The notes under the pieces are model-generated. The model was not told where the DNA came from. It did not search any database and worked only from the letters and a program-made list of their open reading frames with translations. A stretch of 64,000 nt of DNA from Candidatus Hydrothermarchaeum profundi (GTDB taxonomy: Archaea > Hydrothermarchaeota > Hydrothermarchaeia > Hydrothermarchaeales > Hydrothermarchaeaceae): positions 1,800,989 to 1,864,988 of the forward strand of contig MTMF02000009.1 of assembly GCA_002011125.2 (NCBI GenBank), written 5' to 3'. The first letter of the stretch is position 1, and every line of letters begins with the position of its first letter. This document shows, piece after piece, positions 1-64,000 of this stretch. Made by a program: the position numbers and the translations under genes.

Positions 1-2
1 TG

Positions 3-695
3 GAGAAAAAAGCGGGAGAGATACTCAGAGTTAAAACTAGTAATGAGGTAGACTTAAGAAGCCCGGATGAGGTAGTCTACGGTATTATCTCAGAGAAATT
101 CATATTAGGAAAAAGTATTCATGTAGTGGATAGATCTGCCTATGAGGCTAGGCGACCTCATTTAAGACCTTTTTTCCGTCCTGGATCAATGCTTCCTAGA
201 ATTGCGAGGGCTATAGTGAATCTCACAAGAGTTAAAAAAGGATATAAATTCCTTGACCCCTTTTGCGGTACAGGAGGGTTTTTGATTGAGGCGGGCCTTA
301 TTGGCGCTAAAGTGTTCGGTTTTGACGTGGACTCTATTGCTGTTGAAGGCTGTAGGCAGAATCTAGAGTACTACGGCATAGGAGATTACTACCTAGAAAC
401 ACAGGACGCTAGAAACCTAGTTGACAGATATAGCAATTATTTCGATGCCATTGCAACTGATATCCCCTACGGTATTTCCTCGAGCACAAAGAAATTGAGC
501 CTTGAGGATCTCTCTCAAAAAGCGATGGCAGTTATCTATGAAGTATTAAAAGAAGGAGGACATGCCTGTGTGGTTTCCCCAGAGAATGTCGATATTGAGA
601 TCATGGCTAAGCGGGTAGGCTTTAAGTTGAGAGAGGTACATTTTCAGAGAGTGCATCGTAGTTTAACGCGTAGAATTACGGTGTTGAAGAAATAA
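3..695 (+). CDS. trm11: tRNA (guanine-10-N2) methyltransferase Trm11/TrmG10 (THUMP + SAM MTase), 5' truncated by window edge
   Basis: Frame is open from base 3 (EKKAGEILR...VDLRSPDEVV); motifs RPFFRPGSMLPRIARAIVNL, LDPFCGTGG, TDIPYG. Confidence 0.85.
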   Translation, partial: EKKAGEILRVKTSNEVDLRSPDEVVYGIISEKFILGKSIHVVDRSAYEARRPHLRPFFRPGSMLPRIARAIVNLTRVKKGYKFLDPFCGTGGFLIEAGLIGAKVFGFDVDSIAVEGCRQNLEYYGIGDYYLETQDARNLVDRYSNYFDAIATDIPYGISSSTKKLSLEDLSQKAMAVIYEVLKEGGHACVVSPENVDIEIMAKRVGFKLREVHFQRVHRSLTRRITVLKK

Positions 696-1208
696 CGCTC
701 GGAGAGTTTGGTATATCTTTTTACTTTTACCTTGAAATTCATATTTCTCTTTCCAGAAATCCTCAACATTATATCCCTGTCTCTGGTATTCCTCTGCCTG
801 AGCGAGCATATCCAACTTATCAGCATATTTTACTACTCTCGCCTCGGGAGTATTGCCCTCGCAGTATTCTCTCCAGATATTAATATAGCAATCTCTTATT
901 GTATTAGGTAGAGGTTTTAATATCTCCCGGACCGCTTCTTCTTCAAGTCTCTTCTTATTAGAGTATTCTAATGAATCCTTCGTTAAATCGCCTACTATCG
1001 ACTCCTGTAAGTCATGCAACAAAGCCATTCGTAGTACTTTCTCGGTATCTTGGTTTCCAAGATCTGAGATTAGCATAGCGATTGTAGCTGTGCCACAGCT
1101 ATGATCAGCCACGCTCTCAGGAGCTCTAACTCCTCTCTTTTTCCATCCCGACCTCTCAACTGCTTTAAGCTTGACTATAGCCTTAATAAAGTCTATGGCC
1201 CTTTCCAT
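663..1208 (-). CDS. HD-domain phosphohydrolase (YfbR/HDDC2-like 5'-deoxynucleotidase)
   Basis: LKAVERSGW, ESVADHS, ALLHDLQESIVGD, ADKLDM. Confidence 0.85.
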   Translation of the reverse strand: MERAIDFIKAIVKLKAVERSGWKKRGVRAPESVADHSCGTATIAMLISDLGNQDTEKVLRMALLHDLQESIVGDLTKDSLEYSNKKRLEEEAVREILKPLPNTIRDCYINIWREYCEGNTPEARVVKYADKLDMLAQAEEYQRQGYNVEDFWKEKYEFQGKSKKIYQTLRALFLQHRNSTR

Positions 1209-1266
1209 AAATTTATCTCTTTCATCGGCGAATAAAAATATAAAGGAAAAAGCTTTCCTTTACACC

Positions 1267-2175
1267 ATGGAGCTAATATTTCTAGGAACGACGGCTGCGG
1301 TTCCAAGTGCCAAGCGAGGCCACTCCTCTATTGCACTAAAATATCATAATGAGATAATACTCTGGGACTGCGGCGAAGGAACCCAGCGGCAGATGATAAG
1401 GTCTAAGACAAGCTATATGAGAGTAACAAAGATATTCATAACCCATTTTCACGGAGACCATTTTTTAGGTCTGCCTGGTTTAATTCAGACGTTGTCCTTC
1501 TCCGATAGGGAGAAGCCCCTCTACATATACGGTCCAAGAGGAATTGATAAGCTCATGGAGAATATTCTCTCACTGGGCGAGTTTGACCTTGGATACAAAA
1601 TTTACACCCATGAAATAACAGATGGCTTCACGGTAGATGAGGGAAAATACTACATAAAATGTTTTAAGGTAGAACACTCTGTGCCCACCTATGGACTTAT
1701 CTTTGAAGAGAAGAAGGGTAGAGAATTCTTAGTTGATAAAGCAAAGGCATTAGGCTTGAGACCGGGCCCCATGTATTCTAAACTCCAGAGAGGAGAAGAA
1801 GTAGTATTCCAAGGCAGAATTATTAAGCCTGATGATGTGTTAGGGGAGAAAAAGAAGGGCATAAAAATAGTTTACTCTTCTGATACTCGTCCTTGCTCAA
1901 ACGTTCTTAATAGTGCTGCAAATGCGGTGTTAATACATGACGGCACCTTTGATGATGACAAAAAGGAAAACGCTATTGAGACTGCGCACTCCACATGTGT
2001 CGAGGCAGCTGAGATTGCGAGGGATGGAGGAGCTGTTGCTTTGTATCTGACGCATGTAAGTCCGAGATATAAGAATGATGAGTTGCTTGAAAAACAGGCA
2101 AAAGAAATTTTTAGACCGACAAGAGTGGCAAGAGATCTGATGCGAGTTGATATAACTAGCGGCCTCTTTTATTAG
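1267..2175 (+). CDS. rnz: Ribonuclease Z
   Basis: MELIFLGT..AVPS, DCGEGTQRQ, THFHGDHFLGLPG, exosite PGP, DTRP, LTHVSPRY; ATG at 1267 preferred. Confidence 0.95.
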   Translation: MELIFLGTTAAVPSAKRGHSSIALKYHNEIILWDCGEGTQRQMIRSKTSYMRVTKIFITHFHGDHFLGLPGLIQTLSFSDREKPLYIYGPRGIDKLMENILSLGEFDLGYKIYTHEITDGFTVDEGKYYIKCFKVEHSVPTYGLIFEEKKGREFLVDKAKALGLRPGPMYSKLQRGEEVVFQGRIIKPDDVLGEKKKGIKIVYSSDTRPCSNVLNSAANAVLIHDGTFDDDKKENAIETAHSTCVEAAEIARDGGAVALYLTHVSPRYKNDELLEKQAKEIFRPTRVARDLMRVDITSGLFY

Positions 2176-2220
2176 TTAAATATTAGTAATCTAAGCAATG
2201 ATCGCAGCTAAACTGACTAA

Positions 2221-3234
2221 ATGATAGAAATGGTAACTAGCAAGTCTTTAGGAGTAAAAGTTCCCTTACATGAGGCTGAATCTACTAGAAAAAAGCTGAT
2301 AGAGCTTAGAATGTTAGATCAAAAAAGGAAAATAAAACGGATGGGAGGCTATGCTTTTTTACCTGTAACCAGAGTGCCTAAAGGGTTCTCCATAGTTGAA
2401 ACTGACTTCGAGGAGGTGGAGGAGAAAAAAAGCTTCAAAGAGAAGCTCAGAGAGATTCTGCCGGCTGGAAAGACTATTACTTCATACGATATAATAGGGG
2501 ATATAGCGGTAATAGAGATACCACAGGGACTAGAGGAGTATGAAAGGAGAATCGCTGAGCTACTACTTTCATCCCATAAGCACATTAGGTCTGTATATGA
2601 GAAAAAAGGGGAAGTCGAGGGATTGGAAAGAGTAAGGACATTGAAATTTCTGACAGGTGAAGACAATCCCAAAACTATCCATAAGGAACATGGCATACTT
2701 CTAAAGCTTGATATCTCAAAGGTCTATTTTTCACCAAGGTTATCATATGAAAGAGAAAGGGTGCTGAAGCAGGTTAAAGATGGAGAGGTAATAGTGGACC
2801 TCTTTGCAGGCGTAGGGCCTTTCTCCATATTATTGGCTAAGTATAGGAGAGTGAAGGTCTACGCTATAGACATTAACCCCTATGCATATGAATATCTTAA
2901 GGAAAATATAAGGATAAATAAAGTCGCAAACAAGGTGATTCCATTGCTCGGCGATTGCAGGGAGTTAGCTCCGAGAAATATCGCTGACAGAGTAATAATG
3001 AACCTTCCGAAATCCGCCCACGAGTTTCTGGACCTCTCCTTCCAAGTTGTTAAAGAGGGGATAATACATTTTTACTCTATTTCCCCTAAACAAGATTTAT
3101 ATTCACGCCAGATTGAGTTGATTAGAGAAATCGGGAGAAAAACGGAAAAAGAAGTAAATATCTTAGGGAAGAGAATCGTCAGACCGTATTCCCCCTATAA
3201 TTACCATATCGTTATTGACATAGGAGTAAAATAA
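2221..3234 (+). CDS. trm5: tRNA (guanine-37-N1) methyltransferase, Trm5 family
   Basis: YDIIGDIAV, KVYFSPRLSYER, DLFAGVGPFSI, DINP, IMNLP. Confidence 0.9.
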   Translation: MIEMVTSKSLGVKVPLHEAESTRKKLIELRMLDQKRKIKRMGGYAFLPVTRVPKGFSIVETDFEEVEEKKSFKEKLREILPAGKTITSYDIIGDIAVIEIPQGLEEYERRIAELLLSSHKHIRSVYEKKGEVEGLERVRTLKFLTGEDNPKTIHKEHGILLKLDISKVYFSPRLSYERERVLKQVKDGEVIVDLFAGVGPFSILLAKYRRVKVYAIDINPYAYEYLKENIRINKVANKVIPLLGDCRELAPRNIADRVIMNLPKSAHEFLDLSFQVVKEGIIHFYSISPKQDLYSRQIELIREIGRKTEKEVNILGKRIVRPYSPYNYHIVIDIGVK

Positions 3235-3253
3235 GGAAAAACGAGGAACTATA

Positions 3254-4204
3254 ATGAAGCTTTCAGAACTCGGAGAGCGAGAAATAATAAAAATCCTCCG
3301 CAGAAACTTCGAAGAATGCGATAGAATGCTTGTGAGCATAGGGGACGATGCCAGCGTATATGACCTCGACGGCGAAAATTGCCTAGTGGTATCAATGGAT
3401 GTGATATCTCAAAAGGAACACATTCCGGTGGAGATGACGCCTAGACAGATAGGCATGTATGTGGTTAACGTTAATCTAAGCGACTTAGCTTCTATGGGTG
3501 CGCAGCCTATCGGGATTGTTACCTCCTTAGGCTTGCCAGGAGATTTGGAGGATATCTTCATAAAAGAGCTTTCTTCTGGAATAAACGAGGCATGCAGTAA
3601 GCATGGAATCTGTGTTCTAGGAGGCGACACAAAAGAAATGAGAGAGATATCCATCGCTTGTACTGCGTTAGGCATGGCTAAAAAGGGAAAGTTCCTAACT
3701 AGGAGTGGAGCAAGAGTGGGGGACCTAATATGTGTGACTGGTAAAATAGGTTCGGCTGCTGCTGGATTCTATTGCCTTATAGAGAATCTAAAGGAGGAGA
3801 GATTCATAAAGGCGGCATTAGAACCTAAAGCAAGAATAAGAGAAGGCTTACTCCTTGCCGGATATGCTAACTCCTGTATGGATATCTCAGACGGCCTTGC
3901 TTTTTCTCTCCACGAGATATCAAGAGCAAGTAAAGTTGGGTTCAAAGTATACGAGGAGAAGATTCCTATTGACCCTAGAATCCTAGATGTGGCTGAAAAG
4001 GCTGGCGTGTCATCTCGAGAGCTTATATTCCATAAGGGCGGAGATTACGAGCTTCTTTTCACAATTCCTCCAGAGAAACTCAAGGAGATAAAGCTAAATG
4101 TGAATATAATAGGTGAGGTTATCCCTGCGGGAGCTATTATTGTTAATCCGGAAGGTATGGAGGAAACTCTAAGCGATAGAGGATACGAATCATTCAAAAG
4201 TTAA
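3254..4204 (+). CDS. thiL: Thiamine-monophosphate kinase
   Basis: LGERE, IGDDA, NLSDLASMGA, GGDT, DISDGL, GGDYEL. Confidence 0.95.
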   Translation: MKLSELGEREIIKILRRNFEECDRMLVSIGDDASVYDLDGENCLVVSMDVISQKEHIPVEMTPRQIGMYVVNVNLSDLASMGAQPIGIVTSLGLPGDLEDIFIKELSSGINEACSKHGICVLGGDTKEMREISIACTALGMAKKGKFLTRSGARVGDLICVTGKIGSAAAGFYCLIENLKEERFIKAALEPKARIREGLLLAGYANSCMDISDGLAFSLHEISRASKVGFKVYEEKIPIDPRILDVAEKAGVSSRELIFHKGGDYELLFTIPPEKLKEIKLNVNIIGEVIPAGAIIVNPEGMEETLSDRGYESFKS

Positions 4205-5691
4205 GCCAATGTTTTTAACGCCTTTTCCAAGCGAGTCTCTAGCTTCTCAAGCTTAACACTTAGCTCCTTCTCAAGCTTATCCAGCTCTACCTTCTTCTTC
4301 TCTATCTCCTTCTTCTTTGGGGGTATCTGATCTTCTAGCCAGATCTTCTTAAGGGACTCTCTCGTTAAGTCTATATAGGACTTGCAGTCAGCTAAAATGT
4401 CATTAAGCTTCTCGTATGCCTTCATCTCTTCTTCCATCATCTTAAGCTTACCGTTAAGCCTTCCTATCTGCGCTACAGCCTTAGACCTCTCACGAGAGTA
4501 CTCTTTCTTTAATACCGAGTACGTGCCCTCATCGATCTTCCCCGTATCCTTTTCCCTTTCAAGAGTATCTATGAGGGTATCGAAATTCTCTGCCTTGCTC
4601 TTCGCTGCGGCTAGCTTATCCTTCACTTCTTCCATTTGTTTCTTCTTCTCTGAGATAAAGTTCTCATCCGGCAACTTTACACCTGATGCAAGGGATTCCT
4701 CCTCTATTTTCTCGAGGGAGTTTATCAGCTCCGTCAGATACTCTTTTACTTTAGAGATAAGGAAAAGCTTGCTTGACTCTATGAAGCCCAGCTCCATCTC
4801 TTTGGAGAAGATCTCGCCTTCAATTGCCTTAAGCTTTTTCTCATATTCCGCCTGTACAGTTAAGAGGTCCTCATATTTTGATACAACGTTTTTCCTTTTC
4901 TCTATCTCAGTCTTTATTTCCTCTATCCTAGCCGCGCACTTGGCCACTTCCTTTTCATATTTCTGCTTAAGGCTCTCATAGGTAGCATCGTCAACAAGTC
5001 CATCATCATGGTTCTTCTCAAGCACTTTTAAGCTTGACTCCGCAACCTGCTTCTTCATGAGCTGACTGTTCAACGAGGAGTTAAGCGAGGGTATCTCGCC
5101 TTTTATGGCTTCAACCTTAGATATAAGAGAGGGATCTACGAATCTCCTTATCTCAAGCTCTTCGGGAATATAAATCTCTTCCAGTACCTCCTCCTTAGGA
5201 GCTGCTTCCTCTACTTTGACCTCTTCGACTTCGGGAGCCGCCTCCTCTATAGCCGGGGCTTCAGAAACTTCCTCTGGCACTTCTACTGATGGAGCCTCAA
5301 CTTCAGGAGCTGCTTCTTCAGGTGCTTCCACAGCTACTGCGGCCTCTTCACCTGCCTGATCCTGTTGCCTCAGCGCTTCTTCTATCTTTTCCCTCGTCAT
5401 ACCTTTCTCGTTAACCGGTATGCCCCTCTCCCTAGCAAGCTCCCTTAGCTCATTCCACTCCATTGAGGAATAGTCTACCGGCTTTTCCTCCTTCTCCTCC
5501 ATCTCTTTCTTTATCTCAGCGATCTTAGAATCAATCTCGGTGAGCTTTTCTTCATAATCAGCAACTGAGCTATTATAGTCCTCTTCACTTATCTCCCCCT
5601 CCTCAAAAGCTCTTTTGAGTTCATTCAAAGTAGCGGTGATAACCTCCCTTTCTACCTCCAATTCAGTTAATTTATCAGAATCTTCAGCCAT
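4201..5691 (-). CDS. Long coiled-coil protein with HeH/Rho-N-like domain, acidic E/A/P linker and three G-x-I-x4-Y helical-hairpin modules
   Basis: YSSMEWNELRELARERGIPV...MTREKIEEAL resembles HeH/Rho-N; heptad-rich E/K sequence; ATG at 5691 preferred (TTG at 5706 possible). Confidence 0.65.
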   Translation of the reverse strand: MAEDSDKLTELEVEREVITATLNELKRAFEEGEISEEDYNSSVADYEEKLTEIDSKIAEIKKEMEEKEEKPVDYSSMEWNELRELARERGIPVNEKGMTREKIEEALRQQDQAGEEAAVAVEAPEEAAPEVEAPSVEVPEEVSEAPAIEEAAPEVEEVKVEEAAPKEEVLEEIYIPEELEIRRFVDPSLISKVEAIKGEIPSLNSSLNSQLMKKQVAESSLKVLEKNHDDGLVDDATYESLKQKYEKEVAKCAARIEEIKTEIEKRKNVVSKYEDLLTVQAEYEKKLKAIEGEIFSKEMELGFIESSKLFLISKVKEYLTELINSLEKIEEESLASGVKLPDENFISEKKKQMEEVKDKLAAAKSKAENFDTLIDTLEREKDTGKIDEGTYSVLKKEYSRERSKAVAQIGRLNGKLKMMEEEMKAYEKLNDILADCKSYIDLTRESLKKIWLEDQIPPKKKEIEKKKVELDKLEKELSVKLEKLETRLEKALKTLA

Positions 5692-5759
5692 AGTATCGCA
5701 CCCCAAGGTTTGACCTTTATAAATTAAATTATAAGAATATAAATAGGTTGTGGTTTTTA

Positions 5760-6716
5760 TTATCGCTGAGCTTGAGAGTCCAGTTGCTCAAGTTCTTCCA
5801 AATATTTCCTTTTTAAGTCCTTATATACATCCTCGAGTATTAGCCCCCGCTCGTAGTACTCAAATAACCTATTAAGAGCCGTTTCTATAACCTTCTTCTT
5901 TGCAAGAATTTCATCAGATCCAACTTCAACTCTGATCTCTACTTCTTCCTCGCTTGGAGCTTTTATTTTAAGCTTTTTTAAGGCTTTAGAAGTTTTTTCA
6001 ATTATACCTTCACGGAGTTCCTCGCCTAATAAATCCGCCGCCAGTTTTTTGTAACTTTTACTCGCTGGAGAATTAGGTGAAAGCTGTAAAACGCTTACCC
6101 CCTTGTTCACTGCTTCTATAACCCTAGGATCATAAGGGATAACAGACGCCACGGGTTGAGCCAGAGTAGCCTCTACTGCGCTCTTCTCAAGCTCCCCTTT
6201 ACTTCCGCGCACTTTATTCAAGATCACCCTTATTTTGAGTTCATTTTCTCTCGCGGCTTTAATGAGCTTGTATACTGTTGTAACTGACAGACGATCTGGC
6301 TCTGTAATTACTAAAAGCTCATCTGACGCCTTCATCACGTCCTCGTCCACACCAGTACATGAGTCTATGAGGATAAAATCATATTTCTTTAAGAGAAACT
6401 GAATTTTCTCCCCCAGCTTAGCCTTACGACTAGTCGCTTCATTCATTAGGTACCCCAATATTAGGTCCATTTTTTCATTAAGCTGGTAGATCGCTTCTTC
6501 GATGGGAATTTTATCTTCAAGAGCATCTCGAAGAGTCAGAGGAGGATGAGGCAGATTAAAGCATAACCCAAGGTTTGGAGCCTCCAAATTTCCATCAACC
6601 GCTAGAATACGCCTGCCGAAAACTGAAGACATGGCAAAAGCCAGATTAGCTACGAAGACGGTTTTACCTGCTCCTCCTTTAGAGGATACAACCCCAACTA
6701 CCTTTCCCTCAAGCAT
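5760..6716 (-). CDS. MinD/ParA-family ATPase with C-terminal helical-hairpin extension
   Basis: Deviant Walker A KGGAGKT, ILIDS, ILNKV, IPYDP..EA..G. Confidence 0.85.
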   Translation of the reverse strand: MLEGKVVGVVSSKGGAGKTVFVANLAFAMSSVFGRRILAVDGNLEAPNLGLCFNLPHPPLTLRDALEDKIPIEEAIYQLNEKMDLILGYLMNEATSRKAKLGEKIQFLLKKYDFILIDSCTGVDEDVMKASDELLVITEPDRLSVTTVYKLIKAARENELKIRVILNKVRGSKGELEKSAVEATLAQPVASVIPYDPRVIEAVNKGVSVLQLSPNSPASKSYKKLAADLLGEELREGIIEKTSKALKKLKIKAPSEEEVEIRVEVGSDEILAKKKVIETALNRLFEYYERGLILEDVYKDLKRKYLEELEQLDSQAQR

Positions 6717-6754
6717 TAAGCTTTTTATATGATACTATTAGGATATATAGGTTG

Positions 6755-7393
6755 ATGTATTGTAGAAGCTGCGGCGAGTATATTGAAGAAGGATGGAGAT
6801 ACTGCCCCAACTGCGGAGCGAAGATAGAGAAGGGAGTAGACATACTGGAGAGGTTCCCGAGCTTCTCACAGTTCGGCTCTCTCTTCAGAGACATAGAAGA
6901 AGAGTTCAGACGCATAGAGGAAATGTTCCGTAGCAGTTTTGGCGATTTTGAGAGGGAATTTGAGCCTCCAAGGGATCTATTTAAAAAGCCCTTCAAGGGA
7001 GGTGGAGTAAGTATTAGAATAACATCAGAGACGGGAAAAGAGCCAAAAATAGAGGTAAGGACCTTTGGTGACTATAAGGACCAAGAGCCCGAGATATTGA
7101 GAAGGTTCGGAATTGAGGAGCCGCGTAATAAGCGAGAGCGACCTAAGCCAAAGGTGACCGAAGAGCCTCAGACCGAAATGAAGAGGATAGAGGATAAGCT
7201 CATTGTTAAAATCAAGGTGCCGGGGGTTGAGTCCGAGGACGATGTAGAGCTGCGAAGAATGGAGGAATCTATTGAAGTTAAAGCATACGCTAAAGATAAA
7301 GCATATTTCACCCTTTTTACTGTGCCGCCAGGCTATAGGGTACTTTCAAAAAGGCTGGAGAATGGAGAGCTTATTTTAGAGTTAGGCGAGTAA
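6755..7393 (+). CDS. Small heat-shock protein (Hsp20/alpha-crystallin-like) with N-terminal zinc ribbon
   Basis: CRSCG..CPNCG; EEP...VKIKVPGV, ENGELILEL alpha-crystallin-like C-terminus; next to dnaK cluster. Confidence 0.8.
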   Translation: MYCRSCGEYIEEGWRYCPNCGAKIEKGVDILERFPSFSQFGSLFRDIEEEFRRIEEMFRSSFGDFEREFEPPRDLFKKPFKGGGVSIRITSETGKEPKIEVRTFGDYKDQEPEILRRFGIEEPRNKRERPKPKVTEEPQTEMKRIEDKLIVKIKVPGVESEDDVELRRMEESIEVKAYAKDKAYFTLFTVPPGYRVLSKRLENGELILELGE

Positions 7394-7646
7394 ATTTCGA
7401 AGAAAACCTTAAAAGAAGCTGAGAAATAAAAATAGAGTAGTGAATCCAGCTGATAAGCGTTTTGGAGGTTCATATTATTCCCAGGATAATCCTAGAGCTT
7501 GAGAGCCTCAGTAACTTTGCTTTCTATGATATTTTTTATAACATTAAACTCATTCTTACGAGATGATGGGAAGAACTACCAAAGCTGAGAAAAGAGTAAA
7601 GAAATTTCTAGAATTTTCTAGATTAATCATGGAGAACGTGAAGAAG

Positions 7647-7910
7647 TCAAGTGCATCCAGAAAGTCTAGTCGCCCCAATCGATAGGTCATAATTCTTGAA
7701 TCGGTATGTATCCTGCCTTATAACTTGTTTCAAAGTATGGTTTAACTCGAAATCTTTAATCCATTTACATAAGTATTTTAAATCTAATTCATTTAAAGTG
7801 GCTAGAGCTAAAATGTCGATCTTATCCTGATAGTTCTCCTTTATCATTATCCTAAATAATTTGCTAATAATTATATCCTCAGGTATAGCGACCTCACAAG
7901 CATTCCGAAT
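7647..7910 (-). pseudogene. Remnant of a nucleotidyltransferase (AbiEii/DUF6036-like) gene
   Basis: Frame reads ...CEVAIPEDIIISKLF...YQDKIDILAL, the PEDxIxxKL/DxxDI C-terminal motif, with no intact N-terminus; AT-rich. Confidence 0.45.
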
Positions 7911-7975
7911 ATTCTCTTATTTTTAGCGTTTTTTAAAAAGCAGCCTACATGCATTTTATGGGAAATAAGATATTT

Positions 7976-7990
7976 CTAACCTTTTGTTAT
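7976..7990 (+). promoter_or_regulatory. Candidate heat-shock repressor operator CTAAC-N5-GTTAT upstream of grpE
   Basis: One mismatch to the Archaeoglobus HSR1 palindrome CTAAC-N5-GTTAG; adjacent to an AT-rich TATA-like stretch. Confidence 0.45.
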
Positions 7991-8046
7991 TAAAATATTT
8001 TATCTCGTTAGATAGATTTGGTGATAATGACTTCTTGGTGATATTT

Positions 8047-8595
8047 ATGAGTAAACAGAAGAAGGATTCCAAAAGTAAAACTACTGCTCAGAAGGTACGA
8101 CCATCGGATAAAAAATCTCTAGAAAAGGAAATAGAGAAGATAAAGGCAAAACTCGAGGAAACCGAAAAAGCGGCAGAGGATTATCTAACTAAACTGAAAT
8201 ACCTGCAGGCAGAGTTTGAGAACTACAAAAAGATGGCTGACAGAGAAAGAGAAAAGATTATTCAATACGCTAACGAAGAACTTATAATAAAGCTCCTAGA
8301 TGTCTATGAGAACCTGGAAAGAGCCCTTGAAAGCGGGAAAAAATCCAACAACAAGGAAGCATTAATGAAAGGTGTCGAAATCACATATAACCAGCTTAAA
8401 GACATCCTCGAAAGAGAGGGCCTCAAGCCCATAAAAACGGTGGGAGAGAAGTTCGATCCATTCAAGCATGAAGCTGTAATGAAGGAGAATAAGGAGGACT
8501 GTGAGGAGGACATAATCTTAGAGGAATTTCAGAGGGGCTATATGTTGAAGGATAAAGTTATCCGATACTCAAAAGTCAAGGTTTGTAAGAGGTGA
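8047..8595 (+). CDS. grpE: Nucleotide exchange factor GrpE
   Basis: [26 protein letters not shown]; GGTGA SD before ATG 8047. Confidence 0.95.
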
Positions 8596-8600
8596 TGATT

Positions 8601-10460
8601 ATGGCTGAGAAAAAAGAAAAGATAATAGGCATAGATTTAGGAACAAGTAACTCTGCCGCCGCAGTAATGATAGGTGGTAAACCTACTATAATCCCCAGCG
8701 CTGAAGGCGCTACCCTTTATGGTAAAGCTTTCCCCTCGGTCGTAGCTTTCACTAAAGATGGACAGATATTAGTAGGCGAGCCAGCAAGAAGACAAGCAGC
8801 TACTAACCCTGAGGGAACAATTATGGCCGCAAAGAGAAAGATGGGGACGGACTATAAGTTCAAGGTATTTGGAAAAGAATACACTCCCCAAGAGATTTCT
8901 GCATTCATCCTTCAGAAGATAAAGAGAGATTCAGAGGAATTCCTCGGAGAACCGGTAAAGAAAGCCGTGATAACTGTGCCAGCATACTTCAATGATAACC
9001 AGCGCCAGGCCACTAAAGATGCTGGCAGAATAGCGGGTCTAGATGTGGTTAGGATAATTAACGAGCCTACTGCAGCTGCATTGGCATATGGACTAGATAA
9101 ATCTGGAGAAGAGCTAAAAATAATGGTCTTCGACTTTGGAGGCGGGACTCTTGACGTGACGATAATGGAATTTGGAGAGGGCGTATTCGAGGTAAAATCA
9201 ACAAGCGGTGATACGCAGCTCGGTGGAACAGATATGGACATCGCATTGATGAACTATATAGCTGATGAATTCAAAAAAGAAACCGGGATCGACTTAAGAA
9301 ACGATGACACCGCAATGCAACGCCTTAGAGAAGCAGCCGAGAAGGCAAAAATAGAACTCTCTACGTTAGTGGAGACCGATATAAATCTACCATTTATAGC
9401 GGCAGATGAAAAAGGCCCGAAACACCTCCAAATGAAGCTCACAAGAGCTAAGCTCGAGGAACTCGTCAGACCCGTGGTCGAAAAATGCGGCAAGTCTATT
9501 CAAAGAGCCTTAGAAGACGCTAAACTCAAGCCAGAAGACATCAACAAAGTGATACTAGTAGGCGGGCCAACTAGGATGCCTATCGTTAGAGAATACGTGA
9601 AGAACTTTGTAGGAAAAGAGCCTGAAAGAGGTATCGATCCTATGGAATGCGTAGCCATAGGCGCTGCAATACAAGGCGCTGTTTTAGCCGGAGAGATTAA
9701 AGATATCCTACTGCTCGATGTCACCCCCTTATCACTAGGAATAGAGACTCTTGGAGGAGTATTCACGAAATTAATAGAGAGGAATACCACTATACCAGTT
9801 AAAAAGAGCCAGATATTCACTACAGCTGCAGATAACCAAACATCCGTAGAGATCCATGTCCTACAGGGAGAGAGACCAATGGCGGCAGATAATGTTTCGC
9901 TAGGACGCTTTCAATTAGTAGGTATCCCTCCGGCTCCGAGAGGCGTACCGCAAATCGAGGTAACCTTCGATATCGATGCCAACGGTATTCTAAACGTCTC
10001 CGCGAAGGACTTAGCTACAGGCAAGGAGCAGAAGATAACGATAACAGCCCCCCATAAGCTCTCTGAGGAGGAAATAAAGAAGAAAATAGAGGAGGCACAG
10101 AAATACGCAGAGGAAGATAAGAAGAGGAGAGAGGAGGCTGAACTACGGAATGAGGCTGACTCTCTCATATATACCTCAGAAAAAACTATCCAAGAACTTG
10201 GAGATAAGGTTCCATCTGATGTAAAGGAAAGAGTCGAAAAAGCAGTTAACGCTTTAAAGGAATCGCTGAAGGGCAAGGATATCGCGGATATCAAATCCAA
10301 GATTGAAGAGCTTAGGAAAGCGGTGCAAGAAATTGGCACTAGGGTCTACCAGCAAGCACAGGCACAGGCAGGCAGTGATAGCAAGAAAGACGAAGAAGGG
10401 AAAGAAAAGGAGAAGGTCGTAGATGCGGATTATGAAGTCGTCGATAAAGATAAGAAGTGA
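8601..10460 (+). CDS. dnaK: Chaperone DnaK (Hsp70)
   Basis: [34 protein letters not shown]; short (Gram-positive/archaeal-type) subdomain IB; GAGGTGA SD. Confidence 0.98.
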
Positions 10461-11605
10461 AGGCGATGACAGCCAAAAAGGACTACTATGAAATCCTTGG
10501 GGTGCCTAGAAATGCTTCAAAAGAAGAGATCAAGAAAGCCTATCGAAGACTAGCTTTGAAATATCATCCTGACCGTAATAAATCTCCTGACGCTGAAGAG
10601 AAGTTTAAGGAGATCTCTGAGGCCTACGGAGTGCTTAGCGACGATGCTAAAAGAGCACAGTATGACAGATGGGGCCATGCCGGCATAGAGGGCAGATATA
10701 CGGCTGAGGACATATTTAGATCTATCAATTTCGATGATATTTTCGGTGACCTTGGATTCGACTTCGGATTTGACAGCATCTTTGACATGTTCTTTGGCAG
10801 AAGAAGATCCCAGAGAACAGGTCCAAGGAAAGGAGCTGACCTTAGGACTGACATAGAGATAACCCTCGAAGAGGCTTACCGAGGAGTAGAAACAACTGTG
10901 ACATATCCTCGATTAGAGAAATGCGGAGAATGTAATGGAAGCGGAGCTGAACCAGGAACAAGCCCTATAACCTGTCCTAACTGTGGTGGAAGCGGTCAAA
11001 CTAGTTACACAAAGAGAACCCCCTTCGGCCATTTCACTAGCGTAAGCACATGCGGAAGATGTGGAGGTAAAGGTACAATCATTGAAAAGCCGTGCAGAGA
11101 ATGCAAAGGATCAGGTGTAGTCCAGAGGAAGAGAAAAGTGCTGGTAAAGATACCTCCAGGAGTAGATGAGGGGTCAAGACTGAGAATCCCTGGAGAAGGT
11201 GAGGTAGGGGAAAATGGAGGCCCACCAGGCGATCTCTATGTAGTAGTGCATATAAAGCCCCACAAATTCTTCATTAGAGAAGGAGATGATATCCTCTGCG
11301 AGATTCCAATAACATTCAGCCAAGCAGCATTAGGGACCACTATAGAGGTTCCTACACTTGACGGCAAGGCAAAGCTTAAGATCCCTTCAGGAACACAGTC
11401 GGGGACAATTTTCAGGCTGAGAGGGAAAGGTATGCCCAGCTTAAAAGGATACGGCAGAGGCGACCAGCATGTTAGAGTGATCGTTAAAACACCAACAAAA
11501 CTTACAAGAAAGCAGAGAGAACTCTTCGAAGAACTTGCTAAAATCGAGAATGATCAGGGGATAATCTCTAGGGTGATAAATGCATTCACCAGCCCAAGGA
11601 GTTAA
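10457..11605 (+). CDS. dnaJ: Chaperone DnaJ
   Basis: HPD motif, four CxxCxGxG repeats, GDLYV; start may be ATG 10466. Confidence 0.98.
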
Positions 11606-11653
11606 GATTAATATTTATCATTAAATAAAAATCTAATAGGAGGTGCAGGAAAA

Positions 11654-13318
11654 ATGGCTGCACAAATGGGAGGACAACCGGTATATATACTGCAGGAGGG
11701 TACCCAAAGATTTACTGGTAGAGATGCGAGAAGGATGAATATAACAGCCGGTAAAGTAGTGGCCGAAGCCGTGAAAAGCACCTTGGGACCAAAAGGTATG
11801 GATAAAATGCTTGTAGACTCCTCGGGGGACATTCTTATAACCAACGACGGCGCGGCCATACTGAAGGAGGTCGAAGTTAAACACCCTGCAGCCAAGATGA
11901 TGGTAGAGATAGCTAAGACTGTGGAAACCGAGGTAGGCGATGGGACAACTAGCTCAGTCGTATTAGCAGGCGAACTTCTAAAGAAGGCTGAGGACCTGCT
12001 AGATCAAGACATCCATGCCACAGTGATAGCGAGAGGTTACAGGATGGCGGAAGAAGAGGGGGTAAATATCCTTTCAAAAATCAGCAAAAAAGTAGACCCT
12101 GCAGACGAGGCTATACTAGAGAAAGTTGCTTTAACAGCATTGAACTCAAAAGCGTCAGGAATAACTGCACGTGAGCATCTAGCGAAGCTAGCGGTACAAG
12201 CTGTGAAGAAAGTTGCGGAGAAAAGTGATGGAACCTTTAATGTGGATAAAGCAAACATCAAGATTCAAAAAGTTGTAGGAGGGTCTACCCGCGACTCAGA
12301 GTTGGTTGAAGGTATAGTGATAGACAAAGAAATAGCTCACTCCGGCATGCCTAGAGTAGTGAAGAACGCGAAAATAGCTATTCTAAATACCGAGCTGAAA
12401 GTCAAGAAGACTGAGACGGATGCAAAGTTCAATATTACCTCGCCTGAGCAGGTTAAGAAGTTCATGGACGAGGAAGAGGAGACTGTCAAGAATATGGTAA
12501 AGGCAATAGCAGCTACAGGGGCTAACTGCGTGCTATGCCAGAAAGATATAGAGGTTCTAGCCCAGTATTACCTAGCGAAGGAGAACATACTAGCGGTCAA
12601 GAGTATAAGCGAGAAAGATATAAAGCTTATATCCAGAGCTACCGGAGGAAAAATAATCACCAATATCAAGGACATATCCTCCAAGGACCTAGGAAAAGCA
12701 GGCAAAGTAGAGGGGAAGAAAATCGGGGGTAAAGAATTCGTGTTCATAGAGGACTGTGAGAATCCAAAGGCCCTAACAGTGCTCTTGAAGGGCGGCTCAG
12801 AGCATGTCGTTGACGAATCAGAGAGGAGCATGGATGATGCTATAAGCGTGGTTAAAGATGTTGCCGAAGACGGTACTGTGCTGCCAGGTGGAGGAGCTGC
12901 GCTAATGGAGGTTTCAATGCGCTTGAAAGACTTTTCAAATACGATTAGCGGCAGAGAACAGCTAGCCGTCTTAGAGTTCGCTAACGCCTTAGAGAAGATA
13001 CCAAGGACTATCGCCGAGAATGCAGGACTAGATCCGATAGACACTATTATCGCCCTGCGAGCTTCCCATGAGAAGGGAGGACTAGAGGAGGGTATAGACC
13101 TAGCTACAGGAGAACCTAGAAACATGTACGAGCTAGGCATCGTTGAGCCAGGGAAAATGGTCAAGCAGGTCATAAGGTCTGCTACCGAAGCTGCTATAAT
13201 GATACTGCGGATAGATGATGTCATCGCTGCAAAAGGCAGCCTAGGAGAAGAAGAGGAAGAAAAAAAGGAGTCAGAACTCCCGAAAGGGCGTAAGAGACCA
13301 CAGATGCCTTCCTACTAA
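11654..13318 (+). CDS. ths: Thermosome (group II chaperonin) subunit
   Basis: TLGPKGMDKML, ITNDGA, GDGTTS, ILRIDDVI; GGAGGTG SD. Confidence 0.97.
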   Translation: MAAQMGGQPVYILQEGTQRFTGRDARRMNITAGKVVAEAVKSTLGPKGMDKMLVDSSGDILITNDGAAILKEVEVKHPAAKMMVEIAKTVETEVGDGTTSSVVLAGELLKKAEDLLDQDIHATVIARGYRMAEEEGVNILSKISKKVDPADEAILEKVALTALNSKASGITAREHLAKLAVQAVKKVAEKSDGTFNVDKANIKIQKVVGGSTRDSELVEGIVIDKEIAHSGMPRVVKNAKIAILNTELKVKKTETDAKFNITSPEQVKKFMDEEEETVKNMVKAIAATGANCVLCQKDIEVLAQYYLAKENILAVKSISEKDIKLISRATGGKIITNIKDISSKDLGKAGKVEGKKIGGKEFVFIEDCENPKALTVLLKGGSEHVVDESERSMDDAISVVKDVAEDGTVLPGGGAALMEVSMRLKDFSNTISGREQLAVLEFANALEKIPRTIAENAGLDPIDTIIALRASHEKGGLEEGIDLATGEPRNMYELGIVEPGKMVKQVIRSATEAAIMILRIDDVIAAKGSLGEEEEEKKESELPKGRKRPQMPSY

Positions 13319-13324
13319 ACAAAT

Positions 13325-13365
13325 GCCCTCCTCTAGCTGAGGGGGCGGTCTTTTTCTAGTTTTTT
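13325..13365 (+). terminator. GC hairpin plus T tracts after thermosome gene
   Basis: GCCCTCCTC-tagct-GAGGGGGC followed by TCTTTTTCTAGTTTTTT. Confidence 0.55.
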
Positions 13366-13406
13366 CCAGAAAATTATTAAAACATTATAGCACTATTCTG
13401 TTTGAT

Positions 13407-14444
13407 ATGCCATCGATTTTCTTCGATTTAGAGGGGCCTTTATCACCCCAGGATAATGCTTACGAGGTCCTTGGCCTAGCTCCAGAGGGAGCTAAGGTCT
13501 TTGAAGTTATAAGCAGATATGACGATATGCTCACCTTAGAGGGCAGGGCAAACTACGAGCCTGGAGACACTCTAAAACTGATTGTTCCTTTCCTTATACT
13601 TCACAGAATCTCTGAGAAAGACATCATTAATGTGTCGAAAAAAGCTAAGATAGTACCGGGTGCAAGGGAACTTATATCGGTTCTGCATGAGAGGGGCTGG
13701 AATGTATTCATAATATCAACGAGCTACCAGCAACATGCCTATAATGTCGCTTCTCAGGTAGGTGTGAATAGGGAGAGAGTCGCATGTACAAAGATGCCCT
13801 TAAATAGATATGTTTCTGAGCTGGCAAATGAGGACCTAGAGATCGTTAGAGAAATGGAAGAGAGGATACTAGAAGACCTATATTACGAGAAAGACGGAAA
13901 GAGAGTGGTTAGGGAATTGGATGATTTCTTCTTTAAAAAACTAAGAAGCACAAAGCTAGGCGAGATTTTTAGCGAGGTTACCGTGGTAGGTGGAAGCAGG
14001 AAAGTCGCTGCCCTAAAGAGATTTTATGATAAAGACGACTTAAGCGGAGTAGTGGCTATAGGAGATAGTATAACGGATTATAAGATGCTTGACGCGGTAA
14101 AGCAGGGAGGAGGCCTAGCAATAGCCTTTAATGGGAACGAGTATTCTATACCTTACTCCAGCGTTGCGATAGCAAGTGTAGACCAGAGATTCTCCCTTCC
14201 CCTACTAGATGCCTTTGAAAGAGGAGGCAAGGAAAAAGCAGTACAGTTCGCTTTAAAACTCGAGAAAACAGATCCAAAAGAGATAGTAGAAATAATGGAC
14301 GAGAATATAGCTAGTGGCATCCTGACGCATCCGCCCAGGTATCACTGCATAGAAGGAGTCAATAGGGATAAGATACAGAGCGTAATAAGCATACATAAGG
14401 AATACCGAATGCTGGTTAGAGGAGAAGCAGGCAAGCTCGGATAA
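13407..14444 (+). CDS. HAD-superfamily protein (EhaR/COG4030-like)
   Basis: FDLEGPLSPQDNAYE, ISTSYQQ, GDSITD, AFNGNEY. Confidence 0.75.
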   Translation: MPSIFFDLEGPLSPQDNAYEVLGLAPEGAKVFEVISRYDDMLTLEGRANYEPGDTLKLIVPFLILHRISEKDIINVSKKAKIVPGARELISVLHERGWNVFIISTSYQQHAYNVASQVGVNRERVACTKMPLNRYVSELANEDLEIVREMEERILEDLYYEKDGKRVVRELDDFFFKKLRSTKLGEIFSEVTVVGGSRKVAALKRFYDKDDLSGVVAIGDSITDYKMLDAVKQGGGLAIAFNGNEYSIPYSSVAIASVDQRFSLPLLDAFERGGKEKAVQFALKLEKTDPKEIVEIMDENIASGILTHPPRYHCIEGVNRDKIQSVISIHKEYRMLVRGEAGKLG

Positions 14445-14459
14445 TATTGGATTAAAATC

Positions 14460-14708
14460 ATGAAATATTCAAAAATAACATGCCGGATAGAAACCGACAA
14501 TAGAAAGAAAGTAGAGGAACTAGTCTCCCGCGGTCTTTTCAAAAACATGTCAGAATTTTACAGACTAGCTATAAATAGGCTGCTCAGAGAGATCGCAGAA
14601 TACGAAAAAGCTAGGAAAAATGAAAAGAGAAAAGCACTGCAGAGGCCCGACCTCAAGATAGAGGAAAACATGAAAGACATCGCCAAGTTCGTAGATGACC
14701 TCTTCTAA
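14460..14708 (+). CDS. Ribbon-helix-helix DNA-binding protein
   Basis: ITCRI...EELVSRGLFKNMSEFYRLAINRLL pattern. Confidence 0.7.
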   Translation: MKYSKITCRIETDNRKKVEELVSRGLFKNMSEFYRLAINRLLREIAEYEKARKNEKRKALQRPDLKIEENMKDIAKFVDDLF

Positions 14709-16105
14709 CTTACCGTCCAATTTTGATCTAAATACCCGCCAATCCGTGAAGAGTCAAGCGGCCCAACCATTACCTCCCAGCCAGTGGCTTCCTCTATTTC
14801 ACCGCTTATCCTAGCAGCCATGCCGGGGATTATTATTTTCCTGTGCTTTACGAGGTCTTTAACTTTTGATGAAACTATCACATCCTTAACAAGACTAGCG
14901 GTGAGCTTACCACCTGCCATAGCCGGCTCTACCGCAAGACCTTCTGTGTCAACCACAATAAGATGGCAGTCCACCTTAGATGCCTCCAGGTCAGCCGCCA
15001 CAGTATAATAGGTTAAAGCAAAATTCGTAGTCATAAGCACAGGAGACTCCTCATCCGGGTTCCCTATAGTATACACGCCCGGATCAACCTGTATAGGTAC
15101 TCTCGGATCCGTATAGATGTTCTGTCTCAGAGTTAAAATTGGGAGAATAGACCAAGTCTCCAAAGAATGAAGTATAAGGATATCGCAGTATCTAAGCATC
15201 TGAGTTGCAGCTAAGGTCGCCTCCATCATAGACGCTTTAACATCGTCCTTCTCAATCTGCCAAGCAACCATGGGTACTCCTATCAAAGGGAATCCAACCA
15301 GGTTAAGGTTTCTCTCAATTGCCATTCGCCTTAGTGCAGCAAGGTTTTCCAGCATCTGCCCATATCTATCACCGAGAGGATAACTTCCTATATCTAAGAC
15401 GAGTTCGCTTAGACCCATATCTAATAGATCCTGAGATAGATCTAAAAGTCCTTGCATATCCCCCGGAGACGATGCTACCAAAGGACACTTATGATCCAAT
15501 GCTAGCTTCCCTACCTTCTCCCAATTATCCCTAGTAGCTGCATAGATTAAAGGCCTCCTATCAACTGCTATCTCCAGAGCAATCTCAAGAAGCTCAGGAT
15601 CTAGAGCACATATCGCAAGGGGCAGATCCGTTCTCTCCATTACTGAAAGCACTACCTCGCCAAACTTAGTAGGATCCCCGCTTCTAGACCTTATGGCGAC
15701 TCCATTTAACCTTAGATCCTGTCCAATACGTGTTATAATGAAATGATCTATTCTAGTAATCCTCTCCGATATCTCGTCACTGGACATCTCATCATGAACG
15801 TCAAAGAAAAGCGCAGTAGGATTAAAGTAGGTGAGCTCATGCCTATACATCACCTCCTCCCCACCGATCTTTACTGCTTTACTACCACTTCCTATCACGA
15901 TCTCCTTCACTGGAGGAGTCAGTATTGCCTCTAGTTTTTTCCTCTTATCTCTATATTTCTCATCTAAGAGAGGATGACAATCCTCAATAGTGCGCTTCCT
16001 TTCTATAAGTGCAGAAGCAAACGCCATACAGCTCACTTCACCGCACTCCTTACAGTTAGTTCCGGGAAGAAGCCTATAAATTTCCATGGGGGATACTTTT
16101 GCCAT
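14705..16105 (-). CDS. cdhE: ACDS complex gamma subunit (corrinoid Fe-S protein large subunit)
   Basis: LPGTNCKECGEVSCMAFA, GGEEVMYRHE, LRQNIYTDP, TTNFALTYY; ATG at 16105. Confidence 0.95.
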   Translation of the reverse strand: MAKVSPMEIYRLLPGTNCKECGEVSCMAFASALIERKRTIEDCHPLLDEKYRDKRKKLEAILTPPVKEIVIGSGSKAVKIGGEEVMYRHELTYFNPTALFFDVHDEMSSDEISERITRIDHFIITRIGQDLRLNGVAIRSRSGDPTKFGEVVLSVMERTDLPLAICALDPELLEIALEIAVDRRPLIYAATRDNWEKVGKLALDHKCPLVASSPGDMQGLLDLSQDLLDMGLSELVLDIGSYPLGDRYGQMLENLAALRRMAIERNLNLVGFPLIGVPMVAWQIEKDDVKASMMEATLAATQMLRYCDILILHSLETWSILPILTLRQNIYTDPRVPIQVDPGVYTIGNPDEESPVLMTTNFALTYYTVAADLEASKVDCHLIVVDTEGLAVEPAMAGGKLTASLVKDVIVSSKVKDLVKHRKIIIPGMAARISGEIEEATGWEVMVGPLDSSRIGGYLDQNWTVS

Positions 16106-16115
16106 GAATCCACCT

Positions 16116-16583
16116 CTAAACGAACTCAATAGCATTTAAGGGACATGACTCTATGCAGACGCTACAAGGCCTATTCTCGGCATCCTCCTCAAAGCGCCTG
16201 CAAATCCTGAGATTGCATATCTCAACCTTACCATTAGCTATTTTCATTATAATCTCCCTAGTAGTGGGTCCTTTTCCGCCAGAAACGTCAAGGCTTACAG
16301 ATACATTAGGAGGGCATGCCACGACGCAGTTCCCGCATCCGTTACATAGGTCCTCATGGATAATCATGCGTGTTTCCTTAACTTCATGAAGCTTACCAGC
16401 TAACTCTTTTAATGCTATCCTTTGCTTAATATATTTTGGATTCTTAAGCACTACACACTGATCTAGGTAGGCCTTCTTTCCGGCCATCTTTACTGCAAAC
16501 GCCATGCAGTTTGGGAAACCGCATTTCCCACAGTTTTTCTCCTTAGGTAAGAGCTTATAAATATCCATTGGAGATATCGTCAT
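16116..16583 (-). CDS. Fe-S protein: CdhE-type N-terminal FeS domain fused to FwdG-like 2x[4Fe-4S] ferredoxin
   Basis: NCGKCGFPNCMAFA...C; CNGCGNCVVACP...GGKGPT; CSVCIESCP. Confidence 0.8.
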   Translation of the reverse strand: MTISPMDIYKLLPKEKNCGKCGFPNCMAFAVKMAGKKAYLDQCVVLKNPKYIKQRIALKELAGKLHEVKETRMIIHEDLCNGCGNCVVACPPNVSVSLDVSGGKGPTTREIIMKIANGKVEICNLRICRRFEEDAENRPCSVCIESCPLNAIEFV

Positions 16584-17725
16584 ATCTTCAACCAATCCTC
16601 ATACTTGAATTCCGGAGAATCAACTTCTCCAGACTTAGAACTAATCACATTCTTAACTATATTAACCGCTGTTGGATGAAGCATCATCATAACATCAGCG
16701 CCAGCGCTCAGCACAGTAAGCGCAGTAATCGTCTCCCATAATGGACCCCGGTATTCTCTAGGACCCCACCTAGGCTCATTCATCCATGCCTCTCTGGCAG
16801 CCCAAGCATTAGTTACACCGCAGGATATAGGATTTTGCAGATCCTCATCGCCCTTAAGGGCACTATCCTTCATTCTCTCTATAAGCGTGAAGGTGTATTC
16901 AATACCATATCCCAGAGCGCCTGTAGTCGGATCCATCACCATTCTTTCCTTAGGCAGCCCACACTCAAGTAGAAGCTTGTTTAATGTTTTTTGATCATTT
17001 ATATCCATTGAAGTCCACGAGAGGACATTATGCCCGTACTTGTTAGCTGCTTCAACTACCCTCTTATAGTCGAGATCAAGATTCGCAGAAGCTATTAAAC
17101 ACATTTCTCCCTCAGCAACCTCTGCTGCCTTCTCGAAGACAAGAGGATCCTTCTCAGGGTTCCCTGAGCCACCGATGACTAAGGGCACCTTTACCGCTTG
17201 TAGAACCTCCTCTACAGTCTTTGCAGCCTCTCGAGGAGAGGTATCTTTAATCTTTGGGTCAGTGGAAATAAGATGAATAGTTATCATATCGGCTCCCCTT
17301 TTTACAGCCTCCTTAGCCCACTCTGCAGGGGAACTCCAATAATCCTGCCAGACCTCTCGGAGTGCTTTGGCGAAGCTAGGCATTTCCAAATCGAATACGT
17401 CATAGCTTACCACGGGGCGGTTTTTGTGTCCTCCCTCATACTGGTATAAGGTTGTCTGTCCACCTATCTTCACCACTTTCTCTCTAGTTCCACCCTCACT
17501 CCTCGTAGCTCCTATCTGCACTTCAGCGATTGAACCTTTATACTCTTTTATCGGATGCTCAAATTTTATCCGCTCTTTTTCTTTAAGCACCTTCTTAGCC
17601 CTTGGAATAAACATTGGGGGACTCTGCTTTAACTCTAATATAAGCTCGTCAACATCTATTTCGACATTATCTAATTCCAATTCTTCCGCATCTACAAGAG
17701 ACGAAATTAAATCCTCAAGCCTCAT
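16580..17725 (-). CDS. cdhD: ACDS complex delta subunit (corrinoid Fe-S protein small subunit)
   Basis: IHLISTDP, GGSGNPEKDP, MDPTTGALGYGIEY, NAWAAREAW, MMMLHP. Confidence 0.95.
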   Translation of the reverse strand: MRLEDLISSLVDAEELELDNVEIDVDELILELKQSPPMFIPRAKKVLKEKERIKFEHPIKEYKGSIAEVQIGATRSEGGTREKVVKIGGQTTLYQYEGGHKNRPVVSYDVFDLEMPSFAKALREVWQDYWSSPAEWAKEAVKRGADMITIHLISTDPKIKDTSPREAAKTVEEVLQAVKVPLVIGGSGNPEKDPLVFEKAAEVAEGEMCLIASANLDLDYKRVVEAANKYGHNVLSWTSMDINDQKTLNKLLLECGLPKERMVMDPTTGALGYGIEYTFTLIERMKDSALKGDEDLQNPISCGVTNAWAAREAWMNEPRWGPREYRGPLWETITALTVLSAGADVMMMLHPTAVNIVKNVISSKSGEVDSPEFKYEDWLKI

Positions 17726-18476
17726 AACGCATCAACAGCCTTCCAACTATTTCCCTAACAGCATTTAGGGCTTTAGAGTTTTCCGGCAGTTCTATTAAAG
17801 GTTTTCCATCGAAATCATATTCAAGTACCTTCTCATCTTCTGGTATAGATCCTAAAATCTCTAGACCCAGCTCCCTAGAATATTCCTCAATTTTGCTCAG
17901 CTTATCCTGAGAAACTCTATTTACTATTACAAAAAGATCCTTAAAGTTTATCTCTAAGTGTCTCGAAAGATCTTTTATCCTTTTAGCCGTACTCACTCCC
18001 CTCTTGGAGGGATCCGTTATCACGAGCATGACATCAACATCCTGCGTTGTTCTTCTACTCAAATGCTCCAATCCAGCCTCTGTGTCAATCACAACATAGT
18101 CGTAGTTCTTGGCGAAAGTATCTATTATTTCCCTGAGAACATGATTAACTGCACAGTAACATCCTTGCCCTTCAGGCCTACCCATAACCAAAAGATCAAA
18201 CTTATCTCCTTCCACTATAGCGCCCATCGTCTTATACTCTAAAAGGTCTCTCCAAGACACGCCCGGCGGCATCTTGTCCCTCTCCTTTAGAAGCTCCTCT
18301 CTTAAGTCACCTATAGTTTTATCGAATTCTAACCCCAGAGCACCAGATAGGTTCTCATCTGGATCAGCATCAATAGCGAGTATATCCTTCCCATTCATCT
18401 CAGATAGCGTCCTCACTAGGAGGGAGGCAAACATTGTCTTGCCTGTTCCTCCTTTCCCCGAGACGGCTATGATCAC
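17715..18476 (-). CDS. cooC: Nickel-insertion ATPase CooC/AcsF
   Basis: GKGGTGKT, DADP, GCYC, DTEAGLEHLSR. Confidence 0.9.
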   Translation of the reverse strand: MIIAVSGKGGTGKTMFASLLVRTLSEMNGKDILAIDADPDENLSGALGLEFDKTIGDLREELLKERDKMPPGVSWRDLLEYKTMGAIVEGDKFDLLVMGRPEGQGCYCAVNHVLREIIDTFAKNYDYVVIDTEAGLEHLSRRTTQDVDVMLVITDPSKRGVSTAKRIKDLSRHLEINFKDLFVIVNRVSQDKLSKIEEYSRELGLEILGSIPEDEKVLEYDFDGKPLIELPENSKALNAVREIVGRLLMRYEA

Positions 18477-19846
18477 TTTTCTTTCCTCGTGATTATAATC
18501 TTTTCAGCGTAAATCTTGGCGTTTTTGAATGTTATACTAATCCCGCCTCCCGCTATAGGTATACCTTGAACAGGCATTTCTAGCTCAGGAACAGTTACTG
18601 CAGGTTTCTCGCCTTCTGCAGGCACTTCTTCTACTTCCTTTGCCCATCTCTCAACTACGGGGTGTTCCTTTTCCTTGAGGAATGCTTTCAGAGTCTCTAG
18701 GTCAGTAGCATCTTCTTCGGTAGCGATCTTCTCTCTGAGATGTTCTGGAACATCCTCACCTATTCTATCTTTAAGGTCCCTTGGAAGCCAGACTACTCTG
18801 TCCCATCCTCCATCTCCCTTTAAAAATTTTGGAGAACGTAGATACTCTACAGCGATCCCTTGGAAACCCTCGCTCTGTACACCGCCGCCAACTTGGCCCG
18901 CCATAGTTGAAAAAGGTATCCCAAAGGGTGTGACGCCATGAAAGTCCCTGTGAACTACTCCTATCCCATCAACTTCCGGAATGTAAAATGCTATAGCCTC
19001 GAAACATCCGCAAGAAGTATGGGGATAATCGAATAAGCTGTGGAGGAAAACTCTCTCCACCTCACCATTAGACCTCTTATAAGTCATCTCATTTATTCCA
19101 GAAAATTCGCCTCTCTCAGGATCTATCTCTTCTCCCTTGTGAACCTCAAATATAGGTCCTTTAGGATCTACTTTTACTGCCGCTCTTCCTTCGAACCAAG
19201 TTATTGAACCGCAAGAAGATGTTCTACTTGGAGTAATTGTACATACGTGCTTGGGAGCAAAGCTTTGGCAGAGAACACATCCATAAAACACATCGACATC
19301 TTCATCTTTTAGCCCTCGTATCCTAGAGTCCCTCTTCTGATAGACCTTCCGGGCTTCTGAAATAAATCTATCGACCTCTTTCTCATCAGTATAGAAGGTA
19401 ACTTGCATCGCCTCTATGGCATCGAATTCTGACTTAAAAAGATGTATTAAGGCCTTACCGACATGTTTCAGGCTTAGACCTTTTTTCGCTCCTTCTTTGC
19501 TAACCCTGCACCATATAACATCTCGAGAATTGAGGTGCATGAAAGTTTGAACGTAATTTGCAAAGTCGTGTATTCGCCTCTCAAAGACACCTTCAAGGTC
19601 CTCTTCCAGTTTTTCTCCTGCGACTTCTACGAAAATTCCAAAGGAGTAAGCTTTACCTTCCTCCATATCCTGAATATCAGACCCTATAACTTCAACTTTA
19701 CCGTCTTGAACTTTATCCTTAGGGGCAACTACTAGTAGTTCTGCTCCCTTACTTTTGGGACCAGCTAAGTCTACATACATGTTTGCCTTTCGTATCCGTT
19801 CTCCTTCATATATCAAACCAACATCCACAGGCAAATCTTCTAGCAT
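18473..19846 (-). CDS. cdhC: ACDS complex beta subunit (acetyl-CoA synthase)
   Basis: FYGCVLCQSFAP, PHTSCGCFE A-cluster motifs, GGWDRVVWLP; GAGGTGA SD before ATG 19846. Confidence 0.95.
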   Translation of the reverse strand: MLEDLPVDVGLIYEGERIRKANMYVDLAGPKSKGAELLVVAPKDKVQDGKVEVIGSDIQDMEEGKAYSFGIFVEVAGEKLEEDLEGVFERRIHDFANYVQTFMHLNSRDVIWCRVSKEGAKKGLSLKHVGKALIHLFKSEFDAIEAMQVTFYTDEKEVDRFISEARKVYQKRDSRIRGLKDEDVDVFYGCVLCQSFAPKHVCTITPSRTSSCGSITWFEGRAAVKVDPKGPIFEVHKGEEIDPERGEFSGINEMTYKRSNGEVERVFLHSLFDYPHTSCGCFEAIAFYIPEVDGIGVVHRDFHGVTPFGIPFSTMAGQVGGGVQSEGFQGIAVEYLRSPKFLKGDGGWDRVVWLPRDLKDRIGEDVPEHLREKIATEEDATDLETLKAFLKEKEHPVVERWAKEVEEVPAEGEKPAVTVPELEMPVQGIPIAGGGISITFKNAKIYAEKIIITRKEK

Positions 19847-20066
19847 CGCTTCACCTCTCTTCATCATGATTATTTATGATATATATCCTTTTTGGTACGC
19901 TTTTCACAGCATTCATTTCAGATCACTATCAAGGAATTAAGCAGTCGCTTTGTCCTACCTAATTCTTGTTAGAAATATTTAGCTATCTATCTACAATAAA
20001 AAAATATGAAACTTAGAGTAAAAAATCCATAATAAAATATATATCTGAGATACGAGAGGCTAAAAA

Positions 20067-20813
20067 ATGGACCGGTTCTATCTCCGTTGGCAAGTTCTAT
20101 TAGGGTTATTATTGGTCAGTATTTCAGCGCTTCTTTACACCCTCCATTATATCATTTTCAGGGACTCTCACCATATATTCATATTCATGTTAGGAAAACT
20201 TGCCTTCCTGCCTATAGAAGTCCTCTTTGTTACTCTCATAATACATCAACTGCTCAATGAAAGAGAAAAACGGATAAGATTAGAGAAGCTAAACATGGTA
20301 ATCGGTGCATTTTTTAGCGAAATAGGGACAAAACTAGTGAGATATTTCTCAAATTTTGATCCATCATTAGACGATATTAGGAGAGAGCTAATAGTCACCG
20401 GAGAATGGTCGGATGAAAAATTCAATAAAGTGAGCGACAACCTAAAAAGCTATGAATATAAACTAAATGTCGAGGAATCAACATTAGAGGATCTACGAGT
20501 ATTTCTTAACGAGAGAAAAGACTTTTTACTTCGATTGCTAGAGAACCCTAGTCTATTAGAGCACGAGTCCTTCACACAACTTTTACAAGCTGTTTTCCAT
20601 CTAGAAGAGGAACTCATTATAAGAGAGAGTTTGAAACATCTGCCTGAAAGTGACTATGAGCATCTTTCCGGGGACATGCAAAGAGTCTATGTTATGCTAG
20701 TCCATCAGTGGCTTGATTACATGAGATACTTGAAAGATAACTATCCCTATATCTTTTCTCTTGCAATGAGAACAAACCCCTTTGACAAGAATGCTACGCC
20801 AATAGTTAGCTGA
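20067..20813 (+). CDS. Conserved hypothetical membrane protein (2 N-terminal TM helices)
   Basis: AFLPIEVLFVTLII, KLNMVIGAFFSE, LLENP.LLEHESFT, RTNPF: recognisable but uncharacterised family. Confidence 0.75.
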   Translation: MDRFYLRWQVLLGLLLVSISALLYTLHYIIFRDSHHIFIFMLGKLAFLPIEVLFVTLIIHQLLNEREKRIRLEKLNMVIGAFFSEIGTKLVRYFSNFDPSLDDIRRELIVTGEWSDEKFNKVSDNLKSYEYKLNVEESTLEDLRVFLNERKDFLLRLLENPSLLEHESFTQLLQAVFHLEEELIIRESLKHLPESDYEHLSGDMQRVYVMLVHQWLDYMRYLKDNYPYIFSLAMRTNPFDKNATPIVS

Positions 20814-20985
20814 ATCTAGGGCACTATTAATAAGTAGAGAAAACTAGGTGGAGCTATTAGACAACACCTCTTTCCGCGGCTATCTTTGTGCTATTTTAAT
20901 AGTTACTAGATATTGTTTATCTTAATGTTTACACAAAATTTAATGAGAATATTTCTTTTTTCGATCCCATATCTAACAACGATAT

Positions 20986-22260
20986 TTATAGATAACAAAC
21001 TGGAGCGAACATAATAAGTGTATTATTAACTTTTTCCTTACCCCAGAAATCTTTTGTAACTACCAACGCTCTTTTTGGTTTGTATGTCTTGATGAAACTC
21101 CTCAGGCTTCTTGAAATCTTCGGTTTCTTAAATGTCTGATATTTAACTTCTATCGGAATCACCTGATTATTTACTCTAAGTACAAAATCAACTTCTGCCT
21201 TTGCTATGGTTCTCCAGTAATTTATTGTACTGCTAGGAAAGCTATTCCTCAAGCAGAGAAAAACAAAGTTTTCAACCAACGTCCCAGAGTCTATCCTTTT
21301 CTCAATGGAACTGAAGTTGTCAGTTATATAATTCCTCAGTCCCAAATCATAGAAATATACTTTAGGAACTTTCTTCAGCTCTGTTATTGGATTCCTATAA
21401 AAAGGCTGAATCAGTTTTATTATATATGTCTCTGATAGTATCGAAATTATCCTTTTTAATTCTTTATAATAAATCTGACATGTCAGGCAGATGTCATTGT
21501 AATTTATCAAATTTCCTATAAGAGTGGCCAAGACCCTAACCACACATCTGTACTTAAATGCATCACTTATTTTGAGAAATTCTATAACATCCTTTGAGAT
21601 ATATGTGTCGTAAATGTTCTTTAATATCATCCTCTTGGTTTCAAAGTCTTCTGCTTTTATAACAGCAGGATATCCTCCAAAAGTCACGTATTCATTAAAC
21701 AATGGCGTAAGTTCTTTCAAGAAAATATCTTTTTCTACAGAGACTTTGCCTTTTAGTAAGAATTTTCTAATGCAATTATTTCTATTTTCATAGATATTTG
21801 CGAGCCTAGAATTTTTTGCGACCAAGAATTCATGAAAACTAAAGGGAAATAACTCAAAGAAAAATACTCTTCCAACCAAAAATTTAGCCATCGCTCCACT
21901 AAGCTCTAGGGAAGAACTACCAGTAACTATAAATTTCACATTATCAAAACTATCATACAATAACTTGAGCTTTTTTCCAGGATCCCTAACATAGTGGTAC
22001 TCATCAAGTAGAAGATAGTATTTACCTTCCGTCAAAAGGAAACTCCGTATATATTCTTTAGGATTTACTTCAAATGCTTCGAGAATATCTGGATCTTCAA
22101 AATTTAGGTAAACTACATTTTCTCTTACCTTTCTTTCTAATATTTTTAGAATAGTAGTTTTGCCAGATTGCCTTGGGCCTTTGATAGCATATGCTTCTTT
22201 TCTATCCAGCCATTTTATCAGGTATGGTAAAATATCTCTCGGGAATATCTCCTTATTCAT
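20986..22260 (-). CDS. AAA_14 ATPase with C-terminal DUF4143 (PD-(D/E)xK-like) domain
   Basis: GPRQSGKTT, LLDE, TGSSS, GGYP, KVYFYDLG, EVDFV..IPIEVK; AT-rich. Confidence 0.9.
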   Translation of the reverse strand: MNKEIFPRDILPYLIKWLDRKEAYAIKGPRQSGKTTILKILERKVRENVVYLNFEDPDILEAFEVNPKEYIRSFLLTEGKYYLLLDEYHYVRDPGKKLKLLYDSFDNVKFIVTGSSSLELSGAMAKFLVGRVFFFELFPFSFHEFLVAKNSRLANIYENRNNCIRKFLLKGKVSVEKDIFLKELTPLFNEYVTFGGYPAVIKAEDFETKRMILKNIYDTYISKDVIEFLKISDAFKYRCVVRVLATLIGNLINYNDICLTCQIYYKELKRIISILSETYIIKLIQPFYRNPITELKKVPKVYFYDLGLRNYITDNFSSIEKRIDSGTLVENFVFLCLRNSFPSSTINYWRTIAKAEVDFVLRVNNQVIPIEVKYQTFKKPKISRSLRSFIKTYKPKRALVVTKDFWGKEKVNNTLIMFAPVCYL

Positions 22261-22430
22261 GTTAATACTAGTATTTTTTAATAAATTTAAATTTTACTAA
22301 TGTTATAAAAAAATATCTTTATGATTTAGATACCGACACATGCAAAGAAAAACCTTTTCCGTTTAGAGATCCAGGCAATGCGAATTATGAGCAACGTATA
22401 TGCGGAGATATAATTTTCAGACATTAATAG

Positions 22431-22505
22431 TGGGGCCATCCGGATTCGAACCGGAGTCCATGGCTCCCAAAGCCACGAGGATCGACCAAGCTACCCTATG
22501 GCCCC
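22431..22505 (-). tRNA. tRNA-Pro(TGG)
   Basis: GGGGCCATAGGGTAGCTTGGTCGATCCTCGTGGCTT-TGG-GAGCCATGGACTCCGGTTCGAATCCGGATGGCCCCA cloverleaf; CCA not encoded. Confidence 0.95.
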
Positions 22506-22560
22506 TTATCTTTTATCAATCTCTAACATTTAAAGATTTTATTCTTAGAATTATAAAGAA

Positions 22561-22627
22561 AATAATCCAAGAAAAAGAGTTAATAAAAAATTAAAAAAAG
22601 AAAAAATAGAAGGCATATATGCCTTCT
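22561..22627 (-). terminator. S-layer gene terminator
   Basis: Perfect 20-bp palindrome AGAAGGCATATATGCCTTCT (22608-22627) followed on the minus strand by long T tracts. Confidence 0.65.
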
Positions 22628-25122
22628 TAAAGTGCAGCTGCTAGAGCATCTGCAGCCGCCTTTGTTGCCTCTCTGTTCTTACCAGCGACAATTATGCCGG
22701 TAAATCCAGTAGAAGGATAGTCGCTTACTAGCTCTATATCTCCATCACTAGTATACCAATCCACTTTAGACTTACCAGCAGTCACAAGCTCTGCTACAAG
22801 ACTATTAGCAACGGGTCCACCAATTAACACGAGATTCATATTCGTGCTAGCGGTGTCTTCATCGACTATCTCTAGCTCCGGAATCTTAGTCTCAGCTGCT
22901 CCTGTAGCAGAAACTGTGAAGGAGCTGGTGTCATCATCCACTATAGGCTCGTAGTCAGAATTAGAATCCTTCAACTTGGTACCACTAGCCACCGAGACAC
23001 TCTTCTTACGAACAACCTTGAGCTTCCTCGCCAAAGACCAGTCAAGCTGATACTGAGTACCCGGGATATCCACCTTATCATCCTTAACCAAAGAGATAGG
23101 ATCACTCAACAACACAAGCTTGTTAGCACCACTAGTATACGAGTTACTCCCAGCAGCAAAGTCGGTGTCATTCACCTGAGCCTCATAATAGCCCAGTGCA
23201 CCAGACTGATCATCAGAAACCTCGAAAATCTGTGAAGACTCAGTCAACCTGACCTCAATCGAATCAGCTGTGCCAGAACTTGCATATGCCCAGATCTTAT
23301 AGGCATCAAAGGCATCAGAGTTATCAGTAACATCCGAAGTAATGTCCTTCGGGCTCAGCTGAGAAAGAGTCAAAGGCAACTGATACTGAACCTCAGTACC
23401 GTCAATAATAACAAGATACCCTGTACTCGCACCTGAAGCTGACTTGATAAACTGCATTTTCTTAGAACCAGAGATAACCACGGCATTAGCAGCATCAATA
23501 GAAGTCGTATAATACAGGCTCTTCGTTATAGCCGGACCCATCTTAACGGTCTGACCATTATTAGTCAAATCAGTAACCAAATAATCAGTGCCCTTAATCG
23601 TCACAACAGAGCCCTCAACACTCGAAATATCAATAACCTCCGCCATCTGCACATCGCCAGAAGTACCGTCAATGACATACACCGCATTATAGAGCTCATA
23701 GTCATCAGCACTCGTAAGATCACCGTCAGCATTGTCATCAAAATACAAGCTACCGCTCAAATTCCTAAGCTCATCAGCAACACCGCTCAAACTATTAGTA
23801 GTCGTAGCCATAGTCGTACCAGTCCAAATCGCAGAAGCAGTTCCATCATCATCAAGCTCGTTCACTGTATAATCAAACTTGATATCACCACCAACTAACG
23901 ATACTATGAAGGAGCTGGTGTCATCATCCACTATAGGCTCGTAGTCAGAATTAGAATCCTTCAACTTGGTACCACTAGCCACCGAGACACTCTTCTTACG
24001 AACAACCTTGAGCTTCCTCGCCAAAGACCAGTCAAGCTGATACTGAGTACCCGGGATATCCACCTTATCATCCTTAACCAAAGAGATAGGATCACTCAAC
24101 AACACAAGCTTGTTAGCACCACTAGTATACGAGTTACTCCCAGCAGCAAAGTCGGTGTCATTCACCTGAGCCTCATAATAGCCCAGTGCACCAGACTGAT
24201 CATCAGAAACCTCGAAAATCTGTGAAGACTCAGTCAACCTGACCTCAATCGAATCAGCTGTGCCAGAACTTGCATATGCCCAGATCTTATAGGCATCAAA
24301 GGCATCAGAGTTATCAGTAACATCCGAAGTAATGTCCTTCGGGCTCAGCTGAGAAAGAGTCAAAGGCAACTGATACTGAACCTCAGTACCGTCAATAATA
24401 ACAAGATACCCTGTACTCGCACCTGAAGCTGACTTGATAAACTGCATTTTCTTAGAACCAGAGATAACCACGGCATTAGCAGCATCAATAGAAGTCGTAT
24501 AATACAGGCTCTTCGTTATAGCCGGACCCATCTTAACGGTCTGACCATTATTAGTCAAATCAGTAACCAAATAATCAGTGCCCTTAATCGTCACAACAGA
24601 GCCCTCAACACTCGAAATATCAATAACCTCCGCCATCTGCACATCGCCAGAAGTACCGTCAATGACATACACCGCATTATAGAGCTCATAGTCATCAGCA
24701 CTCGTAAGATCACCGTCAGCATTGTCATCAAAATACAAGCTACCGCTCAAATTCCTAAGCTCATCAGCAACACCGCTCAAACTATTAGTAGTCGTAGCCA
24801 TAGTCGTACCAGTCCAAATCGCAGAAGCAGTTCCATCATCATCAAGCTCGTTCACTGTATAATCAAACTTGATATCACCACCGGGCACGGTGTATGTGAG
24901 TTTCGTCTTAACTGCGTCAGCTATAATTTGAGCACTCGCAGTATCTGCTACCTTACCCGGGGCATCCTTACCCACTACTAATTGGGCTTTCGCTACTCCT
25001 TTATCAGCAAGCATCGAAGCCTTAAAATCCGACGGTACTGTTACCGCCGCAGCCATTCCGATAGTAGCCCCTATAAATAAGGCCCCAGTCGCAATGGCTC
25101 CTATCTTTTTCACATTTACCAT
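22627..25122 (-). CDS. S-layer protein (Thermococcales/Methanococcales type) with a duplicated ~325-aa central domain
   Basis: Signal KKIGAIATGALFIGATIG, LVVG..A...D..SA, C-terminal NLVLIGGPVANSL..IVAG.NREAT..AA; GAGGAGGT SD. Confidence 0.9.
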   Translation of the reverse strand: MVNVKKIGAIATGALFIGATIGMAAAVTVPSDFKASMLADKGVAKAQLVVGKDAPGKVADTASAQIIADAVKTKLTYTVPGGDIKFDYTVNELDDDGTASAIWTGTTMATTTNSLSGVADELRNLSGSLYFDDNADGDLTSADDYELYNAVYVIDGTSGDVQMAEVIDISSVEGSVVTIKGTDYLVTDLTNNGQTVKMGPAITKSLYYTTSIDAANAVVISGSKKMQFIKSASGASTGYLVIIDGTEVQYQLPLTLSQLSPKDITSDVTDNSDAFDAYKIWAYASSGTADSIEVRLTESSQIFEVSDDQSGALGYYEAQVNDTDFAAGSNSYTSGANKLVLLSDPISLVKDDKVDIPGTQYQLDWSLARKLKVVRKKSVSVASGTKLKDSNSDYEPIVDDDTSSFIVSLVGGDIKFDYTVNELDDDGTASAIWTGTTMATTTNSLSGVADELRNLSGSLYFDDNADGDLTSADDYELYNAVYVIDGTSGDVQMAEVIDISSVEGSVVTIKGTDYLVTDLTNNGQTVKMGPAITKSLYYTTSIDAANAVVISGSKKMQFIKSASGASTGYLVIIDGTEVQYQLPLTLSQLSPKDITSDVTDNSDAFDAYKIWAYASSGTADSIEVRLTESSQIFEVSDDQSGALGYYEAQVNDTDFAAGSNSYTSGANKLVLLSDPISLVKDDKVDIPGTQYQLDWSLARKLKVVRKKSVSVASGTKLKDSNSDYEPIVDDDTSSFTVSATGAAETKIPELEIVDEDTASTNMNLVLIGGPVANSLVAELVTAGKSKVDWYTSDGDIELVSDYPSTGFTGIIVAGKNREATKAAADALAAAL
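22917..24882. repeat. Tandem 976-bp direct repeat (22917-23892 and 23907-24882), period 990 bp
   Basis: Copies read as identical at DNA and protein level; unique 14-bp spacer at 23893-23906. Confidence 0.95.
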
Positions 25123-25180
25123 ACTACCACATACCTCCTCTGGGTAATTTTTAATTGAGATGGATTTCCCTATTACCCGA

Positions 25181-25196
25181 TATATATATCTTTCGA
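25181..25196 (-). promoter_or_regulatory. BRE/TATA promoter of S-layer gene
   Basis: Minus strand CGAAAG-ATATATATA about 60 bp upstream of the ATG. Confidence 0.5.
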
Positions 25197-25272
25197 TTCA
25201 TATAGTTCCGAACGTATTTTTCATTTTGCGCCAAAAAAAATAAAAGGGAGAGAATAAGCAAATCCTATTGAT

Positions 25273-27024
25273 ATGAACAAAGCAATTATATTATTGGTAT
25301 TACTTTCATCTCTATCTGTAGTATACGGCGACATGTTTGAAACAACTAGAGTTGGCATAGGACCTCCACCCTACTCAATTGTAGCTTTAGACACGGATGG
25401 TGACGGAATTCAAGATACAGCAGTTATTGGCACCGCTTTAAAGGCTTTTGCCTTGGGTTATCAAGGGTGGGAAGTCTCTGTAACTAGTGTAAGAAGCATT
25501 GGAAAGGTTGATTTGGACTCCGATGGTCTCTTACAAGAAGTTGTTATAGCTGGTGATAATATTGTAGCTGTAGATTCTAATGGTAATGAACTATGGAGGA
25601 AAACTACTAGTAGTTATTCAGCTGTTGCAGCTGATCTCAATGGAGATGGAAAACTAAATGAAGTCGTCGTAGGAGGATGGAATGCTGTATATGCTTATGA
25701 TAGCTCTGGGGCATTGCTATGGGAATACACCCAATTAGAGGGGGGAGTTAATCATCTAGTTGCCTTAAAGGACCGTATAATAGCCGGGTCAGGGAAAGTA
25801 CTTCATGGGATAACATTAGATGGGGACCCAGCTTGGAGCAAGGTTTTTCAAGAAAATATTGGAGCCATAACAAAGATAGAGGCTGACGGCCAAGAATGTG
25901 TGGTAGTCGCTTTATTAGACGGTAGCGTTAACGCATATAGTCCTTATGGTGTTAGCAAAGATTGGAACTTTAAACAAAACCACGAAGGCTCTAAAATAAC
26001 GATGATAGCATTTGATAGAAATTCACGAGGGAAACTTGACCATGTTTTATTTAATCTTGACTTTAAGGTATATATAGTCAATTCAAAAGGCTTTCAAGCC
26101 GGAAGCATGTCTATCGCCTTCTCCACCGCTTTGTCCACTGCAGATTTCGATGGGGACGGAATACTAGATGACGTAGTAATAGGAAAGGAGAGTTCAAATA
26201 GTCCTGGAGATCTTTTCGCCTATAGCGCCTTTGGACAGGAACTCGGAATCCTTGAAGGAGTAGGAGGTACGAGAATAGCGGCTATAGATTACGATTTTGA
26301 TTCAAGAGCGGATGACATCATTGTCCTAAGTAAATATGATGCCAGCGCTCATATAATAATCTCTACAATAAGCGATAATACAACTGCTACACAGCCTATA
26401 ACAACTCCTCCGCCTACAACCCGGGCCCCAGTAACTACAGCTCCACCAACTACTGCTCCTCCTCCAACAACTACTATCTCAGTTGACCTCGGACCAGATA
26501 GGACGATTACCGAGGGAGAAGAGATAACTTTAACACCAACAGCAACAGCCACGACTGGAGGTAAAATAGTCTCATATATATGGACTGAAGATGGCAAACT
26601 ACTGGGGGATACCCCAACCCTAACTCTCTCGCTAGAAGAAGGTACTCACAATATCTCGCTAAAAATTACTGACAGCTTCGGAGCTACATCCACGGACAGC
26701 ATTATAATAACCGTTAAACCAAGAGAAAAGGTACCTTCAAGCTCAGACTCAGACGAAGATGGATTAACAGATGAACAAGAAAAGATACTCGGTACTGATC
26801 CCTTTAAACCCGATACTGACGGAGACGGAATAATAGACTCGAAAGATCCTAATCCTCTTGTGCCTGAAGAAGAAGGTTTCTCCATCCCCTCGCTAGGAGG
26901 TATAAGCCCCTACCTCGGGTACTTGAAATGGGTTGCACTAGCTGTTGTGGGAGTTATATTAATCATATATATAAGAGAAAAAATTCTAGACTTCCTATGG
27001 GAAAGACGACAGGAATGGGAATAA
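25273..27024 (+). CDS. Cell-surface protein: FG-GAP/VCBS-like beta-propeller, Pro/Thr linker, PKD-like domain, Ca-binding DxDxDG repeats, C-terminal TM
   Basis: Signal peptide; repeated DLDSDG/DLNGDG/DFDGDG; [11 protein letters not shown]; [21 protein letters not shown]; TM; ends QEWE. Confidence 0.85.
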
Positions 27025-27056
27025 ATTTATATGCAAGCATAAAGGTGCTTTATCTT

Positions 27057-28757
27057 ATGAAACACGTGTTTTTAGTTCTTATTCCTCTAATCCTCCTAGC
27101 GCAGGGTGTATATGCAGATGAACTGACGGAGAAATTTGATAAAGACTACACTTCATATGAAGAATCTATTACGGGGAGGGCTTCAATGGCAATTATAGAC
27201 TTTGACTCTGATGGAAAAATGGACGGCGTCGCTATCCTAGATGTAAAGAGTAGTAGAGTTCTTGCCATAAGCTTTAGCGGCCCTTTAAATCTCCTTTGGA
27301 AGAAATCCGTTAAGCCTGGGTTGACTGAGGGGATAATAATAGCCGCAGATATAACTGGAGATGGACGTAAAAATGAAGTCGTGGTAGGTTCCGGTAAGAC
27401 CTACGTCTTTGACTCCTCAGGAAATGTAGAATGGACTTTTGAAAGTGGAGCGGCAGTATATTCTATAGCAACTGCTGATCTTGACGAAGATGGCACTCCC
27501 AATGACTTAGTTATAGGAGCTCATGGGGTATTATATGTTGTTGACCACAATGGAAAGTCTCTATGGAATATCACTGGACTTGCCGCAAGTGTTGAAGCAG
27601 TGACATCTCTTGACCTAAATAAAAACGGTAAACCTGAAGGAGTCGCGTATGCCACAAGCAAGTTTCTCTATGTCACAGATTCAGAGGGTAAGCAACTTTG
27701 GACTAGAAGCCTCCCAAAAAATATATTCTCGGCGATCTCACTTGACCTAGACGGGGATGGATACTCCTCAGAAATAGTAGTGGCATCGTCTAATGGCAAT
27801 GTTACTGCATATGACTCCGAGGGAAACTACTTGTGGAGTTATTTTGCTTACACAAGCGAGGGCAGGAGAATAAAGCTTTACAAGGCAGACCTGGATTCAG
27901 ACGGTATTGTAAATAATGTGATAATCCAAGCAGATGTTTTGCATGCCTTAAATCCAGACGGTACTAATAAATGGAAATTCAACGTAGGAATAGATTCTTT
28001 ATCCTCTATAGACTTTAACTCAGACGGATCTTATGAGGGATTAATCGGAGGCACTAAGTCAAAAATATATGCTATTAACCCCCTCGGTCAACAGGTAGGA
28101 TTTTATGATGAGGATAGTCAGAAGTTTAAGCCCTATAATAAGACTGGAGCTGAGATAGCGATAAGTGCAGCAGACTTAGATGGAGATGGCTATCTAGATG
28201 ACGTAATAGGCATAGGAAAAAACACAATATTCGCTTTGAACCATATATCTCTCGCACCGGCGCCCGAAACTCCTCCTCCAGTAACTGAGATAAAAGTCGA
28301 CTTAGGACCTGATATAGAAGTCACAGAGGGTGCTGTGGTTACCTTGACTGCCGAGGCTACGCCAAGCACAGCATCTGGAAGAATAGAACTGTATAAGTGG
28401 AGCGTGGATGGAGTAGATAAAAGCGCTGGAAGGGACGTAAAGGCCTTCAGCATAACACTTCCACCAGGCACCCATACCATAAAAGTTTCAGTCGTAGACG
28501 ACAGAGGAGAAAAAGCTGAAGATACGGTCACAATCACCGTGAAGCCGGTTTCAACTCCTCTACCGCAAACTACTGCGCCACCAACTACCACGCCAATAGA
28601 GACTACCCCGCCCCCAACAACTGTGCCTCCACTGGCTGAAGAGAAACCTCCTATTCCATGGTTATATCTCCTAATTGGTGTGATAATAGGCATCGTGGTA
28701 GTAGGGATAATTGCATTGGTAATGTTAAGAGGTAAATCCGGGGAAGAGTGGGAATAA
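27057..28757 (+). CDS. Paralogous FG-GAP beta-propeller/PKD cell-surface protein with C-terminal TM
   Basis: Signal peptide from ATG 27057; repeated D(L/F)DxDG; VDLGPDIEVTEG; PT-rich stalk; TM; ends EEWE. Confidence 0.85.
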   Translation: MKHVFLVLIPLILLAQGVYADELTEKFDKDYTSYEESITGRASMAIIDFDSDGKMDGVAILDVKSSRVLAISFSGPLNLLWKKSVKPGLTEGIIIAADITGDGRKNEVVVGSGKTYVFDSSGNVEWTFESGAAVYSIATADLDEDGTPNDLVIGAHGVLYVVDHNGKSLWNITGLAASVEAVTSLDLNKNGKPEGVAYATSKFLYVTDSEGKQLWTRSLPKNIFSAISLDLDGDGYSSEIVVASSNGNVTAYDSEGNYLWSYFAYTSEGRRIKLYKADLDSDGIVNNVIIQADVLHALNPDGTNKWKFNVGIDSLSSIDFNSDGSYEGLIGGTKSKIYAINPLGQQVGFYDEDSQKFKPYNKTGAEIAISAADLDGDGYLDDVIGIGKNTIFALNHISLAPAPETPPPVTEIKVDLGPDIEVTEGAVVTLTAEATPSTASGRIELYKWSVDGVDKSAGRDVKAFSITLPPGTHTIKVSVVDDRGEKAEDTVTITVKPVSTPLPQTTAPPTTTPIETTPPPTTVPPLAEEKPPIPWLYLLIGVIIGIVVVGIIALVMLRGKSGEEWE

Positions 28758-28845
28758 CATCCAGACATTTCGCAAGGACTTAAGAATCTCTTTGTAGTTT
28801 TGGAAAGATTTATTAAATAGTAATAGTTAAGGGTTTTTGATTTCC

Positions 28846-29760
28846 ATGCCTATCCAAGAAGTAGAAAAAATATGGATGAACGGTAAGCTGGTAAAATGGC
28901 ACGACGCCAAGATACACGTGCTTACCCATGCCCTCCACTACGGCTCTGGCGTATTCGAGGGGATACGATGCTATAATACAGTAAAAGGTCCTGCTGTTTT
29001 TAGGCTGCGAGATCATATTGACAGACTTTTCGACTCAGCTAGGCTCTACTTCATGGAGATACCCTATTCTCGCGAAGAAATAATCTCTGCTTGCAAGGAG
29101 GTTATCAGGGCCAATAAGCTTAAAGAATGCTATATAAGGCCTATAGCTTATAGAGGCTATGGAGAAATGGGTCTAAATCCCCTGAACTGCCCAGTAGATA
29201 TTGCAATAGCGGTCTGGCCTTGGGGAGCCTATCTAGGGGAAGAGGGCCTAAAAAAAGGTATTAGAGTTAAAACCTCAACTTTTCAGAGAATTTCCTCCAA
29301 TGTCATTCCCCCGATTGCTAAGGCTACTGGACAATATATTAACTCTATTCTAGGGAAGCTTGAATCACTCCACGCGGGATACGATGAGGCTATAATGCTA
29401 GACTATAGAGGCTTTGTCTCAGAGGGTCCTGGTGAGAACCTTTTCATAGTCAAGAAGGGCCTGATTTACACTCCGCCAAGCAATGCGAGTATCTTAATAG
29501 GTATAACTAGAAATTCGGTTATAACTATAGCGAGAGAGCTTGGGTATGAGGTGATTGAGAGGGATATAACTAAGAACGAACTATATTTAGCGGATGAGGT
29601 CTTTTTCACAGGTACTGCAGCCGAGATCACGCCGATTAGAGAAATAGATGGCTATCAAATAGGAAACCCAGGAGAGGTTACTAAGAGCATTCAGCAAAAA
29701 TTCTTCAAGATAATTAAGGGAGAAGACGAGAGATATATGGAATGGCTGGATTTCCTCTGA
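28846..29760 (+). CDS. ilvE: Branched-chain amino acid aminotransferase
   Basis: [41 protein letters not shown]. Confidence 0.95.
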
Positions 29761-29823
29761 TTTTCTGCTATTTTTTAGAATTTAAACGCAAAAATATTAT
29801 TTGGTGAGTGGATTATTTTATTT

Positions 29824-29897
29824 GCCCACGTAGTATAGTCCGGATAGTACTCGGGGCTTCGGACCCCGTAACCCGGGTTCAAATCCCGGCGTGGGCA
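29824..29897 (+). tRNA. tRNA-Arg(TCG)
   Basis: GCCCACG acceptor stem, CGGGG-CT-TCG-GA-CCCCG anticodon arm, GGTTCAAATCC T-arm. Confidence 0.93.
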
Positions 29898-29992
29898 TAT
29901 CATATTCAGATGAAGTTGAAAAATGAGTATTGGTTTGAGGTAATTCAGCTTCCTATATAAAGTAAAAAAAAGAAGTAGATAAGGGGAGAAAA

Positions 29993-31381
29993 GTGCTTAA
30001 AAAGATAAAGAAACATTTACTGGGATTAGCAATTGGAAGTAGTGGCTGGATAATTTTAGCTACTTATATAATCTACGAGTATAGGGAATTTGGAGCTTTT
30101 AGCAAGCTGTTAGAGCACTTTGGAGAATCATCGCCCCTTGTCTTATTATTTCATATAATGATTCTACTAGCTCCAGTAATGTCTACATTACTTGGCTATT
30201 TAGCTGAGAAGAAAACAGAACTACAAAAAGAACTGGCAGAGGCAAAGGAATTCCTTGAGAATATAATTGAGAGTTCCGCAGATTCTATAATTACTCTTGA
30301 CAAAGATGGGAGAATTATCCAATGGAATAAGAGCGCTGCAAGGATATTCGGATACGAGGATGCCCTAGGCAAAGAAGCATCAATTATAATTCCAGATGAG
30401 TTAATTGAAGAACATAAAAAAGCCCTAGAAATGGCTAATGAGCGTGGCGTCTATAACTATGAAACAACAAGAGTAACTAAGGATGGGCAAAGAATACCCG
30501 TAGAGATATCAACGTCTATACTCAAGGACAGGAAAGGAAACATATTAGGATACATCGAGATACTTAGAGATATAACTGAAAGAAAGGAAGCAGAGCGTAA
30601 ACTAAGGGAGAGCAGAGACGCTTATGTGAAGCTGCTTCAAGAAAAACACAGAGCACATAAGGAACTCCAAGCAGCATATAATGAATTAAAAACTCTTGAT
30701 AAAATGAAAGCTGATATCATTGCAAATGTCCGTCATGAACTTAAAACGCCTATAACCATAGTTAAGGGAGCTCTTGAACTGCTAGAAGAAGAAATAGATG
30801 GTAACACCAAGCTTGAACTAATAAAAAGAGCTAAAAAGGCGATTCGACGGCAAGAGAAAATCATTGACGACCTTATTGAAGCGGCTGAGCTGGGAAAAAG
30901 GAAACCTATGATAAAACTAAGGCCTATTGAGATAAAGAGCATAATAACTGACGCAATTGAAGAGGCTCGTCAAAATGCTGCAGGTAAGAATATCAGAATA
31001 GATGCATCCATCCAAGAAAAGTTGCCGCAAGTAGTGGGAGATAGCGAGAGTCTAAAGCATGTACTCAGGAATCTGCTAGATAATGCGATAAAGTTCAACC
31101 AACAGGGGGGAAAAGTCTTCGTAGAGGCAAGAGAAAAAGGGGAGTTCGTCGAAGTAAGCATACAGGATACAGGTATAGGCATTGCTAGTGAACATCTCAA
31201 CAAAATCTTTGAACCATTATACCAGGTCGACTCCTCGTCAACTAGGAGATACAGTGGAACAGGAATGGGGCTCGCTGTGGCAAAGGAGATAATTAAACTC
31301 CATCACGGAGATATCGGTGTAGAGAGTACACCTGGTAAAGGCTCTAAGTTCTGGTTTAGAATACCTAAGAGAAAAAAATAA
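29993..31381 (+). CDS. Membrane PAS-domain sensor histidine kinase
   Basis: 2 TM, PAS (DITERK), HELKTP, NLLDNAIKF, DTGIG, GTGMGL. Confidence 0.93.
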   Translation: MLKKIKKHLLGLAIGSSGWIILATYIIYEYREFGAFSKLLEHFGESSPLVLLFHIMILLAPVMSTLLGYLAEKKTELQKELAEAKEFLENIIESSADSIITLDKDGRIIQWNKSAARIFGYEDALGKEASIIIPDELIEEHKKALEMANERGVYNYETTRVTKDGQRIPVEISTSILKDRKGNILGYIEILRDITERKEAERKLRESRDAYVKLLQEKHRAHKELQAAYNELKTLDKMKADIIANVRHELKTPITIVKGALELLEEEIDGNTKLELIKRAKKAIRRQEKIIDDLIEAAELGKRKPMIKLRPIEIKSIITDAIEEARQNAAGKNIRIDASIQEKLPQVVGDSESLKHVLRNLLDNAIKFNQQGGKVFVEAREKGEFVEVSIQDTGIGIASEHLNKIFEPLYQVDSSSTRRYSGTGMGLAVAKEIIKLHHGDIGVESTPGKGSKFWFRIPKRKK

Positions 31382-31442
31382 GGTATAGCATATTTTTCTG
31401 AAGATAACTATTTTTATATAACCCCTAGCGGAGGTAATTAAC

Positions 31443-32588
31443 ATGTCTGGAAAGAGGACTCTCATTCTCCTATTGCTAAGTTTCATCGCAGGGGCAGTAG
31501 GAGGAGCAACTAGTATACTGCTGCTCTCTGATTATCTCGTACAATACCCAGAGGGCCCTTCCCAAATAATAAACATGAACGTTACCTCTACCCAAGAAGA
31601 AGTTATTAAAAGCGTTTATGAAAAAGTTGCTCCTTCCGTAGTTCATATCACGTCTACTGTGCTAAAAAGGAACTTCTTTTTTGAAATAATACCGCAACAG
31701 GGCACTGGTTCGGGGGTTGTAGTGGATAAGAATGGATATATCTTAACCAACAACCACGTCATAGCGGATGCTAGCACTATTGAAGTAACTCTAGCAAATG
31801 GTAAAAAATATGGTGGAGAACTCATCGGAGCCATACCAGAGCTGGACATCGCTGTCATCAAAGTGGATGCTCCACCAGATGAGCTGAATCCCGCTTCTTT
31901 TGGAAACTCAGATAAACTTAGCGTAGGAACTTTCGTTATGGCTATAGGCAATCCTTTCGGCCTAGATAGAACGGCTACATTCGGAATAGTGAGCGCATTG
32001 AATAGGAGTATTAACATTGGAGATGGAAACGTGCTACAAGGCATGATACAAACAGATGCATCCATAAATCCCGGCAACAGTGGAGGACCGCTTGTAGATA
32101 TGGCTGGCGAAGTGATAGGTATAAATACTGCCATATTGTCTACAAGTGGGGGCAATATAGGTATCGGCTTCGCTATTCCTATAAACAAGGCAAAGGTCGC
32201 AATGGAAGAGATAATTAAGGAAGGAAAGGGGAGGATACCTGAGGGCCGCGCTTGGCTAGGCATCAGCGGTATAACGATAGATGAAGAAATCTCCAACATC
32301 CTTAATTTGCCGACAAAGCATGGAGCCTTAATAATTGAGGTAGTACCGGGAAGTCCTGCAGATAAGGCAGGACTTAGAGGAGGAAGCGTTCAGGTATTCA
32401 TAAATGGGAGGTTTCTAGCAATTGGAGGAGATATTATAGTAGGGCTTGATGGCAAGGAAATAAAATCTATGAGAGAAGTGGTTGACTTTATCTCCTCAAA
32501 GAAGCCAGGGGATAAGGTCAAGGTAACTTATATTAGAAGCGGAGAGGAACATGAGACCACAGTAACCTTAGGCAGAAAAACTTGGTAG
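31443..32588 (+). CDS. htrA: HtrA/DegP serine protease with PDZ domain
   Basis: TNNHV, DIAV, INPGNSGGPL, PDZ; N-terminal TM anchor. Confidence 0.93.
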   Translation: MSGKRTLILLLLSFIAGAVGGATSILLLSDYLVQYPEGPSQIINMNVTSTQEEVIKSVYEKVAPSVVHITSTVLKRNFFFEIIPQQGTGSGVVVDKNGYILTNNHVIADASTIEVTLANGKKYGGELIGAIPELDIAVIKVDAPPDELNPASFGNSDKLSVGTFVMAIGNPFGLDRTATFGIVSALNRSINIGDGNVLQGMIQTDASINPGNSGGPLVDMAGEVIGINTAILSTSGGNIGIGFAIPINKAKVAMEEIIKEGKGRIPEGRAWLGISGITIDEEISNILNLPTKHGALIIEVVPGSPADKAGLRGGSVQVFINGRFLAIGGDIIVGLDGKEIKSMREVVDFISSKKPGDKVKVTYIRSGEEHETTVTLGRKTW

Positions 32589-32664
32589 ACACTATACTTT
32601 TAATGAGAAGCTGCGAAAAATTTAAATGGTAGATAGTAACTCAGTCTGATGAGGAGGCCTTTGA

Positions 32665-33513
32665 TTGAGCCAGTTCAGGGACCATGTAGATTTTTTTAAT
32701 GAACTCAGGAAGAGGAGTGCTACCAGCATTGTAGACAGGCTTGTTCCATTAATTTCTATGTTGACTCCAGATCAAAAGAGGAGTATATTCTTAAAAAGCT
32801 TTAATGTTGCTGTCCAAGAAGAAGATAGAATCCTGAAACTAGTCGCATGCACTATCGGGTATACAATCCGGCTTCAGGAGAATATTGAACGCGATTCGTT
32901 AGAATGGGAGATAAAAAGAGATATCGAGAGATTAGTGGATGATTACTTAGTATATTCTGGCGCAAGTAACCCCGACATAAAATCAAAGAACTTGGTATTA
33001 TCATCAATTTTCCATCCCCCGTTTTATAGCTATGGGGAACTACCGTTATCTGAAATGAGGGGCTATGCTTTTCTAAATACTCTTCATGCCATAAATAGGG
33101 ATTTTATTAGATTCTTGAATCGTAATCCTCAGGGAAAGTATATATGCAACAAAATAACGCGCCTCCAGCAAAACCTTGAAAACCAGAATCTACACAATCA
33201 ATTTGAGAGAGAACACTGGCGGATATTCGAAGAGATCCTAGATGAGATATGCCCACCTTCTAGGGGCGACTTTTTCATGCAACCGGGATACACGAAATAC
33301 ATAAACCCACCATTAGGTAAAAAGCTGGGATATCTCTTAAAGACTTTTAAAACCTCGCCTTTAGTTAGGGAAACGGTTGCCCTCGTAGTGAGTAACATTG
33401 TTAGGAAAAACTACATACTATCGAGATATCATCTGAGAGCTATCACGAGGTCTGGATTGCTTAACAAGCTTGAGTTGAGGATCGTCAAAAACTCATCTAA
33501 CCCCTCTCTATGA
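32665..33513 (+). CDS. Hypothetical protein
   Basis: 282-aa ORF, GAGGAGG SD before TTG; no recognised motif. Confidence 0.65.
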   Translation: MSQFRDHVDFFNELRKRSATSIVDRLVPLISMLTPDQKRSIFLKSFNVAVQEEDRILKLVACTIGYTIRLQENIERDSLEWEIKRDIERLVDDYLVYSGASNPDIKSKNLVLSSIFHPPFYSYGELPLSEMRGYAFLNTLHAINRDFIRFLNRNPQGKYICNKITRLQQNLENQNLHNQFEREHWRIFEEILDEICPPSRGDFFMQPGYTKYINPPLGKKLGYLLKTFKTSPLVRETVALVVSNIVRKNYILSRYHLRAITRSGLLNKLELRIVKNSSNPSL

Positions 33514-34408
33514 TCCTGCAGAAGGCACATTTTTTGGACGTAGTTGGAAATCCGCAAACCTCACAGTCGGAAACTCGAGATCTATCGTGAAGCGACTCAA
33601 ACATGCTCCTGTGTTTCAGGAATTCCGTATAGAAGTATAGCTTTGTACTGGGCGACCTATCCTCAATACGATTAAGAGCCTCTTTTATTGTTATACTAGT
33701 GGAGCCTTCAGAAAACGGACATTCATCATAAAGCATATAATCAATATCATTCGTTATCGCATACATGGCTGTCTCCTTCTCAGTCAATAGGCAGAGAGGC
33801 TTCACTTTAAGGCTGAGTTTAGGATGCCAGCCCTCTAGACGGGGACTTTGTCTTGAAATTAAGTCGAAGTTCCAGTGCAACAAGTTACTCATAAGCACAC
33901 TTACCTCATCATCGAGATTATGTCCAGTAGCAAGAACGTCGTAATTATTATTAAAAGCAATACGGTTCATCTCATGGCGTTTCACGATACCGCAAACACT
34001 ACAGACACTACGTGGGCTACGTCTCGCAAGCAGCGGAACACTTACCCCATACTCCTTTTTCAGGTCTACGATATTAAGTTCAACTCCTTTAACTGAAGAG
34101 AATTTTTCAACCTTCCGTCGAGACTCCTTAGAATACCTCTGTCTTTCTATACCTAAGTCAATATAAAGTCCACTGACATCATATCCTAGTTTTAGAAGTA
34201 CATCGCAGAGAGTTAAGGAGTCTTTCCCCCCAGATACCGCTACAAGCACCTTATCTTTCTTCTTGATTAAAGAATACTTCCTTATTGTCTGCTCAACTGT
34301 GTTTATGAAGTATTCTAAGAAATGCTTCTCACACAGGATTCTATGCCGACTTCTAATAGATATAACGGCCTTCTCATTACACTTAGTGCAACGCATTTTT
34401 CCTTTCAT
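33497..34408 (-). CDS. ttuA: tRNA 2-thiouridine synthetase TtuA/Ncs6 family
   Basis: CxxC..CxxH, SGGKDS, CSVC, TGHNLDDE, CP, C-terminal CxxC..CxxC. Confidence 0.88.
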   Translation of the reverse strand: MKGKMRCTKCNEKAVISIRSRHRILCEKHFLEYFINTVEQTIRKYSLIKKKDKVLVAVSGGKDSLTLCDVLLKLGYDVSGLYIDLGIERQRYSKESRRKVEKFSSVKGVELNIVDLKKEYGVSVPLLARRSPRSVCSVCGIVKRHEMNRIAFNNNYDVLATGHNLDDEVSVLMSNLLHWNFDLISRQSPRLEGWHPKLSLKVKPLCLLTEKETAMYAITNDIDYMLYDECPFSEGSTSITIKEALNRIEDRSPSTKLYFYTEFLKHRSMFESLHDRSRVSDCEVCGFPTTSKKCAFCRIIERG

Positions 34409-34548
34409 AAAAAACTGTAGAATCGTAATCTTTAAAAGAGAATAGTGAAATTATTTTGTACATTTAATATTATTTAAACTATGTTACGTATATATCAAAA
34501 AACTGAGGAGATTTTCCTTTAATAATTGAAACACAGGTGAGAGGATGA

Positions 34549-34896
34549 GTGACGATGACAGTAATCGGGAAACACATTATTGCAGAACTATACGGCGTGG
34601 AGAAGGAGTTGATATCTCATGAAGACAGTGTCCGTGGGATCATAGAGCGGGTCGTAAATGAATCTGGCTTAACGAAAGTGGGGTCTCTCTACAAACAGTT
34701 TAACCCCCATGGTGTTACAGGAATGGTGTTGATCACGGAGTCCCATATCTCTGTGCATACTTGGCCGGAATATAAAACTGTGAATCTGGACATATTCACC
34801 TGCGGTAGTCCAGAGAAGGCCGAACGCGCCTTCAACCTATTCCTAGAATATTTCAGGCCAGAGTCCTACAAGCAACGCGTTATTACGAGGGGATAG
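34549..34896 (+). CDS. speD: S-adenosylmethionine decarboxylase proenzyme
   Basis: GKHII, FNPHGVT, ESHISVHTWPE, DIFTCG. Confidence 0.9.
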   Translation: MTMTVIGKHIIAELYGVEKELISHEDSVRGIIERVVNESGLTKVGSLYKQFNPHGVTGMVLITESHISVHTWPEYKTVNLDIFTCGSPEKAERAFNLFLEYFRPESYKQRVITRG

Positions 34897-34897
34897 C

Positions 34898-35923
34898 TTG
34901 TTAGATCGCTTCACAATACAAGTACTTCAAAAGCTCTCTAAAGGCTCCACGTCGGTTTGGGAGCTTTTAGACTCCCAGGATTTAAGTCTCAGAGAGTTTT
35001 ATCTAAGATTTAGTGAGATGATAGAAGGCGGGTTGATCTCCGTAGATGGCGGTATAGTATCACTAACAGACAAAGGACGAGATCTCGCTAAAGAAATCCC
35101 TGCTATTCCGCTCACATTTACATGCAGGAGATGCCAAGGCCAGGGGTACATAATTCCAGAGAATTTTGAGAAGGTAGCTAAAGCTTTTTACGATATCGCA
35201 GAGGATAGGCCTCTACCAATAGAAGAGTATGACCAGGGGTATATGCGCCCTGAAGATGTGTTAAAGCGGGTTGCGCTCCTCTACGAAAGAGGCGACTTAG
35301 CTTCTAGAGATATCCTAGTCATTGGAGACGACGATTTATTTAGCATCGCCGCATCTTTAACTAGACTACCATCCAAGGTTGTAGTCCTAGAAGTAGACAA
35401 ACGCTTGGTAAAATTCATAAATAAGAATGCAAAGGAGAACAACCTCTGTGTTGAAGCCAGAAGCTATGATGTCCGAGAACCGATTGATAAAGAGTTTGAA
35501 CAGAGCTTTGATGTATTCTTATGTGATCCTGTTGAAACCCTCGAGGGGATTAAGCTCTTCCTCTCTAGGGGGGTCTCCTCATTACGCGGGATTGGAAGCG
35601 CAGGATATTTTGGGCTAACAACCCTTGAGGCTTCCCTTAAGAAATGGTACGAGATACAGCGCATGCTTCTTGACATGGGCTTCGTGATTACCGATATAAA
35701 GAGAAAATATAGCGAGTATCCCTGGGAGGACAATAATTTTAAACGCTACCAAGAGAAGCTTCCGATAATGAGGTATCTAAAATCGGAGTGTAATTACAGT
35801 TGGTACAAGTCAGCTTTCTATAGGATCGAATGCATTAAGGAGCCAAAACCTCTAGTCACAGGTGAACAAAAAATTGGAGATAAGTTTTATTTAGACGATG
35901 AAAGCTGGGCGACTCCAATGTAA
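34898..35923 (+). CDS. bpsA: N4-bis(aminopropyl)spermidine synthase (branched-chain polyamine synthase)
   Basis: CxxCxGxG, YDQG, GDDDL.S, DPVET..G..LFLSRG, DDESWAT; follows speD. Confidence 0.9.
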   Translation: MLDRFTIQVLQKLSKGSTSVWELLDSQDLSLREFYLRFSEMIEGGLISVDGGIVSLTDKGRDLAKEIPAIPLTFTCRRCQGQGYIIPENFEKVAKAFYDIAEDRPLPIEEYDQGYMRPEDVLKRVALLYERGDLASRDILVIGDDDLFSIAASLTRLPSKVVVLEVDKRLVKFINKNAKENNLCVEARSYDVREPIDKEFEQSFDVFLCDPVETLEGIKLFLSRGVSSLRGIGSAGYFGLTTLEASLKKWYEIQRMLLDMGFVITDIKRKYSEYPWEDNNFKRYQEKLPIMRYLKSECNYSWYKSAFYRIECIKEPKPLVTGEQKIGDKFYLDDESWATPM

Positions 35924-35961
35924 AAATATTTTACAGGGTTTCTATGCTTACGCTAAGAGTT

Positions 35962-37314
35962 TTACTCTATTTCCCAGGGGAACCGTGGATCAAGGTAGTC
36001 TAGTAGATCCGGGTAAAATTCCTCAACTACCGCCTCTTCATCAACTCTTATATCGGACCCTCTTCTAAGGCTCATAGCTATATATCTGGGTATACCCTTT
36101 TCCTCCAACTTCTCTTTAGTTAAAAAGCTCCTTAAATATTCCACTACATTGCGGTACTTCCTTTTTAGGATAATTTGCCATCTCCCATTACGTATAAAAG
36201 GCTCTGTAAGCTTCTCCCTATATGATGCATATTTATCCAAGAACCTGTCTTCATGCGGCGAGTTTACTGTAGGTCCCATGTGAAACTTCGCTGAAGGGAT
36301 TTCTATTGAAGCCAATTCAAGTATTAAGCATATCTTATCTCTCACAAAAAATTTAGAGCCTAGAATCTTAAAGTCCTTCTCTTCAACACAATTTCGTATT
36401 GTAGCATTAAATTTTCTTAACTGGGGGTAGAGTATATCGTCTATCACTCCAGGATTAGAAAAGACTATAGAAACCAGCTGAGTTCCTCTACCTTTTAATC
36501 TCCTCAGAATTTCATCTTTGTTTGCTATCCTCGTTTTTGGAAAGAAAAATTCTTCCTTAGGGTGCCTTAGGTATTCCTTTGCTGCGTATATGAACTCTGA
36601 AAATCTCTCTAGTGAAAGGGCACTGGACACATTCCTATTGCTATCTACCGGATCTATGAAAATTAGAGGAGAGTCAAACTTTTTTGTCACCTTTTTAATA
36701 TCCGGCTTATCTTTAAGCCACAGTACCTGAGGGGATTTCCATTTCCTAGCTCCTTCTAGGACGCCTCTAAAGGACTTGTATTTTATCACAAGGAGTTCAC
36801 AGAGGTAACCCGAGAACCCTTCGACCTTTGCTTCAGCACCATAACAACCGATGCCCATTAAAAACTGCTTTAATAGCCTAACCTCATCCTCCTTCCCATC
36901 AAGATTTTCTTTTACAAATTTATCGTGGAAAGGAGTCCTATCTACCGCCGATTTAAGTTTTTCTGGGTTTGAGACCTGATAGCATGGCACTAGCTCAACC
37001 TCGAAATCCTCATAACGCCCCCTTATATAAGGATGCTCTGCGAATCTCTTTTCAGGCGAATTAAGAACTTTTTTACCAATAATAGTTACTACCCTCTCCA
37101 GCTCTTTTTTTGAGTATTTTTCGGGGAACATTAAAAAGAAATCCAAGTCCTTTTCATTTTTTAACCAGGTACCTCTAGAGGCAGAGCCTAATAGAGCAAC
37201 CTTTATAGTTGGATCAAATTGTTTAACCTCTCTTTCTAATTTTCTAAGAAGCTTATTGGAAACCCTCTTTAATCGAGCCTCATCTTCTGGCGATGGTTTT
37301 ATTCTTGAAAGCAT
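35962..37314 (-). CDS. cca: CCA-adding enzyme (class I)
   Basis: GS..RGTWL...DLD, AEHPY, SAVDRTPFH, GFSGYLCELL, DPVD..RNV. Confidence 0.96.
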   Translation of the reverse strand: MLSRIKPSPEDEARLKRVSNKLLRKLEREVKQFDPTIKVALLGSASRGTWLKNEKDLDFFLMFPEKYSKKELERVVTIIGKKVLNSPEKRFAEHPYIRGRYEDFEVELVPCYQVSNPEKLKSAVDRTPFHDKFVKENLDGKEDEVRLLKQFLMGIGCYGAEAKVEGFSGYLCELLVIKYKSFRGVLEGARKWKSPQVLWLKDKPDIKKVTKKFDSPLIFIDPVDSNRNVSSALSLERFSEFIYAAKEYLRHPKEEFFFPKTRIANKDEILRRLKGRGTQLVSIVFSNPGVIDDILYPQLRKFNATIRNCVEEKDFKILGSKFFVRDKICLILELASIEIPSAKFHMGPTVNSPHEDRFLDKYASYREKLTEPFIRNGRWQIILKRKYRNVVEYLRSFLTKEKLEEKGIPRYIAMSLRRGSDIRVDEEAVVEEFYPDLLDYLDPRFPWEIE

Positions 37315-37351
37315 ATCCCTATTTAAGGCTGCTTTTAATATATTAGTTCCT

Positions 37352-38224
37352 ATGGGTATAGAGGATCTACTTAAAAGCGGGCCTCTTATTGGGAAAGAAC
37401 TCTACATTTTAAGCGGGATAGAAATCTTTCAATTATGGAGAGCATGCAAGCTAGATAACAAGATCGTGATGAAAGCTGTAGGAAAAAAGTACCTGCGGTT
37501 CGATAAGAATGTTCCGGGATATGTTCGGCTATCACCTGCAATTGAGAGAGAATTTTTAACTTACACTGTGGTAGGATTAGACTTAGATGAGGTAGAGAGA
37601 AAAGCAAAGGAGCTAGAGAATGAGATAATTAAAATAAGCGAGGAAAAACTTGCCCTTTCAAGGAAGATTGCTAGAGAGATACTAGATCAAACAGGAATTA
37701 GAAAAGACATCTGTTTTATAATAGGCGGAGATGTTCCGCATAGGATGGCGCACCGAGACCCAAGACCTGAAAGAAGCACAGGAGAGATGGTCTCGGGCTC
37801 TGATCTCGACATAATAGTCGTAGCATCTGATAACCTGCCTGAGAACGAGTTTAATACCATAGACGAGAGTATGTACCTTAAAAAGCATGCTCTACTAAGA
37901 GCCCCTGTGAAAGAAGAAATAGATTATTTAGTCAAACGATTTTCAAAGGTAGAGGAACAGACTAAGTTTGATTCATTTGACAGAATGGTAGCTTGCAAAA
38001 TAATTGCAGAGGGAGAATTCCTACATGGAGATAAAAGCCTCTACCAGAAGATAATTAGATTACTAGAACAAAAAAACATCTATAAAAAATTAGAAGAGCT
38101 CGAGTATAAGGCGAAAGGAGACAGAAAACTTGCAGAGGAATATTTGTTAAAAAAAGAGAAAATCGAGGAAGAGGATTACTTGAAACTCTTCAGTACCACA
38201 GAAGAATTTAGTGAGATTTTTTGA
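37352..38224 (+). CDS. Uncharacterised Pol-beta-superfamily nucleotidyltransferase-like protein
   Basis: IGGDV...GSDLDIIVV and EEIDY motifs; ATG at 37352. Confidence 0.6.
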   Translation: MGIEDLLKSGPLIGKELYILSGIEIFQLWRACKLDNKIVMKAVGKKYLRFDKNVPGYVRLSPAIEREFLTYTVVGLDLDEVERKAKELENEIIKISEEKLALSRKIAREILDQTGIRKDICFIIGGDVPHRMAHRDPRPERSTGEMVSGSDLDIIVVASDNLPENEFNTIDESMYLKKHALLRAPVKEEIDYLVKRFSKVEEQTKFDSFDRMVACKIIAEGEFLHGDKSLYQKIIRLLEQKNIYKKLEELEYKAKGDRKLAEEYLLKKEKIEEEDYLKLFSTTEEFSEIF

Positions 38225-38777
38225 GTGAAGTACGAGTATAGCCCAGCTCCTCCAAGTCTTTATAAATCACCAATCTTGAAACACCATAAATCCTCGCAAC
38301 CTGTGAAATGTTAAGAGTCGAAGGATTATTACCTAATAACTCAACAATTTTTTTAAGTCTCCCCCTCCTCTGCTTTGCTTCTACAACCGACTCTAATACA
38401 TCTTCATTTACTGCCGCAACAATCGTTGTATATATCCTGCCAGGTAGCGGAGTAGTAATTGTTTTTGTAAATACGTCTACTACCTCTCCCTTTTTTCCTG
38501 CTAATATCTTATTAAGTTTTTCAGCTGCCTTCGCCATTGCGGAATCCCTAGTCGCTCCCCTCTCATTTATGCCTACTACCCTTTTCCTTCTAGGCTCGCT
38601 CCCCCCTACCGCAACGCTAACAGTAACGTATGCTCCCGCTGGCCCAGAGGAAACATCTGTGTTAACTTTCATTATAACGCCATCTATCACTGCCAGCCTC
38701 TGATTTATTCTCTCTACTACAGTGCTCAACGCTTTACTAACGGTGCTACCAGAGGCCGTCTCGCTTATAATTCTCAT
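38208..38777 (-). CDS. Hypothetical protein with duplicated beta-alpha-beta unit and C-terminal HTH
   Basis: Two similar units (G.T.S.A...A.E.IN..L); NISQVARIYGVSRLVIYKDL HTH. Confidence 0.65.
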   Translation of the reverse strand: MRIISETASGSTVSKALSTVVERINQRLAVIDGVIMKVNTDVSSGPAGAYVTVSVAVGGSEPRRKRVVGINERGATRDSAMAKAAEKLNKILAGKKGEVVDVFTKTITTPLPGRIYTTIVAAVNEDVLESVVEAKQRRGRLKKIVELLGNNPSTLNISQVARIYGVSRLVIYKDLEELGYTRTSLKKSH

Positions 38778-38870
38778 TAAGTTCCTTTTTTATTAATCGG
38801 ATTATATTATTTTTAGGTTTACAATAATGCAAATCTTGGAAATCATTTTTATGCACCTCTAGAACTATCC

Positions 38871-39416
38871 TTATAACGCCACCGACTTTATAGTAGAGTA
38901 GATTGGACCTTTTGGGGTTAGAGTGCTCCTTTTAAGCTCTACCTTATCAACTAACGCCTTGCCAAAACTTCTGGTTGCATTTTCAACGACAAAATCTTTT
39001 ACATCTTCTCTTCCACGAGGCGACCTAACCCTCGCCAGAGTGAGATGCGGATCAAACTTTTTCCTCTCTTTTCCTATGCCCAAGCTAGAAAGATTTTCCT
39101 CTAACCTTGATTGCATCTCTATAAGCTTCTCTTTATTTTCTTCAATACCCACCCATATAACCCGTATATACCTTAGACTAGGAAATACCCCCACACCTCT
39201 AAGCGAGACTTCAAAAGGAGAAAAAGGAGAAAAAGCTTTAATCATTGCATCATAAATATCGCCCACCATGTCTTCACCGACCTCCCCAAGAAACTTTAGA
39301 GTCAAATGAAGATTTTGAGGCTCCACGAGCTTGAGGCCGGCTTTAAGTTGAGCCAATTCGTCTAAGATTCCAACTAATGCACTATTTTTAATATCAACAG
39401 CGATAAAACTCCTCAT
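38871..39416 (-). CDS. thpR: RNA 2',3'-cyclic phosphodiesterase (2H family)
   Basis: MRSFIAV, HLTLKFLG, PHLTLAR, S.LTPKGPIY. Confidence 0.93.
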   Translation of the reverse strand: MRSFIAVDIKNSALVGILDELAQLKAGLKLVEPQNLHLTLKFLGEVGEDMVGDIYDAMIKAFSPFSPFEVSLRGVGVFPSLRYIRVIWVGIEENKEKLIEMQSRLEENLSSLGIGKERKKFDPHLTLARVRSPRGREDVKDFVVENATRSFGKALVDKVELKRSTLTPKGPIYSTIKSVAL

Positions 39417-39424
39417 GATATGAA

Positions 39425-40426
39425 CTATAGCTTTCTTAAAATCAGCCCCCCTACAGCTGCGATAACAACAATACTTGCAACTATCAAGCCTATCACTCCA
39501 ACGGGTAAGCCCCCTTCAGAGACGGCTACGGGTTGCTCTGTGGGAGCAACCATCTGGATTTCCGACTGCATTCCTAGAGAAGCTTCAGCCAAGCTTATAT
39601 GCCTCCCAGCTTCCTCTATCTTTACCTTTGCATCCTTCTTATTACCTGCCAAAAGATCGTCTATAGCCGAGTTCAATGAGCTTTTCGCAGTATCGATGTG
39701 GGAGGAGATTTCTCCAACGTTCTCTCCTGCCTTCTCTTTAACATTAACCCTGTAAACCAGTTTCTCAATCTCTCCATCGTAATTTATAATATCTTTGAGC
39801 AAGGGTTCTATCTCAAACTCGGCCTTAATTTCCTGAGTAAAGGAAATCCCATCAAATATAGCTACAAAGTGGTCTTCAAAGCCGCTGACACCCTGCCAAA
39901 GTTCTCTCCAAGGAGTAGGCTTATAACCCGAAGGGATATACCCTACAGGTACATGCAACCTCACGATTCCTCCTACAGATCCCAGCTCAACATTTTTGCC
40001 CCCCTCGAGTATAGCCTCTGGTTTTCCAAATTTCACTGATGTGCTATACCCTGTGTCTGTCCTACTTAATAACCCCATTGCTTTAAACCTAAACCTCACG
40101 ATTCCTTTAGCACCGGGGTCTACAGGATCTATTAGGCTAACTTTAACATAGGGTAGTCCAGACTCCTCAGAGATAGAAATCTCTTTTACATTTTTTTTGG
40201 AAAACTCTTCATCGCTTTCAATCAGATCAAGTGCAGAGGCAGAGAAAGGCATTTTAAGCCCCACTACTTTCTCTTCAAACCCGTTAGCTATAGAAAGATC
40301 CAGCTCAACTACCGCATCAGGTATTTTATAGCTAACTGAGGCTTGCCATCTGTCAACGCTTACAGAGCCCTGAGCCGCGACAACCGGGAAAAACAAGAAC
40401 AAAGCCAAAAAAAACAAAAACCTCAC
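39425..40426 (-). CDS. Membrane-anchored surface protein, copy A (signal peptide, beta-rich domain, helical bundle, C-terminal TM)
   Basis: Signal peptide MRFLFFLALFLFFPVVAA; C-terminal TM with RKL; paralogue of 41034-42065. Confidence 0.75.
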   Translation of the reverse strand: MRFLFFLALFLFFPVVAAQGSVSVDRWQASVSYKIPDAVVELDLSIANGFEEKVVGLKMPFSASALDLIESDEEFSKKNVKEISISEESGLPYVKVSLIDPVDPGAKGIVRFRFKAMGLLSRTDTGYSTSVKFGKPEAILEGGKNVELGSVGGIVRLHVPVGYIPSGYKPTPWRELWQGVSGFEDHFVAIFDGISFTQEIKAEFEIEPLLKDIINYDGEIEKLVYRVNVKEKAGENVGEISSHIDTAKSSLNSAIDDLLAGNKKDAKVKIEEAGRHISLAEASLGMQSEIQMVAPTEQPVAVSEGGLPVGVIGLIVASIVVIAAVGGLILRKL

Positions 40427-41034
40427 TCCCCCACCCCCCTCAACAACTCCTCAACATTAGCCATAGTAGGCTGATGAATCCTGCCAACACTACCAACATG
40501 ACAGCTACCGCAAGAACCAGACCCCTTAACAACATGGATCTCAATATAATTACCATCAAAATGACACTGCTCACAAACCAAGAGATCCCCCGGCCTCACA
40601 GAAGGAATAGTCACACCCCCGGCCTCACTAAAACTATGACAATCCGTACAATCCAAAAGCCCCTTATCCAAACGAGCCTCATGAATCCTATGAATAGAAA
40701 CCCCATGACAAGTCGTACAAACCTTAGGAGTCCTATTCCTAAGAGAATCCAGCTTAGTGATATCCCTCACATTATGAAAGCCCTCAACCCTACCATGACA
40801 ATCCGGACAAGAAATAGACAACCCAGAAGCCTCAGCAGACTTCTCCACCACGGGAGCAACACCCCCGGCCTCAGACCTAGCCCTCTCCAACTCAGACAAA
40901 TAATACTGAACAGTCTTATCCAAAACCTGGCCATAATAAACCGAAGCCCCCGCATAAGTAATCACGGCGCTCAAGCCCATCATCACCAACAAGACAACAA
41001 CAACACCAAACGTCCTCACAGCCACCATCTCCAT
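40423..41034 (-). CDS. Membrane-anchored pentaheme c-type cytochrome, copy A
   Basis: Five CxxCH (CPDCH, CTTCH, CTDCH, CEQCH, CGSCH), additional His, N-terminal TM. Confidence 0.88.
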   Translation of the reverse strand: MEMVAVRTFGVVVVLLVMMGLSAVITYAGASVYYGQVLDKTVQYYLSELERARSEAGGVAPVVEKSAEASGLSISCPDCHGRVEGFHNVRDITKLDSLRNRTPKVCTTCHGVSIHRIHEARLDKGLLDCTDCHSFSEAGGVTIPSVRPGDLLVCEQCHFDGNYIEIHVVKGSGSCGSCHVGSVGRIHQPTMANVEELLRGVGE

Positions 41035-42065
41035 TAATCCTCTTTTCTTTCACCACCTTCTTCTTTTCCTATTAATCTTATTACAATGCCTCCTATAATT
41101 GAGAGAATTATTATACTTAATATAATGCCTGAGAAAATTAAATATTGTGGAATTACCTTTGTTTCTTTTTCAGCGGGTTCTTTGGTTTCTCCGCTTGGAA
41201 CTTCGGACTCTAATCCAAGGGAAACCTTAGCTATGGTTATATATCTGCGAGCAGCTTCCAATTCCACTTCGGCCTTTTCATTATTCCCCTGCACCAAGTT
41301 ATCTATGGATTCCCCGAGGGTAGTTTTTGCTCTATCAACATAGTTTTCCGCTACTACAACGTCTTCCCCAGCGCTTTTTCTAAAATTTATTTCATTAGTG
41401 AGCTTCTCTATTTCGCCATCAGCCTCTATTATATCATAAAGCTTGGGTTCCTCCCTAAATTTCACAATTATTTGTTGGGTTATAGTCACATCCTCAAATA
41501 TGGCTACAAAGTGGTCTTCAAAGCCGCTGACACCCTGCCAAAGTTCTCTCCAAGGCTCTGGCTCGTATTCAACAGGAAGCTGGCCTACTGGAAAGTGAAC
41601 TTTAATTGTTCCCGCACCTATCTGAACCGGAACTTTACTTCCATCCTCGAGTATAGCTGTTGGCTTAGAAAAACTCAGAGTAGTGGTGGAAATCCCGTTC
41701 GTTGTTCTGGTGAGTCCCTCTGTAGAGAACTTTAAAAAAATCTCTCTTGAAGCTCCTTTTTCAATAGGTCTACTGAATATTATTTCGAACTTCGATTTAT
41801 CATCTATGGCGGAGGATTTTACAGTAAAGGTCTCATTTTCAAATCTTTCCTCTTCGGGTATATAGTCTGCATACTTCGCATTAATAATAAGCTCTATACC
41901 AACAACCTTCATTTCCATGTTATTAGTTAATAGAAAATTGAAATCCAAATTTTCTTTCAAAAGATTATAAGAAACTGAGGCTTGCCATCTGTCAACGCTT
42001 ACAGAGCCCTGAGCCGCGACAACCGGGAAAAACAAGAACAAAGCCAAAAAAAACAAAAACCTCAC
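41034..42065 (-). CDS. Membrane-anchored surface protein, copy B
   Basis: Same signal peptide as copy A, shared PWRELWQGVSGFEDHFVAIF, C-terminal TM. Confidence 0.75.
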   Translation of the reverse strand: MRFLFFLALFLFFPVVAAQGSVSVDRWQASVSYNLLKENLDFNFLLTNNMEMKVVGIELIINAKYADYIPEEERFENETFTVKSSAIDDKSKFEIIFSRPIEKGASREIFLKFSTEGLTRTTNGISTTTLSFSKPTAILEDGSKVPVQIGAGTIKVHFPVGQLPVEYEPEPWRELWQGVSGFEDHFVAIFEDVTITQQIIVKFREEPKLYDIIEADGEIEKLTNEINFRKSAGEDVVVAENYVDRAKTTLGESIDNLVQGNNEKAEVELEAARRYITIAKVSLGLESEVPSGETKEPAEKETKVIPQYLIFSGIILSIIILSIIGGIVIRLIGKEEGGERKED

Positions 42066-42661
42066 TCCCCCACCCCCCTCAACAACTCCTCAACATTAGC
42101 CATAGTAGGCTGATGAATCCTGCCAACACTACCAACATGACAGCTACCGCAAGAACCAGACCCCTTAACAACATGGATCTCAATATAATTACCATCAAAA
42201 TGACACTGCTCACAAACCAAGAGATCCCCCGGCCTCACAGAAGGAATAGTCACACCCCCGGCCTCACTAAAACTATGACAATCCGTACAATCCAAAAGCC
42301 CCTTATCCAAACGAGCCTCATGAATCCTATGAATAGAAACCCCATGACAAGTCGTACAAACCTTAGGAGTCCTATTCCTAAGAGAATCCAGCTTAGTGAT
42401 ATCCCTCACATTATGAAAGCCCTCAACCCTACCATGACAATCCGGACAAGAAATAGACAACCCAGAAGCCTCAGCAGACTTCTCCACCACGGGAGCAACA
42501 CCCCCGGCCTCAGACCTAGCCCTCTCCAACTCAGACAAATAATACTGAACAGTCTTATCCAAAACCTGGCCATAATAAACCGAAGCCCCCGCATAAGTAA
42601 TCACGGCGCTCAAGCCCATCATCACCAACAAGACAACAACAACACCAAACGTCCTAGCCAT
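42062..42661 (-). CDS. Membrane-anchored pentaheme c-type cytochrome, copy B
   Basis: Five CxxCH; identical to copy A except the first residues; AGGAGAGG SD. Confidence 0.88.
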   Translation of the reverse strand: MARTFGVVVVLLVMMGLSAVITYAGASVYYGQVLDKTVQYYLSELERARSEAGGVAPVVEKSAEASGLSISCPDCHGRVEGFHNVRDITKLDSLRNRTPKVCTTCHGVSIHRIHEARLDKGLLDCTDCHSFSEAGGVTIPSVRPGDLLVCEQCHFDGNYIEIHVVKGSGSCGSCHVGSVGRIHQPTMANVEELLRGVGE

Positions 42662-42757
42662 TGGGTTCCTCTCCTTTCCTTTACTGTCAAGAAAAATGCA
42701 TTAAGCCTTTTTAAATTTTATTGAAATTTTCTTCAATGTTTTGGATTTCACCGCAAC

Positions 42758-43249
42758 CTATAAAAGTTTTTTTCTTGCCTTCAAAAAAAAGCCGCAAACC
42801 CAAGGAGTTTTAAAGTCTTGGTACGTCCACTCAAAATAGTTACATCCATTCTTCTTAAAGGTTAAAGTGACCTCAGCGTATATTCCTTCCCCTAAATATA
42901 TTCTATGAGGGAACTCTTTGGTTGTCGCCAGAACTAAGTTTGCTTTGGTTATGTAACCCGGATCTATGTTTATCCTCCTTTTTCCATTAACTGCAAATTC
43001 TTTTTCTAGATTGTTAGTATACTTCTTGATAGACGCAAGTTCTCCGCGATCTATGATCCTCTCAAAAATAATAAATCTTTTTATTAGAGGTCTGCCCATC
43101 TCTTTAAAATAATACTCTGTAAAATCAAAGTTAAAGGGATTGCTTTTCGTTTCTATTTTGCCAAATTTTTCCACCATCCTATCAAGTGCTACCATATATG
43201 TTTCTTCATCCCTGTATAACAAGCCCACGAAGAGTTTTGCAGGAACCAA
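42758..43249 (-). CDS. DUF4416-like protein
   Basis: TEYY..EMG, RRINIDPGY, LATTK...HRIYLG.GIYAEVTL. Confidence 0.75.
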   Translation of the reverse strand: MVPAKLFVGLLYRDEETYMVALDRMVEKFGKIETKSNPFNFDFTEYYFKEMGRPLIKRFIIFERIIDRGELASIKKYTNNLEKEFAVNGKRRINIDPGYITKANLVLATTKEFPHRIYLGEGIYAEVTLTFKKNGCNYFEWTYQDFKTPWVCGFFLKARKKLL

Positions 43250-43309
43250 AGCTAATCACCCTAAAATTTAAATACAGTAAATGAACGATAAAAAATTGGG
43301 TGAATTCAT

Positions 43310-44422
43310 ATTCAAACTTATCTAGATGAATGGATCGGTATTAGGACTAGAGAAGTAAAAGAGAAAGAAGAAATTTTCCGTGAGGCTAGGCCAGCGAGAC
43401 TTATAAAACTTGAGCCTGCGGGATTCCCTCTCAGAGACAGCAAAACCTATTCCATAAATATGGGGGATGAAAAGCTCTTCGAAATATATGCTAAGGAGCA
43501 GTGGATGGGCAACACTATCTCTGTCGGGGATTATCTCTTCGACCAGAGGATTATACCGGATTTTGCATTTAAAGTTATAAAAGTGATCCCAAGAGGCGAA
43601 GTCACGATAACAGAGGATACTAGGATACGATTGAAAGGTGACGAAAGAAGAGAAATTAAAGGCATACGATATACTTTCAGCGATATTGTAGGCCACTCAG
43701 AGGTAAAAAAGAAGTGCAAAATAATAATAAAATACCTACGGAATCCTAATACCTTTGGAGAATGGGCTCCTAAGAATGTCCTATTTTACGGGCCTCCAGG
43801 CACAGGCAAAACGATGACTGCTAAGGCTCTTGCTACTGAGACAGATTCCTCGCTTTATTTGATAAGAGCTACTGATCTCATAGGCGAATATGTAGGAGAC
43901 GGGGCGAAGAAAATCCATGAATTATTCAAAAAAGCATCATCTACCGCTCCTTCAGTTATATTTCTCGACGAGCTAGATGCAATCGGCTTAGATAGATCCT
44001 ATCAGGTCATACGAGGGGATGTCTCAGAAGTAGTAAATGCTTTGTTAACGGAGCTTGAGGGATTACATGAGAATAAAGGTGTGGTGACAATAGCAGCCAC
44101 GAATAACCCTGCAATTTTAGACTATGCTCTAAGGAGCAGGTTCGAAGAGGAGATGGAGTTTAAGCTACCGAATCCAAAAGAAAGACTTGAAATACTTAGG
44201 AAATATTCTAAAAAACTGCCGTTGAAGTTAGAAGCAGACATTAGAGAATATGTCGGAAAAACGGAGGGATTTTCTGGCAGGGATTTAAAGGAGAAACTTC
44301 TTAAAGCTGCGCTTCATCGAGCTATTTTGGAAGATTCCAACGTGATCACCCAAAAGCATCTTGAGGATGCTTTTAAAGCGGTGCCACCTAAATCTAGTCC
44401 TCCGAAAGAGATGTTTACATAA
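43310..44422 (+). CDS. AAA+ ATPase, archaeal COG1223/MJ1494 family (start uncertain: ATT 43310 or ATG 43460)
   Basis: YAKEQW, GDYLFD, WAPKNVLFYGPPGTGKT, FLDELD, ALRSRFEEE; conserved LEPAGFP lies upstream of the first ATG. Confidence 0.85.
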   Translation: MQTYLDEWIGIRTREVKEKEEIFREARPARLIKLEPAGFPLRDSKTYSINMGDEKLFEIYAKEQWMGNTISVGDYLFDQRIIPDFAFKVIKVIPRGEVTITEDTRIRLKGDERREIKGIRYTFSDIVGHSEVKKKCKIIIKYLRNPNTFGEWAPKNVLFYGPPGTGKTMTAKALATETDSSLYLIRATDLIGEYVGDGAKKIHELFKKASSTAPSVIFLDELDAIGLDRSYQVIRGDVSEVVNALLTELEGLHENKGVVTIAATNNPAILDYALRSRFEEEMEFKLPNPKERLEILRKYSKKLPLKLEADIREYVGKTEGFSGRDLKEKLLKAALHRAILEDSNVITQKHLEDAFKAVPPKSSPPKEMFT

Positions 44423-44855
44423 CTAGATTTACATCTTCCTTGAAACATTGAAAGACTATACTTGTTCTTATTTCACTTAGACCTCTGATGGCCGTTAATT
44501 TTTTCTCCACAATTTCTCTCAATGTGGCTGTATCCTTGGTCCTAATTTTTATTATAATGTCGTAGTCTCCAACCGTAGTATACACCTCAGATACATCATC
44601 TAATTTTGCAAGCTCCTCTGCAATTGAATTCGTCTTTCCTACCTCACATCTTATATTGATTAGTGCCGTTATGCCTTTTCCGTATGCATTTTGATCTACA
44701 AGTACTGTAAAGCTCCTTATAACCTTGTCTTCAAGCTTTTTTATCCTTTTATGCACAGCTACATCAGAGATCTTTACGCTTTTAGCGATATCTTTGTAAG
44801 GCATTCGAGAATTTTTTTTCAAAACCTCAAGGATTTTTTCATCAATTTCATCCAT
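44415..44855 (-). CDS. Lrp/AsnC transcriptional regulator
   Basis: DEIDEKIL..L..NSR...IA HTH; EVYTTVGDYDI RAM domain. Confidence 0.92.
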   Translation of the reverse strand: MDEIDEKILEVLKKNSRMPYKDIAKSVKISDVAVHKRIKKLEDKVIRSFTVLVDQNAYGKGITALINIRCEVGKTNSIAEELAKLDDVSEVYTTVGDYDIIIKIRTKDTATLREIVEKKLTAIRGLSEIRTSIVFQCFKEDVNLVM

Positions 44856-45054
44856 CCAAAACCTCCAAGTTAATCTTTCTAACCCAACCTAAGGATTTAT
44901 TTTTAACTAATATGATTAAGTTTGATTATCTATAAAAATATTTGCTATATGGTTAATAAATAAACTTCGAAACGTTTTTATATCTTTCTTCCTATTATTA
45001 CCTTAATAGTTTGAAGCTTATTTGTTCGAGAGTCTAAAAGTTGGTGGGTCGGTA

Positions 45055-47259
45055 ATGGCAGTAGCAAGGCGTGAAGTAAGGGTAGTAAAGGCATCTGGAG
45101 ATGTAGAGCCGTTCTCACCTAACGTAATAAAAAATGAGTGCATAGAAGCAGGAATTGAAGAGTTCACCGCTACAGAAGTTGCACTAGAAGTGGCAAAGCG
45201 CGTTTATGACGGAATATCTACTAGAGACATCCAACTGACTACACTAGAAATACTCTATGAGAAGGACCCGATAGCTGCTGACCGATATCATCGCTTTCAT
45301 AGTATGCATGTTAGGACTTCAAAGAACACTATTGAGGCTTTTGACAGGCGTAGGATAGTTTCCTCTTTAATCCTTGAAACAGGTCTACCTAAAGAATTGG
45401 CAGAACAAGTAGCGAGAGAGGCTGAGTCTGAGATAAGAAGGTTGAAGCTTGACTTCATATCAAGCCCCCTTATAAGGGAGATTGTGAATGTAAAACTCCT
45501 AGAGCACGGATTTGAAAAAGCTAGAGCCGACTACACAAGGTTAGGAATGCCTGTCTATGATGCTACTCAACTTATAAAAAGCTCGAATAACGGAAATTTA
45601 CAGAAAAACCCTGAAACTATACACAAGCTGATAGCAGATCAGGTATTTCGGGAGTACTCTCTTCTTAAGGTCCTTCCACTTCATCTAGCCGATGCCCATA
45701 TGCGTGGCGATATATATATCCACGATTTAGAGTACTTTCCAACCCGTCCCTATTGTGCTCACCATGATTTGAGATGGTTTCTGCGTAATGGATTAAAAAT
45801 TGAAGGTACCACTAACGTAGCAGGGCCTGCAAAAAAAGCCGAAGTAGCAATATTACATGCAGCTAAGGTTCTATTTGCCGCTCAGAGCAACTACTCAGGA
45901 TGCCAGGGAATGGACTTCCTCACTGTATGGCTCGCCCCGTATATCGAGGAATCAAGCTATGAAAGAATCAAACAGCTTGCACAGATGCTCATTTATGAGA
46001 TGTCACAAATCTACATAGGACGAGATGGCCAAAGTACCATAGGTATAGAATACGGTGTTCCAGAGATCTTACAGGACGTACCAGCGATTCTTCCTGGAGG
46101 GAGAACTAAAAATGGAATAACATATGGAGACTATGAAGAAGAAGCAAGACTTTTTGCAAAGGCACTAACAGAAGTTTATTTAGAGGGAGACTATTTCGGG
46201 AAACCTTTCCTACTGCCAAGACCAAACTATAAGTTGAGGAAAGAGAACCTGAACAAAGAAGGCTATGAGGATTTCATGATATTAGTGCACCGCGTAGCCG
46301 GCAAATTTGGCACCCCAAATTTCATAAACTTTCACGCAGAATATCTTTCTAATAGCATATTCACACAATACTATAGGTGGGCAGTCCAACACCGGGACGA
46401 CTTTGTTAATGGTTACTTACATGCAAGCATCCTTCAAGTAGTCACTATAAACCTGCCTAGAATATCATATGAGGCAGAAGGCGACTTAAGCAAATTCTAT
46501 GAGTTGTTAGACGAAAAACTGAGCTTAGCTAGGGAAGCCATAGAAATAAAAAGAGAAGTTATAAGGGAGAGGCTTAGGCAGAAACTACTACCGTTCCTAA
46601 GTCAGAAGACAGAAGATGGAAAGCCATATTTTAGACTCGAAGAAGTAGCACATGGTATAGGCTACGTCGGATTAAACGAGGCAGTACAAAGCATTACTGG
46701 CTCAGAAATGCATGAGAGTATTACTTCCTGGAATCTCGGATTGAAGCTAGTAAGATATATGTCCAAAACCACGAAAACCTGGAGCGAAGAATCCGGTCTA
46801 AGATGGGTGCTAACACAAGCTCCGGATATATCCACCGCAAATAGACTTGCGAAACTGGATTATGGGCAGTTTCCTGGGAAGGCTATAGTTAGAGGCGACT
46901 TGGATTCTGGAAGAATTTATTACACTGATTCCTCGCAAGTCAGGCCTGATGCAGATATATCCCTTCTTGATAGGCTTAAGTTAGAGGGAGCTTTTCATCC
47001 TATAGCGTCTGGGGGAATAATGTCTCAGGCTTCAGCCGATGAAAGTATAAACGAGGAAGATTTGTCAAAATTAACGGAGGAGATAATCTCGAAAACTCAC
47101 GTAGGATACTGGTACTATGTAAAGGATGTAACGCGTTGCAACGTTTGTGGTAAATTTTCCAGAGGATTAACAAACTACTGCCATGCTTGTGGATCAACAA
47201 CGGTAGAGCACTACTCTAATAAAATCGGATACTCCTCCCAGAATTATGAATTTAGGTGA
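45055..47259 (+). CDS. Class III (anaerobic) ribonucleotide reductase NrdD paralogue with two ATP-cones; catalytic motifs substituted
   Basis: Two ATP-cones, ADAHMRGDIYIHDLEY, TINLPR, GYVGLNE, C-terminal CxxC/CxxC; finger loop reads TQYYR. Confidence 0.85.
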   Translation: MAVARREVRVVKASGDVEPFSPNVIKNECIEAGIEEFTATEVALEVAKRVYDGISTRDIQLTTLEILYEKDPIAADRYHRFHSMHVRTSKNTIEAFDRRRIVSSLILETGLPKELAEQVAREAESEIRRLKLDFISSPLIREIVNVKLLEHGFEKARADYTRLGMPVYDATQLIKSSNNGNLQKNPETIHKLIADQVFREYSLLKVLPLHLADAHMRGDIYIHDLEYFPTRPYCAHHDLRWFLRNGLKIEGTTNVAGPAKKAEVAILHAAKVLFAAQSNYSGCQGMDFLTVWLAPYIEESSYERIKQLAQMLIYEMSQIYIGRDGQSTIGIEYGVPEILQDVPAILPGGRTKNGITYGDYEEEARLFAKALTEVYLEGDYFGKPFLLPRPNYKLRKENLNKEGYEDFMILVHRVAGKFGTPNFINFHAEYLSNSIFTQYYRWAVQHRDDFVNGYLHASILQVVTINLPRISYEAEGDLSKFYELLDEKLSLAREAIEIKREVIRERLRQKLLPFLSQKTEDGKPYFRLEEVAHGIGYVGLNEAVQSITGSEMHESITSWNLGLKLVRYMSKTTKTWSEESGLRWVLTQAPDISTANRLAKLDYGQFPGKAIVRGDLDSGRIYYTDSSQVRPDADISLLDRLKLEGAFHPIASGGIMSQASADESINEEDLSKLTEEIISKTHVGYWYYVKDVTRCNVCGKFSRGLTNYCHACGSTTVEHYSNKIGYSSQNYEFR

Positions 47260-47263
47260 ATCT

Positions 47264-47419
47264 ATGAGTGTAGAAGAAGAGATGCGGTATTCTGCTTATA
47301 AGCAGAGGCTTTTGGAGGAGATACTTCAGATCATAAAGATTAGCCGGCGAAGTCCATGTTTTGAAAACTTTACGAAAATAGATGTAGAACTAGAGAGGAA
47401 TGAAATATGGTTGAATTAG
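47264..47419 (+). CDS. Unannotated 51-aa protein directly downstream of the nrdD paralogue
   Basis: AGGTGA SD overlapping the upstream stop; MSVEEEMRYSAYKQRLLEEILQIIKISRRSPCFENFTKIDVELERNEIWLN. Confidence 0.55.
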   Translation: MSVEEEMRYSAYKQRLLEEILQIIKISRRSPCFENFTKIDVELERNEIWLN

Positions 47420-47463
47420 CCCTGCCAACTAAGTTAAAATATGCGGATAAGAGGGTGTGATAA

Positions 47464-47787
47464 GTGTTAGTAGACGTTGTACTGGACGTTAACATCCCTA
47501 AAAAAGTGAAAAAACTAAACAACGGCTATAGGACTCTGCATATAGGAGACATAGATACTCAGATGAAGGATGAAGAGATTCTTCACCTGACTCGTAAGTT
47601 AGGATGTATAATAGTGACTCATGATAGAGAACTAGCGATAAAAACATCCAAAAAAGGAAGAGTATTATTTATAAAAGAGAATTTACCTGCAGAGGACATT
47701 ATAAGATGTCTTGAGAAAAATGGAAGCTTGCTGAGAACGGCAAGCATTTTCTGCGAAAATGAAACCAAATGCAAAAACTGCAAATAG
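47464..47787 (+). CDS. PIN-like (DUF5615/Mut7-C) domain protein
   Basis: VLDVNIP, DEEIL, IIVTHDREL. Confidence 0.65.
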   Translation: MLVDVVLDVNIPKKVKKLNNGYRTLHIGDIDTQMKDEEILHLTRKLGCIIVTHDRELAIKTSKKGRVLFIKENLPAEDIIRCLEKNGSLLRTASIFCENETKCKNCK

Positions 47788-47919
47788 GATGGTCCTGAGT
47801 TCATCACTCAGGATAGGGAGGGCTTCCACAGGGGATAGCTTGCTCTGCCCACTCCACCTCCAACAAACCCCTTATTTTTATCCCCTAGCCCCCCCTACTA
47901 CTTTTCTACGAAGGGGACT

Positions 47920-48897
47920 ATGAAGAAACTTGCACTTGTTCTACTGCTAGTTTTAACTGGTTGTATGAGTAGTCCCAAGTCGGAAATCACAAACTGGCCT
48001 AATGGCTATAAGGCGGCTGTATGCCCAACTTTTGAGGCTGAAACAGCTGGAGTAGAAGAGTTTAGAATCCTTACTAGAGCTTTAGGCACTACTAATGCTA
48101 CGTTTTTCATTGTAGCCGGGTATTATCAAGATGACCCGAGAGCTCTTTACCTTATAAGAGACTATGAAATCGCTAGTCTAGATTGGAATCAGAAAGAATG
48201 GAGAGAGTATTACGACTCAGAAGGCTTTCAAGAAGATAGCATTAGAAGGGCTCAGGAATGGTTCAGAAAAATTGGGTATAATCCAGCAGGATTCAGAGCC
48301 CCGTTGCTACTTAGTAATAGAGAAACTATCAAAGCTCTTGAAGTTCACGGCTATAAATACGACTCTTCTCAATATTTCGGGTTCCTCCCCTATACAATCA
48401 ACGGAGTAGTCGAGATACCTCTGTCTCTGAATTTTGACCCTTTGTGGAACAATGCATCACGCGAATATTCGCTATTACCTGTTCACCTAGTGTTTCAAAA
48501 AACGTATGATGAGGGGGGATTATTCACATTCACTTCACATGTATCCAAGGCAAGCCAAAATATAGAGGATTTGACCCGCCTTCTAGAGTTTATTAAATCT
48601 AGGAAAAGTGTTTGGATTGCCTCATGCAATGAGATAGCAGACTGGTGGCTGAAGAGAGAAAATCTAGAACTTAAAAGCGAGATGACTCTAATCACCGTAA
48701 AGAACAACAACAAAGAAAAAGTAGAAGGCATTACCATAAAAGTTAGCCCGAAGAAAGAAGTAATTGGAGCGGTTTCAACTTGGGAAGAGGGAGACTCAAC
48801 GTATGCCATATTGCCCCCTATTAATCCTGGGGAAGAAGTTGATTTGCAGATAGTTACCAATCCTTCCTTCCTCGAACGTCTCTTTTGGTGGGTATAA
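47920..48897 (+). CDS. Lipoprotein, polysaccharide deacetylase (NodB-like) fold
   Basis: Lipobox LTGC; WPNGYKAAV, ATFF, GFRAP, YDSS; metal-binding residues look degenerate. Confidence 0.7.
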   Translation: MKKLALVLLLVLTGCMSSPKSEITNWPNGYKAAVCPTFEAETAGVEEFRILTRALGTTNATFFIVAGYYQDDPRALYLIRDYEIASLDWNQKEWREYYDSEGFQEDSIRRAQEWFRKIGYNPAGFRAPLLLSNRETIKALEVHGYKYDSSQYFGFLPYTINGVVEIPLSLNFDPLWNNASREYSLLPVHLVFQKTYDEGGLFTFTSHVSKASQNIEDLTRLLEFIKSRKSVWIASCNEIADWWLKRENLELKSEMTLITVKNNNKEKVEGITIKVSPKKEVIGAVSTWEEGDSTYAILPPINPGEEVDLQIVTNPSFLERLFWWV

Positions 48898-49564
48898 AGG
48901 CTTTACTACTCCTAATCTTGTAAGGACAATCTTTGCCCTGTGGGCTATCTCTAACCTCGTTCTCTGGGCAGACGGACATTATTTTGCCTCTACATTCTAC
49001 ACTTTCGAAAATCTCTGGGTAAATTTTTACCACAATATCCCTAATCTTTTTGGCAAGCTCTCTAATTTCAGGAGAAGCCCTTACACAGAGGCGAAGACCA
49101 AGGAAATTAATCAAGCTTCGGGCATTTACCGTCCATACGTAATTAGTATGCACTGCCATAGGTAGGACATATCGTCTAGACTCCCTAGAAATCCCCATAT
49201 CTCTAAGCTCTACGTAGGTTTTAGAGAGCTCTCTCATAGCCTTCTTATAATTCTCCAAAGCTCTCTTATTCTTCAATATTTCAGTAGGTATATAGTAACC
49301 AAAGTCCTCTTCTTCTTGGTATCTTGTAGATCTTGCTGTATGAGACGCTATCCTGTGCTCCAGCAACTCCCTACTGAGAGCCACGCTTATTCCGGAAAGG
49401 TTGAAAGTGAAAGATATGTGCTCCAATGCACTTGAGTAGTCGTTCTCAACTATCATTCTAACTATCTCTTCATCGCTCATGCCTCCTGGGACACCACTCA
49501 CCCTAGCTGACTGGGCTACTAGCTCTATTCCTCCCTCGGTATATTTCAACAGCTCTACCTTCAT
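48854..49564 (-). CDS. thyX: Flavin-dependent thymidylate synthase
   Basis: SALEH, EHRIASHTARSTRY, N.RSL..F..LRLC.RA..EIR. Confidence 0.9.
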   Translation of the reverse strand: MKVELLKYTEGGIELVAQSARVSGVPGGMSDEEIVRMIVENDYSSALEHISFTFNLSGISVALSRELLEHRIASHTARSTRYQEEEDFGYYIPTEILKNKRALENYKKAMRELSKTYVELRDMGISRESRRYVLPMAVHTNYVWTVNARSLINFLGLRLCVRASPEIRELAKKIRDIVVKIYPEIFESVECRGKIMSVCPENEVRDSPQGKDCPYKIRSSKAFIPTKRDVRGRKDW

Positions 49565-49611
49565 TTTACACCCAAAAATTTTACTTTCTCTAAAGGCATT
49601 TAAATACTTCT

Positions 49612-50385
49612 ATGGAATTCGCAATAGTAGGAAATCCTACTATAGACCTTGTGAATGATGAAGAGAGGATAGGAGGTGCAGTGATATATACATCTCTCAC
49701 CATTGCGAATTTAGGGTATCCAGTGACGGTGATCGGAAATCATGGCACTGATTTTAATTTTTCAGACGAGCGTATTGACTCTCGTCTTAAAGAGAGAGGG
49801 AGGACTGCTAGATTCTCTTTTAACAGCGGATTTGAGATAATCGAAAAAGGAGAGGCGATATCAGTAAAAGATGTAAAGGGCATAGAAGGCAAAATTATCC
49901 ACTGTGCTCCGATATTTAATGAGATTAGTCCTTCACTGTTACGCTACTTAAGAAGAATAACGCCCTTTCTTTCTGCCGACGCTCAGGGATTCCTGCGCAG
50001 AGAAAAAATGAAAAAAGTGTATCTCGCTGACTATAGCCTCCCAGTAAAACTCGATTTTCTTAAAGCTTCTGAGGAAGAGTCACTATTTATCGAGGCAGAG
50101 AGCGATATACTTTCAATTACTTTAGGGGATAGAGGTGCCAAGATTATAGCGGGAGAGGTCTACAAGATACCGGCTTTTAAGACGAAGGCAGTGGACTGCA
50201 TTGGCGCTGGAGATGTATTTTGCGGGGCCTTTTTAGTTAGATATATGGAAACAAAGGATGTATACCAATCTGGTTTATTTGCATCAGCGGCTGCATCTAT
50301 TTCTTGTGAAGGTAGGGGAATACATTCCATACCACAGAGGAACGAGGTCATTGATAGAATTAGAAAGTATGAAATGAATTACTAA
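49612..50385 (+). CDS. PfkB-family carbohydrate/nucleoside kinase
   Basis: GGA..Y, DAQGFLR, TLG.RG, DCIGAGDVF. Confidence 0.85.
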   Translation: MEFAIVGNPTIDLVNDEERIGGAVIYTSLTIANLGYPVTVIGNHGTDFNFSDERIDSRLKERGRTARFSFNSGFEIIEKGEAISVKDVKGIEGKIIHCAPIFNEISPSLLRYLRRITPFLSADAQGFLRREKMKKVYLADYSLPVKLDFLKASEEESLFIEAESDILSITLGDRGAKIIAGEVYKIPAFKTKAVDCIGAGDVFCGAFLVRYMETKDVYQSGLFASAAASISCEGRGIHSIPQRNEVIDRIRKYEMNY

Positions 50386-50431
50386 GTCCTCTAACGTAAA
50401 ACTCGAATGTTAGTGGAAATCAACTCAGAGG

Positions 50432-50566
50432 TTAATCAGACCCAAGGAAGTTTTTCTTACATTCCTCAGAGCAGAAGTCTTTTCCTTCCATCACAGGGGC
50501 ATTACAGTTAATGCACCTATGCTTTGTATCCCATCCAAAATACTTGGGTTTTCCTAGTGCCACCAT
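50432..50566 (-). CDS. Small zinc-finger protein (DUF2116-like, 44 aa)
   Basis: HRCINC...FCSEEC; GGAGGG SD before ATG 50566. Confidence 0.7.
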   Translation of the reverse strand: MVALGKPKYFGWDTKHRCINCNAPVMEGKDFCSEECKKNFLGSD

Positions 50567-50675
50567 AACCCTCCAACGAAAATTGGGATATTTCTTAAGG
50601 TATATATGCTTTTGGGTATACTTCCACTGGAAATTGTAATTAAGGTTTTTAAATACCTCCCAATAAACTCTCTCT

Positions 50676-52877
50676 ATGCACGTTGATGAACTCGTTGACA
50701 GCGGGATTCCTACAAGAGTTATAGAAGTTCTAAAAGATAACGGTATTACAAAACTGTATCCCCCACAGAGAGATGCCGTATATGAAGGACTTCTAGATCT
50801 TAAGGAGTCTTTTGTCATAGCAGTTCCAACCGCCAGCGGAAAGACTCTAATAGCTGAGCTTCTAATGGTTAAATCCATACTTGACCGAGGGGGAAAATGC
50901 CTGTATATCGTGCCCTTGAGAGCTCTAGCTAACGAGAAGCTTGAAGAGTTTAGAAAATACGAAAAGTTAGGGATAAGAGTAGCTATCTCTACGGGGGATT
51001 ATGACTCCTCTGATCCCTGGCTTACCAACTATGATATTATAATTACTACGAGCGAAAAAGCAGACTCGCTACTTAGGCATAGAAGCGAATGGCTAGGGAT
51101 GGTTAAAGTACTTGTAGCAGATGAGATCCATCTGATAAACGATGCTGGCAGAGGACCTACTCTCGAGGTGACTATAGCTAAACTCAGGCATCTTAACCCG
51201 CAGCTGATAGTCCTAGGATTAAGCGCAACAATCAAAAATGCAGATGAGATAGCTTCATGGCTTAACGCAAAGCTAATTAAAAGCGAATGGAGGCCAGTTA
51301 CCCTGCGAAAAGGAGTGTACTTTAACGGCGAAATCTTATTTGATGACTCAAGTATAATTGAAGTAGAGCCTCTCACTAATGGAGAGCTGTTTAACCTTGC
51401 CCTAGAACCGGTTAAAGAGAGCGGGCAGAGCCTAGTTTTTGTAAATACTAGAGCTAGTACAGAGAGATTTGCACTCGATATCTCGCGGATTTCGAAGAAA
51501 TTTATCTCAAACTCAGAAACCAAAGCTTTGAAAGATATAGCTGATGAGGCTCTTAACGTACTTGCTGAACCGACTAGAATATGTAAGAGACTAAGCAAAT
51601 GTATTGAATGTGGATCAGCTTTTCATCATGCAGGGCTAGCCGCTGAGCAGAGACGTATCGTTGAAGAAGCTTTCAAGAATAATCTAATAAAAGTCCTCTC
51701 TGCAACACCTACTCTTGCTGCAGGAGTAAATCTGCCTGCTAGGAGAGTTATTATACGAGACTACAAGCGCTATGAGCCTTCTCTAGGACAGTCCCATATA
51801 CCTGTATTAGAGATTCATCAAATGTGTGGCAGGGCTGGAAGACCGAAATACGATGAGTATGGGGAGGCTATACTAGTAGCAAAAAGCTTTGATGAGAGGT
51901 CTTTTCTGCTTGACAATTATATTTTAGCAGAGCCTGAAGCGATTTATTCAAAGTTAGCTATGGAATCCGTACTCCGGGTTCATACCCTTGCGACGATAGT
52001 GACAGGGTTTGCGAATACCAAGCAGGGCCTCATAGATTTCTTCTCAAAGACTTTCTTCTCCTTTCAGCAGGACCCTTGGGTACTAGAGGGTGCAATAATG
52101 AAATCACTCGAGTTTCTAATGCGTGAAAGCCTACTAGAAGAGAAAGGAGAATATATTACCCCAACCCCCTTTGGGAGTAGAACCTCCGAGCTTTACATTG
52201 ACCCTGTAAGCGCGGTAATTTTAAGAAATGCCTTATTTAAAGCGAGAGATAGGGATACAAATGAGATATCATATCTTCAGGCTATCGCTGGTACCCCTGA
52301 ACTCGGGAAAATGTATCTGAGGAAGAAAGACTATGATGCATGCCTCGAATTTGCTTATGAGCATGAGAACTATCTACTATTTGGGATACCAAGTGAGATA
52401 ATCGATCCATGGAATTTTGAGGAGTTCCTCTCAAATTTGAAAACTGTAATGTTTTTTAAAGACTGGATAGAGGAGGTAAGTGAAGAATTTCTCTTGAAAA
52501 AGTATAATCTAGGCCCGGGGGATATCCATAATAAGGTAGAGCTAGCTGACTGGCTACTCTACTCTATGGCAGAGATAGGGAAGCTCTTCAAGATACCTAA
52601 GATCAGAGAAGTTTTAAAACTACGTGTGAGGGTAAAGCATGGAATAAAAGAAGAACTTCTACCGCTGATAACTCTCAGAGGTATAGGTAGAGCACGTGCG
52701 AGGAGGTTATTTGCTAGAGGATATAGAACTTTGGGTGATATACGTAAGGCAGATGTAAAAGAGCTTTCTAGAGTTGAGATGATAGGAGAGAAGCTAGCTA
52801 AAAGTATAAAGTCACAACTCGAAGGAAAAGAAGAAAAAGTAGGTATAGAAAGACAAAGTAGACTTGCAGATTTTTAA
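50676..52877 (+). CDS. hel308: Ski2-like DNA helicase Hel308
   Basis: LYPPQ, PTASGKT, DEIH, LSAT, FHHAGL, TLAAGVNLPA, GRAGRP, RARRL HhH. Confidence 0.95.
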   Translation: MHVDELVDSGIPTRVIEVLKDNGITKLYPPQRDAVYEGLLDLKESFVIAVPTASGKTLIAELLMVKSILDRGGKCLYIVPLRALANEKLEEFRKYEKLGIRVAISTGDYDSSDPWLTNYDIIITTSEKADSLLRHRSEWLGMVKVLVADEIHLINDAGRGPTLEVTIAKLRHLNPQLIVLGLSATIKNADEIASWLNAKLIKSEWRPVTLRKGVYFNGEILFDDSSIIEVEPLTNGELFNLALEPVKESGQSLVFVNTRASTERFALDISRISKKFISNSETKALKDIADEALNVLAEPTRICKRLSKCIECGSAFHHAGLAAEQRRIVEEAFKNNLIKVLSATPTLAAGVNLPARRVIIRDYKRYEPSLGQSHIPVLEIHQMCGRAGRPKYDEYGEAILVAKSFDERSFLLDNYILAEPEAIYSKLAMESVLRVHTLATIVTGFANTKQGLIDFFSKTFFSFQQDPWVLEGAIMKSLEFLMRESLLEEKGEYITPTPFGSRTSELYIDPVSAVILRNALFKARDRDTNEISYLQAIAGTPELGKMYLRKKDYDACLEFAYEHENYLLFGIPSEIIDPWNFEEFLSNLKTVMFFKDWIEEVSEEFLLKKYNLGPGDIHNKVELADWLLYSMAEIGKLFKIPKIREVLKLRVRVKHGIKEELLPLITLRGIGRARARRLFARGYRTLGDIRKADVKELSRVEMIGEKLAKSIKSQLEGKEEKVGIERQSRLADF

Positions 52878-53206
52878 TGGAGAAACTTTATTTTATCGTA
52901 ATTCTTTTATTCGATAGAGTTACGTTGGGTAATAGGATGTACCCTGTGCTGTTAGAACTCTTCTTTTCGAAAGATTCCTCTGAGGTTGGAAAAGTTAGAG
53001 AGATCGCAGTTAAGGCCTTGAAAAAGCTAGATGTAGCCGTTTTAGTGGAGAGGGATATTTCAGAATATTCTAATACGGAACTAGCTGCGAGATATGGGAT
53101 AAAATATTTCCCCTCCCTTCTCCTGAACCATGCTTACAAGATAGGAATCCCCAGATCTGAAAGAGAACTACTCTGGATATTCAGGAGATATGGATTAAAA
53201 GTATAG
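52877..53206 (+). CDS. Thioredoxin/glutaredoxin-like fold protein lacking CxxC
   Basis: LELFFSKDSSEV, A.RYGI..FPS, G.P; start may be ATG 52937. Confidence 0.55.
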   Translation: MEKLYFIVILLFDRVTLGNRMYPVLLELFFSKDSSEVGKVREIAVKALKKLDVAVLVERDISEYSNTELAARYGIKYFPSLLLNHAYKIGIPRSERELLWIFRRYGLKV

Positions 53207-53244
53207 ATATCCTTTTCTAACTAGCAACCAATGGACATCGCTAA

Positions 53245-54003
53245 TCAAATGCTTGGAAGATTTGAAATCCCGCCGCTAATGAAGATAGCACCCAGTATTA
53301 TGCTCAGTATTGCGGTAAAAAGTGCAACTACTTTATAAACACCCTCTCTAGTTAATGACTTTTTATATCCAAAAGTGGCTAGAACTCCCAACAAAGAGTT
53401 GTTAAGTATAACTCCAAAAGTGAAGATGCCTATCATAACGGCTCCGATAAAAGTCTTATCAGCTATTCCAGCAGTTGTAGCTAGTACAAAAACGAGCATC
53501 TGTGTAGGAGTCTCTGCCCCCAGAGCATGAATTCCTCCAATCATGAAGGCAGTTTTACCTCCATAGCCACTTTCCAAGATTTTTCGGGTTTTTCTTTCTT
53601 TTCCTATAAGTTTTGCTGCTAATATATCATATGCTGTTAGTATACCGTTAAGAAGAAGCGCCCATCTTGGGAGTAATCGAAAATCTGAGTTAGCGTGTTT
53701 ATAGAGAGAATAAAAAACATATCCTCCCAAGAAAATCAATGTAAAACCAACTACCTTTTCCATTATAGTTAGAAACTCTTTAGGGATAGAAAGACCTAGC
53801 CACAGACCCACTAAACCTATAAAAGCCACTATAGTACCATGACCAATACTATAGAAAAAGCTAAGGATTAAGCCCCGATGAACACTCGTTTGTGAGCTTG
53901 TTATATCGAATATAGCTGCGATATGATCGTAGTCTAGTCCATGTTTAAAACCAAGGAAAAGAGAAGCAATAATAAGTAAAAATACCTGAGTATTATGAAA
54001 CAT
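53245..54003 (-). CDS. Nickel/cobalt transporter (NiCoT/HoxN-like)
   Basis: GFKHGLDYDHIAAI, SIGH, GGIHALG; multiple TM. Confidence 0.85.
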   Translation of the reverse strand: MFHNTQVFLLIIASLFLGFKHGLDYDHIAAIFDITSSQTSVHRGLILSFFYSIGHGTIVAFIGLVGLWLGLSIPKEFLTIMEKVVGFTLIFLGGYVFYSLYKHANSDFRLLPRWALLLNGILTAYDILAAKLIGKERKTRKILESGYGGKTAFMIGGIHALGAETPTQMLVFVLATTAGIADKTFIGAVMIGIFTFGVILNNSLLGVLATFGYKKSLTREGVYKVVALFTAILSIILGAIFISGGISNLPSI

Positions 54004-54120
54004 GCAACTATCCTAACTTAAATTAGTTTTTATAATTAACGATTCTAATAACATTTATTATCTAAATGAATAAGATTTAAATTTTTTATCATTGTTAGAT
54101 ATCCCTTTAATTTCGGTATT

Positions 54121-54684
54121 ATGAGATTCCTGCTACTCTTCTTCCTCCTCTTAGCTCTCCCATCAGCTGTTGGAGCCTCAGAAACTGTGCTCTACGTCGA
54201 GCTGACAAGCGGAAAGAACGCCTACTTGACGATAGAAAAAATTTCACCAGAGAACTTTGCCGAGATTAAAAAGCTTATCTCAAATCCTATGGTACAGTCT
54301 GCTATAATTCAAAGATTGGCTGTATTATATTGCGGGAATATACGGGACTTCTCAATAACAGCTAGCGCAGAGCGTGTTTATGTTGATGTCCAATGTGCTT
54401 TCGCAAGCAACGAAGGGAGTTATTGGATGGTTGAAAAGAAGGATCTGACCGGGGAGGCAACTCCATTTTATCTTGAGATAAAACTGCCAAAAGGATACGA
54501 GCTGGTACATACTGACCCAAATCCTGATGTAATTTCTGGGAACATTCTAAGATGGAAAAAAACAACTATAATACCAATGCTCGTCTATAAAAAAAGCCAT
54601 CCATATTTAAGAATCTTCCTAGCGAACTGGGGCGCTACTATTCTCGTTGCTTTAATATATGCACGTAAAAAAGCACTACGATAA
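54121..54684 (+). CDS. Secreted, C-terminally anchored hypothetical protein
   Basis: Signal peptide; IKLPKGY...PNPD...L.W; C-terminal TM with basic tail. Confidence 0.65.
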   Translation: MRFLLLFFLLLALPSAVGASETVLYVELTSGKNAYLTIEKISPENFAEIKKLISNPMVQSAIIQRLAVLYCGNIRDFSITASAERVYVDVQCAFASNEGSYWMVEKKDLTGEATPFYLEIKLPKGYELVHTDPNPDVISGNILRWKKTTIIPMLVYKKSHPYLRIFLANWGATILVALIYARKKALR

Positions 54685-55035
54685 TGCTTCTTTTAATGCG
54701 CTCTTTTCTGTGAAACCGATAAAGACGGTCTTCACCCCGCCACTTTGATTGAAAACTACTATAGTAGGAAGGGTACCTGTAATACTATACCTCGCCAGAA
54801 GCTTCCGATTCTCGTCTGCATTTAACTTCAGAAAAACTATTTTGTCGTCGTATTCCTCTTTTAGTCCCTGTATGATCGGCTCTTGTTGTTTACAAACTGC
54901 ACACCACTCGGCATAGAAGTATAAGACTACAGGTTTGCCTGAGTTTAAGGCTGAATTCAATTCCTTCTCGCCAATCTCCTGAGCACTTCCAAGGCAACCC
55001 GCTATGAGTAAAAGTATAAGTATCCCTTCTCTCAT
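54676..55035 (-). CDS. Lipoprotein thioredoxin
   Basis: Lipobox IAGC; FYAEWCAVC; LPT. Confidence 0.85.
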   Translation of the reverse strand: MREGILILLLIAGCLGSAQEIGEKELNSALNSGKPVVLYFYAEWCAVCKQQEPIIQGLKEEYDDKIVFLKLNADENRKLLARYSITGTLPTIVVFNQSGGVKTVFIGFTEKSALKEALS

Positions 55036-55220
55036 TTTTCTTTAGCCATTTCGAGTAAGATAGCAATACCTAGTACAACGAGTAATAGGCCGAAAAAGTA
55101 CGCTATGTAATCTTCAATGGTATAGTCCCTTACACCTGCCTCTGTGGCAGATACTATTTGAAATTCTAATAGCACTGCAACAACGCTTATAATGCGCACA
55201 GGTAATAAGTGACCTAACAC
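55032..55220 (-). CDS. Small membrane protein
   Basis: Two hydrophobic segments; stop overlaps thioredoxin start (ATGA); start uncertain. Confidence 0.45.
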   Translation of the reverse strand: MLGHLLPVRIISVVAVLLEFQIVSATEAGVRDYTIEDYIAYFFGLLLVVLGIAILLEMAKEK

Positions 55221-55343
55221 CTTATAATAATTTTTCTAAAAGTATATACATAAATAAAAACTCTATTTTTGAGCTATTTACAAAATTTTACTAGGTATTT
55301 CCTTTGGTTTATAAGGTTAAATCTATACTGGAGATGAAAAACT

Positions 55344-56153
55344 GTGGAACCCTTTAGATTAGCATTCTGGATGTTTCCAGAAAAAATAAAAATAGCATTT
55401 TATTTACTTTTTTTATTATCTATTACCCTTTTCTTAGTAGGCTTCTATAGTAGGCTTTCTATCTGGATGAAAGGGAAAAACAACTGCGATAAATTATCTG
55501 GATTAAATAAATTGGGATTGTTAAAACTTATTTTTTTAAAAATGTTTTCTAGAGATTGCATTTTAGCCAAGAGAGTATTCGCACAGAGTTATCTACGTGG
55601 ATTCGCATTACTTGGAATAATCTGGAGCCTGATATTAATATTTCTTAGTACAGTCTTAGTCACTGTAGACCATATTTTAGGAACTAACCTTATAACCGTT
55701 AATAACGTCACCTTTCCCTATTATTCCTTTTTATTCGATATAGCTGGTTTCTTTCTGCTTTTTGGACTCATCTTTGCGCTGACGAGGAGATACCTATTTG
55801 CTAAAAATATCAGCACATTCGAAGATTGGGGTATACTCTTACTGATTCTAATGATAGTAATCACAGGATTTCTCTCAGAAGGGCTGAGACTTGCAGCCTG
55901 GGGTTTAACTGATCTTACTACTCTAGAATCCCCGTTCGGAATGCTTGTAGCTTATTTACTCAGTTCTCTAACAAACTTGGAAGTAGTTGAAACAATAAAC
56001 ATTCTTAGAATAACGATGGCTTTGCATCTTTTATTCACGATTTTCTTAATAGCATACATTCCATTCTCTAGTCTTTTCCACATGTTTGCAGCGCAGATAA
56101 CAACATTCATATCATCTACACGATACGAGGGTTATATCCATGAAGAAAATTGA
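55344..56153 (+). CDS. NarI/HdrE/DsrM-like membrane cytochrome b subunit
   Basis: About 5-6 TM; RRY, ITGFLSEGLR, ALH, YIPFS.LFHMF. Confidence 0.8.
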   Translation: MEPFRLAFWMFPEKIKIAFYLLFLLSITLFLVGFYSRLSIWMKGKNNCDKLSGLNKLGLLKLIFLKMFSRDCILAKRVFAQSYLRGFALLGIIWSLILIFLSTVLVTVDHILGTNLITVNNVTFPYYSFLFDIAGFFLLFGLIFALTRRYLFAKNISTFEDWGILLLILMIVITGFLSEGLRLAAWGLTDLTTLESPFGMLVAYLLSSLTNLEVVETINILRITMALHLLFTIFLIAYIPFSSLFHMFAAQITTFISSTRYEGYIHEEN

Positions 56154-57342
56154 CTTGATATCAGGGCTTAATAAAAGAGAGCTAATCGAACTAGACGCCT
56201 GCACGAGATGTAGAAAATGCGTCGAATGGTGTCCAATTGTATCTACTACGGGTAAATATGATAACACTCCTATGGACAAAATTAAGAGTTATAGGAGCTT
56301 TATACAAAATACTCACGGGCTACGAGGGCGCCTTTTAGGTAGTAGAATAGACGAGCGTAAACTCGAAGAGTTCGCTTATAATCTCTATGACTGCACTTCA
56401 TGTGGGAGATGCGGCGTAGTATGCCCCGTTGGAATACATTGCCAAGAGCTTTGGGTAGACGTACGAGCGATTATGAGGAAACTTGGATACGGCCCTCAAG
56501 ACAAGGTTGACGTTGCCCTCCACATTATGGAAAAAGTGCATAATCCATTCGACTTGCCTATAGAGAAGAGGAACGAGTGGATCCCAGAAGACCTTCTAGT
56601 TCAAGAAAAGGCAGATCTAGCATTCTTTGTAGGATGTGAATTAGCCTACCGAGCCAAGCCTATGGCGGTAGGTGCGGTTAGACTACTTCAAAGCTCTGAA
56701 ACACCTTATACCCTTCTAGATGACGAATGGTGCTGTGGATTCCCTCTATATATCCTAGGGGAGAGAGGTATGGAATTTATTGGAGAAGTCAAAAATAACG
56801 TTAAAAAACTAAGAGAAAAAGGAGTTAAGGAGGTGACTACTTATTGCCCATGCTGCCTTAACGTTATGAAAAGGGGCTGGCCAGAAGTCATAGAGGTGCC
56901 ATTCAAAATTTCCCATATCTTCCAGATACTATCAGAAAAAATTAAGGCAGGTAGATTAAAATTCACTAAAAGCTTTGATGGAAAAGTTACTTATCACGAT
57001 CCTTGTTATCTTTCAAGAGGATGGAAGGAGGGTGAAAACATAATAGAAGAACCAAGAAGGATAATAAACAGTATTCCCGGAGCTGATCTAGTTGAGATGG
57101 AGCACAATAAGAAGCTTTCCTTATGTCCTGGATCTGGAGGAGGATTAAGGAGAATCAATCTTCCTTTATCCCATAAAATGTCGGTACCTGTGTTAAAGGA
57201 AGCGGACGCTACAGGAGCAGAGGTCTTACTCACTGCCTGCCCCGCGGTATATGAAAGGCTGAAGATGACGGTAGAAGAAGGGATATATGCCCCAAAAGTT
57301 GAGATAATGGACTTATTACAATTTGCTTCAAACCACTTATAA
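56140..57342 (+). CDS. HdrD/GlpC-like Fe-S oxidoreductase (2x[4Fe-4S] + CCG domains)
   Basis: CTRCRKCVEWCP, CTSCGRCGVVCP, FVGC, WCCG, CPCC, YHDPC; second CCG reads CPG/CPAV. Confidence 0.88.
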   Translation: MKKIDLISGLNKRELIELDACTRCRKCVEWCPIVSTTGKYDNTPMDKIKSYRSFIQNTHGLRGRLLGSRIDERKLEEFAYNLYDCTSCGRCGVVCPVGIHCQELWVDVRAIMRKLGYGPQDKVDVALHIMEKVHNPFDLPIEKRNEWIPEDLLVQEKADLAFFVGCELAYRAKPMAVGAVRLLQSSETPYTLLDDEWCCGFPLYILGERGMEFIGEVKNNVKKLREKGVKEVTTYCPCCLNVMKRGWPEVIEVPFKISHIFQILSEKIKAGRLKFTKSFDGKVTYHDPCYLSRGWKEGENIIEEPRRIINSIPGADLVEMEHNKKLSLCPGSGGGLRRINLPLSHKMSVPVLKEADATGAEVLLTACPAVYERLKMTVEEGIYAPKVEIMDLLQFASNHL

Positions 57343-57483
57343 GACTGGTACTTTTTTTAAAGATTATTAGGCATTAACATTTTTTTATTCAGATGATAAC
57401 TTTTAATTATAGATACATACCATATTAAATGAGGGGGCCATATGTTTGGCTCTGGTGTTGTGTTTTTTAGGAGGTGAGTTGTT

Positions 57484-57930
57484 TTGGCTGAGGCTAAGGA
57501 GTTGTCTGCGGAGGAGGCCGACAGGTATATGGAGGAGGTCATGGGCTTTACGCCCAGGATGTTTAAGGTGATTAACACGGTTAACCCTGAGGCTGGTAAG
57601 ACCTTCGCGGACTTCTATAACAGTATATGGAAGGACGCCGCTCTTTCTAAGAAGGTTAAGGAGCTTATCTTCACCGCCATAGGCGTCGCCAACATGTCCC
57701 CTAGGTGCCTTATACACGTTATACCCGCGTTAAAGGCAGGGGCTACGACGGCAGAGATATTTGAGGCGGTATCGGTCGGCGTTATAGCCGCTGGCTTCGT
57801 GCCCAACGGCAAGGGCATACCCTACGCCTTCGAATACGCTGCCAAGGTACTAGAGATAGCAGACAAATACAGCAAAGGCGAAGAATGGGAATACCTGCTG
57901 CCGCCAAAATTCGACCACGGCATACATTAA
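57484..57930 (+). CDS. Carboxymuconolactone decarboxylase/AhpD-like protein
   Basis: ALSKKVKELI..AI......RCLIH...A..AGAT..EI.EA; GGAGGTGA SD before TTG. Confidence 0.85.
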   Translation: MAEAKELSAEEADRYMEEVMGFTPRMFKVINTVNPEAGKTFADFYNSIWKDAALSKKVKELIFTAIGVANMSPRCLIHVIPALKAGATTAEIFEAVSVGVIAAGFVPNGKGIPYAFEYAAKVLEIADKYSKGEEWEYLLPPKFDHGIH

Positions 57931-57945
57931 ACAGTTTGATACCTA

Positions 57946-58314
57946 ATGAGCGATAAAAGGATTATATTCCTATTGAAGACGGGCTTTAATCAACCGGGCA
58001 TTACTAGAGCTGCCTTAATGTTTTCCTCTATTAGTGCGGCCATGGACGTAGATACCATTGTTTACTGCGTTCAGGAAGGCGCGGATATCTTAGTTAGAGG
58101 AGCAGTAGACAAGGAAGAAGCTAAGCCGGGTATCCCAACGATAAAGCAACGGCTTGAAGAAGCCATAGATGCGGGGGTTAGATTTGAGATATGTGACGCT
58201 ACAGCTAAGGTTAGAGGAATCAAAAAGGAGGAACTAATTCCTCAAGCCAGGATAGTTGGCGCAGCCAGGTTGATAGACTTGGCCTTGGATAGTGATAAAG
58301 TAATTAGTTTTTGA
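57946..58314 (+). CDS. DsrE/DsrF-like sulfur relay protein
   Basis: AL..S..AAM, EG..IL, AGVRFEIC, GAA.LIDLA..SD.VISF. Confidence 0.82.
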   Translation: MSDKRIIFLLKTGFNQPGITRAALMFSSISAAMDVDTIVYCVQEGADILVRGAVDKEEAKPGIPTIKQRLEEAIDAGVRFEICDATAKVRGIKKEELIPQARIVGAARLIDLALDSDKVISF

Positions 58315-58332
58315 TATGGAGGGTAAGGGATA

Positions 58333-58572
58333 ATGGTGACTGAGTATAAAGCCGACAGAGTACTTGACGTTAAAGGGCTCACTTGCCCGTATCCTGTACT
58401 GAAGACTAAGAAATTAATGGATCAAATGAAGCCTGGAGAAATCCTTGAAGTCATTGCTACAGATGATGGCTGTAAGACGGACTTGCCTGCATGGGCAAAG
58501 CGCACTGGAAATGAATTCCTAGGAATGTTTGAGAATACCAACTTCACTAGATTCTTTATTAAGAAAAAGTAG
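58333..58572 (+). CDS. tusA: Sulfur carrier TusA
   Basis: LDVKGLTCPYPV, GEILEVIATD, D.PAW. Confidence 0.92.
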   Translation: MVTEYKADRVLDVKGLTCPYPVLKTKKLMDQMKPGEILEVIATDDGCKTDLPAWAKRTGNEFLGMFENTNFTRFFIKKK

Positions 58573-58619
58573 AATACTTCAATAGCCTCACTCAGAGAAA
58601 CCATTATATCAAGCCTTAT

Positions 58620-59289
58620 GGTAGATTTCACTCAGGTACAATCCTAGAGAATTCATCGAATTTATCATAGTAGGCATCCAGCACATATATTTCTCTTATC
58701 CCGTTTTCTTGCATAACCAGCACATTTACTGCGTCATCAAAATCAATTTCATATTCTTCAGCCATGAGTGCTGCATTCTCTATTAACTACCCTATCTAAC
58801 AGAGGGACCCATTTAATGTTTAAGGATTTCAGAGCCCTCATGGCTAGAGTTAATCTATCTTATCAAAGTTTTCTCTATTTTCTAAGATGAAATAAAATAC
58901 TGCGGATGTTAAGAAAGTAGTAGTAACTCTCTCTATGTTGATTTTAGGAGATAACCGTAAGAGCAAATTTTGCCTCCATGATAATATTCTTCTGGTTGCT
59001 TTAAAGCAACGCATAGGAAGATTCCTACATTAAAGAATCTCATATAAGCCTGATTTCCTTTCAAGAAACTTTTCTGCCGCCTTTTTCTTTAACTCTGTAA
59101 CCTGATACCTCTCTAGTAGACCATCGAAAATCTCTACAGGATTTTCGATCTTTTAACGACTATCAATTTGATACCATCTTCTTCAGGTTTAAATATAACC
59201 TCATCCCCTTCTCTAATTAAGTATTTCTTACAAATCTCTTTAGGTATGGTAATCTGATATTTAGAAGTCACTTTTGATTTTCCTTTCAA
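58620..59289 (-). pseudogene. Decayed AbrB/MazE antitoxin - PIN (VapC) toxin pair
   Basis: TTG 59289 KSKVTSKYQITIPKEI..Y.IREGDEV (AbrB), frameshifted near 59150; downstream broken PIN fragments such as EYEIDFDDAVNVLVMQENG. Confidence 0.7.
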
Positions 59290-59364
59290 AATAATTCTCC
59301 TTATTATAGCTATTGTCGATTACCGGGCAAAAATTTTATAAAATTTATGAAAATAATCATACTA

Positions 59365-59640
59365 ATGACATATATCGCTACTCTTGTAGATATAAAAGAA
59401 GTAAAGAGGCTACCGCCTGAGATAAGGCCCTACGTTGAATTTAAAGCACAACTCGAGAGCCGGGAATTAACCGGCAATGAGAAAGTTGCCATATTTAATA
59501 TAGCTACTACAACCGCTTATATCCCTGTGTTCCTAGATGAAGGTAAGTCTATAGAAAAAATTAAAAAAGAAATAAAGGAGGATGGACACGCATCAATCAA
59601 CCCTGATAGTCTCAGAAGATTAAGAGGGCTTCTCCATTAG
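59365..59640 (+). CDS. DUF749-like archaeal protein
   Basis: YIATLV, PYVEFKA.LE.REL, IFNI.TT.AY..VFL; ATG 59365 or 59347. Confidence 0.7.
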   Translation: MTYIATLVDIKEVKRLPPEIRPYVEFKAQLESRELTGNEKVAIFNIATTTAYIPVFLDEGKSIEKIKKEIKEDGHASINPDSLRRLRGLLH

Positions 59641-60438
59641 CTTTCTTTTACTCAAGAGCTTTCCTTCAGCAGAATGCGGTCTTCTTAGGACGTTATCTTC
59701 CCCCTTTTCTATCTTTCTTACCTCATCGCACAGAAGAGCAGCCGCCCTTAATAGTTCATGGGCAGACGCTACTATAGGAATATATTCTTCGGAATCTTTC
59801 ACTATAAAGCAACCTTTCACATTAAGCTCTCCAACTTTTTCAGCCATTTCATAAGCTGCCATTGCCATCGACTTAGCATATGGATTGTTTATCCCCGATC
59901 TTTCTACTGCTTTTTTACTGTCAATAATAATTCTCGGTAGATATTCTTCCCCATTTTTTATTGCATCAATAGATTTGTCGATCTCTTCTTGTAATACCCT
60001 AAAGGCTCCTGTTATAGATAATACTTTCAGCATCTCAGCATTAAAAATCGCCATCTCTATAGGATCTAAGAATTCCCTCCTAGCGCCTATCATAGAATCG
60101 CCTTTCACAAAGACATATCCGAGACCCTCTTCTTCTAGTTTATCTTTTATTCTTATTCCCGGAGCATCTCCTATAATCACTGCCTTTTTCTTTGAGAGAT
60201 TCTTAATTACCTTAGCCGGTCCAGGAGCTGAAGGGTTTGGAGTTGAATATAGTATAAGGTCTGGGTTTTGCTTCAGTACTTCACTCACAGGCTCTTCAAC
60301 ATCCTTCGGGCCCATCTTCGCCCCAGATGTCACCACTCTTACTTTTAAATCCTTTCTGTCCGCTCTTTCATCTAATAGAAGCTCTAACACTAGGGAAGAA
60401 GCAATATTCCCTGTTTTAATTACACCTATCTCTACCAT
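59620..60438 (-). CDS. mtd: F420-dependent methylene-H4MPT dehydrogenase
   Basis: K.GNIA.S, LLDERADR, SGAKM, SMIGARREFLDP.EMA.FN, NPYA, AHE, RPH. Confidence 0.95.
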   Translation of the reverse strand: MVEIGVIKTGNIASSLVLELLLDERADRKDLKVRVVTSGAKMGPKDVEEPVSEVLKQNPDLILYSTPNPSAPGPAKVIKNLSKKKAVIIGDAPGIRIKDKLEEEGLGYVFVKGDSMIGARREFLDPIEMAIFNAEMLKVLSITGAFRVLQEEIDKSIDAIKNGEEYLPRIIIDSKKAVERSGINNPYAKSMAMAAYEMAEKVGELNVKGCFIVKDSEEYIPIVASAHELLRAAALLCDEVRKIEKGEDNVLRRPHSAEGKLLSKRKLMEKPS

Positions 60439-60510
60439 ATTTCTCTTACCTCCCACCCCCATCTGGGTCCACTAAATATTTAAATATAGTGGGCTACATC
60501 AGGATTTAAT

Positions 60511-60783
60511 ATGTGTTTAAACTATAAGGACGGTAACTGCATAGTGACGAATAAGAAGTGCAAGTTCGGTGAAGACGGAGAGGACCTTTCCATGGGAGAC
60601 TGTGATCTTCACGGGGATTACGATGTCTGGGTTACTGATAAGAAGATAATTGTTGCCAAAACTGAAAAAGGGTCTAAAGGAGAAGGAAAAGTTTTAGGCT
60701 ATGGATTGAATTTTTTGGTAGCTGATGAACTAGCCTATAAGAAGTCTAAAAAACTGGAATTACCCGTAGATTACATAGAATAG
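60511..60783 (+). CDS. Small Cys-containing hypothetical protein
   Basis: 90-aa ORF with C-x7-C-x6-C-x13-C-x2-H; divergent from mtd. Confidence 0.6.
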   Translation: MCLNYKDGNCIVTNKKCKFGEDGEDLSMGDCDLHGDYDVWVTDKKIIVAKTEKGSKGEGKVLGYGLNFLVADELAYKKSKKLELPVDYIE

Positions 60784-60785
60784 AG

Positions 60786-61025
60786 GTGAGACAAATGATA
60801 GGTTTTGTACAAATTGGTACCGAGCTAGGTAAAGAGAGAGAAATAGCAAATAAGCTCCGTAAATTACCTGAAGTTAAAGAAGTCTATGGTACTTTTGGAC
60901 ACTTCGACATACTGGTTAAGGTAGAAGGAAATACGCCTCAAGACATTGGAGAAATCGTAATCGAGAAGATAAGACGTATTTCCGGAGTAAATATGACCGA
61001 GACTATCATAACTGTGGAACTTTAA
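60786..61025 (+). CDS. Stand-alone Lrp/AsnC ligand-binding (RAM) domain
   Basis: FV.I.TE.G, V.EVYG.FG.FDILVKVE, KIR.I.GV..TET. Confidence 0.85.
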   Translation: MRQMIGFVQIGTELGKEREIANKLRKLPEVKEVYGTFGHFDILVKVEGNTPQDIGEIVIEKIRRISGVNMTETIITVEL

Positions 61026-61094
61026 CCTGAAAAACTTCTACCTGTACCAAGACAAAGAAATATATCATACCTACGGATATTGACAGTTGTTTAG

Positions 61095-61445
61095 ATGAAA
61101 ATAAAAGAAGGAGACTGGATTTATAGAGAGGGATATAGAAAAAAGATACTCTCAGACGAAAAAAATTTAGGAAAAGGAAACTTAGTTCAAATCGTAGAAA
61201 TAAAGCCAGGCTGGAAAGTAAAGCCCCATTATCACCAAATACAAACCGAATTTTTCTATATACTTCATGGAGAAGCAACACTATCAATAGGTGGTGAGGA
61301 GTATATAGCAAAGCCGGGTGAATGTTATCTATGCAAGCCAGGCAAAATCCATTTCGTAGAAAATCATGGAGAAGACGACTTCATGCTTCTAGTATTTAAG
61401 ACTAATTGGAGAGAGAAAGACTCCTACTGGGAAGTCGATCTCTAA
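61095..61445 (+). CDS. Cupin domain protein
   Basis: PHYH...TEFFYIL.GE, PGKIH.VEN. Confidence 0.85.
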   Translation: MKIKEGDWIYREGYRKKILSDEKNLGKGNLVQIVEIKPGWKVKPHYHQIQTEFFYILHGEATLSIGGEEYIAKPGECYLCKPGKIHFVENHGEDDFMLLVFKTNWREKDSYWEVDL

Positions 61446-62546
61446 TTAATGAAGCCAGTTGTATAGGGTATCCCTCTGCCTAGGAACCCTACCTGCCTCA
61501 AGGATCATACGCTCAATTTCTTCTTTAGTTAGCATCCTAGAAGCAACCCCTGCAGCCCTAGATATGTTCTCCTCCATGAGGGTACCTCCAAGATCATTAG
61601 CACCAAAATTTAACAGCACTTGTGAGAATTTTTCACCAAATTTAACCCAAGAAGCCTGTATATTCCTGAAGTTATCTAAAAAGATTCGAGAGACCGCTAT
61701 TATTCTAAGGTCTTCCACGCCTGTGGCACCTCCTCTGCTTTCTCCGGAGAGGTATATAGGTGCATTAAAATGCACAAAAGATAATGGTATGAACTCTGTG
61801 AATCCCCCTGTTTCGTCTTGAATATCCCTTAAAATGCTTAAATGTTTAACTTGATCCTCCGCTGTTTCAATATGGCCGTAAAGCATTGTCGCAGTAGTGG
61901 GTATCCCTAGATTATGCGCCTCTTTTATGGTCTCTATCCACTCTTTGGTAGTGAGTTTAGTTGGACAGATTTTTCTCCTCACATCGTCATCTAGTATTTC
62001 GGCAGCGGTACCAGGTATAGAATCTAATCCTGCGTTTTTTAATAACTCTAACGTTTCGTGTATGCTAATCCCTGATCTCTCAGAAGCATATTTTATCTCC
62101 ATGGGTGAAAAAGCATGGACATGTACAGCTCCAATCTCTTTTATTCTCTTTATAATCTCGGTGTAGAATTCTACATCAATATCCGGGTGTAGCCCGCCCT
62201 GTATACATACCTCGGTTGCGCCCACCTCTAAGGCTTCATGGGCTTTAGCTACTATTTCTTCAAGTTTTAAAAAGAAGGCTTCAGCGTCCCCTAGTCTTCT
62301 TTTAAAAGCGCAGAAACCACAGCTTCCAATACATATATTCGTGAAGTTTATGTTCCTATTGACAACGTAGGTAACAAAATCCCCTACATTCCTCTCCCTT
62401 AACTTATTCGCTACAAGTCCAATAGCAATAAGGTCATCAGCGTTCGCGTGCATTAGCACTAATGCTTCTTCGGGAGTTATCCTTTTTCCGTCTAAAGCTT
62501 TCTCTAATATCTCTTGAACCTCAGGGCTTACGCTAACTAGCTCCAT
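61446..62546 (-). CDS. cofH: FO synthase subunit CofH (radical SAM)
   Basis: NRNINFTNIC.GSC.FC, QGGLHP, PGTAAEILDD, NIQASWVK, GGTLMEE.IS. Confidence 0.93.
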   Translation of the reverse strand: MELVSVSPEVQEILEKALDGKRITPEEALVLMHANADDLIAIGLVANKLRERNVGDFVTYVVNRNINFTNICIGSCGFCAFKRRLGDAEAFFLKLEEIVAKAHEALEVGATEVCIQGGLHPDIDVEFYTEIIKRIKEIGAVHVHAFSPMEIKYASERSGISIHETLELLKNAGLDSIPGTAAEILDDDVRRKICPTKLTTKEWIETIKEAHNLGIPTTATMLYGHIETAEDQVKHLSILRDIQDETGGFTEFIPLSFVHFNAPIYLSGESRGGATGVEDLRIIAVSRIFLDNFRNIQASWVKFGEKFSQVLLNFGANDLGGTLMEENISRAAGVASRMLTKEEIERMILEAGRVPRQRDTLYNWLH

Positions 62547-63532
62547 TTTACTAGGCCCTCAGAATCAGAATATGAATGTATCAAATCCTTGAGCTTCTCG
62601 GAATACCATCCTTTTGATATAAACCTCGGGTAAATGGGTAGCCTCTCTCTAAGCCTAACTCCGAGTTTTCTGGAAACCATTTCTAAATCCTCAATTTTTG
62701 GCCAATCTGCCTCAGGGTTTATATAATCTTTGGTGAAAGGAGAGATCCCCCCTAGATCATTAGCTCCAGCATCCAAATAGAGTTCTAATGATCCCAAGAT
62801 TAGATTTGGAGGGACCTGTATACTCATAGTAGGCATTGTCTTTCTTGCAAGCCTTACAGCCTCCACCATATATCGTATAGAAGGCTCTGGGCGATTTTCC
62901 ATAGGGGTACCCGGCTTTGGTTTAAAGTTTTGGATTATGACTTCTTGGATATGCCCATATTTATCATTAAGACTTTTTAATAGCTTAATAGAATCTAAAA
63001 GCTCGTCCCAAGTCTCTCCTATACCAATAAGCACGCCGGTTGTAAAAGGTATCCGCAACTTTCCAGCGGTTTCAATTACCTTAATCCTCTCCTTAGGGTT
63101 TTTTCCAGGACTATAATAGTGAGGCATGCCTTCTTGGCATAGTCTCTCGCTAGAATTCTCAAGCATTAACCCCATACTTGCATTGACCTCTCTTAGAAGC
63201 CTCATGTCTTCTTCGCTTATCACTCCCGGATTAGAGTGGGGTAGTAGGCCATATTTTATTGCATCCTCACAAAGCTTGTAAAGATACTCTATTATACTGG
63301 AATATCCCCAATGTTCTAGTTTTTTCTTTATCTGGGGTATTACCTCCGGTTTTTCACCGAAAGTAAAGAGAGCTTCTTTACACCTTGCCCTTCTACCTTT
63401 CTTAAGTATATCCACAACTTCCCTTTTACTCATTATACGTGGTCTATCAGAACGAAACCCACAATAGCCGCATCTATTCCTACACGCATTAGTCAAGGGG
63501 ATGAATACATTCTTTGAGTAAGTTAGTTGCAT
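62537..63532 (-). CDS. cofG: FO synthase subunit CofG (radical SAM)
   Basis: TYSKNVFIPLT..CRNRCGYC, ASMGLMLE, FTTG.LIGIGE, HIQEVIIQNF, QVPPNL. Confidence 0.95.
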   Translation of the reverse strand: MQLTYSKNVFIPLTNACRNRCGYCGFRSDRPRIMSKREVVDILKKGRRARCKEALFTFGEKPEVIPQIKKKLEHWGYSSIIEYLYKLCEDAIKYGLLPHSNPGVISEEDMRLLREVNASMGLMLENSSERLCQEGMPHYYSPGKNPKERIKVIETAGKLRIPFTTGVLIGIGETWDELLDSIKLLKSLNDKYGHIQEVIIQNFKPKPGTPMENRPEPSIRYMVEAVRLARKTMPTMSIQVPPNLILGSLELYLDAGANDLGGISPFTKDYINPEADWPKIEDLEMVSRKLGVRLRERLPIYPRFISKGWYSEKLKDLIHSYSDSEGLVKWS

Positions 63533-63593
63533 AAGACTTTACCTATTCCTTTACACAAATTTAATTAACGCGTAAAAGCTAAGTATATATGGG

Positions 63594-64000
63594 ATGAAAT
63601 GTAAGATTTGTGGGAGAGAAAATTCCTGCTCTTCAATCATCTGTCCTTTAAGCGAGAGCAAAAAACAAGAGCAAGAAAAAACTAACTTAATTACTTTATG
63701 GTCTAATAAGCTCCCTACTGAAAGCAAAAAAGACCCCTGGAATTTCTTTTACTCTATCGTTGGCTTCTTTGTATTAGGATTTATGGGGTCTTGGTACTTT
63801 TTCAAGGATGGAGAGAAGATATTCAATGAGGACCTGGGTATAGTGCCAAGAGTTTTCAAGGCTTCAGCAGATAACCTTGCAAGAGGAGAGATATCTCTAT
63901 ACTTTGAGGTATATAACTGGAGCAAAGAAAAAGTCGTGCTAGAAGATGTTGACTGCCTTATCTCTATAAACAATACGCCAATACAACAATGTTCCGTAAA
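63594..64000 (+). CDS. Membrane protein with N-terminal Cys cluster, 3' truncated by window edge
   Basis: Open from ATG 63594 to the end: MKCKICGRENSCSSIICP..., TM FFYSIVGFFVLGFMGSWYFF, then beta-rich segment. Confidence 0.6.
   Translation, partial: MKCKICGRENSCSSIICPLSESKKQEQEKTNLITLWSNKLPTESKKDPWNFFYSIVGFFVLGFMGSWYFFKDGEKIFNEDLGIVPRVFKASADNLARGEISLYFEVYNWSKEKVVLEDVDCLISINNTPIQQCSV

Follow-up and report, generated by a model that had tools for sequence, protein, structure and literature searches.

The two genes analysed here come from the uncultured hydrothermal archaeon Candidatus Hydrothermarchaeum profundi (genome G000), lie co-oriented on the minus strand, and encode respectively a MinD-family ATPase (here called MinD-a) and an acidic, all-helical neighbour (here called the partner). 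Judged by sequence comparison, the C-terminal tail of MinD-a is homologous to three helical hairpins of the partner, with a similarity well above chance. In the interpretation preferred here, to which we would assign a probability of roughly 0.4, the locus encodes a lineage-restricted pair of the ParA/MinD type, in which MinD-a and an elongated helical adaptor or scaffold would be coupled by these hairpins; that the two proteins form a variant of the ParA/MinD-adaptor pair is plausible. Positions given below are those of the window, i.e. the whole stretch of 64,000 nucleotides that was analysed.

Layout of the genes and their products

MinD-a is an archaeal MinD-family ATPase of 318 residues with a C-terminal extension (5760..6716, minus strand, as for every feature below), recognised from its open reading frame and from Pfam, NCBIfam and structure matches. 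Its ATPase core (residues 1-232; 6021..6716) carries the deviant Walker A motif SSKGGAGKT and a DGN motif and is modelled by AF2 at high pLDDT. There follow a short amphipathic helix (residues 236-251; 5964..6011), identified from the sequence and its hydrophobic moment and modelled at low confidence as a helix over 238-248, and a disordered acidic linker (residues 252-266; 5919..5963), pLDDT being below 50 over 238-265. The protein ends in a SHOCT-like helical hairpin (residues 267-317; 5766..5918), which is defined both by its AF2 helices (267-289 and 295-317, pLDDT 87-94) and by HMM and hhalign matches to the hairpins of the partner.

An A+T-rich spacer of 68 nt (5692..5759) separates the two genes, and in it a box-like stretch TTTATAT can be read directly from the sequence; it is possible that this TATA-like box belongs to a promoter of the partner's own. 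The partner ORF spans 4201-5706, and its start is most likely the ATG at 5691, which has a Shine-Dalgarno-like GGGGTG 7 nt upstream; the 496-aa form beginning there (4201..5691) is also the form held in the protein database (P0003). The neighbours of MinD-a at this locus are, besides the helical partner, a Zn-ribbon/Hsp20-like protein and a ThiL-like AIRS protein, in contrast to the MinCDE arrangement, as neither MinC nor MinE is among them. The four peptide stretches quoted in the preliminary description are all present in the translations of the two genes.

The partner has a net charge of -43, and no Pfam or NCBIfam family matches it over its cutoff. At its N-terminus AF2 places a free-standing helical hairpin (hairpin 1, residues 2-68; 5488..5688), formed by helices 2-30 and 36-68, and then a helix-loop-helix at 79-120 (helices 79-88 and 100-120), corresponding to an HeH domain (SAP/Rho_N-type helix-extended loop-helix, residues 72-120; 5332..5478). 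After a disordered acidic linker rich in Glu, Ala, Pro and Val (residues 121-180; 5152..5331; charge -23, pLDDT below 50 over 117-174) comes a conserved C-terminal helical domain (residues 181-496; 4204..5151), the core of the family, kept in 12 of 12 members and modelled as five long helices (187-229, 235-336, 343-383, 388-450 and 453-495) with pLDDT mostly above 90; structure comparison of this domain returned generic helical-hairpin fold matches only. Within it lie hairpin 2 (residues about 196-270, turn at 230-234; 4882..5106), the closest relative of the MinD tails by tail HMM and hhalign, and hairpin 3 (residues about 350-420, turn at 384-387; 4432..4644).

The hairpin common to both proteins

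The preliminary description had proposed that one hairpin recurs at the end of the ATPase and at three places in its neighbour, and this is borne out by BLASTP, by reciprocal HMM searches and by hhalign, the last at 95.8-99.2% probability. With BLASTP, residues 271-309 of MinD-a match 216-254 of the partner at 38% identity (E 3e-4), and residues 269-315 match 15-61 at 34% (E 0.002). When an HMM was built from partner hairpins only (three from each of 6 orthologues, giving 18 sequences that align gap-free), MinD-a ranked third among 11,799 six-frame ORFs of G000 (E 5.3e-6). Conversely, an HMM of 11 MinD tails detected hairpins 2, 1 and 3 at E-values of 1.1e-17 (63 bits), 4.3e-10 and 6.2e-5, respectively, and across the proteins of G000 the partner's 63 bits compare with 27 bits for the next non-MinD protein. 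The corresponding hhalign probabilities for hairpins 2, 1 and 3 are 99.2% (E 2.9e-19 over 68 columns), 96.2% and 95.8% (E 8.1e-9), the homologous unit covering 57-68 aligned columns, while the partner's own hairpins match each other at 86-95%, i.e. below the value for the tails and hairpin 2. Within G000 the three partner hairpins are the nearest relatives of the MinD tails, and a search of 1.84 billion proteins with the partner profile recovered five tail-MinDs at E 2e-7 to 1e-4. A glycine is invariant in six aligned MinD tails. No DNA-level repeat linking the MinD-a tail to the partner hairpins was found, so that the likeness would appear to be old and to have been maintained at the protein level. 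AF2 models the tail hairpin and partner hairpin 1 with confidence, each on a flexible linker.

It had also been suggested that the hairpins resemble SHOCT and CdvA motifs, and of this the SHOCT-like part stands. Tails and partner hairpins alike consist of two amphipathic helices joined at a conserved glycine, with no indels; as described in the accounts of SHOCT (PF09851; PMC3581485) and of SHOCT-like bi-helical domains (PMC11237479), such domains share with them the short two-helix form, the turn glycine and the absence of indels, and likewise lie for the most part at the ends of proteins, across many architectures. Against a reference of only three sequences, namely three bona fide SHOCT domains of G000, hhalign gave 88.4% for the MinD tails (E 2.8e-6, 29 columns), and 90.4%, 67.9% and 14.4% for partner hairpins 1, 2 and 3. 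However, whereas three small membrane proteins of G000 score 36.8-40.9 bits with Pfam SHOCT, over its gathering threshold of 27 bits, partner hairpin 1 (20.0 bits) and the tail of a second MinD paralogue, MinD-b (18.5 bits), remain under it, and the MinD-a tail gave no Pfam match at E <= 1, SHOCT included; hairpin 1 also matches Pfam GvpG, at 24.6 bits. Further differences from SHOCT domains are the longer homologous unit and, in the partner, the use of two copies as the turns of long helical hairpins. As for CdvA (PF18822), the partner and its orthologues score 15.6-18.5 bits, under the gathering threshold of 30.

Nor is the hairpin private to the MinD-a/partner pair. MinD-b, which has a conserved neighbourhood of beta-propeller and histidine-kinase genes and no such partner beside it, bears one as its tail, and in G000 it is also carried by a giant ORF, by a CcmF-like protein and by further membrane proteins, small ones among them. 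Several membrane proteins, in G000 and in other archaea, have a copy at their cytoplasmic end; the module was found in 46 of 301 archaeal genomes, and in other archaea, too, it occurs in non-MinD proteins.

The ATPase clade, the partner family and their distribution

That the ATPase is MinD-like has been confirmed. MinD-a matches CbiA (3.2e-17), AAA_31 and ParA over their Pfam cutoffs, and its P-loop satisfies KGGxGK[ST], with the signature lysine of ParA/MinD deviant Walker A ATPases. Its best NCBIfam match is TIGR01969 (minD_arch; 158.6 bits, E 1.6e-46), yet this lies under the curated cutoff of 201.75. The nearest solved structures are archaeal MinDs (1g3q, 7.4e-31; 1ion, 7.4e-28; 1hyq, 9.3e-23), and a profile of the tail-MinD clade matches 1g3q at 2.4e-58. 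In MinD and ParA the Asp of the D-x-D of Walker A' is catalytic. The residue of MinD-a that aligns with this Asp in 1g3q, 1ion, 1hyq and 4v03 (and with the Ala of the 4v02 mutant) is N43; the resulting DGN, with Asn replacing the catalytic Asp, is found in 10 of 11 tail-MinDs, while D-x-D is found in 6 of 8 other Walker-A ORFs of G000.

The tail-MinDs form a Hydrothermarchaeota clade of proteins in which a MinD core is followed by an amphipathic helix and, beyond a flexible linker, by a SHOCT-like hairpin of two helices. In relatives of MinD-a the helix directly after the core is aromatic and basic, resembling a membrane-targeting sequence; that of MinD-a itself has no aromatic residue (hydrophobic moment 0.58). 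In the tree MinD-a sits on a long branch (1.21), and its clade is a distinct paralogue with strong support (99/99), nested as a derived group inside the tail-bearing clade; since it is this derived paralogue that adjoins the partner, the tail is older than the pairing. Both members of the MinD-a clade with readable context adjoin a partner gene.

The partner family is small: in a search of 1.84 billion proteins, 9 match at E <= 1e-30. It is confined to Hydrothermarchaeota among the genomes searched, 3 of 401 archaeal genomes (all of that phylum) holding a full-length copy. Two of these three show the synteny that had been expected of the pair, the partner being adjacent to and co-oriented with MinD-a in G000 and also in G003, which belongs to another genus of that family; no such linkage exists in G011, the partner lying on contig C10, with no MinD-a match there, and the sole tail-MinD of that genome on contig C47. 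A full-length partner is present only alongside a tail-MinD (3 of 5 genomes of the phylum with a verified tail-MinD, 0 of 33 others), the genomes being kin, so that this is not an independent test.

The HeH/Rho-N-like domain that had been recognised on an acidic linker of the partner is, by transitive homology to SAP/Rho_N/HeH proteins, judged to be real. The Pfam models for SAP, Rho_N and HeH found nothing at E <= 0.1 in the partner and nothing at E <= 1 in five orthologues. Most of the 98 protein matches of the family profile, however, fall at profile positions about 60-140, and of ten HeH-region matches scanned, five (P0016, P0017, P0023, P0026 and P0028) contain SAP and/or Rho_N over the Pfam cutoff, P0026 additionally containing HeH over cutoff. 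The further claim that the partner is a nucleic-acid-binding scaffold is doubtful: the domain is absent in P0012-P0014 and degenerate in P0009, leaving 4 of 12 family members without an intact copy, and its net charge is -3 in the partner and -9 to +4 in orthologues, being acidic (-1 to -9) in 7 of 9 holders, all of which makes a link to DNA weak, quite apart from the charge of the whole protein. Moreover, ribosomal protein uS3 of G000 ends in the same HeH, so that the domain need not mean DNA. In G023, on the other hand, a MinD of the tail clade is fused to HeH plus helix-hairpin-helix in place of the hairpin, with a coiled-coil ORF following, a fusion that hints, in the manner of a "Rosetta stone", at some functional link.

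Possible coupling, alternatives and related systems

If MinD-a and the partner do form a hairpin-coupled pair, the tethered hairpin of MinD-a would pack against one hairpin of the partner to give a small helical bundle, and the ATP-bound MinD-a dimer would thereby hold or position the helical partner. Because of the Asp-to-Asn change ATP turnover would be expected to be slow, so that the ATPase would serve as a tether or switch and not oscillate fast. The partner's HeH domain would be an optional extra, through which the complex may be connected with nucleic acid or some other HeH-binding structure. In favour of this reading are the strength of the module homology, kept at the protein level only, the confidently modelled hairpins on their flexible linkers, the adjacency in G000 and G003, the co-occurrence of partner and tail-MinD, and the fusion of G023; against it stand the wide spread of the hairpin, the unlinked genes of G011, the TATA-like box in the spacer and the long branch of MinD-a. 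A bolder proposal, which we regard as unlikely, is that this represents a new kind of ATPase-adaptor coupling, by mutual recognition of homologous SHOCT-like hairpins on flexible tethers, with the Asn-clade ATPase serving as a slow ATP-dependent tether that would bring to the membrane a helical scaffold and, via HeH, nucleic acid as well in some lineages. Archaea have many MinD paralogues, for most of which no cargo or partner is known; for the one described here there are candidates for both the partner and the surface of contact, the latter open to testing on short fragments in purified form although the organism has not been cultured. Were the hairpins to dock, the mode of action of at least some SHOCT-like domains would be explained, giving this widespread module a first concrete role as a heterotypic docking unit, and a third mode of adaptor recognition would be added in the ParA/MinD family, besides basic N-terminal peptides and MinE-type helices. 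Were they not to dock, the finding would reduce to a promiscuous mini-domain in two adjoining genes of one archaeal family.

The most probable alternative, if somewhat unlikely itself, is that the hairpin is a general-purpose SHOCT-like module, shared through module shuffling, which either causes self-association or directs the two proteins, independently of each other, to the inner membrane face; any joint work would then depend on the common surface or on some other contact, for instance of the ATPase dimer with a peptide of the partner (as for ParB, MinE and McdB), and not on docking of one hairpin to another. The copies at the ends of membrane proteins, the similarity to bona fide SHOCT domains (88.4%) and the tail that MinD-b has without the partner are all in keeping with this, as is the fact that MinD proteins normally have a C-terminal membrane element. 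A comparative study predicts, in its treatment of SHOCT-like domains, that they anchor proteins to the inner membrane leaflet (PMC11237479), Haloferax MinD4 is described as having an acidic extension with a conserved two-helix element of ~40 residues (10.1101/2020.04.03.021790), and the one published test of a SHOCT domain, as reported in PMC3581485, saw no oligomerisation, which counts against hairpin docking. Against the general-purpose alternative, hairpin 1 has a net charge of about -13 to -15 in the G000 partner and of -6 to -14 across 12 of 12 family members, and so should bind anionic membranes poorly; tail-MinDs already own a separate amphipathic helix, aromatic and basic, after the core; and the tail is far nearer to the partner hairpins than to the membrane-protein copies (63 against at most 27 bits).

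We think it improbable that the two genes are simply neighbours without shared function, their adjacency having arisen once and the module reflecting common descent of a mobile mini-domain. Adjacency in one family only, the unlinked genes of G011, the possible separate promoter and the promiscuity of the hairpin would all fit, but the distinctness of the MinD-a clade (99/99), with both of its readable members beside a partner, the tail's greatest similarity being to the partner, and the MinD-HeH fusion of G023 argue otherwise. Segregation of chromosomes or plasmids in the manner of ParAB, with the partner as an adaptor bound to DNA by its HeH and moved by MinD-a, which is the stronger reading of the preliminary description, is very unlikely, for although the HeH belongs to the SAP/Rho_N/HeH class, a related MinD is fused to two known nucleic-acid-binding motifs (HeH and HhH) and archaeal ParA-like operons with unrelated adaptors are described (e.g. 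HpaAB, PMC13722703), the HeH is absent or degenerate in a third of the family, mostly acidic and also found on uS3, the partner is itself so acidic and, in Pfam and NCBIfam scans, has no RHH, HTH or ParB-like domain, and the ATPase is MinD-like, not ParA-like.

That the pair is unlike ParAB, SegAB and MinCDE holds good, as the partner, taken as second component, matches none of these in Pfam or NCBIfam. In PomXYZ and McdAB a helical or disordered protein without homology to ParB, MinE or MinC is encoded next to the ParA/MinD ATPase, whose dimer is contacted by a short N-terminal peptide of the adaptor that is usually basic. By description, the present pair is similar in having an ATPase beside a partner of that kind, and differs in the strongly acidic N-terminus of its partner and in the candidate contact, a module that both proteins possess. 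SegAB and HpaAB resemble it as two-gene archaeal ParA-family operons with a lineage-specific second gene, SegB and HpaB being, in the account given in PMC13722703, small ribbon-helix-helix DNA binders; the partner, in contrast, has 496 residues, is helical and acidic, shows no ParB-HTH or ribbon-helix-helix centromere-binding domain in the Pfam and NCBIfam scans, being modelled by AF2 as long helices plus HeH, and accompanies a MinD-like ATPase. Closest to MinD-a are the archaeal MinDs (TIGR01969; 1g3q, 1ion, 1hyq), which are likewise deviant Walker A ATPases and its nearest solved relatives, and, compared by description only, MinD4 of Haloferax volcanii, whose C-terminal extension is described as combining, like that of MinD-a, an acidic, flexible stretch with a conserved end element of two helices (10.1101/2020.04.03.021790). 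From these MinD-a is distinguished by its score below the TIGR01969 cutoff, by Asn in place of the catalytic Asp, by an amphipathic helix that lies directly after the core rather than at the very end, and by an end element that is a SHOCT-like hairpin held in common with the neighbouring gene.

The two genes and their products

The span under study contains two co-oriented genes on the minus strand, with plus-strand genes on both flanks: one for a ThiL-like AIRS protein (3254-4204, +), convergent with the pair, and one for a Zn-ribbon/Hsp20-like protein (6752-7393, +; Pfam and NCBIfam scans), divergent from it. The upstream member of the pair is an open reading frame (5760-6716, -) for a MinD-family ATPase of 318 aa (P0001, here MinD-a), which matches the Pfam models CbiA (3.2e-17), AAA_31 and ParA; its top NCBIfam model is archaeal MinD, TIGR01969, matched with 158.6 bits (under the cutoff of 201.75), and among solved structures those closest to it are 1g3q, 1ion and 1hyq, all archaeal MinDs. 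The downstream gene (4201-5691, -) encodes a helical protein, referred to here as the partner, whose start is most likely the ATG at 5691, downstream of a GGGGTG motif, giving 496 aa (P0003). All the peptides quoted in the preliminary description could be located in these two translations. The spacer between the genes is 68 nt long, A+T-rich, and has a TATA-like stretch; a promoter and terminator scan using bacterial-type models, which do not cover archaeal promoters, gave nothing over shuffled controls. The source assembly comprises 2.19 Mb in 19 contigs and is 97.65% complete. Divergent from MinD-a lies a heat-shock cluster (6752-13318) made up of the Zn-ribbon protein with its Hsp20-like end, GrpE-, DnaK- and DnaJ-like ORFs and a thermosome-like ORF, the first named by domain scan and the remainder by reading of their translations only.

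In the AlphaFold2 model of MinD-a (11 sequences; pLDDT 83.7, pTM 0.71) the core is confident, helix 238-248 is of low confidence, disorder extends up to residue 266, and a C-terminal helical hairpin (267-317), the tail, is confident. The AlphaFold2 model of the partner, made from a six-sequence alignment (mean pLDDT 81.9, pTM 0.42), begins with an N-terminal hairpin, hairpin 1 (residues 2-30 and 36-68), continues with a helix-loop-helix (79-88, 100-120) and acidic disorder over 117-174, and ends with five long helices (187-495), in which the turns at 230-234 and 384-387 belong to two further hairpins, here hairpins 2 and 3. At E <= 0.001 Foldseek matched nothing in the PDB, the ESM Atlas yielded no usable match, and a PDB sequence search with the partner profile gave nothing under E 0.26; a wide VIA-align search yielded nothing beyond coiled coils and helical hairpins of a generic kind (Z <= 11.4, the tool's level for helical models being about 13), and PADLOC only weak coiled-coil matches (LmuB, E 4e-4), none of them credible.

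A word-indexed search for the partner among 5.77 billion proteins returned six, while an exhaustive profile search of 1.84 billion representatives gave 98 at E <= 0.001, 16 at <= 1e-10 and nine at <= 1e-30 (eight near-full-length proteins and one fragment); the family's clusters have one or two members each. Among 12 family sequences that were read, the C-terminal helical domain is present in all and hairpin 1 in 11, and the HeH (a helix-extended loop-helix of SAP/Rho_N type) is intact in eight, degenerate in one (P0009) and absent from three (P0012-P0014). The remaining library matches mostly involve the HeH region alone; ten of these were scanned, of which five exceed the Pfam cutoff of SAP, Rho_N or both, and one of these exceeds that of HeH as well. 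Because these five profile-matched proteins carry SAP and/or Rho_N above cutoff, the domain class of the partner can be taken as settled, and the HeH/Rho-N-like domain on an acidic linker proposed earlier is borne out by this route, the SAP, Rho_N and HeH Pfam models giving no match on the partner itself. The partner profile also matches five tail-bearing MinDs (2e-7 to 1e-4); a MinD-partner fusion protein was sought among the 98 library matches, with no length limit, and none was found. Two family members bear the source names “HslVU peptidase subunit” (P0004) and “chromosome segregation ATPase” (P0011); neither domain appears in Pfam scans, and the names look like misannotations driven by the coiled coils.

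A hairpin module common to the ATPase and its neighbour

The resemblance that had been claimed between the end of the ATPase and segments of its neighbour is confirmed by BLASTP, by HMMs in both directions and by hhalign. BLASTP of the tail against two partner segments gives E values of 3e-4 and 0.002. When the three hairpins were excised from six aligned partner orthologues, the resulting 18 aligned free of gaps, and an HMM built from them, containing no ATPase sequence, was run against the 11,799 six-frame ORFs of at least 50 aa of the source genome; it found the partner at 7e-53, MinD-b (the second tail-bearing MinD paralogue of this genome) at 1.4e-9 and MinD-a at 5.3e-6, as well as a 1,968-aa ORF (9e-5), a CcmF-like protein (6e-4) and three small membrane proteins (0.003-0.02). 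In the reverse direction, an HMM of 11 MinD tails matches the partner's hairpin 2 best (1.1e-17, 63 bits), with hairpin 1 following at 4.3e-10 and hairpin 3 at 6.2e-5. Profile-profile alignment of the tails gives a probability of 99.2%, 96.2% and 95.8% for hairpins 2, 1 and 3 respectively, and the partner's own hairpins align with one another at 86-95% probability (hhalign). A word-indexed search using the tail alone returned only the query itself. Between the tail and hairpin regions no DNA-level repeat was found, which rules out a recent duplication or gene conversion. We regard the module homology as solid, and on sequence grounds it supplies a testable candidate contact between MinD-a and the partner.

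As to what the module is, the Pfam SHOCT model was matched repeatedly below its 27-bit cutoff (20.0 bits for partner hairpin 1 alone, 18.5 bits for the MinD-b tail, E 0.0013-0.015 in partner orthologues) and gave no match on the MinD-a tail; because the scores stay below cutoff, the module is termed SHOCT-like here rather than filed as a SHOCT member. There were sub-threshold Pfam matches, too, to the end of GvpG and the coiled coil of CdvA, and hhalign of the MinD tails with three bona fide SHOCT domains of the source genome gives 88.4%. Those three domains (36.8-40.9 bits) are C-terminal in small membrane proteins encoded by tandem genes (L048:163-1083 (+), G000:C9:730562-731479). For SHOCT itself, the original paper proposes oligomerisation or nucleic-acid binding and gives a single oligomerisation test, which was negative (PMC3581485). 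A comparative study from 2024 (PMC11237479) predicts a role for SHOCT-like domains in anchoring proteins to the inner leaflet of the membrane.

The hairpin module is not private to this pair. In the source genome the tail is found in two of ten ORFs with a KGGxGK[ST] loop, and a C-terminal copy of the module occurs also in a CcmF-like cytochrome c assembly protein of 824 aa (L049:52-2526 (-)) and in the 1,968-aa ORF (G000:C9:1085290-1091193 (-)). Of 301 archaeal genomes, 46 contain a match to a six-tail profile at E <= 1e-4. Of the eight matching loci that were read, only that of G019 belongs to the phylum, and it encodes a tail-bearing MinD of 442 aa; the seven from outside the phylum include no MinD and encode membrane proteins, a protein with a bPH domain and a stand-alone protein of 75 aa. 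The module is promiscuous, and it could be that the hairpin is simply a generic membrane-proximal or self-association module, any cooperation between the two proteins proceeding through other contacts. We consider this, the chief rival reading, possible, if somewhat unlikely; the breadth of carriers just described is in keeping with it, and to be set on the other side is the reverse tail HMM, for which the best non-MinD protein after the partner reaches only 27 bits.

Distribution, synteny and the tail-bearing MinD clade

Full-length partners are found in three of 38 genomes of the phylum (the source genome, G003 and G011), and in the same three among 401 archaeal genomes; all family members in the genomes searched come from a single uncultured phylum. 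Two metagenome scans for contigs with partner homologues found none, and a scan of genome contigs returned the G011 locus only. Synteny was assessed on these three genomes, and the adjacency that the preliminary description had put forward for checking holds in two of them, the source genome and G003, and fails in G011. G003 (same family, other genus, 62% complete) has a 394-aa tail-bearing MinD directly upstream of a partner gene that is cut by contig ends. In G011 (other family, 81% complete) a 224-aa ORF lies upstream of the partner; nothing on the partner's contig (C10) matches the ATPase, and the sole tail-bearing MinD is on another contig (C47), beside a beta-propeller gene. A closely related strain has the same locus and a more distant partner gene is seen as a fragment, neither being independent evidence of synteny. 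That MinD-a and the partner are neighbours by chance, as the arrangement in G011 might suggest, is unlikely to our mind.

MinD-b (357 aa) sits in a separate conserved gene context: upstream of it, the source genome, G003 and G011 encode a membrane-anchored beta-propeller protein (the G001 locus shows only the end of such an ORF), and downstream the source genome, G003 and G001 encode a sensor histidine kinase; no helical partner was found near MinD-b at the loci read. The beta-propeller protein may serve MinD-b as cargo or partner. Its propeller is of WD40/PQQ type (L013:9130-10794 (-), L017:2252-3637 (-), L018:1796-3226 (-), L030:2568-3143 (-)), and in G003, G001 and G011 its cytoplasmic tail has repeats of a basic, amphipathic YRKEKINLLKSLKKEV-type motif. 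The source genome shows a weaker single copy of this motif, and there a response regulator as well as the sensor kinase comes after MinD-b.

A tree was built from 16 ATPase cores (leaving out P0034, with its odd N-terminus, a truncated G023 protein and three distant paralogues of the source genome); in it the 11 MinDs with the tail group as a single clade (97/94), separate from five other paralogues of the source genome. MinD-a, which has a long branch, the partner-adjacent MinD of G003 and P0059 make up a subclade (99/99), and because this nests within the tail-bearing clade the tail is older than the pairing. The clade has an amphipathic helix with aromatic and basic residues directly after the core, the copy in MinD-a being without an aromatic residue. 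The Walker A' Asp, which we take from the MinD and Soj literature to be the catalytic one, is replaced by Asn in ten of the 11 (G019 keeps Asp); the position is Asp in 1g3q, 1ion, 1hyq, 4v03 and six of eight other paralogues of the source genome, and Ala in the 4v02 mutant. MinD-a reads DGN at codons 41-43 (6588-6596), where solved MinDs have D-x-D. The substitution suggests slow or partner-dependent ATP hydrolysis.

One further MinD of this clade, in G023 (L004:544-1674 (-)), has its 5' end cut by the contig and keeps a DSN motif and the same post-core helix; where the hairpin would be expected it carries an HeH followed by an acidic linker and then a helix-hairpin-helix (HHH_5, E 0.0036, below cutoff), and directly after this gene comes a coiled-coil ORF, cut by the contig end (L004:3-515 (-)). 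Of the independent hints that MinDs in the tail clade act together with HeH-bearing partners, this fusion is the strongest.

Possible mode of action and known systems

The pair offers a contact that can be tested, arising from the module homology and tempered by the promiscuity of the module, the single-phylum family and an interaction predicted from sequence. Our preferred reading, to which we would tentatively give a probability of about 0.4, draws on what the analysis shows: the module homology, the predicted folds, the structure of the MinD clade, the rarity of the partner, the synteny in two of three genomes and the fusion. MinD-a would be an ATP-bound dimer, slowly hydrolysing if the Asn substitution has the effect supposed, and would recruit or position the helical partner through a bundle formed by its own tethered hairpin and one of the partner's hairpins, the HeH serving as an optional link to nucleic acid; a membrane association and a cargo may likewise be supposed. 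Net charges are -9 to +4 for the HeH across the family (-3 here), -6 to -14 for hairpin 1 and -43 for the whole partner. A ParAB-like role in DNA segregation, to which an HeH in the partner might seem to point, is improbable given that this HeH is variable and acidic.

Searches of the literature on Hydrothermarchaeota with MinD, and on archaeal MinD, ParA and SegB, found no description of the MinD-a/partner pair (supplements apart). Among known systems the pair comes closest to those in which a ParA/MinD ATPase acts with a non-ParB adaptor, such as PomXYZ and McdAB. It is not MinCDE, and it differs from SegAB and HpaAB, whose adaptors are small RHH proteins (PMC13722703), so that the earlier view of a system unlike SegAB and MinCDE is upheld. 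The nearest archaeal parallel to MinD-a is Haloferax MinD4, which is described as having an acidic extension and a two-helix end element (10.1101/2020.04.03.021790).

Elsewhere in the source genome, outside the window on contig C9, the ribosomal protein uS3 (L032:865-1800 (+); KH_2 and Ribosomal_S3_C above cutoff) has a Lys/Glu-rich C-terminal extension, which terminates in an HeH with 48% identity to that of the partner.

Follow-up and report, generated by a model that had tools for sequence, protein, structure and literature searches.

The window analysed, a stretch of 64,000 nucleotides of Candidatus Hydrothermarchaeum profundi, contains at positions 45055..47259 an intact gene encoding a 734-aa, catalytically dead homologue of the NrdD3-type class III ribonucleotide reductases (RNRs), identified with Pfam, AF2 and Foldseek and called here A-type (coordinates are those of the window, and genes and motifs lie on the forward strand unless indicated). 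On sequence evidence, it is fairly likely that this protein descends, in place, from a working NrdD3-type (QCCR) RNR, and that it has lost catalysis and been kept as a non-catalytic, putative nucleotide-binding protein. The dead NrdD probably senses nucleotides now, because the gene is kept intact and both of its nucleotide-sensing domains are untouched. An earlier note on this DNA had proposed a repurposed protein: its non-catalytic state and the retention of fold and frame under constraint hold, and a role as sensor, regulator or scaffold stays putative.

The gene starts at ATG 45055, with an alternative TTG at 45022, and ends with the stop codon at 47257-47259. Its frame is open and has no frameshift, and its GC content is genome-typical. 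The marks of a pseudogene (frameshift, internal stop or large truncation) are absent: the 734-codon frame is open and about 15 tail residues are missing. The Pfam NRDD match covers residues 179-729 (E 5.5e-122), and TIGR02487 gives 431 bits (cut-off 326), which places the protein among the sequence homologues of NrdD (PF13597 / TIGR02487). The AF2 model of the 734-aa protein has a pLDDT of 84.6 and its best Foldseek matches are all NrdD, class III RNR (9d3x, 8p2c, 1hk8 and 4coj); the protein is thus predicted to fold still as an NrdD-like barrel and two cones. Structural motifs kept in the barrel include HDLR, NLPR..Y and RLAKLD. ORF and Pfam analyses agree with the earlier description of a full-length ORF without frameshift that retains two ATP-cones and the Zn site.

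The NrdD3 subclass comprises the class III RNRs with a QCCR/A finger loop, which are redoxin-dependent (PMC9669993 section 2.5), and the closest working relatives of the protein read QCCR, TPAES, YYTNSS, GGMMAH and SRITGYYQ..GWN.GK. In the window, the finger loop (46363..46377, residues 437-441) reads TQYYR, so that QCCR/A becomes QYYR: Gln and Arg are kept and both Cys are replaced by Tyr (TAC TAT at 46369-46374). The sister genus has the codons TGC TGC, and the change to Tyr corresponds to two G>A changes. Tyr439 and Tyr440 align with the radical Cys in solved NrdDs, including 9d3x (HMMER), and with the CC of orthologues; residues 431-446 contain no other Cys, and the model shows a pLDDT of 59-64 at the finger loop. 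The substrate-phosphate loop TPAES is replaced by APDIS (46819..46833; T589A, A591D and E592I), which aligns with ATPAE of the Prevotella copri NrdD (HMMER), whose Glu581 bridges to the substrate (PMC11226230). YYTDSSQ (46918..46938; N625D and H628Q) is found in place of YYTNSSH, and a strain of another metagenome (run X3) has Glu at residue 625. GGIM (47011..47022) is found in place of GGMM(A)H, with M655I and then H658Q. The remnant of the glycyl-radical loop (47215..47259) consists of SNKIGY (47215-47232), a tail of eight further residues, against 23 in orthologues (about 15 shorter), and the stop. Its R-x-x-G-Y motif reads N-K-I-G-Y: the Arg is gone, radical Gly725 and Tyr726 are kept, and the complete motif with its tail is missing. 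The pLDDT falls below 50 at residues 724-734, and the other frames downstream of the stop showed no trace of the tail or nrdG. The finger-loop codons stand exactly where the earlier note had put them, and the other altered motifs that it listed, with the short tail, were each found in the ORF 45055-47259. Its claim that radical chemistry was lost with the fold kept is likewise borne out, since the residues needed are absent and the pLDDT and Foldseek matches are those of an NrdD.

Several other features are retained. The Zn ribbon CxxC...CxxC (47137..47193) has its four cysteines, C695, C698, C709 and C712, and alignment to orthologues shows that Cys234 (45754..45756), the strand-A Cys in RPYCAHH, is kept; this Cys is lost in most older dead forms. 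The NxN substrate flap, described for NrdD in PMC11226230, reads N-G-N (45589..45597; canonical ENAN), both Asn being kept with E178N and A180G, and profile alignment to the P. copri NrdD places 'enan' opposite the canonical flap motif. The region that aligns with P. copri loop 2 (46012..46047; loop 2 as defined in PMC11226230) is three residues shorter, the canonical form being ARGGQTVFSDIDI and the form found here GRDGQ, a three-residue gap and STIGI. The s-site hairpin is also shortened, which leaves the cones as the only clearly intact part. The column of the s-site base-reading residue is kept, with E315 opposite Asn298 of P. copri NrdD; for the s-site Gln225 of Streptococcus thermophilus, pairwise alignment gives Lys271 opposite, the same in working and dead forms. 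Among the columns invariant in 32 working relatives, 86 of 330 are changed (about 26% of critical residues), the finger-loop block keeping 3/14 and the C-terminus 13/24. The frame, both cones, the linker between cones and core, and the specificity-site helix are much better conserved than other parts of the gene.

The locus shows where the gene comes from. The nine nearest database matches are QCCR proteins with 61-67% identity, which places its descent in the NrdD3 clade, and synteny agrees: the gene order DUF4416-AAA-Lrp, nrdD and DUF5615-deacetylase-ThyX-Hel308 is also that of G001, G002 and G003. Two of these, G001 and G003, carry nrdH and nrdG in the interval from nrdD to the DUF5615 gene, the sister genus having a working nrdD-nrdH-nrdG operon. 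In the window, the place of the nrdH-like gene and nrdG is taken by a gap of 204 nt (47260..47463) from the stop to the next conserved gene, a DUF5615 / Mut7-C-like gene of 107 aa (47464..47787; Pfam), which closes the locus whether the reductase is live or dead. The gap contains no nrdG, in agreement with the absence of an adjacent activase noticed earlier. The search for other reductases, proposed in the same note, succeeded on both counts: a second, canonical nrdD is present 1.7 Mb away in a working split nrdD-nrdH-nrdG operon, and a class II RNR is likewise 1.7 Mb off. The single NrdG above the cut-off in the genome (215.8 bits) is in the split-nrdD operon. The dead copy was also considered as a cone donor to a cone-less class II RNR, and this was rejected here, since NrdJ has its own ATP-cone (86-90 bits).

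The particular substitutions are specific to this lineage, because the nearest orthologues (61-67%) are canonical. A search of 5.8 billion proteins gave no orthologue closer than 67%, and the expectation that orthologues would share the substitutions failed at this database depth; only the ~98% identical strain of run X3 shares the parts of the gene that its contigs cover. Dead copies at the A-type locus are present in 24 of the 35 genomes of the order and represent at least four losses on the tree. In some lineages both the finger loop and the entire C-terminal domain are missing from them, in at least eight genomes the dead copy directly adjoins nrdJ or sits inside an RNR cluster, and 5 of the 24 genomes gave neither another NrdD nor an NrdG. 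Dead-dead pairs from seven other lineages show dN/dS of 0.06-0.27. Of the 18 other dead forms compared, 17 keep 25-26 of the 26 cone-2 columns, their core being down to 40-55%; the remaining form, G002, is a fragment that lacks cone 2. Among these relatives, the 734-aa protein is the least degraded dead form and an early stage of a change repeated in the order. In a quick tree (57 rows) it is the basal branch of a 'deep dead' clade with 25 other rows (SH-aLRT 98), and in a careful tree (32 rows), which leaves out rows that are partial or among the fastest, the branch to this clade has an ultrafast bootstrap of 61 and SH-aLRT of 94. In the AU test, a clade with the working genes of its own family is not rejected (delta lnL 12.3, p 0.126), so that the loss in this lineage may be independent or shared with the 'deep dead' clade, the test being compatible with either.

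It is possible, and somewhat doubtful, that the gene is a young relic, in which the operon lost nrdH and nrdG once other reductases had been gained or kept, and the copy left behind is functionless and open by luck or for lack of time. Such a history would fit the lineage-specific substitutions beside canonical orthologues, the frequency of catalysis loss at this locus, and a tail that already has a premature stop relative to relatives. It would also fit the rate of the branch, about three times faster than that of the working sisters (dN 0.25-0.33 against 0.075-0.10), and the changes at the formerly invariant sites V272 and A532 between the ~98% identical strains; because of these two observations relaxation is real and may be ongoing. 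Four results stand against it. First, the cone columns are kept in 49/49 cases against 86/304 changed elsewhere, with a Fisher p of 3.4e-4 for cone 2 alone. Second, in a simulated substitution-only drift of a sister gene, 0/300 copies had open frames at 26% residue change, the change observed, 1/300 at 15% and 5/300 at 10%. Third, the contigs of run X3 cover 1045 nt of the gene with no indels, and the listed differences, seven synonymous and seven non-synonymous, give pN/pS of 0.28 (binomial p against neutrality 0.0196); this comparison rests on 14 differences at a contig depth of 2.4-3.9, its coverage excludes the finger loop, and APDIS lies close enough to a contig end for one unlisted difference to be possible there. 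Fourth, the older dead copies at the A-type locus are under purifying selection. Pieces from another run (X4) were set aside, being short conserved stretches of other organisms, three of four less than 90% alike and with loose ends. Synonymous sites are saturated against every relative (pS 0.84-0.93), and therefore full-length dN/dS cannot be given for this lineage. Among the listed sequencing runs that contain the gene, none is recorded as an RNA run. In the cone columns, the drift simulation and pN/pS, the gene is unlike a freely decaying pseudogene, which supports the retention rather than decay claimed in the earlier note.

The cones are the part in which this constraint is strongest. Cone 1 (about residues 8-82; 45076..45300) gives 29.9 bits with the Pfam ATP-cone profile (PF03477), and cone 2 with its linker (about residues 83-165; 45301..45549) gives 34.5 bits, each passing the cut-off of 25.8 bits separately. 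In the AF2 model, their secondary structure is a beta-hairpin and four helices, which fits the ATP-cone fold. Cone 1 keeps 23/23 columns invariant in 13 two-cone working relatives, and cone 2 keeps 26/26 invariant in 32 working relatives. The retained cones would be expected to bind ATP/dATP. Their hairpins read K-A-S-G and R-T-S-K rather than K-R-D-G, the same as in working orthologues; in solved cones, the Lys and Arg of the K-R-D-G hairpin contact phosphates (PMC12662201), and because of this deviation nucleotide binding is not assured.

Retention for a reason other than sensing, as a structural scaffold or partner, or because transcription or translation of DUF5615 depends on the gene, is unlikely. 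The DUF5615 gene does follow in 19 of the 36 loci examined, with the reductase live or dead, and many structural motifs are retained in the barrel. However, the strongest constraint is on the cones and linker and not on the 3' end beside DUF5615, and mere read-through does not need an open frame of 2.2 kb.

That the protein is still an enzyme, using the remaining Gly with a Tyr-based radical or Cys234 and NrdG in trans for NTP reduction or another radical reaction, is very improbable. In its favour, the protein still has Gly725-Tyr726, Cys234, the NxN flap and all four Cys of the Zn ribbon, one NrdG is present in the genome, and non-glycine radical enzymes exist in the PFL-like branch. Those enzymes, however, retain the Cys (PMC11528403), and here both finger-loop Cys are gone, together with the phosphate loop, YYTN, the radical-motif Arg and most of the Gly-loop tail; the operon has lost nrdH and nrdG, and the copies of other lineages at this locus have neither the finger loop nor any of the C-terminal domain. 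The Tyr-based alternative chemistry, which the earlier note had called less likely, finds no support.

According to the preferred reading, a kept non-catalytic nucleotide-binding protein, the once-working A-type operon at this locus has lost nrdH and nrdG, and the gene its radical chemistry, in a cell with other reductases: the split-nrdD system, complete with nrdH and nrdG, and a class II RNR equipped with an ATP-cone of its own. The retained cones would then bind ATP/dATP, and their signal may be passed on to a working reductase or to the expression of the Lrp/AsnC-headed locus, in a genome without NrdR. The search for NrdR (TIGR00244) in this 97.65% complete genome gave no match. More tentatively, the A-type NrdD of the order may have a second, cone-dependent job, the sensing of ATP/dATP to control the dNTP supply, exerted via working reductases or jointly with the Lrp/AsnC protein at the head of the locus. 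If this were true, it would explain the survival of the gene through at least four independent losses of chemistry, and the window would show the earliest stage of the change from enzyme to pure sensor in organisms without NrdR.

NrdR is the bacterial Zn-ribbon and ATP-cone repressor of RNR genes, a protein of about 150 aa with a single cone. The dead NrdD resembles it as an ATP-cone protein tied to RNR genes that is not a reductase, and would be its functional analogue should the protein be a sensor; it differs from NrdR as a 734-aa barrel protein that has no DNA-binding domain and lacks the N-terminal DNA-binding Zn ribbon. Yeast Rnr4 is an inactive class I small-subunit paralog which pairs with active Rnr2, the heterodimer having been shown. 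It is likewise a dead RNR-family paralog kept non-catalytically beside a working one, but of another subunit and class, and eukaryotic. The working NrdD3 proteins share with the protein the fold, the domain order (ATP-cones, barrel, Zn ribbon and Gly loop), 61-67% identity and the working-operon locus; the protein differs from them in QYYR, APDIS, YYTD, the short tail and the deletion of the nrdH-like redoxin and nrdG genes. The best PDB sequence and fold matches are the NrdDs of P. copri (8p23 and related) and S. thermophilus (9d3x and related), which have about 20% identity and have the NxN flap and the s-site base-reading column in common with the dead protein. Those NrdDs are active, single-Cys MGCR, formate-type enzymes with one cone, whereas the dead protein has two cones and no such Cys. 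Full-text literature searches, together with passages of PMC4390871, PMC9531940, PMC9669993, PMC11528403 and PMC13450708, yielded no account of a Cys-less NrdD homologue or a split NrdD, and the sequence filters in their supplements could bear on this.

A conserved dead reductase reduced to its ATP/dATP modules would amount to a new form of dNTP-pool sensing in archaea, with no NrdR-type regulator found in this genome. Annotation pipelines name these proteins 'anaerobic ribonucleoside-triphosphate reductase', and metabolic reconstructions would therefore credit these archaea with an enzyme that they lack. With working positional orthologues in the sister genus and only ~26% critical change, the gene is a natural start for mapping the parts of NrdD needed for a non-catalytic role.

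Upstream of the gene is a divergent gene encoding an Lrp/AsnC-family regulator (44415..44855, reverse strand; Pfam HTH_AsnC and AsnC_trans_reg). Complex prediction of the dead NrdD with this regulator gave a score of 0.01 against a mark of 0.32. The intergenic region shared by both genes (44856..45054) shows, as read from the sequence, a putative TATA-like element, TTTTTATATC, about 70-80 nt 5' of the ATG, and GGTGG just before the ATG. The regulator is conserved upstream of the A-type locus across the order: its orthologues (54-71% identical) are found in 26 of the 36 loci examined, beside the A-type gene or heading the whole RNR cluster.

The NrdD homologue under study, called here the A-type gene, shows an uninterrupted ORF of 734 aa on the forward strand, from the ATG at 45055 to the stop codon at 47257-47259. 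A TTG at 45022 is a possible alternative start, and the starts of the orthologues match the position of the ATG. Pfam places the NRDD domain at residues 179-729 (E 5.5e-122) and finds two ATP-cones, each above its cut-off separately (34.5 and 29.9 bits), and TIGR02487 is passed with 431 bits (cut-off 326). The closest solved structures are the NrdDs of S. thermophilus (9d3x), P. copri (8p23), T. maritima and phage T4. The AlphaFold2 model (37-row alignment; mean pLDDT 84.6, pTM 0.78) has low confidence only in the flap (170-190), the finger loop (431-450) and the final 11 residues, and the first 35 ranked matches of this model in a Foldseek search of the PDB are all class III ribonucleotide reductase (RNR) chains.

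The segments APDIS, YYTDSSQ, GGIM and SNKIGY, which an earlier note had described as departing from active enzymes, are all present as described, as is the finger loop TQYYR (residues 437-441, codons TAC TAT at 46369-46374). The absence of the radical Cys is borne out by HMMER, which sets the Tyr pair opposite the Cys that bears the radical in 9d3x; in the alignments to 8p23 and 4coi the pair is opposite QCC of the family profile. APDIS lies opposite ATPAE of the P. copri NrdD; in that enzyme, according to the accessible part of PMC11226230, the phosphates of the substrate sit in loop 577-581, with Glu581 forming a bridge to the substrate. The protein keeps the radical-loop residues Gly725 and Tyr726, the four Zn-ribbon Cys, the strand-A Cys234 and both Asn of the NxN flap. 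In 32 working relatives 330 columns never vary; the window protein has changes in 86 of these, with none among the 26 of cone 2 (Fisher p 3.4e-4); none of the 23 invariant columns of cone 1 is changed either, the reference there being 13 two-cone relatives. The helix with the s-site base-reading position (E315, opposite Asn298 of P. copri) is unchanged over residues 300-318. Radical chemistry has been lost from this protein and its ATP-cones have been selectively preserved. The finger-loop Cys pair is replaced differently in three lineages (loci L052 and L042, and window 46369-46374): TGC TGC became TAC TAT in the window, GGC GGC in genome G012 and AGC TGT in genome G002. In two of them, the window and G012, one kind of base change struck both Cys codons, and this paired replacement may hint at selection for removing both thiols.

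Orthologues sharing these substitutions, which the earlier note had proposed to look for, are not found among the nearest proteins (5.8 billion clusters searched): these have 761 aa, are 61-67% identical to the window protein and are all canonical, with AQCCRL, TPAES, YYTNSS and SRITGYYQ..GWN.GK. The QCCR/A finger loop is that of the NrdD3 type in the accessible part of PMC9669993; the window protein belongs to the NrdD3 lineage through its descent but, in function, falls outside the enzyme family. Among the 120 matches listed, the Tyr440 column lacks Cys in 33, R-x-x-G-Y/F is missing near the end in 35, and both are missing in 32. The A-type gene was surveyed in 41 related genomes, 35 of them in the order. 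It is canonical in seven of the 35 (G001, G003, G005, G008, G010, G016 and G025), catalytically dead in 24, and in the last four missing, fragmentary or undecided. In plain counts over these kin genomes, a second NrdD-family match is found in none of the seven with a canonical copy and in 19 of the 24 whose copy is dead. The other five also have no NrdG; four contain a class II RNR and the fifth genome is 57% complete. No published description of dead NrdD paralogs was found in a full-text literature search or in the accessible parts of reviews and analyses.

On a tree of 57 rows, the live or dead state shows at least four changes, the losses being those of a large deep dead clade, of G002 with protein P0011 (inside the sister genus), of G012 with G020 (adjoining a canonical protein) and of protein P0064. 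The window protein joins the deep dead clade at its base (SH-aLRT 98), and in a careful search of 32 rows its basal branch has bootstrap 61 and SH-aLRT 94; the AU test does not reject a clade with members of its own family (p 0.126). The window protein may therefore have lost its chemistry independently, as a fifth case, or it may represent the oldest surviving stage of the large dead clade.

A kept function of the window protein can be doubted, since its lineage evolves about three times faster than its sisters, its s-site hairpin and loop 2 are three residues shorter each, and two of seven replacements against a copy from an independent metagenome (run X3) fall in positions that used to be invariant and whose canonical residue X3 retains. 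On the other side, when the sister gene was drifted by random substitution to 26% residue change, none of 300 frames stayed open (one at 15%, five at 10% and 32 at 5%), a lenient test because indels were left out. The X3 contigs hold this copy, about 98% identical, in four pieces (1045 nt, depth 2.4-3.9) with zero indels, spanning YYT(D/E)SS, the Zn ribbon, SNKIGY and the stop, with the finger loop outside. It has 19 differences, of which the 14 listed are seven synonymous and seven non-synonymous (pN/pS 0.28, p 0.0196 against the neutral share). Runs X1 and X2 contain the exact sequence of the gene but may be its source. Clear constraint is seen on the dead copies of other lineages in the order, with dN/dS of 0.06-0.10 (G026/G031/G032), 0.11-0.17 (G004/G021/G024), 0.15 (G006/G014), 0.20 (G028/G033), 0.21 (G009/G017), 0.25 (G013/G030) and 0.27 (G012/G020); working pairs show 0.036-0.038.

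As for the retention of the window protein, its ATP-cones probably still bind ATP/dATP, which would explain why it is kept, given the role of ATP-cones in the accessible parts of PMC11226230 and PMC12662201. The cone hairpins are K-A-S-G and R-T-S-K, unlike K-R-D-G hairpins, in which Lys and Arg make contact with the phosphates (PMC12662201, accessible part). This deviation is common to the working orthologues and therefore uninformative on the loss, and nucleotide binding by the cones stays presumptive.

The canonical nrdD and nrdG sought elsewhere in the genome (2.19 Mb, 97.65% complete; the window is C9:1800989-1864988 of its contig) do exist, at C9:129.6-131.7 kb. This second NrdD is 36% identical to the window protein and shows ECCR, TPAES and YYTNST. 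Downstream are a thioredoxin-fold gene and then NrdG (215.8 bits), the sole one above cut-off in the genome, and 4 kb further along is a class II RNR that has an ATP-cone itself. The window protein is thus dispensable for dNTP synthesis. The working NrdD is a true split gene (locus L001, G000:C9:128263-132867, minus strand, about 1329-3435): a 646-aa chain stops behind the Zn ribbon's first CxxC, and a strong Shine-Dalgarno-like AAGGAGGTGA precedes a separate 49-aa ORF, in which the second CxxC, the glycyl-radical motif RVTGF and the tail are found. The split is also present in G009 and G022, the relatives' matches of this type all stop at the identical point, and no description was found in the full-text literature search or in the accessible parts of PMC13450708 and PMC9669993. 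A lone ATP-cone match (40.6 bits) is in a 95-aa open frame at G000:C9:222120-222323 (+), away from the RNR genes. One family has a third NrdD type (L046 1910-4192 of G006, and G014:C157) in a 761-aa frame, sharing 28-29% identity with each of the other two; it is accompanied by nrdG and belongs to the cluster that also contains nrdJ and the dead A-type gene.

The gene order DUF4416, AAA ATPase, Lrp/AsnC (divergent), nrdD, DUF5615, deacetylase-like, ThyX and Hel308 is common to the window and the sister genus (G001-G003), so that the window protein is the positional orthologue of the working enzyme. G001 and G003 contain a nrdH-like gene and nrdG between nrdD and DUF5615, whereas the window has merely 204 nt there, in agreement with the earlier report of no adjacent nrdG; the operon partners have been deleted in place. 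All seven canonical copies have nrdG immediately downstream, six with a detectable nrdH-like gene. Around live and dead copies alike, 26 of 36 loci were found to have the Lrp/AsnC gene and 19 to have DUF5615. Several families have further RNR genes between Lrp and the dead nrdD, either nrdJ or a complete nrdD/nrdH/nrdJ/nrdG set (G006, G007, G009, G011, G014, G015, G019 and G022).

The Lrp/AsnC-family gene (44415-44855, minus strand), whose orthologues are 54-71% identical, is divergent and upstream of the A-type nrdD or of the entire RNR cluster across the order; its product is a candidate for control of the RNR locus where the genome has no NrdR; a profile search found no NrdR in this 97.65% complete assembly. 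In the window and the 19 related loci that have it, the DUF5615/Mut7-C-like (PIN-like) gene of 107 aa (47464-47787, plus strand) always comes last, following nrdG if the operon is live and otherwise directly following the dead nrdD. Two genes beyond the dead nrdD is a ThyX-type thymidylate synthase gene (48854-49564, minus strand), a position it also has in the sister genus. One family shows a diverged NrdG-like radical-SAM gene directly downstream of the dead copy (L065 8430-9200, L069 5183-5890 and L070 5426-6112 in G026, G031 and G032; also G028, G033, G013 and G030), whose products are 23-32% identical to working NrdG (124-131 bits, cut-off 131); a normal NrdG is also present elsewhere in these genomes. 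At 39425-42661 (minus strand) a two-gene unit is duplicated in tandem, encoding a protein of about 200 aa with five CxxCH (multihaem cytochrome-like), nearly identical in both copies, and a secreted protein of about 335 aa.
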